The notes under the pieces are model-generated. The model ran no database searches and was not told where the DNA came from. It saw only the letters and a program-made list of their open reading frames with translations. DNA of 63,766 nt, the filler included, from Octopus bimaculoides (taxonomy: Eukaryota), in assembly GCF_001194135.2 (NCBI RefSeq). It is 4 parts of 3 records of this genome, joined end to end, with 100 filler letters (N's around TTAATTAATTAA, not from the genome) between each part and the next. Parts side by side here need not be neighbours in the genome. Positions count along the whole stretch, not along the records: positions 10,476 to 41,139 come from NC_069002.1; 3 more parts are not named here. The stretch is one strand, 5' to 3'. Positions 1 through 63,766 of this stretch are shown here, one piece after another. The translations under genes and the position numbers were made by a program. Position 1 is the stretch's first letter; every line of letters begins with the position of its first letter.

Positions 1-59
1 AGGCATGTGTAAAATTTGAATGAAATTGGTTGCGTAGTTCTCGAGTTTTAGGGATTCAC

Positions 60-60
<1 letters not shown>

Positions 61-106
<46 letters not shown>

Positions 107-140
107 TACCGAAAGACAGACAGACAGACAGACAGACACA
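61..140. repeat. (AGAC)n tetranucleotide microsatellite
   Basis: Direct reading of cagacagaca... run. Confidence 0.95.
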
Positions 141-326
141 CATTCTCATTTATATATATATATATATATATATATACGATTCTTCTTTTTTGTTAAACAT
201 TGCAGCCTACTGTTTATATTAATGTTGTGTATACACATTACCGAATCGCTAAATTCTCCATTGGATGACAAAAAACATAAATACTGATAGAGAAACAGGT
301 TCGGAAAAAGCCGAACACCGACCGGG

Positions 327-375
327 CTTAAACGATGAGGCAACGGAAATAGCCGAAACCAATGTGAGTCTTAAG
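327..375 (+). ncRNA. Degenerate type I hammerhead ribozyme motif
   Basis: CTTAA-ACGATGA-GGC(loop 10)GCC-GAAAC-CAATGTGA-GTC-TTAAG: stem I CTTAA/TTAAG, stem II GGC/GCC, GUC triplet; core damaged (ACGATGA vs CUGANGA). Confidence 0.6.
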
Positions 376-1044
376 AATTTTCAGTCTTCATTTTTCGGAC
401 ATTTATGGTCCCTGTTAGTGCATATGCTTTCATTCATGTGCACTGACTACAGCATTATAACATTTTATTTCTTATTTCTAGAAATCTAGGTGTTTTTTAA
501 CACCCTAGTCATATTTAGTGACAATTATAATTCTCCCCTTTAATGAAACATTGCAATCTGCTGTTTATATTGCTACAGAAGTATATGGCAATTGTTACTG
601 GACATGTCGGGCTGGTTGTTTGTAAATAAATCACAACCCTTAAAGTTACGTAACTTAATTCTTTTTTGTATTTGGTTTCGAAGAGTCTTGATGCAAACTC
701 CGTGAGTAAAAACAGATTTTGCTGTATCTCGGGAAGCTCATTATGTCAATAATAAATACACGCACTGGTTCTATTGCACATCTGTTATGATTTCCATTTT
801 ACTTCTCAGAGGTCTTGATTTTACTTGCTTCGGGCAATTCTGCGGGAGCGGACAACAACCCGTTAAAAACATATTGAATAATGATTTAGAATTATTAACA
901 CAATGAAAGAGCACAAAACCGGCTGGAATCTTAAGAGACAGATCAGGTCATTTCACAGCACTACACTACACTTTTGTCACACACTGTACTTTATTGATTC
1001 TGTTTGCGATTTACGTTAAGTGTACACGCGTCTGTTGAATGCTT

Positions 1045-1370
1045 AGCCATTTAAAAAGAAAGCCAAAGACCCGCTTCAGCCATGAATGACCATGGAATAG
1101 CACAAGTCCGGGCAAGGTTGTTTATGGAAGGCCAGCAGTCGACCTTGCATACCAACCTCACCTCTCCACGCCACCCATGTTATCTGAAGGATACAGCTTG
1201 GCACCAGTAGCGACGTAACTCATTTCTACAGCTGAGTGAACTGGAGAAAGAAGTGAAATAAAGTGTCTTGCTCAAGAACACAACACACTACCTCATGATT
1301 GCGAGTTCATGATCGAACTCACTATCTCATGATTGCGAGGCCGATGCTTTAACCACAGAGCCATGCGCTT
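1045..1370 (-). mobile_element. tRNA-derived SINE
   Basis: Minus-strand tRNA-like head (TGGCTCTGTGG A-box-like, GAGTTCGATC B-box-like) followed by a body (CTTGAGCAAGACAC...) shared with copies at 18413, 54466 and 58425. Confidence 0.75.
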
Positions 1371-1765
1371 ACGTCATTTCAGAAACAGCTAATCTAATAG
1401 AGTGGATGAAATCCTCCTCGTCGATTGCCGAAAATCCCCAGCCGTTATGATTTACATACACAACTACTTAAAAGCTGACAAAAAACATGACAAGCAGACA
1501 TTGAGTTAGGCGCACATTCAGTCAGACAGGGAGAGACTTAGCAGTCAGAGGTGCAATGAGATTTACAGGTAGTAGGGGTAGTAGTTATTAGGTAGAAGAG
1601 GTAGGAGAAGTGAATAGCTGAACGCGACATGAGAATAATATTATCAGACAGACATCTAAACTTTCAAGTTTTTTGGCTTAAGCTACGGTGACCTACCTGC
1701 CTGTTGCTTAGCTGTCATGACTGATTTGTTTACCTCTTTTGGTTGGGACAAAAGCCTGGAAGGCA

Positions 1766-1775
1766 CGTAGTAGTG

Positions 1776-1838
<63 letters not shown>

Positions 1839-1867
1839 ATAGTGGTGGTGGTGGTGGTGGTGGTGGT
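1766..1867. repeat. (TAG)n/(GGT)n compound trinucleotide microsatellite
   Basis: Direct reading; explains the poly-Y/H ORF 1683..1895. Confidence 0.95.
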
Positions 1868-3064
1868 TGGTCTTTTTAAATAAATCTGTTTTCAAGGCAA
1901 GAGCAACATGTCTTTATGATCAATCTATCATTCTATCTATCTATATATCTATTTATTTGTCTCCTTGTCTGTCTTTCTAACAATCTATCGCNNNNNNNNN
2001 NNNNNNNNNNNNNNNNNNNNNNNNNNNNNNNNNNNNNNNNNNNNNNNNNNNNNNNNNNNNNNNNNNNNNNNNNNNNNNNNNNNNNNNNNNNNNNNNNNNN
2101 NNNNNNNNNNNNNNNNNNNNNNNNNNNNNNNNNNNNNNNNNNNNNNNNNNNNNNNNNNNNNNNNNNNNNNNNNNNNNNNNNNNNNNNNNNNNNNNNNNNN
2201 NNNNNNNNNNNNNNNNNNNNNNNNNNNNNNNNNNNNNNNNNNNNNNNNNNNNNNNNNNNNNNNNNNNNNNNNNNNNNNNNNNNNNNNNNNNNNNNNNNNN
2301 NNNNNNNNNNNNNNNNNNNNNNNNNNNNNNNNNNNNNNNNNNNNNNNNNNNNNNNNNNNNNNNNNNNNNNNNNNNNNNNNNNNNNNNNNNNNNNNNNNNN
2401 NNNNNNNNNNNNNNNNNNNNNNNNNNNNNNNNNNNNNNNNNNNNNNNNNNNNNNNNNNNNNNNNNNNNNNNNNNNNNNNNNNNNNNNNNNNNNNNNNNNN
2501 NNNNNNNNNNNNNNNNNNNNNNNNNNNNNNNNNNNNNNNNNNNNNNNNNNNNNNNNNNNNNNNNNNNNNNNNNNNNNNNNNNNNNNNNNNNNNNNNNNNN
2601 NNNNNNNNNNNNNNNNNNNNNNNNNNNNNNNNNNNNNNNNNNNNNNNNNNNNNNNNNNNNNNNNNNNNNNNNNNNNNNNNNNNNNNNNNNNNNNNNNNNN
2701 NNNNNNNNNNNNNNNNNNNNNNNNNNNNNNNNNNNNNNNNNNNNNNNNNNNNNNNNNNNNNNNNNNNNNNNNNNNNNNNNNNNNNNNNNNNNNNNNNNNN
2801 NNNNNNNNNNNNNNNNNNNNNNNNNNNNNNNNNNNNNNNNNNNNNNNNNNNNNNNNNNNNNNNNNNNNNNNNNNNNNNNNNNNNNNNNNNNNNNNNNNNN
2901 NNNNNNNNNNNNNNNNNNNNNNNNNNNNNNNNNNNNNNNNNNNNNNNNNNNNNNNNNNNNNNNNNGTTGCCCTTCATAAACATCAGCCTCTTAAAAGTTA
3001 TCATCTAACTGAGTGGCTTTTTTGGCCCTCAAAATAACTTTACCTATAGAGAATAGGTACTTAA

Positions 3065-4423
3065 CTGATTAACTGCAGCACTGGATGGGATGGCGGTGTT
3101 ATACCTAGTGAACAGGTCGATCAAGACCTGCTCACCCAAAAAGGTGACTTCAGTCAAGACCTCTTTTGATACGGCCTACAACCAGATCTTCACTAAGTTC
3201 TGCGCCTTGGATTTCAATTACCAGTTTTTCGTGTTCTCCCGGAACCGAGTGATGTTGCTGAAGAAATCCACCTCCTCATCCTCGTTGCCGGTGCTACTGC
3301 TACTCTCCACATTTGTCTCCATTAGGGCTGTCTCTATAACGGTCTCCAAGGCGTTCGATACTCTGCTAACCTGGCTGTTATTATACTGCTCCAGCCACAA
3401 TAGGTGGAACTTGGGGTGGAAGGTAGCGGCCAGCTGGTACTCCAAGTCTTCTAAGAGGAGCCCAAACTTTTTCGTGTTGCCTACCAGCATCACGTCTACC
3501 AGAGGAGTGCAGTACAGATGTTTGAACTTGACCTCCTTCAACTTCATGACGGTAGCTACTACGGTAAGCAGAAGGCTCCCGAGATGGGCCTGGTCCTCGC
3601 TCTGGATTTTATCCAAGGCCTTGGCAACATTAGACATCACCTGGGTGTACTCCGTCCAGAAGCCGATATCAGGATCAGTGAAGATCTGCAGCTTCAACTG
3701 AGTCATCACCCTGTGGACAGCTCCCCTTCTTCTCCAGCAGGTTGTTGAGGACAACAGCAGAGTCATAGGTAGAGTTCCATCTGGTACTGTTGGGGACCAT
3801 CAACCTCTTCGTCAATGCATCCAGAATGCTGTCAGCCGCCACCGTCCTGCGGCTCTGCAGATTCCACAGCCACTGTGCTTTGGACATGGCCTTCCTTGAA
3901 TGAAACTCTGCCCAGAGCTTTGTCAGCATCCAGGCTGGCAACCAAGTTGAAGGTATGGGCTGCACACTTTATGACACTGGCAGGTTTAGGCCCAAGCCGC
4001 TGGATTCGTCAAGGATGGCCATTAACAGAGATGTACTCAACTTCGTCCAAATCCCCAGCTCCAGGATCCACGTCCAAGTCCACATCGTCGACGCTCTCCA
4101 CGTCCGGATCGGCAGCAGCATCAGGAATGTCTGGCAAGAGATCAACTTACGTACCAAATTGTATAAATGCCTTAACAAAGTTCTTGCCGCTGTCTGTCGT
4201 GGTCCTGGTCACCTTGTCTTGCAGATGGAACTTGTAATTGGTGTCTACCAGAGCAAGAACGTCAAAGGTGTGACGTCTTCTGAGACGAGAGCAGGCCAGT
4301 ATGGTGTGTCGTCGCGTACGGGTCTTGGCGTTCGGCCAGTATGCCGTCATCACCAGGTAGGACATCTTGTAGGCCCACCAACAGTCCATGGAGGTAGCCA
4401 CCCAGGGGACATCCTTGATCAAT
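3065..4423 (-). pseudogene. hAT-superfamily DNA transposase remnant with frameshifts and in-frame stops
   Basis: Motifs across minus ORFs: WVATSMDCW, TTDSGKNFVKAF, RWNSTYD, AATFHPKF. Read through two stops, the 3218..3766 frame gives DLFTRYNTAIPSSAAV, the start of the hAT C-terminal dimerisation motif. Confidence 0.9.
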
Positions 4424-4587
4424 CTGTAATTTAAAAAGTTAAACTGTAAAGAGACAGAGGCTGTAAAATTAACAACTTAAAATTATATATATATAATAAT
4501 TCACCGTCACTAAGAGTGACAAGGGTGGAGTGAGCACCGGCGTTGCTAGAAATAGGAATCGTAAACCCTCTCCACTGTGAGCGAGGT

Positions 4588-4641
4588 GCATTAGATTAAC
4601 ATGCTAATTTCGTATAGGAAATTAAAATTCATCAGTAATGC
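4588..4641 (-). ncRNA. Type I hammerhead-like motif with decayed stem II
   Basis: Minus: GCATTA CTGATGA (17 nt) GAAA TTAGCATGTTAA TC TAATGC; perfect 6-bp stem I, intact core, near-palindromic stem III, AUC triplet. Confidence 0.6.
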
Positions 4642-5234
4642 TCACTCCATCACAGCTGGTTGAGGCCAACTTACACTGTCAATATTATGGAGAATGTCAT
4701 TGGAATCAGTGACTGATTTCACAAAATGGCAATGTGAAAATTAAACCAACAAGGAAATAAATTCACCGTCACCATATATAAACTGATGCAGTGTATGACC
4801 AAGGCCTGCTAAAAAAACAAATAGCCTCTCATCCGCATCTCCACGCAAGCTGTAATAGTCTTTGTGAGCACGTGTTTTGTACAATTTTCGCGGGTAGGAA
4901 GGAAGCAGGAGACTTAATCGCAGTATTTTATAACCGTATTTTGTTTATAGAAATTGCACACGTAGTTTAACATTTGCTACTAAGCTGTTCTAAATTCATG
5001 GAAATATTGCTTATAATTTAAAACCCTCTTATTAATCTTTTCAAAATTATGACACTACTTTGTTAGGTGACGCGTTGGTGGGGCGGGGAGGATGAATAGC
5101 CGAGATGAGGGATGGAATGATGGTCGGAATTTGATAAGTTCAGAACTTAAGATTCGTTTATTCGTTATTTCATTAAAGACTGCTGTTTTAGCTGGCTGTG
5201 CAGACTTAATAATGAGTGGAAAATAAATAAATAA

Positions 5235-5269
<35 letters not shown>

Positions 5270-5699
5270 ATATATTATATATTATGACATTTATTTCAAT
5301 TAGGTATTATACATTTTATTACATTGACCAAGAAAATAATTATTTAATAAATAATTAAATCAAATTAAGAGAATATGAAGTACGCCATAATAATAATGTA
5401 ATAATCTTGTATAATTTTAGTCTGTAAATACCTTTCTGCGCTGATCTTTGGATTATTTCTTAGGTCTTCGAGAAGGTGTGACACCGTTCCCAGGATTGAG
5501 CCTTCATGGCTGGATCATAAAGTTACGACGTTTCATAACCCTGTCATTAGATCGTTAAAAATCAAGTTTCCAATGACTTCAAACGCTTACAGAGCAGACC
5601 TTCAACTTAAATTAGAACTAACTTCTACCTATCTCTCCTTCAAACCTTGGCATACAAATTAAAAGAAGAAAAGAAACTGGAAAATATTTCATTTGAAGT

Positions 5700-5815
5700 A
5701 TGTGTGTATGTACGTGTGTGTGTGTGTGTATGTATGTGTGTGTGTGTACGTGTGTGTGTGTACGTGTGTGTGTGTGTATGTGTGTGTGTACGTGTGTGTG
5801 TACGTGTGTGTGTGT

Positions 5816-5910
<95 letters not shown>

Positions 5911-5920
5911 TGTGTGTTTG
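5700..5920. repeat. (GT)n microsatellite with GTAC interruptions
   Basis: Direct reading. Confidence 0.95.
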
Positions 5921-6573
5921 TGTCCCCTCTATATCTTCATTTGTGTGCTTCGTAGTACATGCGTCGTGTAACATAAATGATATTCCTTGAGTTCGCTTGA
6001 TCGGAGCTTCGACCTCAGTTTAACCAACAACAGTACTACTGCAAGATTTACATTTATTGTCTTAACTATCAATGGCGACCAAGGTAGACTTTGCTCTGTT
6101 ATGAGTACGTCCACAAGTAAAGATCAGGTCACTGATCTCAACTAAACATAACTAAAACTACAATGCTGCTACTCTACAATGTCGTTAATTGATGATACAT
6201 CAAACACGAACATAACAAACGTTTCGTTTACATGGAAATAAATATCAATGGCGGAACATTTCAGTAATCTTCTTTTAAATTCAAATTAATTTTAAGACAA
6301 AACGCAACTTCCTTGTTTTCATTTAAAATAATATTTCCTAAATCGGATTTTAATTTTCTTTAACAGTGATTCATGATCCTTGGCAGGCAATTAACAGTAA
6401 CTGGTTTTAACATGTTTAAATTTTGTTGGGTTTTACTTGTCATGGGAAATGTCAGACGCCGTATCAAATTGAGGACATACATTATAATACTTATGTAATC
6501 TCCTTTAATAAACCTGTCATTTGTCAAGTTGCTGTTTATTTTCGAACTTCTTTGATCTTTTCATTTAATTACA

Positions 6574-6623
<50 letters not shown>

Positions 6624-7346
6624 GCATACATATTGTATATACGCACATATATATACATATGCATATAACAAATATATATATATATACATGTATATATAAA
6701 TACATGTATATATATGTATATATATAGTGTGTATGTGCGTGTGTGTGCATGTGTATTTGTTTTTCAGAAATCTGAGAGCTTTGTTTTGTTTTTTATTTTA
6801 TGTAGTTATTTCGTGGAAGTGTCGTTCCAGTCATTTATCAACCCCAAAGTGCTCTTTTCACTTTTCCTATCTAAAGTTTCTTTGCATGTCTGTGACCTAA
6901 TCATTGACTTCATTGACAGAAGAAAAAAAAATGGAACTGCGTCAGTAATAAAGAGCAGACAATCCAGGAAACTTAGTGATACTTCATAATTCACACTACA
7001 ATTAAGAAAGAAATCAAGAGAAAACATCTCGTTTTTATGTGTCTGACTCTTCTGCTATGTGTTGTGTGTGTGTGTGTGTGTATGTGCGTATTTGATTCTG
7101 TGTGTGTGTTTGCGTACATGGATGTATATGTGTGTACGCTTATGTGTGCATATGTATTTACTGGAGAAATAGCTCCCAATGAAATAACCAAAGTACTGAA
7201 ATATGTGTTTATGTACATGATGTGGATATATGTATGCATGAATATATGTACGTACGTAGTAACGTACATATATTTACGTGTGTGTATGTTTGGGTGTGTG
7301 AGTGTGTGGGGGGTGCATGTTTGTTTAGATAAGTGCGTCTCTCCCG

Positions 7347-7378
<32 letters not shown>

Positions 7379-7480
7379 ACATATATATGCATATATACAT
7401 ACATAAATGCGTGTATATATACATATATGCACACATACATATGCATATATATGCATTTATATATACATCGATATATGCAC

Positions 7481-7516
<36 letters not shown>

Positions 7517-8609
7517 NNNNNNNNNNNNNNNNNNNNNNNNNNNNNNNNNNNNNNNNNNNNNNNNNNNNNNNNNNNNNNNNNNNNNNNNNNNNNNNNNNNN
7601 NNNNNNNNNNNNNNNNNNNNNNNNNNNNNNNNNNNNNNNNNNNNNNNNNNNNNNNNNNNNNNNNNNNNNNNNNNNNNNNNNNNNNNNNNNNNNNNNNNNN
7701 NNNNNNNNNNNNNNNNNNNNNNNNNNNNNNNNNNNNNNNNNNNNNNNNNNNNNNNNNNNNNNNNNNNNNNNNNNNNNNNNNNNNNNNNNNNNNNNNNNNN
7801 NNNNNNNNNNNNNNNNNNNNNNNNNNNNNNNNNNNNNNNNNNNNNNNNNNNNNNNNNNNNNNNNNNNNNNNNNNNNNNNNNNNNNNNNNNNNNNNNNNNN
7901 NNNNNNNNNNNNNNNNNNNNNNNNNNNNNNNNNNNNNNNNNNNNNNNNNNNNNNNNNNNNNNNNNNNNNNNNNNNNNNNNNNNNNNNNNNNNNNNNNNNN
8001 NNNNNNNNNNNNNNNNNNNNNNNNNNNNNNNTCAGGCATATTTGATTAAAAGTAAAACTATTCCATAGAATTTGTTTCTTTTATTTCTACATTTCATATT
8101 CTTTTCCCCTTTTTTCTTTTTTTCTTTTCTTTTTTTTTTTTTTCTGCCACATTAATATCTTTGTTTTCATTTCGAACGTAAATATAAGTTTCCCTAGGGC
8201 TCTGCTTATCGACGTTTTAAGGTCACATGACCCTATCATATAGTATGTCCATCCATTATGCGACGGATACTGGAGAGTGCATTGCTTTTATGTTGTCTCC
8301 AAATTTTAACTGCTATTGGCTAATGTAAATGTGTGGAGATTAGTAGTAAAACATTGTAGAGGAAAACTTCAGTACGTTCTCCAAGTTTGTTTTTATATGT
8401 CGATGAAGGATAGTGTACGGGTGCATTAGTATTGATTCCACGCTTGGATAGGGATTATACGAAATATTAGTGAGTATATCTCTCTTTATCCTTCTTGATT
8501 TTTCATATAATGATTTTCAGGTGCATAGTTAGTTTACAGGAATGCGTAGTTGTAGTCTGAACAACGTAACAACGTTTTATACATGTTTTTTTTTTTGTAT
8601 TTTTTTATG

Positions 8610-8652
<43 letters not shown>

Positions 8653-9346
8653 TGTATATATTGAAGGTTACGCAAAAAAATCTGCAGATATATANNNNNN
8701 NNNNNNNNNNNNNNNNNNNNNNNNNNNNNNNNNNNNNNNNNNNNNNNNNNNNNNNNNNNNNNNNNNNNNNNNNNNNNNNNNNNNNNNNNNNNNNNNNNNN
8801 NNNNNNNNNNNNNNNNNNNNNNNNNNNNNNNNNNNNNNNNNNNNNNNNNNNNNNNNNNNNNNNNNNNNNNNNNNNNNNNNNNNNNNNNNNNNNNNNNNNN
8901 NNNNNNNNNNNNNNNNNNNNNNNNNNNNNNNNNNNNNNNNNNNNNNNNNNNNNNNNNNNNNNNNNNNNNNNNNNATATATATATATATATATATATACAT
9001 ATATATATGCATGTATACATACAAGCATACATATATGAGAGCGTACTTGTGTGTGTGTATGTGCGTGCTTGGACGCATTTTTGTGTATGTGTACGTAGAT
9101 ACATTGCGTTTTTTAATATCTATTATTGGAGTCGTGGCTTTTGTTGTTGTTGTTGTTCTTGTTCTTTTTGTTGTCTTCGTCGTCGTACATAAGTACTTAA
9201 AACAATTGGACAAGCATGATACATATCACAAACTTATACTTGCTCACGAGTGACGTCTGTTCGTATTCTAAATAGGGTTATACTTGTATAATACTCTTCC
9301 TCACTCTCTACCTCTCTCCCTCTCTCTCTACCTCTCTTCTCTCTCC

Positions 9347-9389
<43 letters not shown>

Positions 9390-10226
9390 TGCCATATGTA
9401 ACACAATTATATTTCAATAAAAAGAAATTGTCCGTTATTATAAGAAACATAAAAGCTGCGTGCTGACGGAATCGTTCGCATGCCGGGCAAAATGCTTAGC
9501 AGCATATCACTGGTCTTTACCTTCCCTGTGTTGGATCTTGAGCCTACAGTGAACAGCAGACTACACGCCGGTCTATACGCTTCTGTAATTTTACGTATTA
9601 CATTGCGTGCATTTGGTCTTTACTTGGGGATATATGCATAACTGGAAGGAAAAATCCGTATATGCTTCAATAAGTACGAGAGTGTCAGTACACACTGTTA
9701 ATACTCAGATATGCTATTCGCGACGCTACTTTGATGTACCTCGGTTTTATTGAATCCTGAAAAAAGAGTGCTTTATCCCCTTCATTCCATCCACTAACAA
9801 ATTTTAGACCCGTGCTGATATTCATAGCTTTGTGTGCCGCGTCAGGCTATATGCACTATTCTACAATACTCCACCTGCATCTAATGAAGAGGACTGCTTC
9901 ACCGACCAGGGCCGTCGACCAACCCACTGGATGAAACTCCATATTTGATTTTAGATTAATATTTTTATGGTGAATGTTTCTTTGTATGGTATTCGCTGTG
10001 ATTTTAAAAGTATTTGCTTTTATATATTATTGTAATAATCTTATTGTTCAATATTATATATTATTAAAATTTTACATTATTGTGTATGGTATATGTCTCA
10101 CAGCATGGTTTTGGATGGGTTCTTTATTGACTGAGTTGTGGAATGGTGGTTCGTCTCTAAAGTCGCCATGGTAGATCGCTGACCACTACATTTATATTTT
10201 TTTCTCTCCTTGTTTTTCTCCTTATT

Positions 10227-10263
10227 TCTTTCTGTTGAAGAGCGTAGCTCGAAACGTTAAAGA
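10227..10263 (+). ncRNA. Minimal hammerhead-like motif of the Penelope-like-element type (core variant)
   Basis: TCTTT CTGTTGA A GAGC-GTA-GCTC GAAACGT T AAAGA: 5-bp stem I, 4-bp stem II, palindromic ACGT stem III; A6U and one extra A in the core. Confidence 0.6.
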
Positions 10264-10419
10264 CTTTCTCTATTCCCGAGCGATAAACTAATACATCCTT
10301 TTGTTGTTTACACCACCTGTCCTCGCCTGTTGTTGTTTTTTCGTAAATTCTCCCATATATATATATATATATATANNNNNNNNNNNNNNNNNNNNNNNNN
10401 NNNNNNNNNNNNNNNNNNN

Positions 10420-10431
10420 TTAATTAATTAA
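10420..10431. other. Artificial TTAATTAATTAA six-frame stop linker in a 100-nt scaffold gap
   Basis: Flanked by exactly 44 N on each side; the same linker sits inside N gaps at 41184-41195 and 62132-62143. Confidence 0.9.
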
Positions 10432-10571
10432 NNNNNNNNNNNNNNNNNNNNNNNNNNNNNNNNNNNNNNNNNNNNTTAAGTTTAGGCACCAGAAATAAGT
10501 ATGGTATTATCCATATAGTTTCAAAATAAGGGGATTAAAATCAAAATAAGCAACAAGGATATCCAAAGTTA

Positions 10572-10661
10572 ATGCAGTACGATCGTTTCCTGGGACTCCA
10601 TTTAATTAAGCAATGGGAACATTACATCAAATGTAAAATGCAGAGCAATCCTCAGCTGCAC
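10572..10661 (-). ncRNA. Type I hammerhead ribozyme with long stem II domain (copy A)
   Basis: Minus: GTGCAG CTGAGGA [59 nt] GAAA CGATCG TA CTGCAT; 6-bp stem I, exact CUGANGA and GAAA core, palindromic ACGATCGT stem III, GUA triplet. Confidence 0.8.
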
Positions 10662-10897
10662 AAAGATATAGAAATTTACTGAAATTTCATTTCAACAGAA
10701 AGACATATTGTTGTAACTGCATTCAAACTCTCCAAGTAGAAAGGAAGAATACAAAAAACCATTTTGACTTAGCCAGACCTTACAGACTAGCCTGTATATG
10801 CCCCATTATTAGAATGTGTGTGTGTGTGTATGAGTCTGCATATCTCCAAGTTGGGTGAACAGAATGTAAGGAAGTAACAAGGATGTCCAGGTATTAA

Positions 10898-10984
10898 TAC
10901 ATTACAGCCGTTTCAAGTGGCTCCATTTAATCGATCAATGTAAACATTCCATCAATTTGAAAGAAACCACTCTCCTCAGACGTA
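10898..10984 (-). ncRNA. Type I hammerhead ribozyme with long stem II domain (copy B)
   Basis: Minus: TACGT CTGAGGA GAGTGGTTTC...GGAGCCACTT GAAA CGGCTG TA ATGTA; the 10-bp basal stem II pairs fully when G-U is allowed. Confidence 0.8.
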
Positions 10985-11232
10985 GATGACCATATAGATT
11001 TCTAACCTAAAGGATAAACCATTTTAGCAAATTCATATCAATACCAGAAACCAAAATAATTTCCTCTGCTACTCTCTAAATTATGGTAGGCTTAATAAGA
11101 TATGAATTTTTTCTAATCTCATTCTTTTACAAATATAACATAAGGAAATAAAGTACTTATTTTGGTTTCTGGTATTGATATAAATTTGTTTAAAATGGTT
11201 TATCCTTTATATTGAAAATCCATATGGTCATC

Positions 11233-11319
11233 TATGTCTGAGGAGAGAGGTTTCTTTCAAATTGATGTATTGTTTCCATTGATTGATTAAATGGAGCTGC
11301 TCGAAACGGCCGTAATATA
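11233..11319 (+). ncRNA. Type I hammerhead ribozyme with long stem II domain (copy C)
   Basis: TATGT CTGAGGA GAGAGGTTTC...GGAGCTGCTC GAAA CGGCCG TA ATATA; G10.1-C11.1 intact, palindromic ACGGCCGT stem III, GUA triplet. Confidence 0.82.
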
Positions 11320-11412
11320 TTAATACCTGGACATACTTGTTACTTATTCATACATTAAAGCATGTTGTTTGTACGCAAGCAGGACATTTGAGTGAATAAA
11401 AATTTAGTTAAA

Positions 11413-11504
11413 CTTATAGCCATGAGTTCCTCCATTAATCACCAAACAAATCAGCTAATAAGTTAATTAATTGATTAATTAATCATTTGTAGGTCGTCAG
11501 TAAG
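11413..11504 (-). ncRNA. Degenerate long-stem-II hammerhead (copy D)
   Basis: Minus: CTTA CTGACGA [64 nt ending ATTAATGGAG] GA-ACTCATGGCT A TAAG; stem I CTTA/TAAG; one core A missing. Confidence 0.55.
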
Positions 11505-11639
11505 GTCGCTGAGACTACAATGCGTACTGAAAAGACCAAGTAAACACATACATATTCATTTTCAACTAAATTTTTATTCACTCAAATGTCTTGCTTGAAT
11601 ACAAACAACATGTTTTAATGCCTGTGTGTATATATATGT

Positions 11640-11870
11640 TCATTTCCTTATTGCCCACAGGGGGCTAAACATTGAGGCGACAAACAAAGACAGACAAAGG
11701 GAGTAAGTCAATTACATTGACCCCAGTGCATAACTGGTGCTTATCTAATTGACCCCGAAAGGATGAAAGGCAAAGTTGACCTCAGCAGAATTTGAACTCA
11801 GAACGTAACGACAGACGAAATACCAATAAGCATTTCGCCCGGCGTGCTAACGATTCTGCCAGCTCACCAC
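11640..11870 (-). mobile_element. tRNA-derived SINE (GGTCGACTTTGCCTTTCATCC family)
   Basis: Reverse complement of the copy at 26412-26645. Confidence 0.85.
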
Positions 11871-12919
11871 CCCATCCATTACATACATATATATAAGTGT
11901 GTGTGTATGTATGTATGTATGCATAAATGTATGCATATATATGTATGCATAAATATATATATATATATATGCATGTGTGTTTTTGTGTCTTCTTGTTTTG
12001 ACATTGTGTGATTGTTGTAAATGAGTGTCACTGTTATACAAGCAGTGTCCTTTGTTTCCAGTCTTCTGTGAAAACATGTCTGGCCACAGAGAAATGTAAT
12101 GTTGTTTTGGAAACAGATTAGGCTTGGTGACAGGAAGGGCATTCAGCCTTAGAAATACAGCCCCCAACAAACTCTGTCTGGCCCATGTAGACATGGGAAA
12201 CAGGGTGATAAAATGATGATGATGATGGTGGTGGTGATCTTTTTGTGGATAAAAAAAAATGTGATTTGTCAGACTGGTCCCAATCTTTACATTGGGACCT
12301 CGTTACAGATCAACTACCTTCATTAACTATTTTCATAGAAATATTATTTATAAGGTCATTGCCATATTTCATCTGAGCTCGTATGTTCCAAGTTCAAACC
12401 TTACCTGGATCAACTTTGTCTTTGATCCTGCCAGGATCAATAAAATAAATCATCAATCAGCTATCAGCATCAATGATATCGGTTAACTTTTCTCCTTTGT
12501 GAGATTTGTGGCTAAATCAGACACATTTATAAACGAGTACTTCAGAGAACTGAATAATCGGATTTGCATAAGCCTATGCATTCTGAGCATTCATTTGGCT
12601 TAATATATTACTTGTATACTAAAAGTGTGTTCTCACAATAGAGTAAATGCAATAGATTTTTGTTTGGTCAATACTGTGTGCAGACAGATAAGGGCAGCTT
12701 GTCTTTTATCCATAAATATATGTCTGTCACTTAAGCCCACACCTAACATTAATAACAATAAGGCAATGGACGCATGCAAAGAGGAAAGGAAGAGAGAATG
12801 GAGATAAAGTGAGGGGTTGTTGGTGATAGCATAAGGTCTGGGAGCCGGGGAATGGGGTGGGNNNNNNNNNNNNNNNNNNNCCACTAGGTAATCAAACTTA
12901 TTGACATTCTGTAGACTCT

Positions 12920-13230
12920 CCTTTGTGTGGAAGACAGTCTTGAAGGATGAGAGGGAGAGGGAGAGAAAGGGGATAGAGAGAGGAGAGAGAAAGGTAGAGG
13001 GGGAAGAGAAAGGAGATGGGAGAGAGAGGAAGGAAAAGAAAAGAAAGGGAGAAAGAGGGAGAGAGGAGAAATGAAGGGGAGAGAGGGAAAGACAGAAGAG
13101 AGGGAGAGAGGGGAAAGAAAGAATAGAAGAGGAGAGAGGGAGACAGGGAGGGAGAGGGGGAGAGATGGAAAGAGAGGGCGGGAGAGAGGAGGATGTGAGA
13201 GAAATGATAAAAGAGAATGAGAAGAAAACA
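12920..13230. repeat. Purine-rich (GA/GGA) low-complexity tract
   Basis: Direct reading. Confidence 0.9.
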
Positions 13231-13639
13231 TTTTTAACTGCCCTCTAAAGAAATAACAACCAAACTAAGTCAAATCACATCATATTTATTGTTAAAAAGG
13301 AAGGACACATTGAATAATACAATTCATGATAAACAGAATGTAGGGAAGATCACAACTGGAAAGTCTTTCCTCATAGGTCTACTCTATGAAATAAGTGGAG
13401 GGGGGAGGCAAAACAACAACAACAACAGCAGCAGCAAAATAATTTGATTATGTAAATTAATATTTCTTTTAATTAATGAATGGGGAGATATTAACCATTC
13501 CGGCTGGGAATCTTCACATGAAACTAGAAACGTGAATCTTAGAAAATTGAATGAAAAATGAAAAATTTCCTGAGAATTCTTGCCTAATAGAGTTTATTCC
13601 TGAAAGAAATTAATATTTATGAAACAACATATATACATA

Positions 13640-13797
13640 GGTATGTGTGAGTGTATACGTGTGTGTGTGTGTGTGTGAGTGTGTGTATGTGTGTGTGTGT
13701 CTATGCATGTATGTATATATATTTATATATTCAAATATATATTATATGCATATATATATTATATATATATATATATATCTATCTATCTATCTATCTA

Positions 13798-13840
<43 letters not shown>

Positions 13841-14160
13841 GTATATACATACATATATATATGTATCCATATACATGACATATGCATAAATACACACACA
13901 CACACACACGCATATATATATACACATACATATATGCGTACACATGCATATAGACATATATATGCATATATATATAAGTACACATACACAAATTTATATA
14001 CATACATGTGTACAAGCACACACACAAGCACATACACACAAGCTCATACACACACAGAGACATACAAGCACAACCACACACACGCACACAAACACACACA
14101 CAAACACATACACACACGCAAACACACAAGCACAAACACACAAACACACATATATATAAT
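13640..14160. repeat. Compound (GT)n/(AT)n/(CA)n low-complexity block
   Basis: Direct reading; source of many spurious ORFs. Confidence 0.9.
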
Positions 14161-14422
14161 ATACAAAATAATAGGTTGAATCCCTATAATTTAAGCAATA
14201 CCAGAAAATACTGACTCCTCAGGTTTATGTATATTTAAGCTAATCTTTATATTTGGTGACGTCCCTTTATTTATATTCCAAGTTTGAAACATGAGTTAAT
14301 CGTCACATTTTCCTATTCATCTTTCTTGGGTCAATAAAAGTGGGATAACAGTAATTTTATAATGATTACAGAGTGGGAGGCACATGTTAGCTATTCAGAA
14401 ACTGTTACCTTCACTTAAACAT

Positions 14423-14795
14423 TTATTTCCTCTGCCTTAGTGAAGGTGGAGGTATTGTTTTCAGTTGCGCTTGTTTGTTTGTTCATGGACAAGATATCTC
14501 AAGAACTGCTGGATGGATGCAGATGAAACTGTCAGGGATGTTTAGCCTCATGACTGGCACAAACTGATTAGATTTTGGCATAGATCAAGTACCGGACAAG
14601 GATTCTGGATTATTTTTCATGTTTTTTTTTTTACTTAATTTTTGAGAGCGGCCAGGTTTAGTTTTAGTATTCTCATTTATGAGAGCAGTTGAGTTTACTT
14701 CTGATATTCTCATTTTAAAAATCATCTCCAGCTAATTATTGAGAGGACATTGGTGTTGCCTTGGCAGAGGTTTGCGCTCTCTGAGTGCTCTTGTT
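14423..14795 (+). mobile_element. Non-autonomous Helentron-type (HINE/DINE-like) element
   Basis: Subterminal inverted repeats CCTCTGCC (14429-36) / GGCAGAGG (14763-70), 3' hairpin GCGCTC-TCT-GAGTGC, internal GTTT repeats; second copy at 32658. Confidence 0.7.
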
Positions 14796-14959
14796 CTATA
14801 TAATATGATGTCAAAAGTGTTGTTGGTCCAAACTGCAACCTGGTCACTGATGAAATTAGATACAGGGCGCTTGGGCTAAATTTGACATTTTGCAGGAAAG
14901 GTAAAGAAAATACGATGTAAAATTCCAAAATAAAAGTATTATGAAAAATAAAAAAATAT

Positions 14960-15640
14960 ATCAACTGGACTATGGCTGGGAGATAACAGTTGGCTCAAAG
15001 TAGCTGCCTTCATCTTCCACCACGACCTCAAGATGGCTCAGGAGCCTGGTACTGTGTCCTTGGGAAGATCTTTGAATGCCTCCTTCATCTTAGCCTTGGG
15101 GCTGCAAGCAGAGCAATTGGTGTCTTTCTCAACCATTGCATGCACAATGTAATGCATGGGATTATAATCAGGGGATTTCAGAGGTCAGAAATTGGGGCTG
15201 ATGAAGTTGCAGAAATTCTCTTCTGACTCTTGCCGAAGGTATGGCAAAGAGCTGAATTCTGCTGCCATACATGGCCTTCCAACAGCAACCTTCTCCAACC
15301 AGGGTTTGACTGCAGTCTTCAGCAGCTTCACATAACCATCTGAATTGAGCCAAAGGACCTGCTCAAAGATGTGGGGTGGCATGATGTCACCATCACTGGG
15401 GGGGGGGGGGTGATGTCACTCTCGCTGGTGACACACCCAAAGACCATCACAGCTGCCTATCTCACATCTTATGACCTGTATAGTGTTCACAGAGCATTGA
15501 GCAACAGTTATGATGTCGACGTTTTGACACCCAGTGCAAACCATCAGGACAAAAGATAACTCTTTCCCAATATTCAGATCGATTCCAGTCTTCCATATCA
15601 GTCAACTTTTTCTCAACTACAGCTTCAGTTTTTATGCTCT
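14960..15640 (-). mobile_element. Degenerate Tc1/mariner (DD37D/maT-like) transposase fragment
   Basis: Minus-strand fragments such as NSDGYVKLLKTAVKPWLEKVAVGRP and NFCNFISPNF*PLKSPDYNP are homologous to the copy at 36184-37400. Confidence 0.8.
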
Positions 15641-16194
15641 TCAATGCTGTTGACTGTTTACCATTACATTGAACTGTTCCTGAAAAAAGGGAGATGAAAA
15701 AATCCCCTTCAAATTCATCCCGATCACCCTGTATTATACTAAATACTAAATTGAGATAACTATTATATTATTATGTTATTTAACACATCAGTGATTGTGT
15801 ATCACTTTGAAAATTGTATATTTTCGAATGGGAGTTTAGCAGCGCCATCTCAGTCAGGCCGAGGAAGAGAAATAACTCAGAAACCACAGTCCAATGATAT
15901 TGCTCTGTGCTGAGTGGGGGTGCTGGGCTCCCCTGTTCGAAAATATAAGGACACATATGTGTGTCATATAGCCAGCTAAAGGCAATGTTTCCTGGGGTTA
16001 AAACACCAGTAACATTCATCCCAACCAGGACTGCCACATTATGTTGGCAAATAATCTTTACTTTATTATATTATTATATGAGACTCAGTACTACACCCGG
16101 GTAACTGCTGTATTGGAGACTGAAGTGGGATAACTGATATATAAGATTACATACTCGTTTCAAAGTTTGGCACAAAAGGCCAACAATTTCAGGG

Positions 16195-16375
16195 AAGTGG
16201 TGGTGGTGGGGGTGCATGTTGATTCCTTTGGATCCCAGGGCTCAACTGCTGCTTATAAAAAATAACCCTGAAAGAATGAAAGACAAAGTGGACTTCGGTG
16301 AAATTTGAACTCAGAACCTAAAGACAGATATGCATTTTGCTTGGCATGCTGACAATTCTGCCAGTGTGCTGTCTT
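16195..16375 (-). mobile_element. Diverged tRNA-derived SINE (26412 family)
   Basis: GAATGAAAGACAAAGTGGACTTCGG...TTTGAACTCAGA matches the family in reverse. Confidence 0.7.
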
Positions 16376-17819
16376 AGATAATATTATATATTAAAACAGA
16401 AACCGGGAAATGAAACCAGGAAACCAGGAAACTGGCACTTATGAGCCAGGCAGGACTCGGGAAGGAACAAACAACAAACAACAATGATATGGTTGTCTAC
16501 TTTTAGAATAATATTGTGAGTTAAGTGTAAGAGGTCAGATCTGGCCAGTCTGAAGATAAAACATAAAGATTATTTTGGTGGGATATGGTGGGTTTAAACG
16601 TCAAAGGGGTAATTACTAAAAAAGGGTAAACATTATTTTATGCTACAGTATGTTTCCTAGTTTTAAGCATCAAGTTCAGTCTTGAAATATAATTTATGTT
16701 GTTGATTCATTAAACTTATTTATTTAATAGGATTTTGGTATAGATATATTTTTCAATGCTGGAGAAGATATATTCGTTTGGATTCACAAGAGTAAATCTT
16801 CCTTAGAATAATTTCCACAAAGATTATGAAGCCTAAGGGATTAATATGATAACAAGTCACTGATGGTGGTTTTTATAGTTCTTTGGAATTTGATATTCTT
16901 CAAAGAAATATTTCATAAACCAAAATTTTCAACATGTCTAGCAACATTGCTATGTTGTTTGTCTTCCATTATGCAGATCCATCAATTCCTTTACCATTTT
17001 CATCTTTATTTGATAACCATTTATCCTAGCATATTAGTATATGTAATGCACGTGTGTGTGTGTGTGTGTACGTGTCTCATCCTGCCTCGCTCTCTCTCTC
17101 TTTCAATCTGTCTGTCTGCCTGTGTGTGTGTCTATCTGTCTGTTTGTCTCTCCCTGCCTTTCTCTCTCTCTCTCTTTCTCTTTCTTTCAATCTGTCTGCC
17201 TCTGTGTGTGTGTGTGTGTGTTTCTTTCTCTCTTTCTATTAGTCTGTCTATCAGTCTCTCTCTATCTCTCTCTCTCTCTCTCTCCTTCTGTCTATCTCTT
17301 TGTCTCTCCCTGCTTCTCTCTCCCTCCCCCCTCCCCCCTCTTAAAATGGTCTTTTATCTTCAATAAAAAAGGTCTCTTAGTTGCCACAGTTGTTGTTTAA
17401 CCCCTACCTCAGTCACCCGGAGAGAACAAACCTACTTATGAATAAAAGTGTTCCAACCATGACCATCACAACTCCAGTGTATGACTGACATTAGTTGAGC
17501 ACTTAGTTGTATACTCTTCTCCTACATTCAACAATACAAAATAACAACCATCTTGTATATTATAAACTCAATATGTGGTCATCCACATCTCTGTCTGTCT
17601 GTCCATCTGCTTGCCTGGCTACCTGTCTGTCCATCAGTTCGTCACTCAATCTGCCTACCTGTCCGTCTTGTTGGGCCTCACTGAGGCAAAGCGGCTGAAT
17701 TCCTTTCGAGCATTGAGTGCCAGCATTTGGGTTGCTCTCTTATTTCTGCTAAATATTAAGAAAAGTATTTACAGACTCATGTTTTGGGTTATATTTTTTC
17801 CGGTTTGCATCAATATACC

Positions 17820-18410
17820 TCTGTGTGTGTGTATGTTTGCGCATGTCCTTGTATGTGTGTGTGTGTGTGTGTGTGTTTGTGTATGTCTTTGTATCGGTGC
17901 ATGTGTATGTGTGTGTTTGTGTATGTCTTTGTATGTGTGTGTGTGTTTGTGTATGTCTTTGTATGTGTGTGTGTGTTTGCATATGTCTTTGTATGTGTAT
18001 GTGTTTGTATGTGTGTGTTTGCGTGTCTTTGTATGTCTGTGTGTATGTGTGTGTGTGAGTGAGTGCATGTTTGTGTATGTATTTGCATATGTTTTTGTGT
18101 GAGTGTGTATGTGTGTGTACATGTGTGTGTATGTGTATGTATGTATGTATGTTTGCATGTCTTTGTATGTGTGTATGTGTGCGTGTATGTGTGTATGTAT
18201 GTATGTATGTGTGTATGTATGCGTGTATGTATGCGTGTATGTATGTGTGTTTGTGTGTCTTTGTATGTGTGTGTGTATGTGTGTGTACGTGTGTGTATAT
18301 GTGTGTACGCATGCGTGTATGTGTATGTGTGTGTATTTGTATGTCTTTGTATGTGTGTGTATGTGAGAGTGTGCGTGTGTGTGTATGTGTGTTTGTGTGT
18401 GTGCATGAGT
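17820..18410. repeat. GT-rich compound repeat with recurring ATGTCTTTGT units
   Basis: Direct reading. Confidence 0.9.
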
Positions 18411-18412
18411 AA

Positions 18413-18730
18413 TGAAGGCTTGTGGTTTAGTGTTTTGGGTATTCAACTTACGATCTTCAGGTCATGAGTTCAATTCCCAGCTCTGTGTGTTGTGTCCTTG
18501 AGCAAGACACTTCATTTCTCGTTGCTCCAGTCCACTCAGCTGGCAAGAAATGAGTAGTACCTGTAATTCAAAAGGGGCCAGCCTTATCCCATTCTGTGTC
18601 ATGCTGAATCTCCCCGAGAACTACATTAAGAGTACGAGTGTCTGTGGAGTACTCAGCCACTTGCTTGTTAATTTCACGAGCAAGCTGTTCCCATTGATTG
18701 GGTCAACTGGAACACTGGTCGTCGTAACAA
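18413..18730 (+). mobile_element. tRNA-derived SINE
   Basis: tRNA-like head with GAGTTCAATTCC; 3' body shared with 29594-29946. Confidence 0.8.
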
Positions 18731-19487
18731 CAACGATGACGTTGACAACAATGATGATGACAAAGGAGGTGGTGATGGTGATGGTGATGGTGGTGGTGGT
18801 GAAGGTGGTGATGGTAATGAAAATGCTGCTGCTGTTGCTGGTAATGATGGTGATGATGATGATGTATTGTTTTATCTTTGTTTATATGGAAATAATAAAG
18901 GATTTAACATAGATTGGCAAGCAAAATATAATTGTATCCCATTACCCACATCCCACTCCATAAATTGTCTTTTATATGAAGTCAATAATTTCTCCTGATT
19001 CCTACTGGAATGGTTTTCATTTATTTATTCATTTATTTTTATCTGATTAAGAACTTTTATCTACAGCTTCTTCTTTTAACCAAGTTATTAAACGGTTATT
19101 TTCAGAAACAGGTCCTAAATGTCTTTTAGTGATCTGAGATGTTGTTGATTTTTTTCTTTTTTTTTCTGTTATGAAGCATCATGCAAAACCAATTTTACAC
19201 CATTAGTTCCAAGAATTTGGATGATTTTCTTTGGAGAAGAACAAAAAAATCATTCCACAGGCAACTAATTCTACCAAATACTCAGTCACAACAGCCAACA
19301 AAAAAGTTCAGAAAATGTAAAACATATAAATAAATAAACATAAAATAAAATAAAATAAAATATCTCTGTAACCATTAAGATTCCATGCCATCAGAGATAG
19401 AACAGTCTTCATCTTATATAAATGGCTTCATGTTCTTGCTTGAATCCAACACTGCTCAAGGAGATTATGTGCACATGTATATACATG

Positions 19488-19529
<42 letters not shown>

Positions 19530-19571
19530 CATACACATGTGTATATATGTGTATGTATGTGTATGTGTGTG

Positions 19572-19614
<43 letters not shown>

Positions 19615-19666
19615 NNNNNNNNNNNNNNNNNNNNNNNNNNNNNNNNNNNNNNNNNNNNNNNNNNNN

Positions 19667-20225
19667 CACTTTTCGCTACATTTGGTGTGTCCTTTCTAAT
19701 TGTGCTACCAATCCACTTCCACTTTTTCTTAAATATTTGTTCCCTAATCGAAACTTGATTCATTCTTTGCCATAGCTCCATATTGCTTATGTGTTCGGGC
19801 CATCTGATTTTAAGTATACTACGCAAGCATCTGTAGATGAATGATTGTATTTGCTTATTTGACTTAACTGTTGTTCACCATGTCTCAGCCCCATACAATA
19901 ACACCGCTTTTACGTTAGTGTTAAAAATTTTTATTTTGTTCTTTATTGAAATTACACTTGTGCTCCATACTTTTTATAACAGGTGAAAATCAGTCCTTGC
20001 CTTACTTATTCTCATCTTAATATCTTCGTCGGTGCTGCCTGAGAACGTTATCTTACTACCTAAATACGTAAACTCAGCTACATCCTCTAGTTCACCGGTT
20101 TCTAGTTTAATGTTTGCTGTTTTCTTCATTAACATGCATAATTTTTGATTTGTTGCGATTGACCTTCAATCTTAGTTTGGCAGCTATTAGCACATGTTTT
20201 TTAGACCTTCACACCTCTCAGTTTA
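19667..20225 (-). mobile_element. RTE-clade LINE, C-terminal RT/thumb remnant (family without the PHD insert)
   Basis: Minus translation: LKVNRNKSK...EFTYLGS...KAVLLYGAETW...LRSILKIRWPEHISNMELW...KWKWIGSTIRK. Confidence 0.85.
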
Positions 20226-20526
20226 CCATTGTTTCATGATATGCATAGCTAAGCTAAGAATTTTTCCCTCATTTTTGTAATCACCTCATTCATTCACTCA
20301 TTTAACTCATAATACTAACATGTACTATCATAACCTGTAACTATTTAATTCTTCAAATAACCTTCAAACCATAATTCCCTAAAATCTTAGTTCTCCGCCC
20401 CTGTTTTATAATGTTTTTGCCAATGTTCTCTAAAATTTGTATGCATTCTTGTGTTATTTATGTCTCTCACTGTTGCCATGTTTCTCTTCTGCCCATGTTC
20501 CCTCCCATGTCCCTTTCCCAGTTCCC

Positions 20527-20700
20527 AGAGTTGGCACTGTCAATGGAAGCACATTGAAGGGTAAGTCTAGTGAGATTGCTGAGCTGCTTGAATGGAAGTG
20601 TGTTGATGTCTGCTGCATCCAAGATGTAAGGTGGAGAGGAGCTTCAGCCAGGTTCCACACAGGCAAGATATGTAGGTATAAAATTTTCTGGGAAGGTAAC
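20527..20700 (+). mobile_element. LINE apurinic-type endonuclease N-terminus (RTE-like), runs into a gap
   Basis: RVGTVNGSTLKGKSSEIAELLEWKCVDVCCIQDVRWRG...RYKIFWEGN resembles the N-terminal motifs of the retrotransposon APE domain. Confidence 0.8.
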
Positions 20701-21414
20701 AAAACAAAAAAAAAAAAAANNNNNNNNNNNNNNNNNNNNNNNNNNNNNNNNNNNNNNNNNNNNNNNNNNNNNNNNNNNNNNNNNNNNNNNNNNNNNNNNN
20801 NNNNNNNNNNNNNNNNNNNNNNNNNNNNNNNNNNNNNNNNNNNNNNNNNNNNNNNNNNNNNNNNNNNNNNNNNNNNNNNNNNNNNNNNNNNNNNNNNNNN
20901 NNNNNNNNNNNNNNNNNNNNNNNNNNNNNNNNNNNNNNNNNNNNNNNNNNNNNNNNNNNNNNNNNNNNNNNNNNNNNNNNNNNNNNNNNNNNNNNNNNNN
21001 NNNNNNNNNNNNNNNNNNNNNNNNNNNNNNNNNNNNNNNNNNNNNNNNNNNNNNNNNNNNNNNNNNNNNNNNNNNNNNNNNNNNNNNNNNNNNNNNNNNN
21101 NNNNNNNNNNNNNNNNNNNNNNNNNNNNNNNNNNNNNNNNNNNNNNNNNNNNNNNNNNNNNNNNNNNNNNNNNNNNNNNNNNNNNNNNNNNNNNNNNNNN
21201 NNNNNNNNNNNNNNNNNNNNNNNNNNNNNNNNNNNNNNNNNNNNNNNNNNNNNNNNNNNNNNNNNNNNNNNNNNNNNNNNNNNNNNNNNNNNNNNNNNNN
21301 NNNNNNNNNNNNNNNNNNNNNNNNNNNNNNNNNNNNNNNNNNNNNNNNNNNNNNNNNNNNNNNNNNNNNNNNNNNNNNNNNNNNNNNNNNNNNNNNNNNN
21401 NNNNNNNNNNNNNN

Positions 21415-21473
<59 letters not shown>

Positions 21474-21494
21474 GATGGATGTATATATGTATTT

Positions 21495-21710
21495 GTGTGT
21501 GTGTGTCTGTGTTTGTCCCCACTCCATCAAATGACAACTGATGCTGGTGTGTTTACGTACCCGTAACTTAGTGGTTCTGCAAAAGAGACCGATAGAGTAA
21601 GTATTAGACTTACAAAGAATAAGCTCTGGGTTGATTTGTTCAACTAAAAAGCAGTGCTCTAGCATGACCACAGTCAAATGACCAAAACAAGTAAAAAAGT
21701 ATGAAAAGAA
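21495..21710 (+). mobile_element. SINE 3' body (TTGACAACCGATG...GCAGTCAAATGACTGAAAC family)
   Basis: Similar copies at 24315-24525, 26165-26365, 29226-29320, 34625-34800(-) and 47020-47120(-). Confidence 0.8.
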
Positions 21711-21849
21711 AAAAAGAATACATCCTTCGTTTAAGGAAACATGTTTGAATATGCATTTAAAAGCTCTAATTTCATTATACTAATTACAGCCTAACGATGC
21801 CAACTAGCAATAATAGGGTCGCACCAAGCTGTACTGATATATTCTTTTC

Positions 21850-22055
21850 TATTCTAGGCACAAGGCCCGAAATTTTTGGTGAGGGGGCCAGTTGATTAGA
21901 CTGACACCAGTGTGCAACTGGTACTTAATTTATCGACCCTGAAAGGATGAAAGGCAAAGTCGACCTCGGCGGAATTTGAACTCAGAACATAAAGACAGAC
22001 GAAATACCACTAAGCATTTTGCTTGGCATGCTAACATTTCTGCCAGTTTGCCACC
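21850..22055 (-). mobile_element. tRNA-derived SINE (26412 family)
   Basis: GGATGAAAGGCAAAGTCGACCTCGGCGGAATTTGAACTCAG. Confidence 0.85.
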
Positions 22056-22274
22056 TTGATTATATGGCCATATTGTCTGAGAAATGAATGCATGAATGTG
22101 CTCCACCCAGTATTCATGGAGGCTACAGTCTCTACTGTAATCATGTCAAGAATATGGACTATGATGATAAGAAACATGTGGTTTGTGGAAATGAGCATAT
22201 TTATAAGTTCCATCCAAGGATTATTATTATTATAATTGTTACTTTGTACATGTGTTTGTTTGTGTGTGTGATAG

Positions 22275-22343
22275 ATAGAAAGACAGATAGATAGACAGAC
22301 AGACAGATAGATCGATAGCTAGATAGACAGATAGATCGATAGC

Positions 22344-22407
<64 letters not shown>

Positions 22408-22590
22408 TAGATAGATAGATAGATAGACAGACAGATAGATGGATAGACAGACAGACACAGAGAGAGAGAGAGAGATGGATAAACAGGCAGACTGATAGAC
22501 AGACAGACAGACAGATAGATAGATAGATAGACTAATAGACAGACAGACCAACAGGCAGATAGATAGATAGAAAGAAAGATAGATACAAAT
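22275..22590. repeat. (GATA)n/(GACA)n tetranucleotide microsatellite
   Basis: Direct reading. Confidence 0.95.
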
Positions 22591-23089
22591 ATAGCAGGCT
22601 TCTTTCAGGTTCAGCATACAAAATCCATTTACAAAACTTTAATCGACCCAGGGCTATAATGTTAAAAAGGAGAAAAAAAAAAGTAAAGGTATTTTCTTAA
22701 GGTCCTATGCAGTAAAACTGAACCTGGAATTATTTTGTTGCTTAGCAAACTTCTTCACCACACAGCCAAACTTGCTGAGCAACCAGACTGCCTTCTCAGA
22801 TTCCTAAGTGTTTGTTAAAATATAAAGCAAGAAGACGACGAGAGACCACAGCCTGGCTTTAGCAAAGCATTGTGATGAGTTTTTATGTGAGGACAAAGGC
22901 ACTTTTTTCTTTCCATTGGCTGTGAGCTCTTTAAAACCCTGGTTCCTACAATATTATTAATTACGGCAAATTGTTGTACAAGTTATCTTCTATTGTTGTG
23001 TAATGTTAAAGCTTTTTGTATTTTGTCTGAATGCTTTACCAGTTTGCACTCGATCTATGGACATACTTCACATGTTAATTCACTTAAGA

Positions 23090-23710
23090 GATGGGCGTGT
23101 GTGTGTGGTTGTGTGTGTAAGCGTGTGTGATAGTGTGTGTGTGTGTGTGTGTAAGAGCGTGTGTTTGTGGTTTTGTGTGATTTTTATTATCATTGTGTCT
23201 GAGTGTGTGTGTGTATGTGTGCATGTGTGTGTTATGTATGTGTGTGTGTGTGTGTTGTGTGTGTGTGGTTGTGGTTGTGTGTGTGTTGTGTGTGTATGTG
23301 AATCTGTGTGTTATATGTCTTTTGTGGAGGTATGTGCGAATATGTGTGTGTGGTTGTGTGTGTGTGTTGTGTGTGTGTGAATCTGTGTGTTATATGTGTT
23401 TTGTGGAGGTGTGTGCGAATATGTGTGTGTGGTTGTGTATGTGTGTGTTGTGTGTGTGTGTGTGAATCTGTGTGTTATATGTGTTTCGTGGGTGTGTGTG
23501 TGTGAATGTGTGCAGTTTTGAATGTCTGTGTTATGTGTATGTGAGTGTTTGTGAACGTGTGTGTGTTGTGTGTGTATGTATTATGTGTGTATTATGCGTA
23601 TGTGAGTGTGTGTGTGTGTGTGTATGTGTGTGAATGTATGTTGTGTGTGCGTGTGTGTCTGTACATGCGTGCATGCTTGTGTACGTGTGCACATGCATGT
23701 GTGTGAGCGT
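23090..23710. repeat. GT-rich block containing three ~80-bp higher-order units
   Basis: GAATCTGTGTGTTATATG recurs at 23300, 23379 and 23464. Confidence 0.85.
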
Positions 23711-24117
23711 GTGTTTTTCAAGGCAAGCTAATCAATACTGTAAACATATGTTCCGATTAAACCATCAAAGTTAAATGGTAAACTTGACATTAATCTTTTG
23801 GATGCAAAACCATTTGCGAAAATCTTTTCAGATATCAGTTGCTATAGCAACAAGCTTTGCATCTTTATCACTTTATTCAAAAGTATTTACATAGAAAAAG
23901 GCAGCTACTTATGGAAAATATTTCTCTTGAATATTTCAAATTATTTCTGTCAGGAATTTCAGTGCTTCACTCAAATTTCCACAGGGTTACGAAGATGCGA
24001 GATCAATCTCTCCTGGAATGAAGACATGAGTCTAGCACAGACAACTGAGCTTCCCTGGCAAGCAGGGTACTTGATGCTCAAACTATTAGGTCAACTAAAT
24101 TATTTTATTTATACAAG

Positions 24118-24272
24118 CGTAGGAGTGGCTGTGTGGTAAGTAGCTTGCTTATCAACAACATGGTTCTGGGTTCAGTCCCATTGCGTGGCACCTTGGGCAA
24201 GTGTTTTCTACTATAGCCTCAGGCCGACCAAAGCCTTGTGAGTGGATTTGGTAGACAGAAACTGAAAGAAGC

Positions 24273-24315
<43 letters not shown>

Positions 24316-24525
24316 GTATGTTTGTGTGTCTGTGTTTGTTCCCCTACTATTGCTTGACAACCGATGGTGGTGTGTTTACGTCCCCGTAACCTAGCAGTTC
24401 AGCAAGAGGGACCGATAGAATAAGTACTAGGCTTACAAAGAATAATCCTGGGGTTGATTTGCTTGACTAAAGGCGGTGCTCCAGCATGGCCACAGTCAAA
24501 TGACTGAAACAAAAAAGATTAAAAA
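24118..24525 (+). mobile_element. Full-length tRNA-derived SINE with internal (TA)n
   Basis: Head GTGGCTGTGTGGTAAG...GGGTTCAGTCCC, internal (TA)n, 3' body as at 21495. Confidence 0.85.
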
Positions 24526-24944
24526 AAAAATACCTTGAGCTTGATTCAGTTGTCAGACTGCGACCGTGCTGGAGCACCAGCTTGAATAATTTTAGTGCTT
24601 ATCTTCATTACATGGGGATGTAAACAAACAAGCACCGGCTGTCAAATGGTGGCAGGGAGCAAACACAGACAGAAAGACACACACATACACACACATTTGT
24701 ATAAGTTTATGTCCCCATAAACTTATACAAGATTCCTTCACAACATATATTCATGATGTCACATGATTCACAAAAAAAAACAAAAAAGAAAGAAATACAT
24801 ATATACATAAATTCACATCTCCATAGAGTTATGAAACTACTGCCTCATGGATCAAGTTTGGCATCAAAATCAATGAAACACCATGATTATGTGCACACAC
24901 TCAAACACAAATGAAATGCAGGTGTGTATGTGTGTGTGTTATAT

Positions 24945-25237
24945 ATCATCATCATCATCATCATCATTTAACGTCCGCTTTCCATGCTAGCATGGGTTGG
25001 ACGATTTGACTGAGGACTGATGAGACAGATGGCTACATCAAGCTCCAATCTGATTTGGCAGAGTTTCTACGGTTGGATGCCCTTCCTAACACCAACCACT
25101 CCGAGAGTGTAGTGGGTGCTTTTACGTGCCACCTGCCGAAGACCAGTCAGGCGGTACTGGCAATGGCCATGCTCAAAATGGTGTATTTTATGTGCCACCT
25201 GCACAGGAGACAGGATGTGTAATGTCAGTGTGCATAC
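24945..25237 (-). mobile_element. RTE-type 3' end with (ATG)n tail
   Basis: Same sequence as the tail attached to the RT remnant at 34800-35030. Confidence 0.8.
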
Positions 25238-25882
25238 TNNNNNNNNNNNNNNNNNNNNNNNNNNNNNNNNNNNNNNNNNNNNNNNNNNNNNNNNNNNNNN
25301 NNNNNNNNNNNNNNNNNNNNNNNNNNNNNNNNNNNNNNNNNNNNNNNNNNNNNNNNNNNNNNNNNNNNNNNNNNNNNNNNNNNNNNNNNNNNNNNNNNNN
25401 NNNNNNNNNNNNNNNNNNNNNNNNNNNNNNNNNNNNNNNNNNNNNNNNNNNNNNNNNNNNNNNNNNNNNNNNNNNNNNNNNNNNNNNNNNNNNNNNNNNN
25501 NNNNNNNNNNNNNNNNNNNNNNNNNNNNNNNNNNNNNNNNNNNNNNNNNNNNNNNNNNNNNNNNNNNNNNNNNNNNNNNNNNNNNNNNNNNNNNNNNNNN
25601 NNNNNNNNNNNNNNNNNNNNNNNNNNNNNNNNNNNNNNNNNNNNNNNNNNNNNNNNNNNNNNNNNNNNNNNNNNNNNNNNNNNNNNNNNNNNNNNNNNNN
25701 NNNNNNNNNNNNNNNNNNNNNNNNNNNNNNNNNNNNNNNNNNNNNNNNNNNNNNNNNNNNNNNNNNNNNNNNNNNNNNNNNNNNNNNNNNNNNNNNNNNN
25801 NNNNNNNNNNNNNNNNNNNNNNNNNNNNNNNNNNNNNNNNNNNNNNNNNNNNNNNNNNNNNNNNNNNNNNNNNNNNNNNNNN

Positions 25883-26067
25883 CGGTGGCACATAAAAGCA
25901 CCCACTATACTCTCGGAGTAGTTGGCATTAGGAAGGGCATCCATCTGTAGAAACTCTGCCAGATCAGATTGGAGCCTGGTGCAGCCATCTGGCTTGCCAG
26001 TCCTCAGTCAAATCGTCCAACCCATGCTAGCATGGAAAGCGGACATTAAACGATGATGATGATGATG
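25883..26067 (+). mobile_element. RTE-type 3' end with (GAT)n tail, inverted relative to 24945
   Basis: Reverse complement of 24958-25132. Confidence 0.8.
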
Positions 26068-26411
26068 AATATAATGTCTAACAGTTGATGCATACTATCT
26101 ATGGGTCCCCTCCACTTTCTTCTTGCCATATATATGTGTGTGTGTGTGTATTTGTGTGTGTGTGTATTTATGTGTGTGTGTCTGTGTTTGTCCCCCCTCC
26201 ATCGCTTGACAACCGGTGTTTGTGTGTTTACATCCCCATAACTTAGTGGTTCGGCAAAAGAGACTGATAGAATAAGTATTAGCCTTTGATACCGATTCAG
26301 TTGACTAAAAGTAGTGCTCCAGCATGACCACTGTCAAATGACTGAAACAAGTAAAAGAAAAATAAGAATAATCTCTCAATTGTTGGTGACATAACAGAAT
26401 GCACTCAATCC

Positions 26412-26645
26412 AGGCGGCGAGCTGGCAGAAACGTTAGCACGCCGGACGAAATGCTTAGCGGTATTTTGTCTGCTGCTACGTTCTGAGTTCAAATTCCGCC
26501 AAGGTCGACTTTGCCTTTCATCCTTCCGGGGTCGATTAAATAAGTACCAGTTACGCACTGGGGTCGATATAATTGACTTAATTTGTTTGTGTCTTTGTTT
26601 GTCCCCTCTGTGTGTAGCCCCTTGTGGGCAGTGAAGAAATAAATA
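26412..26645 (+). mobile_element. tRNA-derived SINE, well-preserved copy
   Basis: GGCGGCGAGCTGGCAGAAACG head, GAGTTCAAATTCC B-box, central GGTCGACTTTGCCTTTCATCCTT domain; further copies at 33560(-), 51085(+), 55205(-) and 59445(-). Confidence 0.88.
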
Positions 26646-27064
26646 AGAATGCACTCAATCCATGCTGTAAAGTAGATAATGGTAATAAAAGCATCCAATC
26701 ATTGAAATGATGGTTTCAAATTTAGACACATGACTGGCAATTTTGAGAGGCAGGGGAAGGGGTTAATCGGTGCTAATGATCCCAGGGCTTGACAGGTGTA
26801 CCTTATTTTATTGAAAGGTAAAGTTACTCTTAATGGGATCTCATCTACCAAAAACAAACAAAAAAATAAAAGATAAAGAAAGAACACAAGATATTTTGTC
26901 GGATGCTCCTACAATTCTAACAAACTGCAAACCAAAACAGAGAGAAAAAAAAATCAATTTTTCTCTATTGTTTTTTGAATATTGGATGACAAAGGACGAA
27001 GATGAAAAATGAGACTTGTTGAGATGCATCCAAGCTATGCAAGAACGGTGAAATACAATGGATG

Positions 27065-27400
27065 TAGAAATGGTGGGGGTAGGAGTGGGGGTGACGGGGG
27101 TGACGATGGCAGTGGTGATGGTGATGGTGGTGGTGGTGATGATTGTGTCAGTAGTGATGGTAACAGTAGTCATGGTGATTATGATGGTGGTGGTGATGGT
27201 AGTGATGATGATGATGATGATGTTGATTGTAAGGGTGATGGTTGTGGTGGTGGTGGTGGTGGTGGTGGTAGTGGTGATCACAGCACTAACAATGATAGTG
27301 ACAGTTATGAATTAGAATGATGACAATGACGATGACGACGACAACAACGATGATGATGATGATGAGGCTGATCATGATGGTGATGATGATGATAAATGTG
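27065..27400. repeat. (GGT)n/(GAT)n/(GAC)n trinucleotide block
   Basis: Direct reading; explains the poly-T/G/V/M ORFs. Confidence 0.95.
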
Positions 27401-28732
27401 AACTATGATCTACAGCAGACCATATATATTAACTGTAATGAGATGCATTCAATACCAAAATATTCAACACACACAAAAAAAAGATTATTATTAAAATAAA
27501 AAAAAATGAAAAAAAAATGTCATTTATAAGAAAAAACAAAAACAAATAGAAAAAAAACCAAAAATACAAGATCAACTTAATTTTACGAAACACATTTCCA
27601 CTGTTGTATCTGACAATGAAACAATCTTGTATAGAATGTAACTGCAAGATTTATTGCTTCGTCTCTCATGACTAGCATACTTATAAGTCTGGGAGCTACA
27701 TTGTTACCGTATTCCAATGCACGTAGAAGCTTCTGGAAATGTTATCGTTTTATTCCAAACCCATCCTCAATGTTCAAAGTTTCACAAAATACTTTTACTC
27801 TAAGTCTCGTTGCATGGAAACTAATCTTGATCTGCTAAATTAATAAAACTACTTCGTTTTATTTTTGTCGTTGGCTTTTCTTTTGGTTTCTTCTGGGTTT
27901 TTTCCTTTTGTTTTCTTTGATTTTTGTTTTGTCGTCTAATATACGGTTATTGTAATTATAAAGTATTTATCAATATACAAAATATGAAAGTATTTATTAA
28001 ATTATTAAAAAAAAAACTATTTTGTTGTTATTTCATCTCAAGTCTGGCAGTCAAGTGTTCTTGCAGACAATCCGGAACCTGTGACAAAACGGCACTAAAT
28101 ACCATCAATAATTAATGTAACATCACTTGTTTCTCTTTCAACAAAAATCATTTTACAACCATCAAACAAAAAGTTCCAGCATTAGAAAATAAAAAAACAA
28201 ACAACAAAATGAAAACAACAGCAAAAAAATAATAAAAGCAACAACAACAAAAAACAACCCTCCCCCCACCTTCTAGAATACTTGATGTTTTATTGTAACT
28301 TTAATATAACCAAATGACTGTTGAGTCGGAAGAGCAGATCTGTGACATAAAAACTAATATCTGATCAATCATTTGATTCATAAAAATCAGCATGAAATAT
28401 GCTGTGTGACCTTTAAGTGTTTTTGTTGAATATTTTTGTTCTTTCATATTTTATTTACCTCGGTTTTAACGAACCTATAGCATAATTAAATCATTGTTTA
28501 ATGTTCATTTTGCCATGCTTGTATGGTTCAGATGGAATTTTGTCGAGGCAGATACAAAATTTGTTTGCCTGGATGTCCTTTCTGTCGCCAACACTCGTCT
28601 GTTTCCAAGCAAGGAGATATTCCCTCACGGCCAGACAGGTTTGTCACTGAAGACCAGAAATGAACAACAGTGCTTGTATGATGATGACGGTGGTGCTTGT
28701 TTATGACCATCACATGATGGCAAGGCAAGGGC

Positions 28733-28764
<32 letters not shown>

Positions 28765-29058
28765 ACACTCACACACACACCACACACACATTCACAGACA
28801 CACATACACATACTCACATTCACATACAGACATTCACACAAACACATTCACATACACATGCACACACACACACACATACATTCCCCCACACACTCACACA
28901 CACACACACATACATTCCCCCACACACTCACACACACACACACATTCACAGATACACATACACATACTCACATTCACATATAGACATTCACACAAACACA
29001 TTCACATACACATGCACACACACACATACATTCCTCCACACAGACACTCACACACACA

Positions 29059-29108
<50 letters not shown>
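28733..29108. repeat. (CA)n compound repeat with an internal ~155-bp-period duplication
   Basis: CACATTCACAGAYACACATACACATACTCACATTCAC occurs twice. Confidence 0.85.
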
Positions 29109-29593
29109 NNNNNNNNNNNNNNNNNNNNNNNNNNNNNNNNNNNNNNNNNNNNNNNNNNNNNNNNNNNNNNNNNNNNNNNNNNNNNNNNNNNNNNNNNNNN
29201 NNNNNAAAAAAAAAAAAAAAAAGGAAGTCCTGGTGTTGATATCTTTGACTAAGACTCTTCAAGGTGGTGCTCCAGCTTGGCCACAGTCTAATTCCAAACA
29301 AGTTAAAGAATAAAAGAATGCATACATACATTTACATTGATATATATCATATTTCCATAAGGATTTAGGCATGTTCCGGAATATTCTTTTAACAGATGTT
29401 TACAGCAAATTTATGAAGCTACCGCTCCCCACCTGGCTGGTAACTGACAGTACCAACCTTCCCATCTCCTGCCGCCAACCATTGACTGAGGAAATAAGCA
29501 GGAATGTAATGTAATTCTTTTACAAAAAACAGCAACAGAGAAACCAAAGACGTATATAAAACATGTTAAGCAATTTCCATGTCATTTAAGTAA

Positions 29594-29946
29594 TATGGCC
29601 CAGTGGTTAGGGCAGCGGACTCACAGTCATGGGATCGCAGTTTCAATTTCCAGACCAGGTGTTGTGAGTGTTTATTGAGTGAAAACGCATAAATCTCCAT
29701 GAGGATCTGGCAGGGGACGGTGGCGAACCCTGCTGTATTCTTTCACCACAACTTACTCTCACTCTTACTTCCTGTTTCTGTTGCACCGAAGGGGCCAGCC
29801 TTGTCACACTGAATCTCTCCAAGAACTACATTAAGGTTACACATGTCTGTCGAGTGCTCAACCACTTGCGTGTTAATTTCACAAGCAGGCTGTTCCGTTG
29901 ATCGGATCAACTGGAACCCTCATTGTCGTAACCAATGGAATGCCAC
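29594..29946 (+). mobile_element. tRNA-derived SINE
   Basis: TGGCCCAGTGGTTAGGGCAGCGGACTC head; 3' body shared with 18413. Confidence 0.8.
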
Positions 29947-30094
29947 AATATTACTTGCATATATGTTTTTGTGTGTGTGTGTGTAGGTATTTATTTTCGC
30001 TATTTGATATATGAGATCTTATAATGCATATGTTATAAAATATATTATGTTGTATCTCTGGGATGTCATTACAGAATACACAGGGAGTGGTGAA

Positions 30095-30310
30095 TAAATT
30101 GCACTGGTGCCACATAAAGGAACCTGTGCTGGTGGCACTTAAAAAACACCCAATATATTCTGTGAAGTGGTTGGCATTAGGAAGGGCATCCAACCAAAGA
30201 AATCATGCCAAAACAAACAATAGAAGTCTGGTGCAGCTCTCCTAATGGCCAAACTGCCTGTCAAACTATCCAACCCATGCCGGCATGGAAAACAGATGTG
30301 AAATGACAAT
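30095..30310 (+). mobile_element. RTE-type 3' end followed by (GAT/GGT)n
   Basis: GTTGGCATTAGGAAGGGCATCCA...CCAACCCATGC motif. Confidence 0.75.
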
Positions 30311-30843
30311 GATGATGATGATGATGGTGATGGTGATGGTGATGGTGATGGTGATGATGCTGTTGACGATGATGATTATAATGATAATGATGATGATATA
30401 TGCATGTTTTTGCTTATATATAATATATANNNNNNNNNNNNNNNNNNNNNNNNNNNNNNNNNNNNNNNNNNNNNNNNNNNNNNNNNNNNNNNNNNNNNNN
30501 NNNNNNNNNNNNNNNNNNNNNNNNNNNNNNNNNNNNNNNNNNNNNNNNNNNNNNNNNNNNNNNNNNNNNNNNNNNNNNNNNNNNNNNNNNNNNNNNNNNN
30601 NNNNNNNNNNNNNNNNNNNNNNNNNNNNNNNNNNNNNNNNNNNNNNNNNNNNNNNNNNNNNNNNNNNNNNNNNNNNNNNNNNNNNNNNNNNNNNNNNNNN
30701 NNNNNNNNNNNNNNNNNNNNNNNNNNNNNNNNNNNNNNNNNNNNNNNNNNNNNNNNNNNNNNNNNNNNNNNNNNNNNNNNNNNNNNNNNNNNNNNNNNNN
30801 NNNNNNNNNNNNNNNNNNNNNNNNNNNNNNNNNNNNNNNNNNN

Positions 30844-31088
30844 CCAAAACAATGCAAAGTAAATGCAAGGTAAATCACAAGAAAACAAATATATGAATTA
30901 ATGTAGACTTACCTTGTATTCAATATTTTGGGGTTATGACACCATTTTCAAGAAATTGACGAATGTTACTGGTCTATTTCTTGAAAATGGACTCAGAACC
31001 TTGAAATATTGAATACAAGGTAAGTCTACATTAATTCACATATTTGTTTTCTTGTGACTTACCTTGCATTTACTTCGCATTGTTTTGG
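30844..31088. repeat. Long inverted repeat/hairpin, ~115-bp arms
   Basis: Outer 85 bp have only 3 mismatches; short central loop of about 14 nt. Confidence 0.92.
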
Positions 31089-31166
31089 CCTTACTCACAA
31101 TCCCTTATACAATATATATATATTTGCACGCACACACATACATATATGTGTGTGTGTGTATTTGTG

Positions 31167-31254
<88 letters not shown>

Positions 31255-31352
31255 NNNNNNNNNNNNNNNNNNNNNNNNNNNNNNNNNNNNNNNNNNNNNN
31301 NNNNNNNNNNNNNNNNNNNNNNNNNNNNNNNNNNNNNNNNNNNNNNNNNNNN

Positions 31353-31384
<32 letters not shown>

Positions 31385-31386
31385 GC

Positions 31387-31426
<40 letters not shown>

Positions 31427-31472
31427 GTATTTGCTTTGCAAGATTCCTGGTGTGAAATCATGTTGAAACAGA

Positions 31473-32053
31473 TATATTTTTGGGAGGGTCATTTTTTTCT
31501 TTTGCCAAATAAACACATGCACTATATATTCATTCTTCATTTCAGGTTTATTATTGTTCCTATTTCAGTATCCTTTGTCTGGAAATCTTTCATCACACAT
31601 CCTGTGACCTCTTCAGTGACTCTCCATTCCATGTGTCTCCTGTTCTGTTTAGTTCATTCTGTCTTTTTATTGTGTGTATCCTTATCTGTGCATATGTTTG
31701 CATCTCTAGCTCTGTGTGTGCGCATGTGTGTGTGTGCATGCATGTCTATGTTTTGTATGTGTGTTTTGTGTGTGTGTATTGGTTTGCTTACTATATGTCA
31801 GTATCGGTGCTCCTCATTTAACTTTTTTCTCATTTATTTACTTATTCATCTCTCTATATTTTGTTTCTGATAAAGCAGTACAGGAGGAGACACATGGAAT
31901 GGAAAGTCACTGAAGAGGTCACAGGACGTGTGACAAAAGATTTCTAGAAAAAAGGACTTAAAATAAGAACAATAGTAAATCTGAAGTAAAGAATGAATAT
32001 ATAGTACATGTGTTTATTGGGCAAGGGTAAAAAAATGACCATCCCAAAATATA
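31473..32053. repeat. Diverged inverted repeat, arms ~31473-31650 and ~31872-32053
   Basis: CCTGTGACCTCTTCAGTGAC / GTCACTGAAGAGGTCACAGG and flanking matches. Confidence 0.85.
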
Positions 32054-32086
32054 ACAATATATATACAATATATATATATATACACA

Positions 32087-32117
<31 letters not shown>

Positions 32118-32126
32118 CATACATAC

Positions 32127-32191
<65 letters not shown>

Positions 32192-32657
32192 NNNNNNNNN
32201 NNNNNNNNNNNNNNNNNNNNNNNNNNNNNNNNNNNNNNNNNNNNNNNNNNNNNNNNNNNNNNNNNNNNNNNNNNNNNNNNNNNNNNNNNNNNNNNNNNNN
32301 NNNNNNNNNNNNNNNNNNNNNNNNNNNNNNNNNNNNNNNNNNNNNNNNNNNNNNNNNNNNNNNNNNNNNNNNNNNNNNNNNNNNNNNNNNNNNNNNNNNN
32401 NNNNNNNNTATAAACTTGCTGTTAACAAAAGTCAGGATGCATGGCATTCAGTTATTCCCTAAATGAAAAATGCATTAAATACTTCGAAACGTACACCAGA
32501 ACCCTAATACCTTATCAAGTGATAAGTACTTAAATGAAGAGTACTCTTTCGTTCATTATTATTATAAGTTAAAGGCTCCTGGTTTCAGTACTCTGAGTCT
32601 CCGATTTCCAACCGTTCAACTGCTTATCTGAGTTTGTTCGTTCCTTTGAAATATCCA

Positions 32658-32990
32658 TTATTACCTCCGCCTTAGTGAAAGTGGAGGTTTTGTTTTCAGT
32701 CGTGTTTGTTTGTTTGTCCATGGACAAGATATCTCAAGAAATGCTTGATGGATTTGGATGAAACTTTCAGGTATGTTTGGCCTCATGACTGGCACAACCT
32801 GATTAGATTTTGGAATCAATCCAGTACTAGACAAGGATTCTGGATTATTTTTCTGTCGGGTTCATTTTTAGTAACCTCGCTTGTGAGAGCAGTCGAGTTT
32901 ATTTCAGATTTTCTCATTTTAAAAATCATCTCCGGTTAATTGTTGAAAGGACGTTGGTGTTGCCTTGGCAGAGGTTTGCACTCTCTGTTT
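32658..32990 (+). mobile_element. Non-autonomous Helentron-type element, second copy
   Basis: TTATTACCTCCGCC start, GGCAGAGG subterminal repeat, homologous to 14423-14795. Confidence 0.7.
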
Positions 32991-33829
32991 TCAATATATT
33001 TTCGAAATAGTATTTGAAAGTTATGATGAAAACAATTACCATTATGATATTTACAAAAAATTCTTGAAAACAACATGTTTGAAAACAACTCTTTCAAACT
33101 CACATTTTTTGTTTTACTTCTGAATCTCATAGGAATCTGTAAAATGTCTTAAACTTTATACAAGCAAGGAAACTTCAATAAATTTCCTTATGAAATTTCC
33201 TTGTTTAAGTAATATTTTAATGTAATATTTTTAGAAATAATGGTTATCTCCACATGTGTATGTATATGCATATGCATGTGGGTGTGTGAGTGTGTGCGTT
33301 TATATTCCATGCTTGTCACCATTTGAATGAATCGGTTCTGTTGTTGACATGTCTTGTTGACATTATGACCAGTTGCTTGGTGCTTTCAATCACCTGTGGA
33401 ATAAAGGAATCTTTTACTTGGAAACCAAACAAAAGTTGGCAACTGGAAGAGCATCCAGATGTAAAAATCCACCCCAAATAACTCTCTGCCAAAACCCATG
33501 GCAGCAACGATAAAAACAGACGCTAAATGAGAAAATAAAAAAAAACAATGTTTTATTATTGGTTTTAAATTTTGGCCCAAGGTGGCCAGCAGTTTCACGG
33601 CAAGGAGTAAGTTGATTAAATCAAGCACAATGTTCAACTGGTACTAATTTCATCAGCTCCAAAAAGGATGAAAGACAAGGTCAACCCCCAGTGGTATTTG
33701 AGCTAAGGATGCAAAGAGGGACGAAATGCCACAAAGCATTTCACCCAGCATGCTAATGATTCTGCCAGTTTACTGCCTTACAAAATGTTCTATTACTAGG
33801 TTGAGGAAAAAGTTTGGGCTCTATGTTAA

Positions 33830-34235
33830 AATAATGATTTTTTATGCAAGAATTTATTCAAAAATAACAACAGCTATTCTTCAAAATAAAGACCACGATC
33901 TTCTGCTAACAATCTACAAACTTTTGGATTTGGTCAAAATACCAATCCTTCGGATTTGAATCAAAAAGTTCTTGACAGGCTTCTTCAACTTCATCAAATG
34001 ACTCAAATTGGTGACCATTCATAAAGTGCTGCACTGATCAGAAGTGACCATAGCAACATCTGGACTGTAGGGTGGATGTGGTAGAACTTCCACACCGTTC
34101 AATTCTTCAATCTTGTTGCTGGTCTTTCTGGTGGTTTGTGGCTTTGCATTGTCTTGTTGAAACAAAGCGCGTTTTCGATGAACACAGTGAGTCACCATTG
34201 AACATGACATAAACTGAATGAACAAACACACCACC
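33830..34235 (-). mobile_element. mariner transposase C-terminal remnant
   Basis: LFQQDNAKPQT...VEVLPHPPYSPDVA, then ESFDEVEEACQ...WYFDQI. Confidence 0.85.
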
Positions 34236-34333
34236 AAAATATATTAAAAAAAGCATTATTTTAACATGGTGCACAAAATTTTTCCTCAACCTAATATTAA
34301 CAAAAGGAAGGAAATTAAACAAAATTCTTTTTG

Positions 34334-34530
34334 TGCTGTCAACTTAATGTGACAGTCCCCTGAAGGGATTAATACTACTGTTGGTTAGACCTAGGAAGCT
34401 GCACCGCTTCCTGTCGGCCTTAACACATTTCCTGTGTCCTTATGTGTTAAGGCCGACAGGTGCAGCTTCCTAGGTCTAACCAACAGTAGTATTAATCCCT
34501 TCAGGGGACTGTCACATTAAGTTGACAGCA
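34334..34530. repeat. Near-perfect 89-bp hairpin (MITE-like or hairpin-RNA locus)
   Basis: 71-bp perfect arms, a 6-nt bulge, an 18-bp perfect inner stem and a 13-nt loop. Confidence 0.95.
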
Positions 34531-34799
34531 TACAACTACTTCATCGTATTACTACTGCATAAATCTCTCTGGGAGATTTAGAAATGTATTATTTCAAAAA
34601 TTCTTTTTATTCTTGTATTCTTATACTTGTGTCAGATGTTTGACTGCGGCCATGCTGGAGCGTTGCCTTAAAGGGTTTTTAGTTGAACAAACTGACCACA
34701 GGACTGTTTTCTTTTAAGCCTAGTACTTATTCTATTGGTCTGCTTGCCACCAACACTCGGTGTCAAGTGGTGATTGGGGGGACAGACACAGACACAAAG

Positions 34800-34803
34800 A
34801 TAT

Positions 34804-34848
<45 letters not shown>

Positions 34849-36056
34849 TTCATCATCATCGTCATTTAATGTTCGTTTTCCATGCTAGCATGGGTTGCAC
34901 AGTTTGACTGAGGACTAACAAGCCAGGAGGTTGCACCAGGCTCCTGTCTGATCAGGCAGTGTTTCTACAGCTGGATTCCCTTCCTAATGCCAACCACTCC
35001 ATGAGTGTAGTGAGTGCTTTTACGTGCTGCACATGAAAGCTGTCTTCTTGGTTAATCTTCCTTTGATGTTGCTGTACCTCTTATGTGTCCTGGGTACATC
35101 ATATGGAGTTTCTACCTACACCTTTTCTACAGATCGAGCAGGGCCATCTACCTGAAGGGGGTTTGTGTTTTCTCTACCTTCCTACTTATTAGAACTTTGG
35201 TCTTTGCTACATTGAGTCTAAGGCCCTTCAATTCTAGACCTTGCTTCCACATCTGAAATTTCTTGTCTAGTTCTGGTAGTGATTCAGCTATGAGAGCAAG
35301 GTCATTAGCATAGAGGAGCTCCCAGGAGCAACCCGTCTTGAATTCCTCTGTTATTGCCTGGAGGACTATGATGAATAAAAGGGGACAGAGGGATGAACCT
35401 GGATGGACCCCAACTTCTACCTGGAATTCTTCACTATATTTATTGCCAATCCTAACCTTACTAACGGCCTCTCTGTATAGGGCCTGTACAGCCCTAGTTA
35501 ACCATTTGTCAATCCCCAGTTTCCATATCGCCCACCAGATAAAGGATCGGGAGACCCTGTCAAAGGCTTTCTCCAAGTCCACAAAAGCTAAGTATAGGAG
35601 TTTATCTTTGGCTAGGTATTTCTCCTGCAGTTGCCGTACCAGGAATGCAGCATCAGTGGTGCTTCTACCTGGCACAAAACCGAACTGCATCTCATCTAAG
35701 CAGACTCTCTCCCTAATGAGATGGGCTATGACCCTCTCCATGACCTTCATCACCTGATCCAGCAGTTTGATACCCCTGTAATTATTTCTATCTAAAGCAT
35801 CACCATTACCCTTGTAGCAGTTGACTATGGTGCTGCTACGCCAGTCATTGGGTATGACTTCATCATGAACTACCAAGTTTACAATGTGGGTGACTAGGTC
35901 ATAACCCACACCACCAGATGTTTTAAGCATCTCAGCAGTGATTCCTGATGGTCTGGGGGCTTTCCCTGGCTTCATACCCTTAATTGCTTTATCTACCATG
36001 GAGCTGTCTATTCGGAGAGCTGGCCCCTCTACTGGGTCAACATTCGGTAGGTTCTC
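34800..36056 (-). mobile_element. RTE-clade LINE: reverse transcriptase remnant joined to 3' end and (ATG)n tail
   Basis: ORF 35148..36056: KPGKAP, NYRGIKLL, QFGFVPGRST, FVDLEKAFDRV, GVHPGSSLCPLLF, LLYANDL (YADD mutated), LNVAKTK; degenerate PHD at 35030-35150. Confidence 0.93.
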
Positions 36057-36132
36057 ATATATATGTTTATACATATATGTATATACATATATGTATATAC
36101 ATATATACATACATACATACATACATCTATAC

Positions 36133-36178
<46 letters not shown>

Positions 36179-36183
36179 ACACA

Positions 36184-37400
36184 TACAGGGTGCTGTGAAT
36201 AAACTGTTGTCTAAATTACACAAAAACGAAAATAACACTGACATCTCATTTTAACAAATATATTTATCTAAATTACCTAAAAATATCTTGAAATACTAAA
36301 GAATAGATTTATTCAATAAAATCGCCATTGGCTTCAACCACAGCCTCCTGACGACTTCAGAATCTCCTGCAACTCTTCTGGACGGTCTCTTTGTTTAAAT
36401 TGGTGAATGCTGCCATAATTATTACCTTCAGTTCATCTTTGGTGTTACGAGGAGATTTGTTGGTCTCTCGCTCAACTCTGCCCCACACATAATAATCAAG
36501 GGGGTTACAGTTTGGGGAGTTAGGTGGCCAGATGTTAGGGGTGATGTGGTCGCAGAAATTGTCTGACAGCCATTACTGGATTCTCCTGCTTGTGTTGCAT
36601 GATGCAGAGTCCTGTTGCCAGACATAGGGTCTTCCAGTAACCGCTCACTTGACCCAAGGCAGTACTACCTCCTCCAGGCCCCCATCTTGAGTGTGAAGCT
36701 GTGTGGGAAGATAAATGGAGTCATAACATCGCCATCACTAGTAATCACTCCAAACACCATAATGTTGACTGGATGTTTGATTTTTATCACTCCTGGTACA
36801 TGTTTTGGGGATACTGTAAACCAACAGTTGTTCTGTATGTTCACCACCTGAGCCTGGCAAAAATATTTCTTGTCTGAGAAAAAAAACCAAAGCATGTTTG
36901 GTTGGAGGAGATGCCTGAGTTTGTTCAAAAGCTTCGTAGTGCTGTCTTTCCTCTTGTCCTTGATGGTTTGGGGTAAAAATTGACCCTTTCTCATCTTGTA
37001 TAAGGAACACCAAATGTCTTCATGCACAACCTGCCTGATAAGAAACTCAGACACTGCCATGTCCCTGGCAATGGACCTGATTGACTTGGAGGGATCGTTG
37101 TCAATCGTGGCCTGGATCTCACCAACAAATTCAGGAGTTCTTTTCTTATCAGAACAATCAGAGTGAGTTTTCCGAGCTGCCCTACTTTCGTAATCACCAT
37201 TAGACTTCCAAATCCTCTGCACTGTCCTCATATTGACACTCAAACACTCTGAAATGTTTGTATTGGATCTTCTGGCATGAATGCCAAGCAGTACAGCATG
37301 TCTTTTCAAAATTTCTGGCAGGGTGAATTGCGACATGGTGCTGTATTTCTTACATATGGTGCCCAACTGACCCTACTATACTGTGTAGTTGACAAAATTT
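36184..37400 (-). mobile_element. DD37D (maT) Tc1/mariner-superfamily transposon, non-functional
   Basis: TA|CAGGGTG terminus; HTH-like N-terminus in ORF 36665..37366; catalytic SDKKYF, WQQD, then 37 residues (one a stop) before D in WPPNSPNCNPLDYYVW. Confidence 0.88.
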
Positions 37401-37444
37401 AAAACGAACAATGTATATACGTGAAATTATCTGTTTATATACAA

Positions 37445-37600
37445 AGAGCTTCTTTCAATTTCCATCAACCAAATCCACTCACAAGGTTTTCTGCGGGCCG
37501 AGGCTATAGTAAAAGACACTTGTCCAAGACACCACCCAGTGGGACTGAACTCAGGACTACGTGGTTGGGAAGCAAGCTTCTTACCACACAGCCACGCCTG
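37445..37600 (-). mobile_element. SINE head (24118 family)
   Basis: Reverse complement of 24118-24278; another copy at 47905-48025. Confidence 0.8.
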
Positions 37601-38124
37601 CAGCTATAGAATATAAGGAATATAAAAGACTATAAGAAAATCTGAACTCTGATTCTACTAGATTTAAGTGATTAAGCAAAACTTGATGGTTTCAAGTTCT
37701 GACCGAGATCCATTTTTACTTGAAGGGTGTCAAGAGGAATAATCAGACTGGAAATTGAAACCAAGTTTCTACTTAAAGAAATCTTATGACTAATGTTTAC
37801 ATTCATAACAAGGTTAATATCGCATGCTGTGAGGTATTACGTGGCTTTAAACTTGGTGGCTTCCTGCCAAAGACTGCATGTGATAGACTGTGCATAAGGT
37901 GCAGACATACATACCTACATACATACATACACTCACACACATACATACACACACATACATACGTACATACATACGTACGTACATACATACATAAACATAC
38001 ATACGTATGCACATACATACCTGCATACATGTATACATACATACATATATATAATGTGTGTATGTGTATGTATATGTATATATATATGTGTATATATATA
38101 AGCAATGTTAATTCTCTAAATGAA

Positions 38125-38167
<43 letters not shown>

Positions 38168-38627
38168 TATATATTGGGTCANNNNNNNNNNNNNNNNNNN
38201 NNNNNNNNNNNNNNNNNNNNNNNNNNNNNNNNNNNNNNNNNNNNNNNNNNNNNNNNNNNNNNNNNNNNNNNNNNNNNNNNNNNNNNNNNNNNNNNNNNNN
38301 NNNNNNNNNNNNNNNNNNNNNNNNNNNNNNNNNNNNNNNNNNNNNNNNNNNNNNNNNNNNNNNNNNNNNNNNNNNNNNNNNNNNNNNNNNNNNNNNNNNN
38401 NNNNNNNNNNNNNNNNNNNNNNNNNNNNNNNNNNNNNNNNNNATGCAGTTTTTTTATACTTCTTTTATTTTTCAAAATTAAGATAAATAAAGTTCTTTTT
38501 TAGTCTAAAATATACTCTCCTTCATTTTCTACAAGGCCCTTCCATCAATCTGGTAGACTTGCAAGGCCCTTCTTCCAAAAGTCACTTGTCAGTGATAAAA
38601 AAATACTCCTCCAGTACTGCTTTAACC

Positions 38628-39050
38628 TTATCATCATCATCATCGTTTAACGTCCGCTTTCCTTGCTGGCATGGGTTGGACGGTTTGACCACGGCTGGCC
38701 AGCTGGAAGGCTGCACCAGACTCCAAACTGATTCAGCATGGTTTCTACAGCTCGATGCCCTTCTTAATGCCAACCACTCAGAGAGTGTAGTGGGTGCTTT
38801 TATGTCCCACTAGTATGGGTGCCAATCTGTGTGATGCCGGTATCTGCCATGACTGTGATTTTACTCAGCTTGATGGGTCTTCTTCTCAAGCACAACATAA
38901 TGCCAAAAGTCTTGGTCTCAGGAGCTCGGTCTCAATCCTTGCCTCCATGAGGCTCACTGCTCAAAAGGTGCTTTTCTGTGCCACCGGCACGTGTGATACC
39001 GGTATCTCCTACGACTACAATTTTGCTTGGCTTCTTCTCAAGCACATCTA
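38628..39050 (-). mobile_element. RTE-type 3' region with internal direct repeat
   Basis: (CAT)n + GTTTAACGTCCGCTTTCC...; GTGATRCCGGTATCT...CTTCTTCTCAAGCAC occurs twice. Confidence 0.7.
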
Positions 39051-39195
39051 CAGAATTCATGTTTTCTGTTCAAATGATTTTGATGACAGCAGAATAAATG
39101 ATAATCAGACAGGTCAATGTCTGGTGAATATGGTGGATGGAACATTGTTCCCCATTAAAAACTGCTCCAGCCTTTGAAATGTCATCCTTGCTGTA

Positions 39196-39933
39196 TGTTC
39201 CACCTTCACATGAGAGCATGTATCCCTGCCTCGTAAAATTCTGTTGACTGTTCTTTGAGCCACTTCTTCACTACAGTTTTCACTTCCTCGTCACTGGAAT
39301 AATGTTTGCCTCTCAAACCCTCTTTCATGGGGCCGAAGAGATGATAGTCTGAAGGCGCTAAATTATTCCAGTGACGAGGAAGTTAAAACTGTAGTGAAGA
39401 AGTGGCTCAAAGAACAGTCAACAGAATTTTACAGGGCAGGGATAAATGCTCTCATTCGAAGGTGGAACATTGCTATTGAAAGAAACGGTGACTATATTGA
39501 GAAGTAGGGATGTGATCCACAGAGGACCAGCTTCATTTTGATGTATGATACATGTTCCTGTGTTGGTAATTATACCTGTCCTAAACAAAATGGNNNNNNN
39601 NNNCGTCACTGGAATAATGTTTGCCTCTCAAACCCTCTTTCATGGGGCCGAAGAGATGATAGTCTGAAGGCGCTAAATTATTCCAGTGACGAGGAAGTTA
39701 AAACTGTAGTGAAGAAGTGGCTCAAAGAACAGTCAACAGAATTTTACAGGGCAGGGATAAATGCTCTCATTCGAAGGTGGAACATTGCTATTGAAAGAAA
39801 CGGTGACTATATTGAGAAGTAGGGATGTGATCCACAGAGGACCAGCTTCATTTTGATGTATGATACATGTTCCTGTGTTGGTAATTATACCTGTCCTAAA
39901 CAAAATGGCATTACTTTTTGACTCACCCTTGTA
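39196..39933 (+). mobile_element. mariner 3' end with foldback inversion and a probable assembly duplication
   Basis: YSSDEEVKTVVKKWL...RWNIAIERNGDYIEK; minus arm LAPSDYHLFGPMKEGLRGKHY; terminus TTACTTTTTGACTCACCCTTG|TA; 39604-39908 repeats 39289-39593 across a 10-N gap. Confidence 0.88.
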
Positions 39934-40206
39934 TATATATATGTGTGTGTATGTGTATGTGTGTGTGCATGTGCATGTGTGTGTCTAGGCGTATCTATCT
40001 ATATTTAGATAAATGTTTACATGCATATGTTTGTGTGCATGTGTGTCTGTTTTGATGTTTACATCCTGTGCACTTCACATGAAATTCCACTGAGTTACAA
40101 GCAATAAAGTTTACTGCCATTTCTTTATCAATAAACCATCTGCTTCACGTGTTTCGAGATGTGCCAAATAAGAGAACCACTAGCACTGGTATGTTCCCAC
40201 CTGTTG

Positions 40207-40450
40207 GCACTGAAGTTGCTAAGTCCTAGGTGTCCCTGACAAACTAACACCAACAATCTCCGGATGCATCCAGTAAGTTTCCACCACCTTCACAGCTTCC
40301 TAGGGTTCACCATTTTCTGCTGCACTTTGCACTGAAGTTGCTAAGTCCTAGGTGTCCCTGACAAACTAACACCAACAATCTCTGGATGCATCCAGTAAGT
40401 TTCCACCTCCTTCACAGCTTCCTAGGGTTCACCATTTTCTGCTGCACTTT
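40207..40450. repeat. Tandem duplication, 2 x 122 bp
   Basis: Units start GCACTGAAGTTGCTAAG at 40207 and 40329. Confidence 0.95.
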
Positions 40451-41183
40451 ATGGTGTTGCTGGCATCTCTGGCATTTTTATCCTCAAACAAAAACAACGG
40501 GCTGATTGCTCTCACCTAGGTGGTTTTTACTTACACACACACATACATGTATATATATGTATAGAACATATATATGTATAAATAGATAGATACATGCATA
40601 CATACATATATATGTAACTGTTCGAAATGGTCATGACTTCTGGTACTTGACTGAAGAAAGAAAACCATGAATGATCCGCCTTTTTTGCCTGTTCTTCTAA
40701 TTGTTATTTCTCTTGTCCGCCTTTGTGTCATCTATCTGTCTGAACGTTTTAATGCCATCTATCGCATTTTTGTTCCATTCTTATATTTATATATATATAT
40801 ATATACACACACACATATATATTCATATACATATATAGATACATGCATATATGTAGAAGGTTGAAAAGTAACACATGAGTTTATACGTATAAGGAAAATA
40901 GGACAAGATAGAAAATGCTAAAATAATTTTATCATGACGAACATTTTAGTACCGGTTTCAGTCTTTGCGATTTTTTCAACTTAGAGAAAAGCATGAAAAA
41001 CAATTAAATTGTGGAAAAATTGAATGAAAGGTTTTTTTTTTTTTTAATTTCCATAGTTTTCAAAGAGGTGAACATTTTCCTTTTTTCAGTCTCTCTTTTA
41101 CTTTTGTGAAGGCTCGGTATGTAGGTAGTGGAGAGAGTANNNNNNNNNNNNNNNNNNNNNNNNNNNNNNNNNNNNNNNNNNNN

Positions 41184-41195
41184 TTAATTAATTAA
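41184..41195. other. Artificial six-frame stop linker
   Basis: TTAATTAATTAA within an N gap. Confidence 0.9.
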
Positions 41196-41239
41196 NNNNN
41201 NNNNNNNNNNNNNNNNNNNNNNNNNNNNNNNNNNNNNNN

Positions 41240-41575
41240 GTGCACCCACCCCCACTACTAACTTGGTCGCCCAGATAGCGGAAGCTATCGACTACCTCTA
41301 GTTTTTCACCCTGGAATGAGATAGAAGTTGTTTCCTGTTTGTTTGCAGTCTTTATTGCACCTGAACATCTGCCACAAACAAAAACTGACTTGCTAGTTAA
41401 CCTGCCTTTGATGTTGCTGCACCTCTTATGTGTCCATAGCTTGCACCGGGTACATCTTATAGAGTTACTACCTACTCCTTTTCTACATACTGAGCAGGGC
41501 CATCTACCTGAAGGGGTTTGTGTTTTATCTACCTTCCTACTTATTAGGATTTTGGTTTTAGCTAGGTTGACTCTA
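41240..41575 (-). mobile_element. RTE-clade LINE fragment, open frame with a PHD-type finger between the KTK and YLG RT motifs
   Basis: LRVNLAKTKILISRKVDKTQTPSGRWPCSVCRKGVGSNSIRCTRCKLWTHKRCSNIKGRLTSKSVFVCGRCSGAIKTANKQETTSISFQGEKLEVVDSFRYLGDQVSSGGGC (not in the ORF track). Confidence 0.88.
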
Positions 41576-43897
41576 AGCTAGGTTGACTCTAAAGCTAGGT
41601 TGACTCTAAAGCTAGGTTGTATTTACATATGTGTGTGTATGTGTGTATATATATATATACACACACATATACACACACACATAACCACAGACTAAATTCT
41701 AAGCTTTAGAATTAAATTGATTAACTTCTATCAATATTTGAAAAATAGATTATTTATAAGTTCACCAGTATGGAAGAAAAATTTATGAATACTGTAATTT
41801 AAACAAAAAATTTTTGAGTTATTTTAGAATGATGTTTGGACTTTCATTGCCTAGACAATAAAGGCCTCATCTCATCTTGGACAGAGAATAAGTTATCATA
41901 ATCATCCTCATAGTTGTCGTTCTATATCCACTTCCCATACTGGCATAGGTCAGACACATTTGTCATGGATGAAACCAGTACATGCTTAGGTTAGAGGACT
42001 GTACTTTGTAATGCGTTTTAGTCTTCAGTCAGTTTCTACAACTGAATGCCCTTCCTAAACAGAAATCCTAAACTGAAATCCATAGTGTACAAAATTTTGA
42101 TTTTCAACTTACAAAGCCCTAAATTTTAAGCAAGGACAGGTCAATTACTTTGGCCCCAATTTATTACTGGCTTTTCTCTATTGACACACAAAGGACAAAA
42201 GGTAAGGTCAAGCTCAGATTTTAAGGGGATATAACTGAATATCACAATGTATTTTGTCTGCCATTCTATAATTAATAATGGTGTGATGATGAAAATTCCT
42301 ATCCATTGAGTTTCCAGTTTGCGGATAGGGGAATGGCTTGTAGATATACAAGTTACCTGCGAATACTCAATAAGAAGCCCAAGACAAAATCACAGGTTGC
42401 CCTTTGGTAAGGTGTAGTACCTGTTAGCCATCCTGCCAGGGTCATGGTGAAATCCTGAAGGCCTGAAAAATGTCACTATCATTGGAATGCAGGATGGTGG
42501 TCAGGAATGGAATGCAAAAAATAAAAAGAAATACTTTGTCTTTCTTTCCACTTTGCAGAACAAATTACACTTTTATTAATCTCGGTCTAGGAAACCCATC
42601 AGTTTGACTGGCACTGCAATCGTCTAAGGGGCCTGCAATCATAGACAAGAAATGACCAATCGAAAGACATTCTGTCTGAGTAAGCTTGAATAGATGATGA
42701 CCATTATTCTATTAACTCTAATTTTCTCGTATTTAGAAAATAGTAATGTTGCTTACAGGACTATTCTTTGTTTGATTCCTGCCAAGACTAATAAAGAATT
42801 TTGGTGAAACTTACTATTTTTTTATTCAATTTTCCCATATATTTTTAAATATCTAGAAAAAATATTTTTTTTTAGTAAAAAACAAGAAAAATTTTTAGAA
42901 TTCAGATACTAAAATTAAATTTTATTTAATATGAAAAATATTTAAATATTCGAAAGACCTAAAAATATATTAATCAAATTTGTGTGTGTGTGTGAGTGTT
43001 CAATAATTTATCTTTTTACTTCAAACAGAAAAAAGNNNNNNNNNNNNNNNNNNNNNNNNNNNNNNNNNNNNNNNNNNNNNNNNNNNNNNNNNNNNNNNNN
43101 NNNNNNNNNNNNNNNNNNNNNNNNNNNNNNNNNNNNNNNNNNNNNNNNNNNNNNNNNNNNNNNNNNNNNNNNNNNNNNNNNNNNNNNNNNNNNNNNNNNN
43201 NNNNNNNNNNNNNNNNNNNNNNNNNNNNNNNNNNNNNATATTAATTTTCAAATAGCACAAATACAGAATCATATGGAAAGCTGCATAGCACAGGCAAATT
43301 ATTAGCTCGAATTAATTCTAGTTATGATAATCTAGAGAAAGCAGAAATTGAAATTAAATTATATCAATAGCATTCTCAACACTTTGTAATAATTATTATG
43401 ATTATATTTTAAAGAAACTTTACAAAAATGGGAGGGAATTAGTTATTACAGAGCAATATTAGAAATAGGCCCCAAAATTGTAACTTTTTATAAGATATAT
43501 ATATATATATATATATATTGCAGCATTTGTATCATAGAAAATAACAACATTGTAAACTGAAAGCTTTGACCTTCATTGTGGGAGAACGATTAGGTAAAAT
43601 CTGAATAGACAGACGTCAAAGTTACTAGATTTTTAACAATGACGCAAGTTTATGTAGAAAATTTAAATTATCAATACTTGGAAAAGACTGCTGAAGAAAT
43701 AGACAGCATACATTTAATAAATAAATTCAAAAAAATATGTGAAAAGTACTGGTAGTAAAAATTCAATAGAATATAAGGTTTCATTTACAGCAATGAGAAA
43801 TAAATGCAATCGAAAAGGATGTCAGTGAGCCAAATTTTAACTTGTTTTTCCAAGATATTAACAACTTTATATATGTATGTATGTATTTGTATGTATG

Positions 43898-43946
<49 letters not shown>

Positions 43947-44036
43947 GTTTATATATATATATATATAAACATATATACACACATGTTTATATACATATAT
44001 ACACACACACACGTTTATATACATATGTTTATATAC

Positions 44037-44082
<46 letters not shown>

Positions 44083-44189
44083 ATATATAGTCATATAGTT
44101 ATGTATATAGTCACAGTTCTTTGACATATATGTATATGTTTATACACATGTTTATATATGCACGTTTGTGTATGTATATGTATGTGTAC

Positions 44190-44224
<35 letters not shown>

Positions 44225-44234
44225 NNNNNNNNNN

Positions 44235-44273
<39 letters not shown>

Positions 44274-47142
44274 AAGAACCATGACTATCATGTAACAAGT
44301 TTAACATAGAAACAAAGATTCACAGAATCCTGATTTTGTATCTACTAATTTATTACTCATTATAATAGAATTAACACTCAAGTTGACCTATTGTTAAAAA
44401 TCCAACATTATTTTTTTCTCACGAAGCCAAATAAACTCATTTTTATAACCTAATCAGTGCTGACTTTGGGAAGCTCCGTTGACTCCAATGCCAGGGTCTT
44501 TGACTTAGCTTTTACATCACTAGTTCCTTAATCTCACTAAATGACAAAAAAATTACAAATGGAAAAAATTTATTTTTTACAAAATTGTATTATTTCCGTG
44601 TTTTCTTTTAATTTGTTGCTGCTGTTATTTCACAGCTTATCGACAAGTTCATACTGACAGTATCTGGTATAATAATATTATTGTTCATTAAATGAGTTAT
44701 CGCATATCACAATTTGCTTTCATTTAGGGCTTGAATGAATTACATTAACAGAAATTAAATTTGTGTCTACAGACTCTTTCAGTGCTGGCTAGAGTTCTTT
44801 TAACTCTTACTTGACATAAGCAATGCAATGTTTATCAAATGGTCACATGAACATTATCATCATCAATTTACATCCACCAATTTCATACTTGCATGATCTC
44901 ACAATATTTTGATATTTGGAATTTAGATCGTAGAGCAAAAAAAAAAAAAAAAAATCGGACCAATTTCTGTTGCTACATATATCTTTTTAATGAGAGTAAA
45001 TCCTACTCTTCACTTTCTGGACGTTCATATTATCACCAATCACTTTACAACATGGATTAGAGGCAATTTAATGGGCCAACAGTACGAGAGAACTTGTCTG
45101 CAGCAAGAAGAAAAAATAATCTCTACCCCACATCAGTTCTTTTCAGAGTGACGGCTCTCTAAGATGGATAACTTGTGCTGTCTCTTGCAGTATCTGTTTC
45201 TTCCTTTCTGGTAAAATACATTTTTAACGATGCTCATTCAACAAGCAAACTATTTATTTTTTGCACATATATTTAGTAACATTTGATGATATATTACGTT
45301 TTTCTGCATGACAGCTGTCCATATGATGGGGAAATGTAACTAGGGTTAGAGTTTTGATGGGCTTCAAAATCAACAGCAGACAGAGAAACATGTTACACCA
45401 TCAAATTATATCTCTTTTGACATTTTCTGATAAATAGTGTTGTGCCAATGCTGAGATTTGAACTCTGAATCCTTTAGCTTTCAAGCTGGATCAGCACAAT
45501 CATCAGCTTATTTTAACAATGGTTAGACAGATTTGCAGTTTCTGATTTTGTGAGAAATTGCTTTAGCAATAAATGATTTATGTAAGCTACACAGTGGTAT
45601 CAATAGAAATGTTAGCTAAACTTTTAAACTCTGCAGATTGTGATAAACAGAAAATAGCAAACTTTCCCTAAATATATAAGGCAATGTGTATGATAGATTT
45701 TAAGCTTTAAATGCCCAAATCTGCAGTCAGTAACCTAGGACTAAATCCTGTTTTATACATTATTATACTTCTAATTACGAAAACCATAACTACAAGTGTA
45801 AATTAGTCAAGCATTTACAAGAACTGATTCAGATTTTTATTTCAGGAAGATTATGTTGCACAATAATAACATGATTAGTGCTCCAGATATGTTCCTACAA
45901 AATACAGCACGAAACAAAATGATTGATTAAAATTGAGCATAAATTATAATACGAAGCTAGATGGGCTGATTTGACAGTGATACGATATAGCTGCATATCA
46001 TAGTTATTATCAAATGACCGAAAAATCCAGACACTGCAAACACTTGGTAACTTTTGATAGCCTTACATAATAGGGTTTTACACACTCTCATTTAATCTAC
46101 AGTTAGGATAAAAACAGAAAATATATTCAATTAATTAAGATATTTTAATAAGTAGGCTTAACATTACTTGTTACAATGCATTATATCATCTGCTCATATC
46201 TTCCATTGTTTCCAAAAAATTTCTTCTTGAAGAAACTAACCTAATTGCTAATGATGTTGTCATGTTATTTTATCTTTGATGCTTCTAATCATTCATGTGA
46301 CCAAGTTTAAAGACTTCCCATCAGCTTCTGATCACCTCAATACTTGCTGTTTTACATCCAGTCTTATCCTTTTCCTTGTGGTCATAGTAATTGTGAGAAT
46401 GTACAAATATGGGTCATATATTCTTATATGTTAGCATACAATGGCTTTAACAATGAAACAGAACTGTGCTAAACCTCTAAGACAAACAGCGCCCTAGAGT
46501 GGATTAGCATCAAACAAAGCAGCACTAATTGAGGTATTACCCTGTTTTGTCAAATAGGTTTTGACATCACCGTTTTATGTTGGTTTTCGATGCTTGTAAT
46601 GAACAAACTAATCTGGTACCATCATTATTTGTCACAGTCCTTTGGCATATAGCACAAACAGCAGCACAGTTTCCCCCCCATTTAATAGTCTTTTGTTTGG
46701 GAAATTTCTGTATAAATAACATGTACTATTTTGTTCCAGAAAAATGTTTAAAATAATTATTAATGTTCTACTTCTGAGAGAAAAATACAGATCACTTTTT
46801 GAAATGGTAATTATGATATTAGTTCCCGCACTAATTATTGCAGTAGTCATTTAACCTAATTCCTCATACTTGCCAGCTATTTCAGTAATAGTTTCTTCAG
46901 AGATAATTGCACTACAAACAGTTTCACATAGAAACAATTCATACGTCTGAAGATAACCATGTATCATATATTAATAAGTATCATATATTAATGAGTGTGT
47001 GTGTGCTTATATCTTTTATCTTTTACTTGTTTCCGTCATTATACTGTGGCCATGATGGGGCACCACCTTGAAGAATTTTTAGTCAAATGAATCAAACCCA
47101 GTAGTTATGTTGCTTTCTAAAGCCTGGTACATATATATATAT

Positions 47143-47293
47143 CGGAGTGGTTGGCGTTAGAAAGGGCATCCAGCTGTAGAAACTCTGCCAAATCAGATTG
47201 GAGCCTGGTGTAGCCACCTGGTCCACCAGTCCTCAGTCAAATCGTCCAACCCGTGCTAGCATGGAAAGCGGATGTTAAATGATAATGATGATA
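47143..47293 (+). mobile_element. RTE-type 3' end fragment
   Basis: GTTGGCGTTAGAAAGGGCATCCAGCTGTAGAAAC...CCAACCCGTGCTAGCATGG + (GAT)n. Confidence 0.8.
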
Positions 47294-50200
47294 TATGTGC
47301 ACGATCTAATTAACTTAAAGTGTAATTGAATTGCATATTATATGAAATGTAATCTGAACCCAACTGATGAAATTTACTTCTAATAAAGAAAATTCGAAAT
47401 GATATCCAGGTAAGGTGTTAGTTTGATAGCAAACTGCCAGATTGAATTTGATAAATTAGCTAACAAATAGTTTGGTGCTTTTACACAGTTAAGAGTTACC
47501 TGTGTGCCAGAATTAACAATGATTCGTTCATCACTCCCAAGTTCCAGATATTCTCCCACATGCTAAGAAAATAACTATAAATATTTTATGACAATACATA
47601 ATGGCTGAAATCTATCGACTGTGCACACTGCACTGTGTTTGTGTCACAATAGCGTTTGATTAAATGATTGTTGTAGCTGTTCATAGCAAAGTAGGTGAGT
47701 TCAGAATGAGTACACCTTTTATCAAAGGCATTCCAGCCATGACTAACACTTTTTTCAAGCAGTTCTACATGGGGCTATATCATTGATTTCCTTCTTTAAG
47801 ACAGTATAATATGATATGATTGAGATTTAGCTGCTATTTCTAGCTCGACAAGTGACCATGCAGAGCAGAGTTTCTCAACCAAGCTTGTACATACATACAT
47901 ATATACACTTTGGTCGGCCCTAGGCTATAGGAGAAGACACTTGCCCAAGGTGCCACACAGTGGGACTGAACCCAGAACCATGTGGTTGGAAAGCAAGCTT
48001 CTTACCATACAGCCACTCCTGAACCTATAGAAAATTGGATACTCATGCTCTAAAGCTAATAGAGGAGTTAATCACTGACATATTTCTAGAAGAGCAGAGT
48101 TAAATGAATAAGTAACATATCACAACTTTGTTATGCAGGACATTGTCAGTGCCACCTAGTGAGACAAAAACAAAAATAATGTGGAGCCAACACTACTGGC
48201 ACCAAACTCCATGAGAGAGAATAATTGCCTCCAGTAAATTCATAGCTAGAAGAAATGTTTTTCAAGTACTCCAGTGTTTATGACATGAGTTCGCAATCAT
48301 GTGATTAAGAATGGCTAGGAATAAAATGCGATACAAAATAAAAAGTGGAAATTTAGAGACATAAAAATATCTTGTTCAGCTGGTGTAGCCTGCTTCCTTT
48401 AAAATGTCACTACCTATTTCAAATGTTTCACTCTTTGAAAAACAGAAGAATTTCTTTTGCAATCATCAATGCCAAATTTGTTAGATTTTCCTGGCTAAAA
48501 TGGCAAAGATAAAAATCTTTAGCATATTATACTACTACTACTACTACTATTTATTCCTACTACTCACTTTAAGAAGCACTGACTATAGCTTATACTTTCA
48601 TTAATGTAAAGTACACTAAAGTGGCATCTTTTGTTGTCCAGCAGTTGAACTTTAGTCAGAAAAGAATTGAATTAAGTTGAATCATATATATGTGTGTGTG
48701 TATATATATATAAATATATATATATAAACACAAACTTCTATATTCTTTCTCAATACAGACAAGATTAAATTGCCATCCAAGGTTAAATAGAACCAGTTTT
48801 AAGAATGCTATAGACCTTCAAACTATTCAAGATGAAGCAGGATAGAAATGAAAATTCATTGGAATAACAAAATAGATGTGAACAGCAGTAAATCAAACTA
48901 TACAAAGCAATAGAAAACAGACACATCCCTCAAACAATAAAAATAAAATAAATAAAACATTTTTGTCAAGGACTGTCTTTTAGGTATTCAAGAGTTTAAC
49001 ATATTAACAGGAAAATTCTTAAGATTCTGACAATCATAAACAGAATCAAACCAAAAAAAAGAAAATAAACGGTAAGAACTATTGTGACTACAAATGCTAG
49101 ACATTTTATAAGAATAGCAAAATATAAAAATAAGAAAAAAGAAAACTATAGAGTGAAGCTTCCTATTTTCATTAATTTATTGGTGTCATGAAAATCTGAC
49201 GTTAGATTCAAGAGTTAAGAGCAAGAAGTAAAAGTGCAAACACAAATGACCGTTCTGAAAGATGTTCTGTGTAGACAGTGATTAAGAATGATGCTTTGTT
49301 GACAACTGGAAAAATATTTCCCTAATTATTTCAATTCTGATTTTGAATGTGATAGGATGGTGCTCTTAATGAAGAAAAATTTAGAATTTTTCTTTAAGAA
49401 TCAGCATATAATTATTTCTCGAGTTAATTTAGTGATTACGATAAACTTTGTTAAAATCTGCTGTCACTGACAAAACATTTCATCATTTATTTCACATCAC
49501 CACTTCTTAACTGATGTGTTTCAGAAAAAGAGAAATTAAAGCTTTCAGATAAACAAGTCAGACTCTAAATAAAAGACATATAAGTTTTAAAAAAATACAT
49601 ACAGATATAAATGATATCTGTGTACACACAAACACAAAAAATCACTAGCTAAAAATGAAAAATAACTACACAAAAATGAACAAAAAATTCATTAGAAACT
49701 GAAAACTTAAAATTACATTCCAAAATAAAATACAAATTTAAGAATGACAATAAACTGAAAAGAAAAAAGAAAAGGAAAAAAGAAAAATATGAACAGAAAT
49801 GTTTTCCAAGAACTCATTCAGAATATGCCATTTTTATGAGGTAGAACACCTAAATATATGAAAATGAAAATCGTTCCTGTTAAAAGCTAGAATAAAATTT
49901 GAAAATTTGACAATAAGTTTTATTAATTTAGAATGAAATTTATAAATTAAAACACCATGGTTTATTAGTTTCTCGTTTTAAAGAATCAAAAATAACAATA
50001 TCTTTCCCATTCGTTTATATATGCCAGAGTTCAGTTCTTACTGCTGTCTTATCAAAAATAGATTAGCACTAGTCATGAATATCCTTGCATAAATCTGCAA
50101 TACCAACACTAGATTCGTATACTAATTTGTAAATCCGTGTGTACCTGTGAGTACAGATTCAAGCACACACATAGATTTTCTTATTTAAAATAGAACATTT

Positions 50201-50322
50201 ACATGACAAATGTTTAGACAAGAAATGAAAATTTCATAAAACTGCAGAGGAACCATGATCAAGAATCATCTTTTGTTTAAAAATGTCAGAAAAAAATATT
50301 GATGAACTCATGGATTAGCAAG

Positions 50323-50353
<31 letters not shown>

Positions 50354-53300
50354 GAATGTATGTATAAAATTGTAGAAATAGGATTTAGTAGACTTATTTC
50401 AAAGAAAGTGATTCAGAGGAATTCAGGTTAGAAAAAAAACAAATTGGGGGGGAATACATATAAAAATCTTAGATGTTTTTTGAAAAAATATGTCAAACCA
50501 AATATTTTGCTGAGAAAATAAATCTCTTCTTTCTTTTGGGGGTTTTACTGTCAAACTAAGAATTTTATAAAGAATACTTGAATAACTACTTTCTTTAACT
50601 CTACACTGCTCATATTCCTAACAAACCAGATTACTTATACATTTCCTTTAAACTTTGAAATCCATGATTTAGGATTTAGTAAAAGCAACTAATGAGTTCA
50701 TTATTAAACCTGTTGTTACCTTATTTCTGTTGAACTACACAACCTTTGATTTAAGTAATTATGAATATAATGAAGAATGTAGAAAATTAATTTAATTAGT
50801 AATTTCTATCTTATACTTTCAAAGCAGATACATCAATGAAAGCCTAATTAACAGTGGTATTCATCTTGAGATAGCATCCCTTAGCGATGTATAATGTTAA
50901 AAAACACAGAAATATATCAGTTGTAGACAAGAATCATCCAGCAGCGGTGGTGGCATTGCTAAATGTGCATTTCTGCTTCTTTGCACTTCATCAATAACAG
51001 TTCTCATCTACTGGCAACTGCATGCTAACACAAAATCTGTTGTTACTGATGTAGTAAAACAGTGATTAATATTAAACTGGCATAGGCAGTGAGCAAGCAG
51101 AAGTGTTAGCACAGAGGACAAAATACTGGTAAGCATTTTGTCTGTTTTTATGCTTTGAGCTCAAATTCGGCTGAGGTCGACTTTTCTTTTCACCCTTTGA
51201 TTGTCAATAAAATAAGTACCAGTTGAGCACTGGGCTTAATGTAACTGACCGACCCCTCCCCCAAAATCGCTGGCCTTGATTCAAAATTTGAAACCAGCAT
51301 TAAGCTGGTGTTTGAAACACAAATTAACCTGATGTTTTCTTGAGAGGTTTTAATTCAATTAAGTTAAGGTGTAATTAAAGAGAAATTTGGCTGCTATTTC
51401 TAATAAGTCAAACAACCATATCAAGGCTCCCTCATAAGATTGAATAAAATTATACATGTAATATATGCATAAAGGTATGTATGTGTAGGGTGGTACATGA
51501 CAAAATATAAGTTTGACACTATAGCTTTCAGCAGCAAATATGTAACTACAAATAGAATGGATTGAATCCTTTAACTAATTAATAATAATTAATGCAATTA
51601 ATGTAATTTCTGACAAAACGTTATGAATATAAGTTTTAGGTTCCTTTCTTTAATGAGTTTGTTTCAAAGGCAGGGAAAATGATAGTAACATTTCCATTTT
51701 CTTCTTTTCGTTTTTACATTCAAACTGAGAGGGTTGGCAAGGTTTCAAATTTTATGCATATTTGAATGAGTCTTTAATATCAATGCATGCAAAACAAAAG
51801 CTACATACTAGGAAAAAAAGAAACAAACAATAAAAGATGGAAAAAAACCCCAAAAAGAATTATACACCAAAATGAAATAAGCAATTCAAAAATGAAATAA
51901 TATTCACAAAATAGAAAATGGAAAATACATTTGACAAAAACAAAAATAACAAAGGAAAAATCAAAATAATAACGATAAAAACACATAAAAAAAGACAAGA
52001 CAGAAAATAAGAGATGAATGTACTTACTAGATCACTAACAAAGGGGATAGATTTTCGCCTCGGCTTAATTTCCGGCATACTATCTATACTCGTATAAAAT
52101 GTATTATGCTCAGGGGGTCTGTAATGGGATATAAGATAGAAAAAAATATCTTAGTTCTTTGACCTAAACAGTGGCACTAGCATGGGAATTACATTGGTAA
52201 GCATCCATTTTCCTGAAGAGAAAAATTTTTCACCATTTATTATACATGCAAAAGAAACTAAAGAAATATATGAAGAAAATTTTATTCCATCATTTTTTTT
52301 TTTTTATTAAAAAATATCAATTTATCAACATTAATAGCTTATAAATTACTGACATGAAAAAAAAACAAGAATTTAAATTTGTGAACATTGTTACAAATGA
52401 GTGTGTATGTGTAAATGTTATGTATGTATGTATATGTATGAATGTTGTTAATAGCTGTCACAGTGTAGAACAAAACTGCTTGTCATAAATAATTCTGTCC
52501 AAGGACTTTCTAACAGTTCTTGAGCTATGTTTGGGTTATAGTGTGAGGGCGATTGCACTTACTACACTGCAACTCATGTACTAATTTGATATATTTTACA
52601 CACACACACAAGTTCACAAAAACAAGTACTTCTACAAGAATATGTGCATGAGTGCAGAGGCATTTAAGAAGCTAACATTTTTGCATGTTTACATGATACA
52701 GTCAGCAACAGACCAAATATACATTATTTTTCTTTCCTAATATCAAACAAAAACAAGAATAAACTTTCTTTAATGCATGTAACTCTTATCAAAAAATCAA
52801 CATCTGAAATATCACATAACAAATTGAACAAGTCAAAACAAAATAACCTCATGTTTTCTTCTGTTGTGTACTCTTCACAAGGTTTATCATCTGTTCCTTC
52901 CATTTGCTTAGGTAACACACAATTACACGATACACAATGTGCCAGGTGCTCAGGATGCAGTCAAGTCTTATACCTTATTGAACACTGCATTTTACCATTT
53001 AAAACGAGACAAAATGATCTGTTTCCAATCCATTTGGTTGCCTTGATTGTTTGTGAAATCAACCCTTAAACCCTAAACATTCATCTTGTTGTTACAGTCA
53101 CTGAGAAATACGAACATTAAGAATCCCTCACATAAAACAAATGGAAATATCAGATGATATTTTACAATATGTATGGATATAACAATGCCATAGAGCATAT
53201 TTTATACGGGGGATATTTATAAATAGATGAACAAGAGTAAATAAAAATAAATATTAGAAATAAGAAAGTTATGAATTTTGGCAAACATTACAAAACTTCA

Positions 53301-53762
53301 AATTGAGAATACAAAATGTGAGAGTAAATTTTCCACTCGGACATGTATTTTTTCAGTGTTGTTAGAATTTTATTTTTTTGTCCTTTCTTCAAAATGTGAG
53401 ACATTCCAAAATACAATTAATCGACAATTCCTGTAGGCACACTGATTACTTGGTAATTATAAAAAGTGATTAAAACCAGGAGGGTAAGAAACAGACTTTC
53501 TATATGTTGATACTATTATTTTCTTCCTTTACATCAACAGCGGTGCTTATTATATACATCTATGTTATATACACATCTGCACTCACATAAAAATATCTGA
53601 CAAATAATTTCACTTGCTCTCCCCTCCCTCTCTTTCTCTATCTATCTATCTATCTCTCTGTACATATATATATATATGTATAAAAAATGGGATTGTGTTA
53701 GTTGATGTTCATGTCTCTTCACAACAGTGGCTGTCACTTCCTTCACCCTCTTCTATCTACTA

Positions 53763-53821
<59 letters not shown>

Positions 53822-54385
53822 AACTAATGTGTTCCTTACTCTTCAAACATTCCTTTAATGTATAAACAGCATTTAAAAATTCCCTCCTTCTCAATCTCCC
53901 AAAGAACCAATATTTGTTCCCTTTCTTTATGCTACATTATATAACCATATGTATGAAAACATATAAATGTAGATACAAACAAATATATATATATGTATAT
54001 ATATATAGTGGCCCTCAATACATTAAGTAGTTGCTACACCTACTTTTTAATAACAGTTTGACTCAGCTCAACTTGACTTAACCCTTTAGCATTAAGACTA
54101 CTCAGCATAATTTATTCAATTGTTTTGTATTAATCAATGTCTTTTCTCATTGCTTCACGATTACAATGATGTGACTGTTTACTTTTAGAATGTCATTATA
54201 GAATAGGAGTGAGAGTGGAGTTCCTGGGGTAGATCCAACCGAAATATATCCCAACTGTGGATGACACCAGGTAGCCAATACCATGCTGGTGCTTTACTCA
54301 ACACTTGAACACACTAATCGACTTATACCCATTAGTCCAAAGCATTACATATATGTGTGTGTGTGAAATATATATGAATTACTGA

Positions 54386-54433
<48 letters not shown>

Positions 54434-57400
54434 TTATGCTTATATACATCAAAAAGGTCCTTCCTGAGCCATAGGCTCATTTCTGCTAGCTGAGTGGACT
54501 GGAGGTATGTGGAAGGAAGTGTTTTACTCAAGAACACAATACATCGCCCAGTCCAGGAATCGAAACCTCAGCTTTATGATAATAAGTGCAACACTCTGAC
54601 CACAAAGCTACACGCATCCATACATACATACAAATACATGCATATATATATATAAATGATGTATGACATATTTGTGTATGTATATATATGCATGTGTATC
54701 TGAGTCTGTTACTGTGCGTGTGTGTATTTATGCAAGTATTGCTTGAAAATCCACATTAAAATGATGTTCAAAAATTTATACTAAAATATATTCATGGCTT
54801 CAATTTACATAGCCTTTTAGCCAGAAAACGAATTGCACAGTCATCTAGGCACATGATGTGTTGAGAAATCTACACACACACACCTGATTGCATTAAGTTT
54901 TCAACAATATATAATGATGTTAATTTTCTTTCAAAAAGGCCTTTTTACATAAAATTATGCCATAGATTAAAAAATGACTAAATTTTTTTAAAAGTACTCT
55001 GTAGATTGGCATAATAATATATTGAACATTTCAATAAAATTTACTAAAAGAGATTTGGAGATGAATATATTAAAAATTTATCATTGTTTTCCCAATATCC
55101 GTTTATTCTTCAGCTGATGTGAGTTATTTGAATGTGGCCAGACTAGGGCATCACTTTTAAGTGTATAGTCTTTAGCATTAGTCCAGAACTTGTCATTTTT
55201 ATTGTGGGGTCTTTTTTTTTTTTTTGTTGGGTGTTCAACCTTAGAAGGATGGAATTCAGTGTAGATCTGAGCAGGATTTGAACTCAGAATTGCTTGCAAA
55301 GGGAAATAACTAAGTAAAAACACAAAGAATTTTATACTACTGATTTGGCCACACCCAACTTCCTGCTGTTGTAAACAAAGTGAAACCAATGAATTCATCT
55401 TTGAATAAAATAAAAGATTAAATATAATAAATATAGTAAATCTCTGCCTTTAGAAATGAACAATTAACATCAAATCTTTGGTTTAGACTGGGAAAAAAAC
55501 CCAATGAATTTACTATTTCAAACTACAGATATAAAACATATGCATACATACAAACAAATACGTATGTAATTATATACACACACATATATATAACAGAGTT
55601 ACTAGTGAGGAATTATTAATCTGGGCAAAACACCTTGTAAATTCTCTGTTAGTGCACCTGGCTAAAATAATAATATTTATAAATAATAGATACAATATAT
55701 AAAACCAATAATACTTAAGTTTAATTGGGTTACCAACAGGAAGGGCATCTAGTCATAAAACAATGTTTATATAGCATGTTCTCATCTAACCCATGCTGGC
55801 AGGGGAAAAACGAACTGCTATGATGGTTGTGAGGTGAATTCTTTACCACAGAACCATGCCTGCACTTTCAATTTGCCATTGGTAAATTTCAAACCTATAA
55901 CTTTTTAAAACAATCTCCTGTCGGTATTAATTTAGCATTTGCTGCAAGAAAGCCAAAAATCTATGAATTACATAAATTTCTGGTTACTCTCCTGATGAGA
56001 AGGCGACAAAGGCGATTTATAAATATGAGTTTAAATTGATGAAAAATGCATTCATACTTCTCCATAAAAACCAAGAATAAATTTATAAGATCATAAGATT
56101 AAAAAAACAATAGTTGATAGCTTGAAATAACAATCTTTTTCTCTGGCTCTCTACAAGTCACTCTTATGAATATTTAATTAGTGGAATAATTTTACTCCAT
56201 TTTATTGATGGTAGTGTGTAAAACTTCAATCTCTGCCTTACTGATAAGTGCAAATCTTAAACAAATTACTGAAGGCATTCATCTTGATGGAATATTTCCT
56301 TGTGATCTGATGCAAAGTGATTTTACTCTCATACACGTAATCCACACAGTTTCTTTCTGGTTCTTGTGAAAAGAAAGAGACCAAATTTTGAAACCACAAC
56401 CTTACATTTTAATCAATAGGTGTCTAATGTTGATGTTCAAGAAATACACGAGTGCCTAGAAACCTTCTGGATTGTCACTAATGATAAATTTGGTGGTGGA
56501 GGAGGAGGAAAAGGAGGAGGAAAAGGAGGAGGAAGAAAACAAAGGAAGAAAGAAATAACAGTTAAAAAAACCTAAACTCTTCTGCTAATATTTATAATGT
56601 GACATCGAAGAAATACCATCAACTAAATTATTGATGACTAAAAAAAAAAATATATACCTAATTGATTCTACTATACATTTGGCACCTATAAAATGTGCAA
56701 AGATTATTAGGAAAAAAAAATCTCTTACAACGCTGTGACTCTATAATAAAAAAAAGAAAAAATATTAAAAATAGAATTAATATTTTATATGTAACATGCA
56801 AACTATATAATTTTTTAGAATTTTCATAGTCATATAAGATTTATTTAATTTTATGAGAAAAAAAGATGTTAATGCTTTACTACATTCAACTTTCCCAATA
56901 GTATTTTGATAACTTCTTAATGTTCTTGTTTTATTTGAGGATCCTTTTGAAAGCTGATAAAACACATTTAACACTGGAATATAATATAAGATTTTGATGT
57001 AGCAAAGAAAATGTTACTTCAAACAGGGTAACACACATGTATTAGACATCGATTAGACAAGTACCTTAGTCTTTGGGGCATCTACTACACAAAATATGAA
57101 TTGATACAACATATTGCTGTTTTCAGATTAAGTATTTCAACATAATACATCAAATATTTTGATTACAACCGAACTTACAAATCTATATGAGCAATACACA
57201 AATACTCCAACATTTCTTAATACACAAATATCTCAGCTCCAGAGGGGAATATGGCACTAAGATAGAGAATTGAAACACAAACGATGGGGTTACTAGTCCA
57301 ATCAATGCGGGAAACACTAGCAGTGATTCATACCAGGAATAGACATGTAATTATATGAATTCAAGGTATTGAAAGCAATAAGATGCCTTTTTCATCTACA

Positions 57401-57867
57401 AGAAATATTCCCAGAAGATATACCTTTTATTCATGTTGCAAACGAGCAACTTTTTCTTCACGTATTTCAGCAATGTGAGTCAAATATCAAAGCGCCCCAA
57501 GAAATATCTAACTTTCAATTCTACTTCTAAAATTTGAAAACCAAGACATATTACTACTTTGCCACTAGTAATATTAAAAATTGAATAAAACTTCTACAAT
57601 TATTTAAAATAAAAATTCAATACTTTCAAAGTTAGAAATTATTGCATTTGAAAATTCTTCACTAAGGAATATTAGTGTCATAAAATTTACATGAAACAAA
57701 ATCTTTATATTAAAGAATAATTATAGAAAAAAGAAAAATCTATGAATTTATAATTTTAGAACTGAAATATTTTTAATTCAAGGGAATGAATATTTAAAAT
57801 GCTTTTAAATCTTTTATAAAAAGGATTTCAAGTTATAATTCAACTATATATATATATATACTTGTAT

Positions 57868-57899
<32 letters not shown>

Positions 57900-58139
57900 C
57901 ATACATACACTCACACATATATACATACATATATATATATACACACACACATACATACATACAAGTTGTGGAAGAAGGAGACCCAGGAAGACAGGATGAA
58001 GTATTTTAGTCCAATCTTAAAATGCTGAGCATTATGAAGGAGATGACAGAGAACTGAAATATGTGGCACATTGCTATACTCAAGAGGACCTGCCCAACAA
58101 TATAGAATTAAAATCCTAAAATCAAGATGTCATGTAAGA

Positions 58140-58380
58140 AGCACCATGCTGGTGCCATGTAGAATGACTGGTACTGGTGTCGCATATAAAGCACTGATGA
58201 TGGCACCACTTAAAAGGCACCCAGTACACTGTGTAAAGTGGATGAATTTGGGAAGGGCATCCAGTTGTAAAACCCAAGCCAAATCAGACTATGGAACCTG
58301 GTGCAGCCCCTTGCCAGTTCATGTCAAGCTGTCCAACCCATGACAGCATGGTAAAAGGAAGTTAAATGAAGATGATGATG
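58140..58380 (+). mobile_element. Diverged RTE-type 3' end
   Basis: GGAAGGGCATCCAGTTGTAAAAC...CCAACCCATG + (GAT)n. Confidence 0.7.
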
Positions 58381-58383
58381 AAC

Positions 58384-58424
<41 letters not shown>

Positions 58425-58426
<2 letters not shown>

Positions 58427-58682
58427 TGAAGGCATGTGGCCTAGTGGTTAGGCTGTTGCACTTGCGATCACTAGATGATAGGTTCAATTCCCTGATTGGG
58501 CAATGCGTTTTGTTCTTGGGCAAAACACTTCATTTCACGTTGTTCCAGCACTCCTTTTGATCAGGGGGAAATGTTGGCCTGCTCACCCAGCCAGTGGGGT
58601 GGCATCATTTAAAGGCTAAAACAATGCAAAAACGCATTGTGATCAGCGATGTGTAACATCTGATAACCTGTTCAGTCACATG

Positions 58683-58683
<1 letters not shown>
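58425..58683 (+). mobile_element. tRNA-derived SINE
   Basis: TGGCCTAGTGG A-box-like and GGTTCAATTCC B-box-like head. Confidence 0.75.
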
Positions 58684-58729
<46 letters not shown>

Positions 58730-58808
58730 CACACAGGTATGGGGATGCGAACAGAAAAAATAGAACTTAAAATATGTCTAAGTATACTTTTATTAATATT
58801 TAGCAGAA

Positions 58809-58867
58809 GCAACAGAGTGACTCAAGGGTCAAGAGTTTCATGCATTGGCACTCATCAGACTAGTTGC
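58809..58867 (-). ncRNA. Near-canonical type I hammerhead ribozyme
   Basis: Minus: GCAAC-T-AGT CTGATGA GTGC-CAAT-GCAT GAAA CTC-TTGACCCTT-GAG TC ACT-CT-GTTGC; GUC triplet, cleavage predicted between 58819 and 58818. Confidence 0.85.
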
Positions 58868-58885
58868 AGATCAAAAAGCTGTGGG

Positions 58886-58893
58886 TTTATATA
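58886..58893 (-). promoter_or_regulatory. TATA-like box upstream of the 58809 hammerhead
   Basis: Minus TATATAAA 18 nt before stem I; motif match only. Confidence 0.3.
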
Positions 58894-58899
58894 CAGACA

Positions 58900-58931
<32 letters not shown>

Positions 58932-59140
58932 TGAATTTTAAATCAGTGAATGTTAATCTACAACTGTAAAATACTATCAAAGTTTGATAAGATATTCTGC
59001 CCGTTTAATCATACAAAATAGCAGTTTTCTCTGTGAGTGCTGACACTGATATGCATTTTACAGACAAATCCCATAATAAATAATTCACAATATACAACAA
59101 AACAGATTCTGAAAGAAACACTATGTTTTTGTTAATTTCA

Positions 59141-59175
<35 letters not shown>

Positions 59176-59444
59176 AAGCACGGAAGAAAATGGTTTGGAA
59201 GTTTGGAAATTAGTTTTATTTCTAAAATGTTTTCCAAACATTTTTACAAAGCAGTGATGACTACACAACTCTTGGTGCAAATGGAACAATAGAGACCAAC
59301 CAATAATCAATTAATGACCTGCAGACTATGCAGGTGTTTGATATCTTGGAGACATTGAAAGTGTACAAAAACTATGGAGTGATAAGTATTTTCTAGGTAT
59401 TTCGGAGAAATAAAAGAATCTTTACATATGAAATCCAGCACTGC

Positions 59445-59665
59445 AAGAATATTAATTGTTGGTTTCAAATCCTGATGCAAGTTTGGGAGAGAGGTTAAGT
59501 CAACTACATCAACCCCAGTATTCAACTGGTACTTATTTTATCAAGCCCAAAAGGATGAAAGGCAAAGTTGACCTCAGTGGTATTTGAACTCAGAATGTAA
59601 AGATGGACAAAAATGCTGTTAAGCATTTTGCCCAGCATGTTAAAGATTCTGCCAGCTCACCACAT
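59445..59665 (-). mobile_element. tRNA-derived SINE (26412 family)
   Basis: GGATGAAAGGCAAAGTTGACCTCAG...TTTGAACTCAGA. Confidence 0.8.
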
Positions 59666-61001
59666 TAAGGTAATCGTCCCTGGTTGACCTGGGTGGGTTT
59701 GAACCAAGAATATTAAATTTTATTTATATATTACTGCTATTGTTAGTTTAATTATTCTCACCATGATATCAGCTAGAATGATAATATAACTAAATTGTAA
59801 TATTAACATTTATAATTTTCCAATTCTGAACTGAATCTTTGAGCTTCTCACATGTTCTCTGGCATACCATCAGCACATGTTTGCCCTTTATACATATACA
59901 TACATACATATATATACATATATGTATGTGTGTGTGTGTGTATATATATATATACATGACCTTCTAAAATGTATTGATGTCAGATAAAACTTTATATCTT
60001 ATTAATACTAGATCTTTATGCCCAAATCCATACTCTTTAGAGACACTTGTTTAATCAGTTTTAGTATAATATCCAAGAACTAACAGATATATCGGACTTA
60101 GATTTGCACAATTGCAATTTTACTAAGTGATTTGATCTGCTCATCTAAGAACAATATTCATTCCAAAGTTGCTGGGGGTTTTTTTTTTCCATTTTTTTGT
60201 TGTTGTTTACTCCATATTGTATCTCTTCTCTGTACCTATACTCCACAAACCTTTTTGTTCCCTTCCTTCCTAAAATCAACATTACATCTACTTCCACCAA
60301 CCTGAACTCTCAGTTATCATTTAACAAAAATAAAATACACACCCACTCACTCACCCTTCGGCTTAGTATAAAATTCAAAATATTCTGGATTTCTTTTGTC
60401 TTTTCCATCACTGGTTCAATGTTCATTAGCTAATATATTTAATGTAGCACTCAATGAGCCTTAGTTTCTAGTAACCCATCACCTAAGGACACATACACAC
60501 ACAGATATTAGGATGTAATCCAAAAGAAAAAAAAACAGAAAACCATTTTAATTCTCATTCAATTAGACTAGATTGAATACTTCTATTATATTTAGAACAC
60601 CAGCTGAGGTTAGAATGTCAGCCAAAACTTAAGGTAAAATAATATGCAATATTAGCAAATTCAATCACATGGATTATCTCAGCTTTTTCATTGTCTCTCT
60701 CTCTCTTGGCTTTATATTCATCTAAAAGATTATGGTAGCCACAAATCAAAGATTTCCTCCCCCTTCTATTTCCCTAAACAGCTATAGACAGCATGTCAAC
60801 AGTTGAATTCCATTTAACGTGTGATGGCATACCAAATATGTGTATTTCTGTTTCATTTATTTTTCTTGCTGCTTTTTTTGTTTCCCCCCTCTTCACCAAT
60901 ATTACTCTGACTATTTGAAATATATCCTATACGTCTCTGCCACTAAATGACATGCTATAGCAGAGAATGAAAAAAGACAGGAATCTCCTTGACTATTTCG
61001 T

Positions 61002-61052
61002 TCACGTCGGAACATCCCTTTCCCTTTCCTTGCAGTGCAGCAAACGACAAAT
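61002..61052 (-). CDS. Candidate terminal coding exon of an unidentified gene (ICRLLHCKERERDVPT*)
   Basis: Pyrimidine-rich acceptor TTTTCCCATTAG, locally GC/CpG-rich, stop in phase 0; no homology recognised. Confidence 0.2.
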   Translation of the reverse strand: MCRLLHCKERERDVPT

Positions 61053-61899
61053 CTAATGGGAAAATTTATTGTGAAGATTTGTATCGCTACATTTTACTAT
61101 CTAAATAGTTAGTGAAAGGATTACAGGAATAAATGACAGGGTATATAAAAGCAATGAGCTATAAATGGAAGCTATTCGAAGCAGGGATCAAGCCATATTA
61201 AGTTAAACCTATAAGTTGCTTTACAATCCTTTTACTTTCCATAAAAGCCTGACACCTAATGTGATTACTATAGTTTAAATATATCAATGATAACAACAGA
61301 ATAAATATATAAATAGGGAAATAAATAAAAAAATCTTAAGTAAAAATTGAACTCCAATATACATAAAACCTAGCTAAGCTATAATTGGCAATGAGGTGGT
61401 GTGGTGTAGATGGTGGTGGTCGTGGTAGGAAGAACGAGTAATAAAATCATTTAGAAAATTGCATACTCATATTTCTTCACACTAAAACAAAGAGCAAAAA
61501 AAAAAAAAGAAAAGAATAACTCTTGAATCATATTGCTGAAACAGGGATCAAATCAAGGTATTTGCTATACTAACCAGTTGTTCCTGTATCTATTATATAC
61601 CATTTAGAAAAGTTGCTTGAATATATTCATTTATTATTTAGAAATGATGATTGAATTTATATTATTTACTATTTAGAAAAGATGGTTGGAATTATTTACT
61701 TACTGTATAGAAAAGATGGTCTGATGTATTTATTCATTTATTTATTTAGAAAAAACGTAATTATTGTTAATTAGACTTTAACATTTCAACATATTATTAA
61801 AAGTGGAAAAGTATATGTGTGTGTGTGTATGTATACGTGTGTGTGTGTGTGTATGCATATATATATGTTTGTAAATATATGTATATATATGTGTATATA

Positions 61900-61948
<49 letters not shown>

Positions 61949-62048
61949 ATATATATGTATGTGTGTGTGTATATATATGTGTATATATATATATACATAT
62001 ATATGCGTATATATACTTTAACCTATATATATATATATACATACATAC

Positions 62049-62087
<39 letters not shown>

Positions 62088-62131
62088 NNNNNNNNNNNNN
62101 NNNNNNNNNNNNNNNNNNNNNNNNNNNNNNN

Positions 62132-62143
62132 TTAATTAATTAA
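62132..62143. other. Artificial six-frame stop linker
   Basis: TTAATTAATTAA within an N gap. Confidence 0.9.
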
Positions 62144-62711
62144 NNNNNNNNNNNNNNNNNNNNNNNNNNNNNNNNNNNNNNNNNNNNCCCAGGTTTTAGA
62201 TTTGTTTTGCCTTCCTTTTCATTCATATGTTTGTCTACAAGCAGTAGTGGAGCCAATCCTAGAAAATAAGTACATTTGTTCCGTTAATTAAGTCATTGAA
62301 TAGTAATATCTGTAAAAGAGGCTTTACTCAGTCTTCAACCCAAGAGTGTGGATTGCAACAGTTTAAAGAAACATTATACAAATATTTAATAATGATTTAT
62401 GTTTCGATGTTGTTCTGTCTTTGATGATTTTTTCTGATGCTACGACAATTGGTTTATTGCTTTTGCCAAAAACATGTAATGCCAATAACAGATATCTCAA
62501 CACGACATCATCTTTGCTCCCCGCCACTTCGCAAGACTAAGAAACACTCCTTCATTTCTCTCTCGGTGTCTTTCTCTCTCTCTAGCTTTCTCTGTTTCTC
62601 TCTCCTTCTCTCTTTGGATATATATATNNNNNNNNNNATATATATATATATATATATATGAATGTCTTACCTCTTTCTGTGTATGCGCAATTATCAATTT
62701 CACACACCTCA

Positions 62712-62761
<50 letters not shown>

Positions 62762-63093
62762 TCTCTCTCTCTCACTATGATATAGAGGAAAACAGCATTT
62801 TTCTAAATACATATCTAACTTCACAGACATTCTATCGCCTGCCGCCCTCACCCCGTCTTCTTTCTCATATGAAGTCATGTGACGGAACATGGCTGCGACT
62901 CATGAGACAATCCCTAAATGCTTTGAATACCGGAGTGTTTGCATTGATGCTCACGTATAACACACACGCTCATATATGCATACACAAACATACATATTTA
63001 CACACAGTCACATATAGACATACTCTTGTATGTGTGACATATGTATATATATATATATATAATTTATATATACACACATATATATACATATAC

Positions 63094-63125
<32 letters not shown>

Positions 63126-63254
63126 ATACATATATACATATATATATAATTATAGTTACTCTACAAATGTATTGGGTTTTCTGTTTTACATGGTAGTTAT
63201 ACATAGTTCACCACACATACTAATATATATATAGGCATATACATATACAAACAT

Positions 63255-63366
<112 letters not shown>

Positions 63367-63766
63367 ATATATTTTGTATATGTTATTGCCCGCATGCTTA
63401 CTATACGTATAAAAATAGAGAGATAAATCAAGTGCTTGTTTACGGCATATTTAGCAGCTGTGTATAACATAACGAGTAATCCAACAAGCAGGGCCAAAAC
63501 ATCCACGTCAACAGCAATGGTAAATGGTTAAGCTGCTAATATCGACCCCATCTCTTACCTAACGTTTCGGCTATATTTGAAAATATCGACAATCAGAATG
63601 ACCGTTTCACAAACGCGAATTCTTGGTGTTTGTTTTTGTGTGGGTATTGATTTATTCCTACTGTACAAGGGCTCAATATATATTACTCCCTACCCACAGA
63701 CCCCTACCTCTACCCGACCCTCAGCCTAACCCACACTCCACCCATGCCTTCCCCACCTCCCAACAC

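What the first reader, a model, noticed from the sequence alone, without database searches (positions are those of the whole stretch)
10572..11504. Hotspot of four related long-stem-II hammerhead ribozymes in tandem and inverted array (retrozyme-like system)
Seen: within 930 bp, four motifs share one layout: stem I, CUGA(G/C)GA, a 62-64 nt (59 nt in A) stem II domain, GAAA, palindromic stem III, NUA, stem I'. They are A 10572-10661(-), B 10898-10984(-), C 11233-11319(+) and D 11413-11504(-, damaged). Stem I changes sequence but still pairs (GTGCAG/CTGCAT, TACGT/ATGTA, TATGT/ATATA, CTTA/TAAG). Stem III changes but stays palindromic or nearly so (ACGATCGT, ACGGCYGT, ACTCATGGCT). All four keep ATTAA(A)TGGAG on the 3' side of stem II, and A-C share a downstream GGAYATNCTTGTTRCTT. 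Established: type I hammerheads with short palindromic stem III occur in Penelope-like element repeats and metazoan non-LTR retrozymes, can cleave as dimers, and tandem copies can release monomers that circularise; stem II in those is normally short. Inference: this is a family of self-cleaving repeats with an enlarged stem II module. A minus-strand transcript cut at B (10903/10902) and A (10578/10577) would release a 325-nt RNA, a retrozyme-sized circRNA candidate. I cannot verify novelty without a search.
Basis: partly seen in the sequence, partly recalled or inferred. Interest (0 to 1): 0.9.

Follow-up and report, generated by a model that had tools for sequence, protein, structure and literature searches.

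The report
Long-helix-II hammerhead ribozyme repeats, three copies
Three of the four reported motifs are real, related hammerhead self-cleaving RNA motifs carried by copies of a small retroelement; they resemble known animal hammerheads except for an unusually long second helix, and the fourth motif is not one of them.

Summary
A (10572-10661 -), B (10898-10984 -) and C (11233-11319 +) are confirmed as homologous type I hammerhead (HHR) motifs. All three have an intact core (CUGAGGA, GAAA, A15.1-U16.1, A17), a 5-6 bp helix I, and a helix III of 2 bp plus a palindromic tetraloop that pairs over 8 nt in a dimer. Helix II is a 58-59 nt imperfect hairpin. A descriptor search finds exactly these three in the 30-kb piece, against 0.003 expected by chance. 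Helices I and III keep pairing through double changes. D (11413-11504) is rejected: it lacks GAAA and A15.1, no homology is detectable, and it sits in the loop of an unrelated 268-bp foldback element. Rfam hammerhead models miss all copies.

The arrangement is not a clean retrozyme array. B is 5'-truncated and joined head-to-head to C. A (75% identical to B and C) is followed head-to-tail by the start of another unit that runs off the piece edge. B and A are separated by about 80-110 nt of non-homologous sequence containing a microsatellite. The proposed 325-nt RNA shows no unusual structure.

Best reading: decayed copies of a Penelope-like-element (PLE)/retrozyme-type retroelement carrying a hammerhead variant with a greatly extended helix II. 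No further copies could be retrieved, so family-wide covariation, activity and circRNA formation remain untested.

The parts
10572..10661 (-). HHR copy A. Stem I 10661-10656, CUGAGGA 10655-10649, helix II 10648-10590 (59 nt), GAA 10589-10587, helix III ACGAUCGU 10586-10579, A17 10578, stem I' 10577-10572. Predicted cleavage between 10578 and 10577.
   Evidence: CM E=4e-29
10545..10571 (-). Conserved 3' box of unit A (UUAAC-UUUGGAUAUCCUUGUUGCUU). This is the 3' end of the repeat unit.
10476..10544 (-). Start of a further unit ('Z') joined head-to-tail to A and cut by the piece edge. It aligns with 11106-11166 of unit C.
   Evidence: (1/1000 genomic-null segments reach the score)
10662..10791 (-). 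Probable diverged 5' part of unit A. Homology to the C and B upstream regions is weak and the alignment is ambiguous.
   Evidence: 27/1000 and 84/1000
10792..10871 (.). Non-homologous filler between the 3' end of unit B and unit A. It includes a (TG)n microsatellite at about 10815-10831.
10872..11059 (-). Unit B, 5'-truncated. HHR at 10898-10984: stem I 10984-10980, core 10979-10973, helix II 10972-10915, GAA 10914-10912, helix III 10911-10904, A17 10903, stem I' 10902-10898. 3' box at 10872-10897.
   Evidence: z=-3.2; E=1e-36
11106..11348 (+). Unit C, possibly starting near 11068. HHR at 11233-11319: stem I 11233-11237, core 11238-11244, helix II 11245-11302, GAA 11303-11305, helix III 11306-11313, A17 11314, stem I' 11315-11319. 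3' box at 11320-11345. Joined head-to-head to B.
   Evidence: (E=6e-36)

Best explanation
The locus holds three visible copies, plus the start of a fourth, of a short AT-rich non-coding retroelement unit. The unit has about 130-165 nt of 5' sequence, an 87-90 nt type I hammerhead, and a conserved 26-32 nt 3' box.

The hammerhead has a canonical core, a 5-6 bp helix I and the invertebrate-type helix III (A15.1-U16.1 and C-G closing a palindromic tetraloop). That helix III can pair over 8 nt with a second copy to form a double hammerhead. Helix II is replaced by a 58-59 nt imperfect hairpin whose apical and 3' parts are the best-conserved segment of the unit.

Mechanism (inferred). In a transcript of an active copy the motif would cleave 3' of A17. 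It could act alone, weakly, or as a dimer with a neighbouring or trans copy. This would trim read-through or multimeric retroelement RNA. The long helix II and the 3' box could serve as the handle for the mobilising reverse transcriptase.

The copies are arranged as described for Penelope-like elements and their non-autonomous (retrozyme) derivatives: 5'-truncated, head-to-tail (A then Z) and head-to-head (B against C), next to a microsatellite. These particular copies are probably decayed relics. A is 75% identical to B and C, and B is 89% identical to C.

Shown: sequence motif, homology, pairing and compensatory changes, and arrangement. Inferred: cleavage, dimer use, link to PLE machinery, and the role of helix II.
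For: - Core and helices were read directly.
- The descriptor finds only A, B and C, with 0.003 hits expected by chance.
- 90% of pair cells are standard pairs, against 28-51% when the 3' partners are slid. Six pairs change on both sides (three in helix I, one in helix III, two at the base of helix II), against 0-1 in slid controls.
- RNAalifold independently recovers helix I and the long helix II.
- Copy B folds into the long helix II with z=-3.2.
- Homodimers of A and C form the 8-bp intermolecular helix III. A also forms helix I in trans.
- The B/C inverted repeat is 189 nt at 89% identity.
- The A-to-Z head-to-tail junction is supported.
- Published PLE features match: 5' truncation, partial tandems, adjacent inverted 5'-truncated copies, microsatellite bias, and an HHR in the pLTR (PMC8557442).
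- Metazoan type I HHRs have a helix III of 1-2 bp with a palindromic loop and act as dimers (PMC4209133).
- Retrozymes are related to PLE pLTRs (preprint 10.64898/2026.07.22.740005).
Against: - No PLE RT/GIY-YIG ORF lies in the 30-kb piece. The only RT is LINE-type.
- No Rfam hammerhead model matches, even at E<=10.
- Only three sequences are available, two of which may descend from a single insertion event, so the covariation evidence is thin.
- The 10.1-11.1 pair is G-C only in C. It is G-U in B and U-G in A.
- C has an A/G mismatch in helix II, and its MFE does not form the hammerhead.
- No shared 30-40 bp tail and no target-site duplication were recognised.
- No further copies could be retrieved from any collection.
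Confidence: 0.6

Rival explanations
1. This is an active non-LTR retrozyme array. Tandem monomers are transcribed, cut by (dimeric) hammerheads at B and A, and release a 325-nt RNA that is circularised and reverse-transcribed.
For: - The HHR is type I with a palindromic helix III.
- GC content is 35-37%.
- The unit size falls within the 170-400 nt range reported for retrozymes (PMC7229834).
- One head-to-tail junction, A to Z, is present.
- B and A lie on the same strand, 325 nt apart.
Against: - The B-A interval is not a homologous monomer. B's downstream flank is unrelated to the unit start (809/1000 null segments score as high) and contains a microsatellite.
- A is only 75% identical to B.
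- The 325-nt RNA (z +0.44) and a putative 243-nt monomer (z +0.4 linear, +0.7 circular) are not unusually structured.
- C lies on the opposite strand.
- Only 3-4 copies are present, and none lies elsewhere in the 30 kb.
Confidence: 0.2
2. This is a foldback or MITE-like DNA element whose long terminal inverted repeats (B and C arms, 10872-11059 and 11157-11345) happen to carry a hammerhead-like sequence. A would then be a solo arm.
For: - The inverted repeat is 189 nt at 89% identity with a 97-nt spacer.
- A neighbouring 268-bp foldback element (11353-11620) shows that such elements exist here.
Against: - No target-site duplication was seen at 10871/11346 by reading.
- The spacer is homologous to sequence following A in head-to-tail order. 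That indicates a directional unit, not a symmetric TIR element.
- Compensatory changes preserve RNA helices.
Confidence: 0.1
3. This is a fortuitous hammerhead look-alike in a repeat, never catalytic.
For: - Rfam models do not match.
- The long helix II removes the canonical loop-loop contact.
- The 10.1-11.1 pair is non-canonical in A and B.
- Simple HHR consensus matches do occur by chance in large datasets (PMC3088659).
Against: - The expected chance count is 0.003 per piece.
- The core is 100% conserved at 75% overall identity.
- Helix I is entirely different in A and in B/C, yet pairs in all three.
- The centre of the helix III palindrome changes from A-U to G-C in a compensatory way.
Confidence: 0.07

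Closest known systems
Canonical metazoan type I hammerheads of non-LTR retrozymes and satellite repeats (coral, mussel, Schistosoma, newt/axolotl; PMC7229834, PMC4209133)
   Same: - Type I topology with an identical core.
- Helix I of 5-6 bp.
- Helix III of 2 bp plus a palindromic tetraloop, which can extend into a dimer.
- Carried by short, AT-rich, non-coding repeats with head-to-tail junctions.
   Different: - Helix II is about 58 nt (roughly 20 bp with internal loops) rather than about 4 bp plus loop 2.
- No recognisable loop 1-loop 2 contact.
- No clean multimeric array.
- The monomer RNA is not unusually self-paired.
Minimal or small-helix-III hammerheads in pseudo-LTRs of Penelope-like elements and Terminons (Cervera & de la Pena 2014, PMC4209133; PMC7761336)
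   Same: - Palindromic 15.x-16.x region implying dimer cleavage.
- Short helix I and a larger-than-canonical helix II.
- Dispersed non-coding copies.
- Tandem plus inverted 5'-truncated arrangement near a microsatellite (PMC8557442).
   Different: - PLE helix II is 6-8 bp with a bulged nucleotide before 10.1. Here it is 58-59 nt.
- No PLE ORF lies within the 30 kb.
'HHR_half_core' cases in Naiad PLEs (Craig et al. 2021, PMC8557442 Methods)
   Same: CUGANGA and GAAA are separated by an unusually long spacer (35-50 nt there) near a PLE 3' end. Standard descriptors miss them.
   Different: Those were reported as not fitting the helix descriptors. Here helices I, II and III are all formed and covary, and the spacer is 58-59 nt.
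Rfam Hammerhead_1 (RF00163) and the other Rfam hammerhead families
   Same: Same catalytic core and three-helix junction, by reading.
   Different: No match at the gathering threshold or at E<=10. Rfam-based annotation would therefore not list these copies. For comparison, such annotation listed 235 Hammerhead_1 hits in the giant squid genome (PMC6962438).

Membership tests
Hammerhead ribozyme (class) | Conserved core: C3 U4 G5 A6 N7 G8 A9, G12 A13 A14, A15.1-U16.1, and H17 (not G) | tested here: met
   A, B and C all have CUGAGGA ... GAA-A...U-A. D fails: GGAAC, with C at 15.1.
Hammerhead ribozyme (class) | Three helices around the core, supported by covariation | tested here: met
   Helices I and III are 100% paired and the structure overall is 90% paired. 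Six pairs change on both sides, against 0-1 in slid controls. RNAalifold agrees. Only three sequences are available.
Hammerhead ribozyme (class) | G10.1-C11.1 closing pair of helix II | tested here: inconclusive
   C has G-C, B has G-U and A has U-G.
Hammerhead ribozyme (class) | Match to the curated Rfam hammerhead covariance models | tested here: not met
   No hammerhead hit at the gathering threshold over the piece, nor at E<=10 over 10476-12200. The about 45-nt excess in helix II plausibly explains this, but a trimmed sequence could not be tested.
Hammerhead ribozyme (class) | Site-specific self-cleavage 3' of position 17 | not testable with these tools
   Needs an in vitro transcription and cleavage assay.
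Metazoan non-LTR retrozyme | Head-to-tail tandem repeats of homologous 170-400 bp monomers, each with a type I HHR | tested here: inconclusive
   One head-to-tail junction (A to Z) is supported. B to A is interrupted by about 80-110 nt of unrelated sequence with a microsatellite. C is inverted. The array is cut by the piece edge.
Metazoan non-LTR retrozyme | Low GC content (<45%) and non-coding | tested here: met
   GC is 0.35-0.37. No ORF of 90 aa or more lies within 10476-11846.
Metazoan non-LTR retrozyme | Monomer RNA is highly self-paired | tested here: not met
   The 325-nt B-A RNA has z +0.44. The putative 243-nt C monomer has z +0.42 linear and +0.74 circular.
Metazoan non-LTR retrozyme | Accumulation as circRNA | not testable with these tools
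   No transcriptome data are available.
Penelope-like element (pLTR hammerhead) | Association with an RT plus GIY-YIG ORF | tested here: inconclusive
   None was found in the 30-kb piece. The only RT is a LINE-type RVT_1 at 35148-36182. The side beyond A is cut off at 10476, and heavily 5'-truncated copies need no ORF.
Penelope-like element (pLTR hammerhead) | Insertion architecture: 5' truncation, partial tandems, and an adjacent inverted 5'-truncated copy | tested here: met
   B is truncated and lies head-to-head with C. A lies head-to-tail with Z. The pattern is as described in PMC8557442.
Penelope-like element (pLTR hammerhead) | Minimal HHR architecture: helix II of 6-8 bp, a bulged nucleotide before 10.1, helix I of 4-5 bp | tested here: not met
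   Helix I fits at 5-6 bp. Helix II is 58-59 nt, and no consistent bulge is seen.

The most novel reading that the evidence does not exclude
These copies represent an undescribed hammerhead subclass, abundant in this (probably cephalopod) genome. The normally 4-8 bp helix II is replaced by a conserved hairpin domain of about 58 nt. Together with the conserved 3' box, this domain would act as the recognition module for a PLE-type reverse transcriptase, coupling self-cleavage to retrotransposition. Because Rfam models and standard RNAmotif descriptors miss it, hammerheads and retrozyme circRNAs would be undercounted in such genomes.
Probability: 0.15. Interest if true: 0.6.

Novelty: new variant of a known kind. 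Interest (0 to 1): 0.4.

Why it matters
Hammerheads in animal retroelements are well known, so the existence of such motifs here is not surprising.

What is unusual is a helix II seven to ten times longer than in described metazoan or PLE hammerheads, combined with canonical helices I and III. Curated covariance models fail to see it.

If the family is large and active, three things would follow:
- Hammerhead architecture would be shown to tolerate, or to exploit, a large helix II domain.
- Hammerhead and retrozyme censuses based on Rfam or on descriptors with bounded loops would be incomplete.
- The family would offer a system for asking whether the extra domain binds the mobilising reverse transcriptase.

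If these are only a few decayed relics, the finding is a minor annotation.

Tried and rejected
- Rfam over the piece at the gathering threshold, and over 10476-12200 at E<=10, gave no hammerhead. The only hits were sub-threshold miRNA-model hits on microsatellites and on the B/C inverted repeat.
- A pattern scan of viral contigs (CTGANGA..TTAAATGGAG..GAAAC) gave 10 loci, L001-L010. All lie inside AT-rich sequences that recur near-identically among the contigs and lack helices I and III. I rejected them as chance.
- Two metagenome scans, one genome-contig scan and a second viral scan with family-specific patterns gave 0 hits.
- To fetch more DNA from the source genome I looked up three window ORFs with the look-up of encoding contigs. 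None was on record.
- A homologue search with the RT ORF gave at best 55-74% identity, with named hits from other invertebrates. P0010 was not on record. L011, fetched from hit P0001, shares only the RT at 65-73% nucleotide identity, so it comes from a different species. No further family copies could be obtained, so no real covariation statistics were possible.
- A CM built from A-C found nothing else in the piece. The weak hits at 37967-38089 and 29208-29347 are a microsatellite and a poly-T/3'-box-like stretch beside an assembly gap.
- I searched for a PLE ORF in the piece and found none.
- No supplementary sequences are held for PMC8557442.
- Literature searches for hammerheads or retrozymes in cephalopods returned nothing specific, apart from 235 Rfam Hammerhead_1 hits in the giant squid genome.
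- I considered D as a decayed member and rejected it.
- The other CTGANGA..GAAAC matches, at 29486 and 33592, lack the helices. The latter lies in a SINE-like repeat.

Full report
**Observation**

Direct reading of 10476-12000 confirms three motifs with one layout.
- A, minus strand 10661 to 10572: GUGCAG-CUGAGGA-[59 nt]-GAA-ACGAUCGU-A-CUGCAU.
- B, minus strand 10984 to 10898: UACGU-CUGAGGA-[58 nt]-GAA-ACGGCUGU-A-AUGUA.
- C, plus strand 11233-11319: UAUGU-CUGAGGA-[58 nt]-GAA-ACGGCCGU-A-AUAUA.

All three keep every invariant hammerhead core position (C3-A9, G12-A14, A15.1-U16.1) and have A at position 17. The predicted cleavage sites are 10578/10577, 10903/10902 and 3' of 11314. The shared ATTAAATGGAG and the downstream box GGAYATMCUUGUURCUU are also present.

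The simple pattern CTGANGA-N40-70-GAAAC occurs 5 times against 0.37 expected. Two of those matches (29486 and 33592) lack the helices.

I wrote a stricter descriptor: helix I of at least 4 bp, core, helix II closure of at least 3 bp, GAAA, a palindromic or hairpin helix III from A15.1 to U16.1, and H17. It finds exactly A, B and C in the 30.6-kb piece on both strands. Across 300 dinucleotide-preserving shuffles the mean was 0.003 hits, and only 1 shuffle had any hit.

**D is not a member**

- It reads CUGACGA-[54 nt]-AUUAAUGGAG-GAAC-UCAUGGCU-AU-AAG.
- It lacks GAAA and A15.1, and its helix III is not a palindrome.
- blastn with word size 7 finds no similarity to A, B or C.
- A covariance model built from A-C (R1) and run with filters off over the whole piece reports A, B and C at E=1e-29 to 1e-36. 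It does not report D even at E<=10.
- D lies in the AT-rich loop of a separate foldback element with 60-nt arms at 92% identity (11353-11412 and 11561-11620).

**Structure**

- On the three-sequence alignment A1, the hammerhead structure has 90% of cells as standard pairs. When the 3' partners are slid by 1-3 columns this drops to 28-51%.
- Six pairs change on both sides, against 0-1 in the slid controls.
- Helix I is completely different in A (GUGCAG/CUGCAU) and in B/C, yet pairs in all three. Between B and C one pair changes from C-G to U-A.
- The centre of the helix III palindrome is A-U in A and G-C in B and C.
- RNAalifold, without being given the structure, recovers helix I and a long helix II.
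- Copy B folds into the long helix II (10 + 7 + 4 bp) with z=-3.2. A has z=-1.7. C has an A/G mismatch in helix II and does not form it in its MFE structure.
- As a monomer, helix III can only be 2 bp plus a palindromic tetraloop (GAUC, GGCU or GGCC). This is the architecture described for canonical metazoan type I hammerheads (PMC4209133; PMC7229834).
- Co-folding two copies of A or of C gives the 8-bp intermolecular helix III. For A it also gives helix I in trans, which is the double-hammerhead topology.
- Published work says such invertebrate motifs can cleave as monomers, whereas weaker ones need dimers (PMC7761336). Dimer dependence here is therefore open.

**What differs from known hammerheads**

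- Helix II is 58-59 nt. It is about 4 bp in canonical metazoan motifs and 6-8 bp in PLE motifs.
- Its apical and 3' part (UUGAUG.A.UGUU..CAUUG.U..AUUAAAUGGAG) is the best-conserved stretch between A and B/C. The basal 5' strand differs but still pairs, in a different register.
- No Rfam hammerhead model matches, at the gathering threshold or at E<=10.
- Craig et al. noted PLE 3' ends with CUGANGA and GAAA 35-50 nt apart that did not fit descriptors ('HHR_half_core'). That is the nearest precedent I found.

**Arrangement**

- B and C are the arms of an inverted repeat, 10872-11059 and 11157-11345 (189 nt, 89% identity).
- A resembles B and C over only about 84 nt at 75% identity.
- All three units end 26-32 nt after the hammerhead.
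- The flanks beyond the 3' ends of B and C are unrelated to the unit.
- The 72 nt after A's 3' end (10476-10547, minus sense) align with 11106-11166 upstream of C. Only 1 of 1000 random genomic segments reaches that score.
- Two things follow. First, most of the B/C 'spacer' belongs to unit C, and B is a 5'-truncated copy joined head-to-head to it. Second, A is followed head-to-tail by the start of another unit that runs off the piece at 10476.
- Homology between A's upstream region and those of C and B is weak (27/1000 and 84/1000).
- Between B's 3' end and A lie about 80-110 nt that include a (TG)n microsatellite.

This mix of 5' truncation, partial tandem and an adjacent inverted truncated copy near microsatellites is the insertion signature described for Penelope-like elements, whose pseudo-LTRs carry hammerheads (PMC8557442; PMC11167929). 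[quoted passage not shown]

**Against a working retrozyme at this locus**

- The B-A interval is not a homologous monomer.
- The 325-nt RNA has z +0.44.
- A putative 243-nt monomer has z +0.4 linear and +0.7 circular. Neither is unusually structured.
- No PLE ORF lies in the piece. The only RT (35148-36182, minus strand) is LINE-type.

**Limits**

I could not obtain further copies.
- Pattern scans of the viral, metagenome and prokaryotic genome collections gave either chance hits in AT-rich viral contigs or nothing.
- The source genome appears to be absent from the protein and contig collection.
- With three sequences, two of which may stem from one insertion event, the covariation evidence is suggestive and not statistical.
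- Activity, dimer use, circularisation and the role of helix II remain untested.

**Verdict**

This is a real hammerhead-bearing repeat family with three confirmed members and a fourth unit cut by the edge. D is rejected. The most likely reading is decayed copies of a PLE/retrozyme-type retroelement carrying a hammerhead variant with a greatly extended helix II.

It is a new variant of a known kind and of moderate interest. It becomes more interesting only if a genome-wide survey shows a large, covarying, expressed family.

Noticed in passing
11353-11620: A 268-bp foldback element with 60-nt arms at 92% complementarity and a 148-nt AT-rich loop rich in TTAATTAAT.
   Followed up: partly
11640-11885; also 26413-26640, 21882-22055, 16231-16364, 33604-33768: A SINE-like interspersed repeat of about 230 nt, with five copies at 73-85% identity. 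A sixth fragment may form inverted repeat I4 at 12382-12448. ARAGORN finds no tRNA in it. One copy carries a chance CTGATGA..GAAAC match at 33592-33656.
   Followed up: partly
35148-36182 (-): A 344-aa ORF with an RVT_1 domain (E=9.5e-25), a LINE-type reverse transcriptase fragment. The nearest database proteins are only 55-74% identical; the few named hits are annotated as Hydractinia, Mercenaria, Branchiostoma, and a 'Herbaspirillum' MAG protein (74% identity). The source genome therefore seems absent from the collection.
   Followed up: partly
36665-37366 (-): A 233-aa ORF that looks like a transposase N-terminal region by reading. The only Pfam hit is DUF7769, below the curated cut-off.
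   Followed up: no
11880-11990: A (TG/TA)n microsatellite that gives sub-threshold Rfam hits to mir-297, mir-466, mir-1277 and others (46 bits at best, against gathering scores of 81-90). These are false positives from simple repeats. The B/C inverted repeat likewise gives weak plant MIR-model hits.
   Followed up: yes
12862-12880, 19615-19666, 20720-21414, 25239-25882, 29109-29205, 30430-30843, 31255-31352, 32192-32408, 38182-38442, 39594-39603: Ten runs of N (assembly gaps), many of them beside microsatellites. This is a draft assembly, so complex tandem and inverted structures such as the B/C junction should be checked with long reads. There is no gap within 10476-12861.
   Followed up: no
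29208-29347 (-): A weak CM hit (E about 0.09), due only to a 3'-box-like AUCAACACCAGGACUUCCUUUUU followed by poly-T and an assembly gap. No hammerhead core is present.
   Followed up: partly
12967-13207: A purine-rich (GA/GGA)n low-complexity tract of about 240 nt.
   Followed up: no
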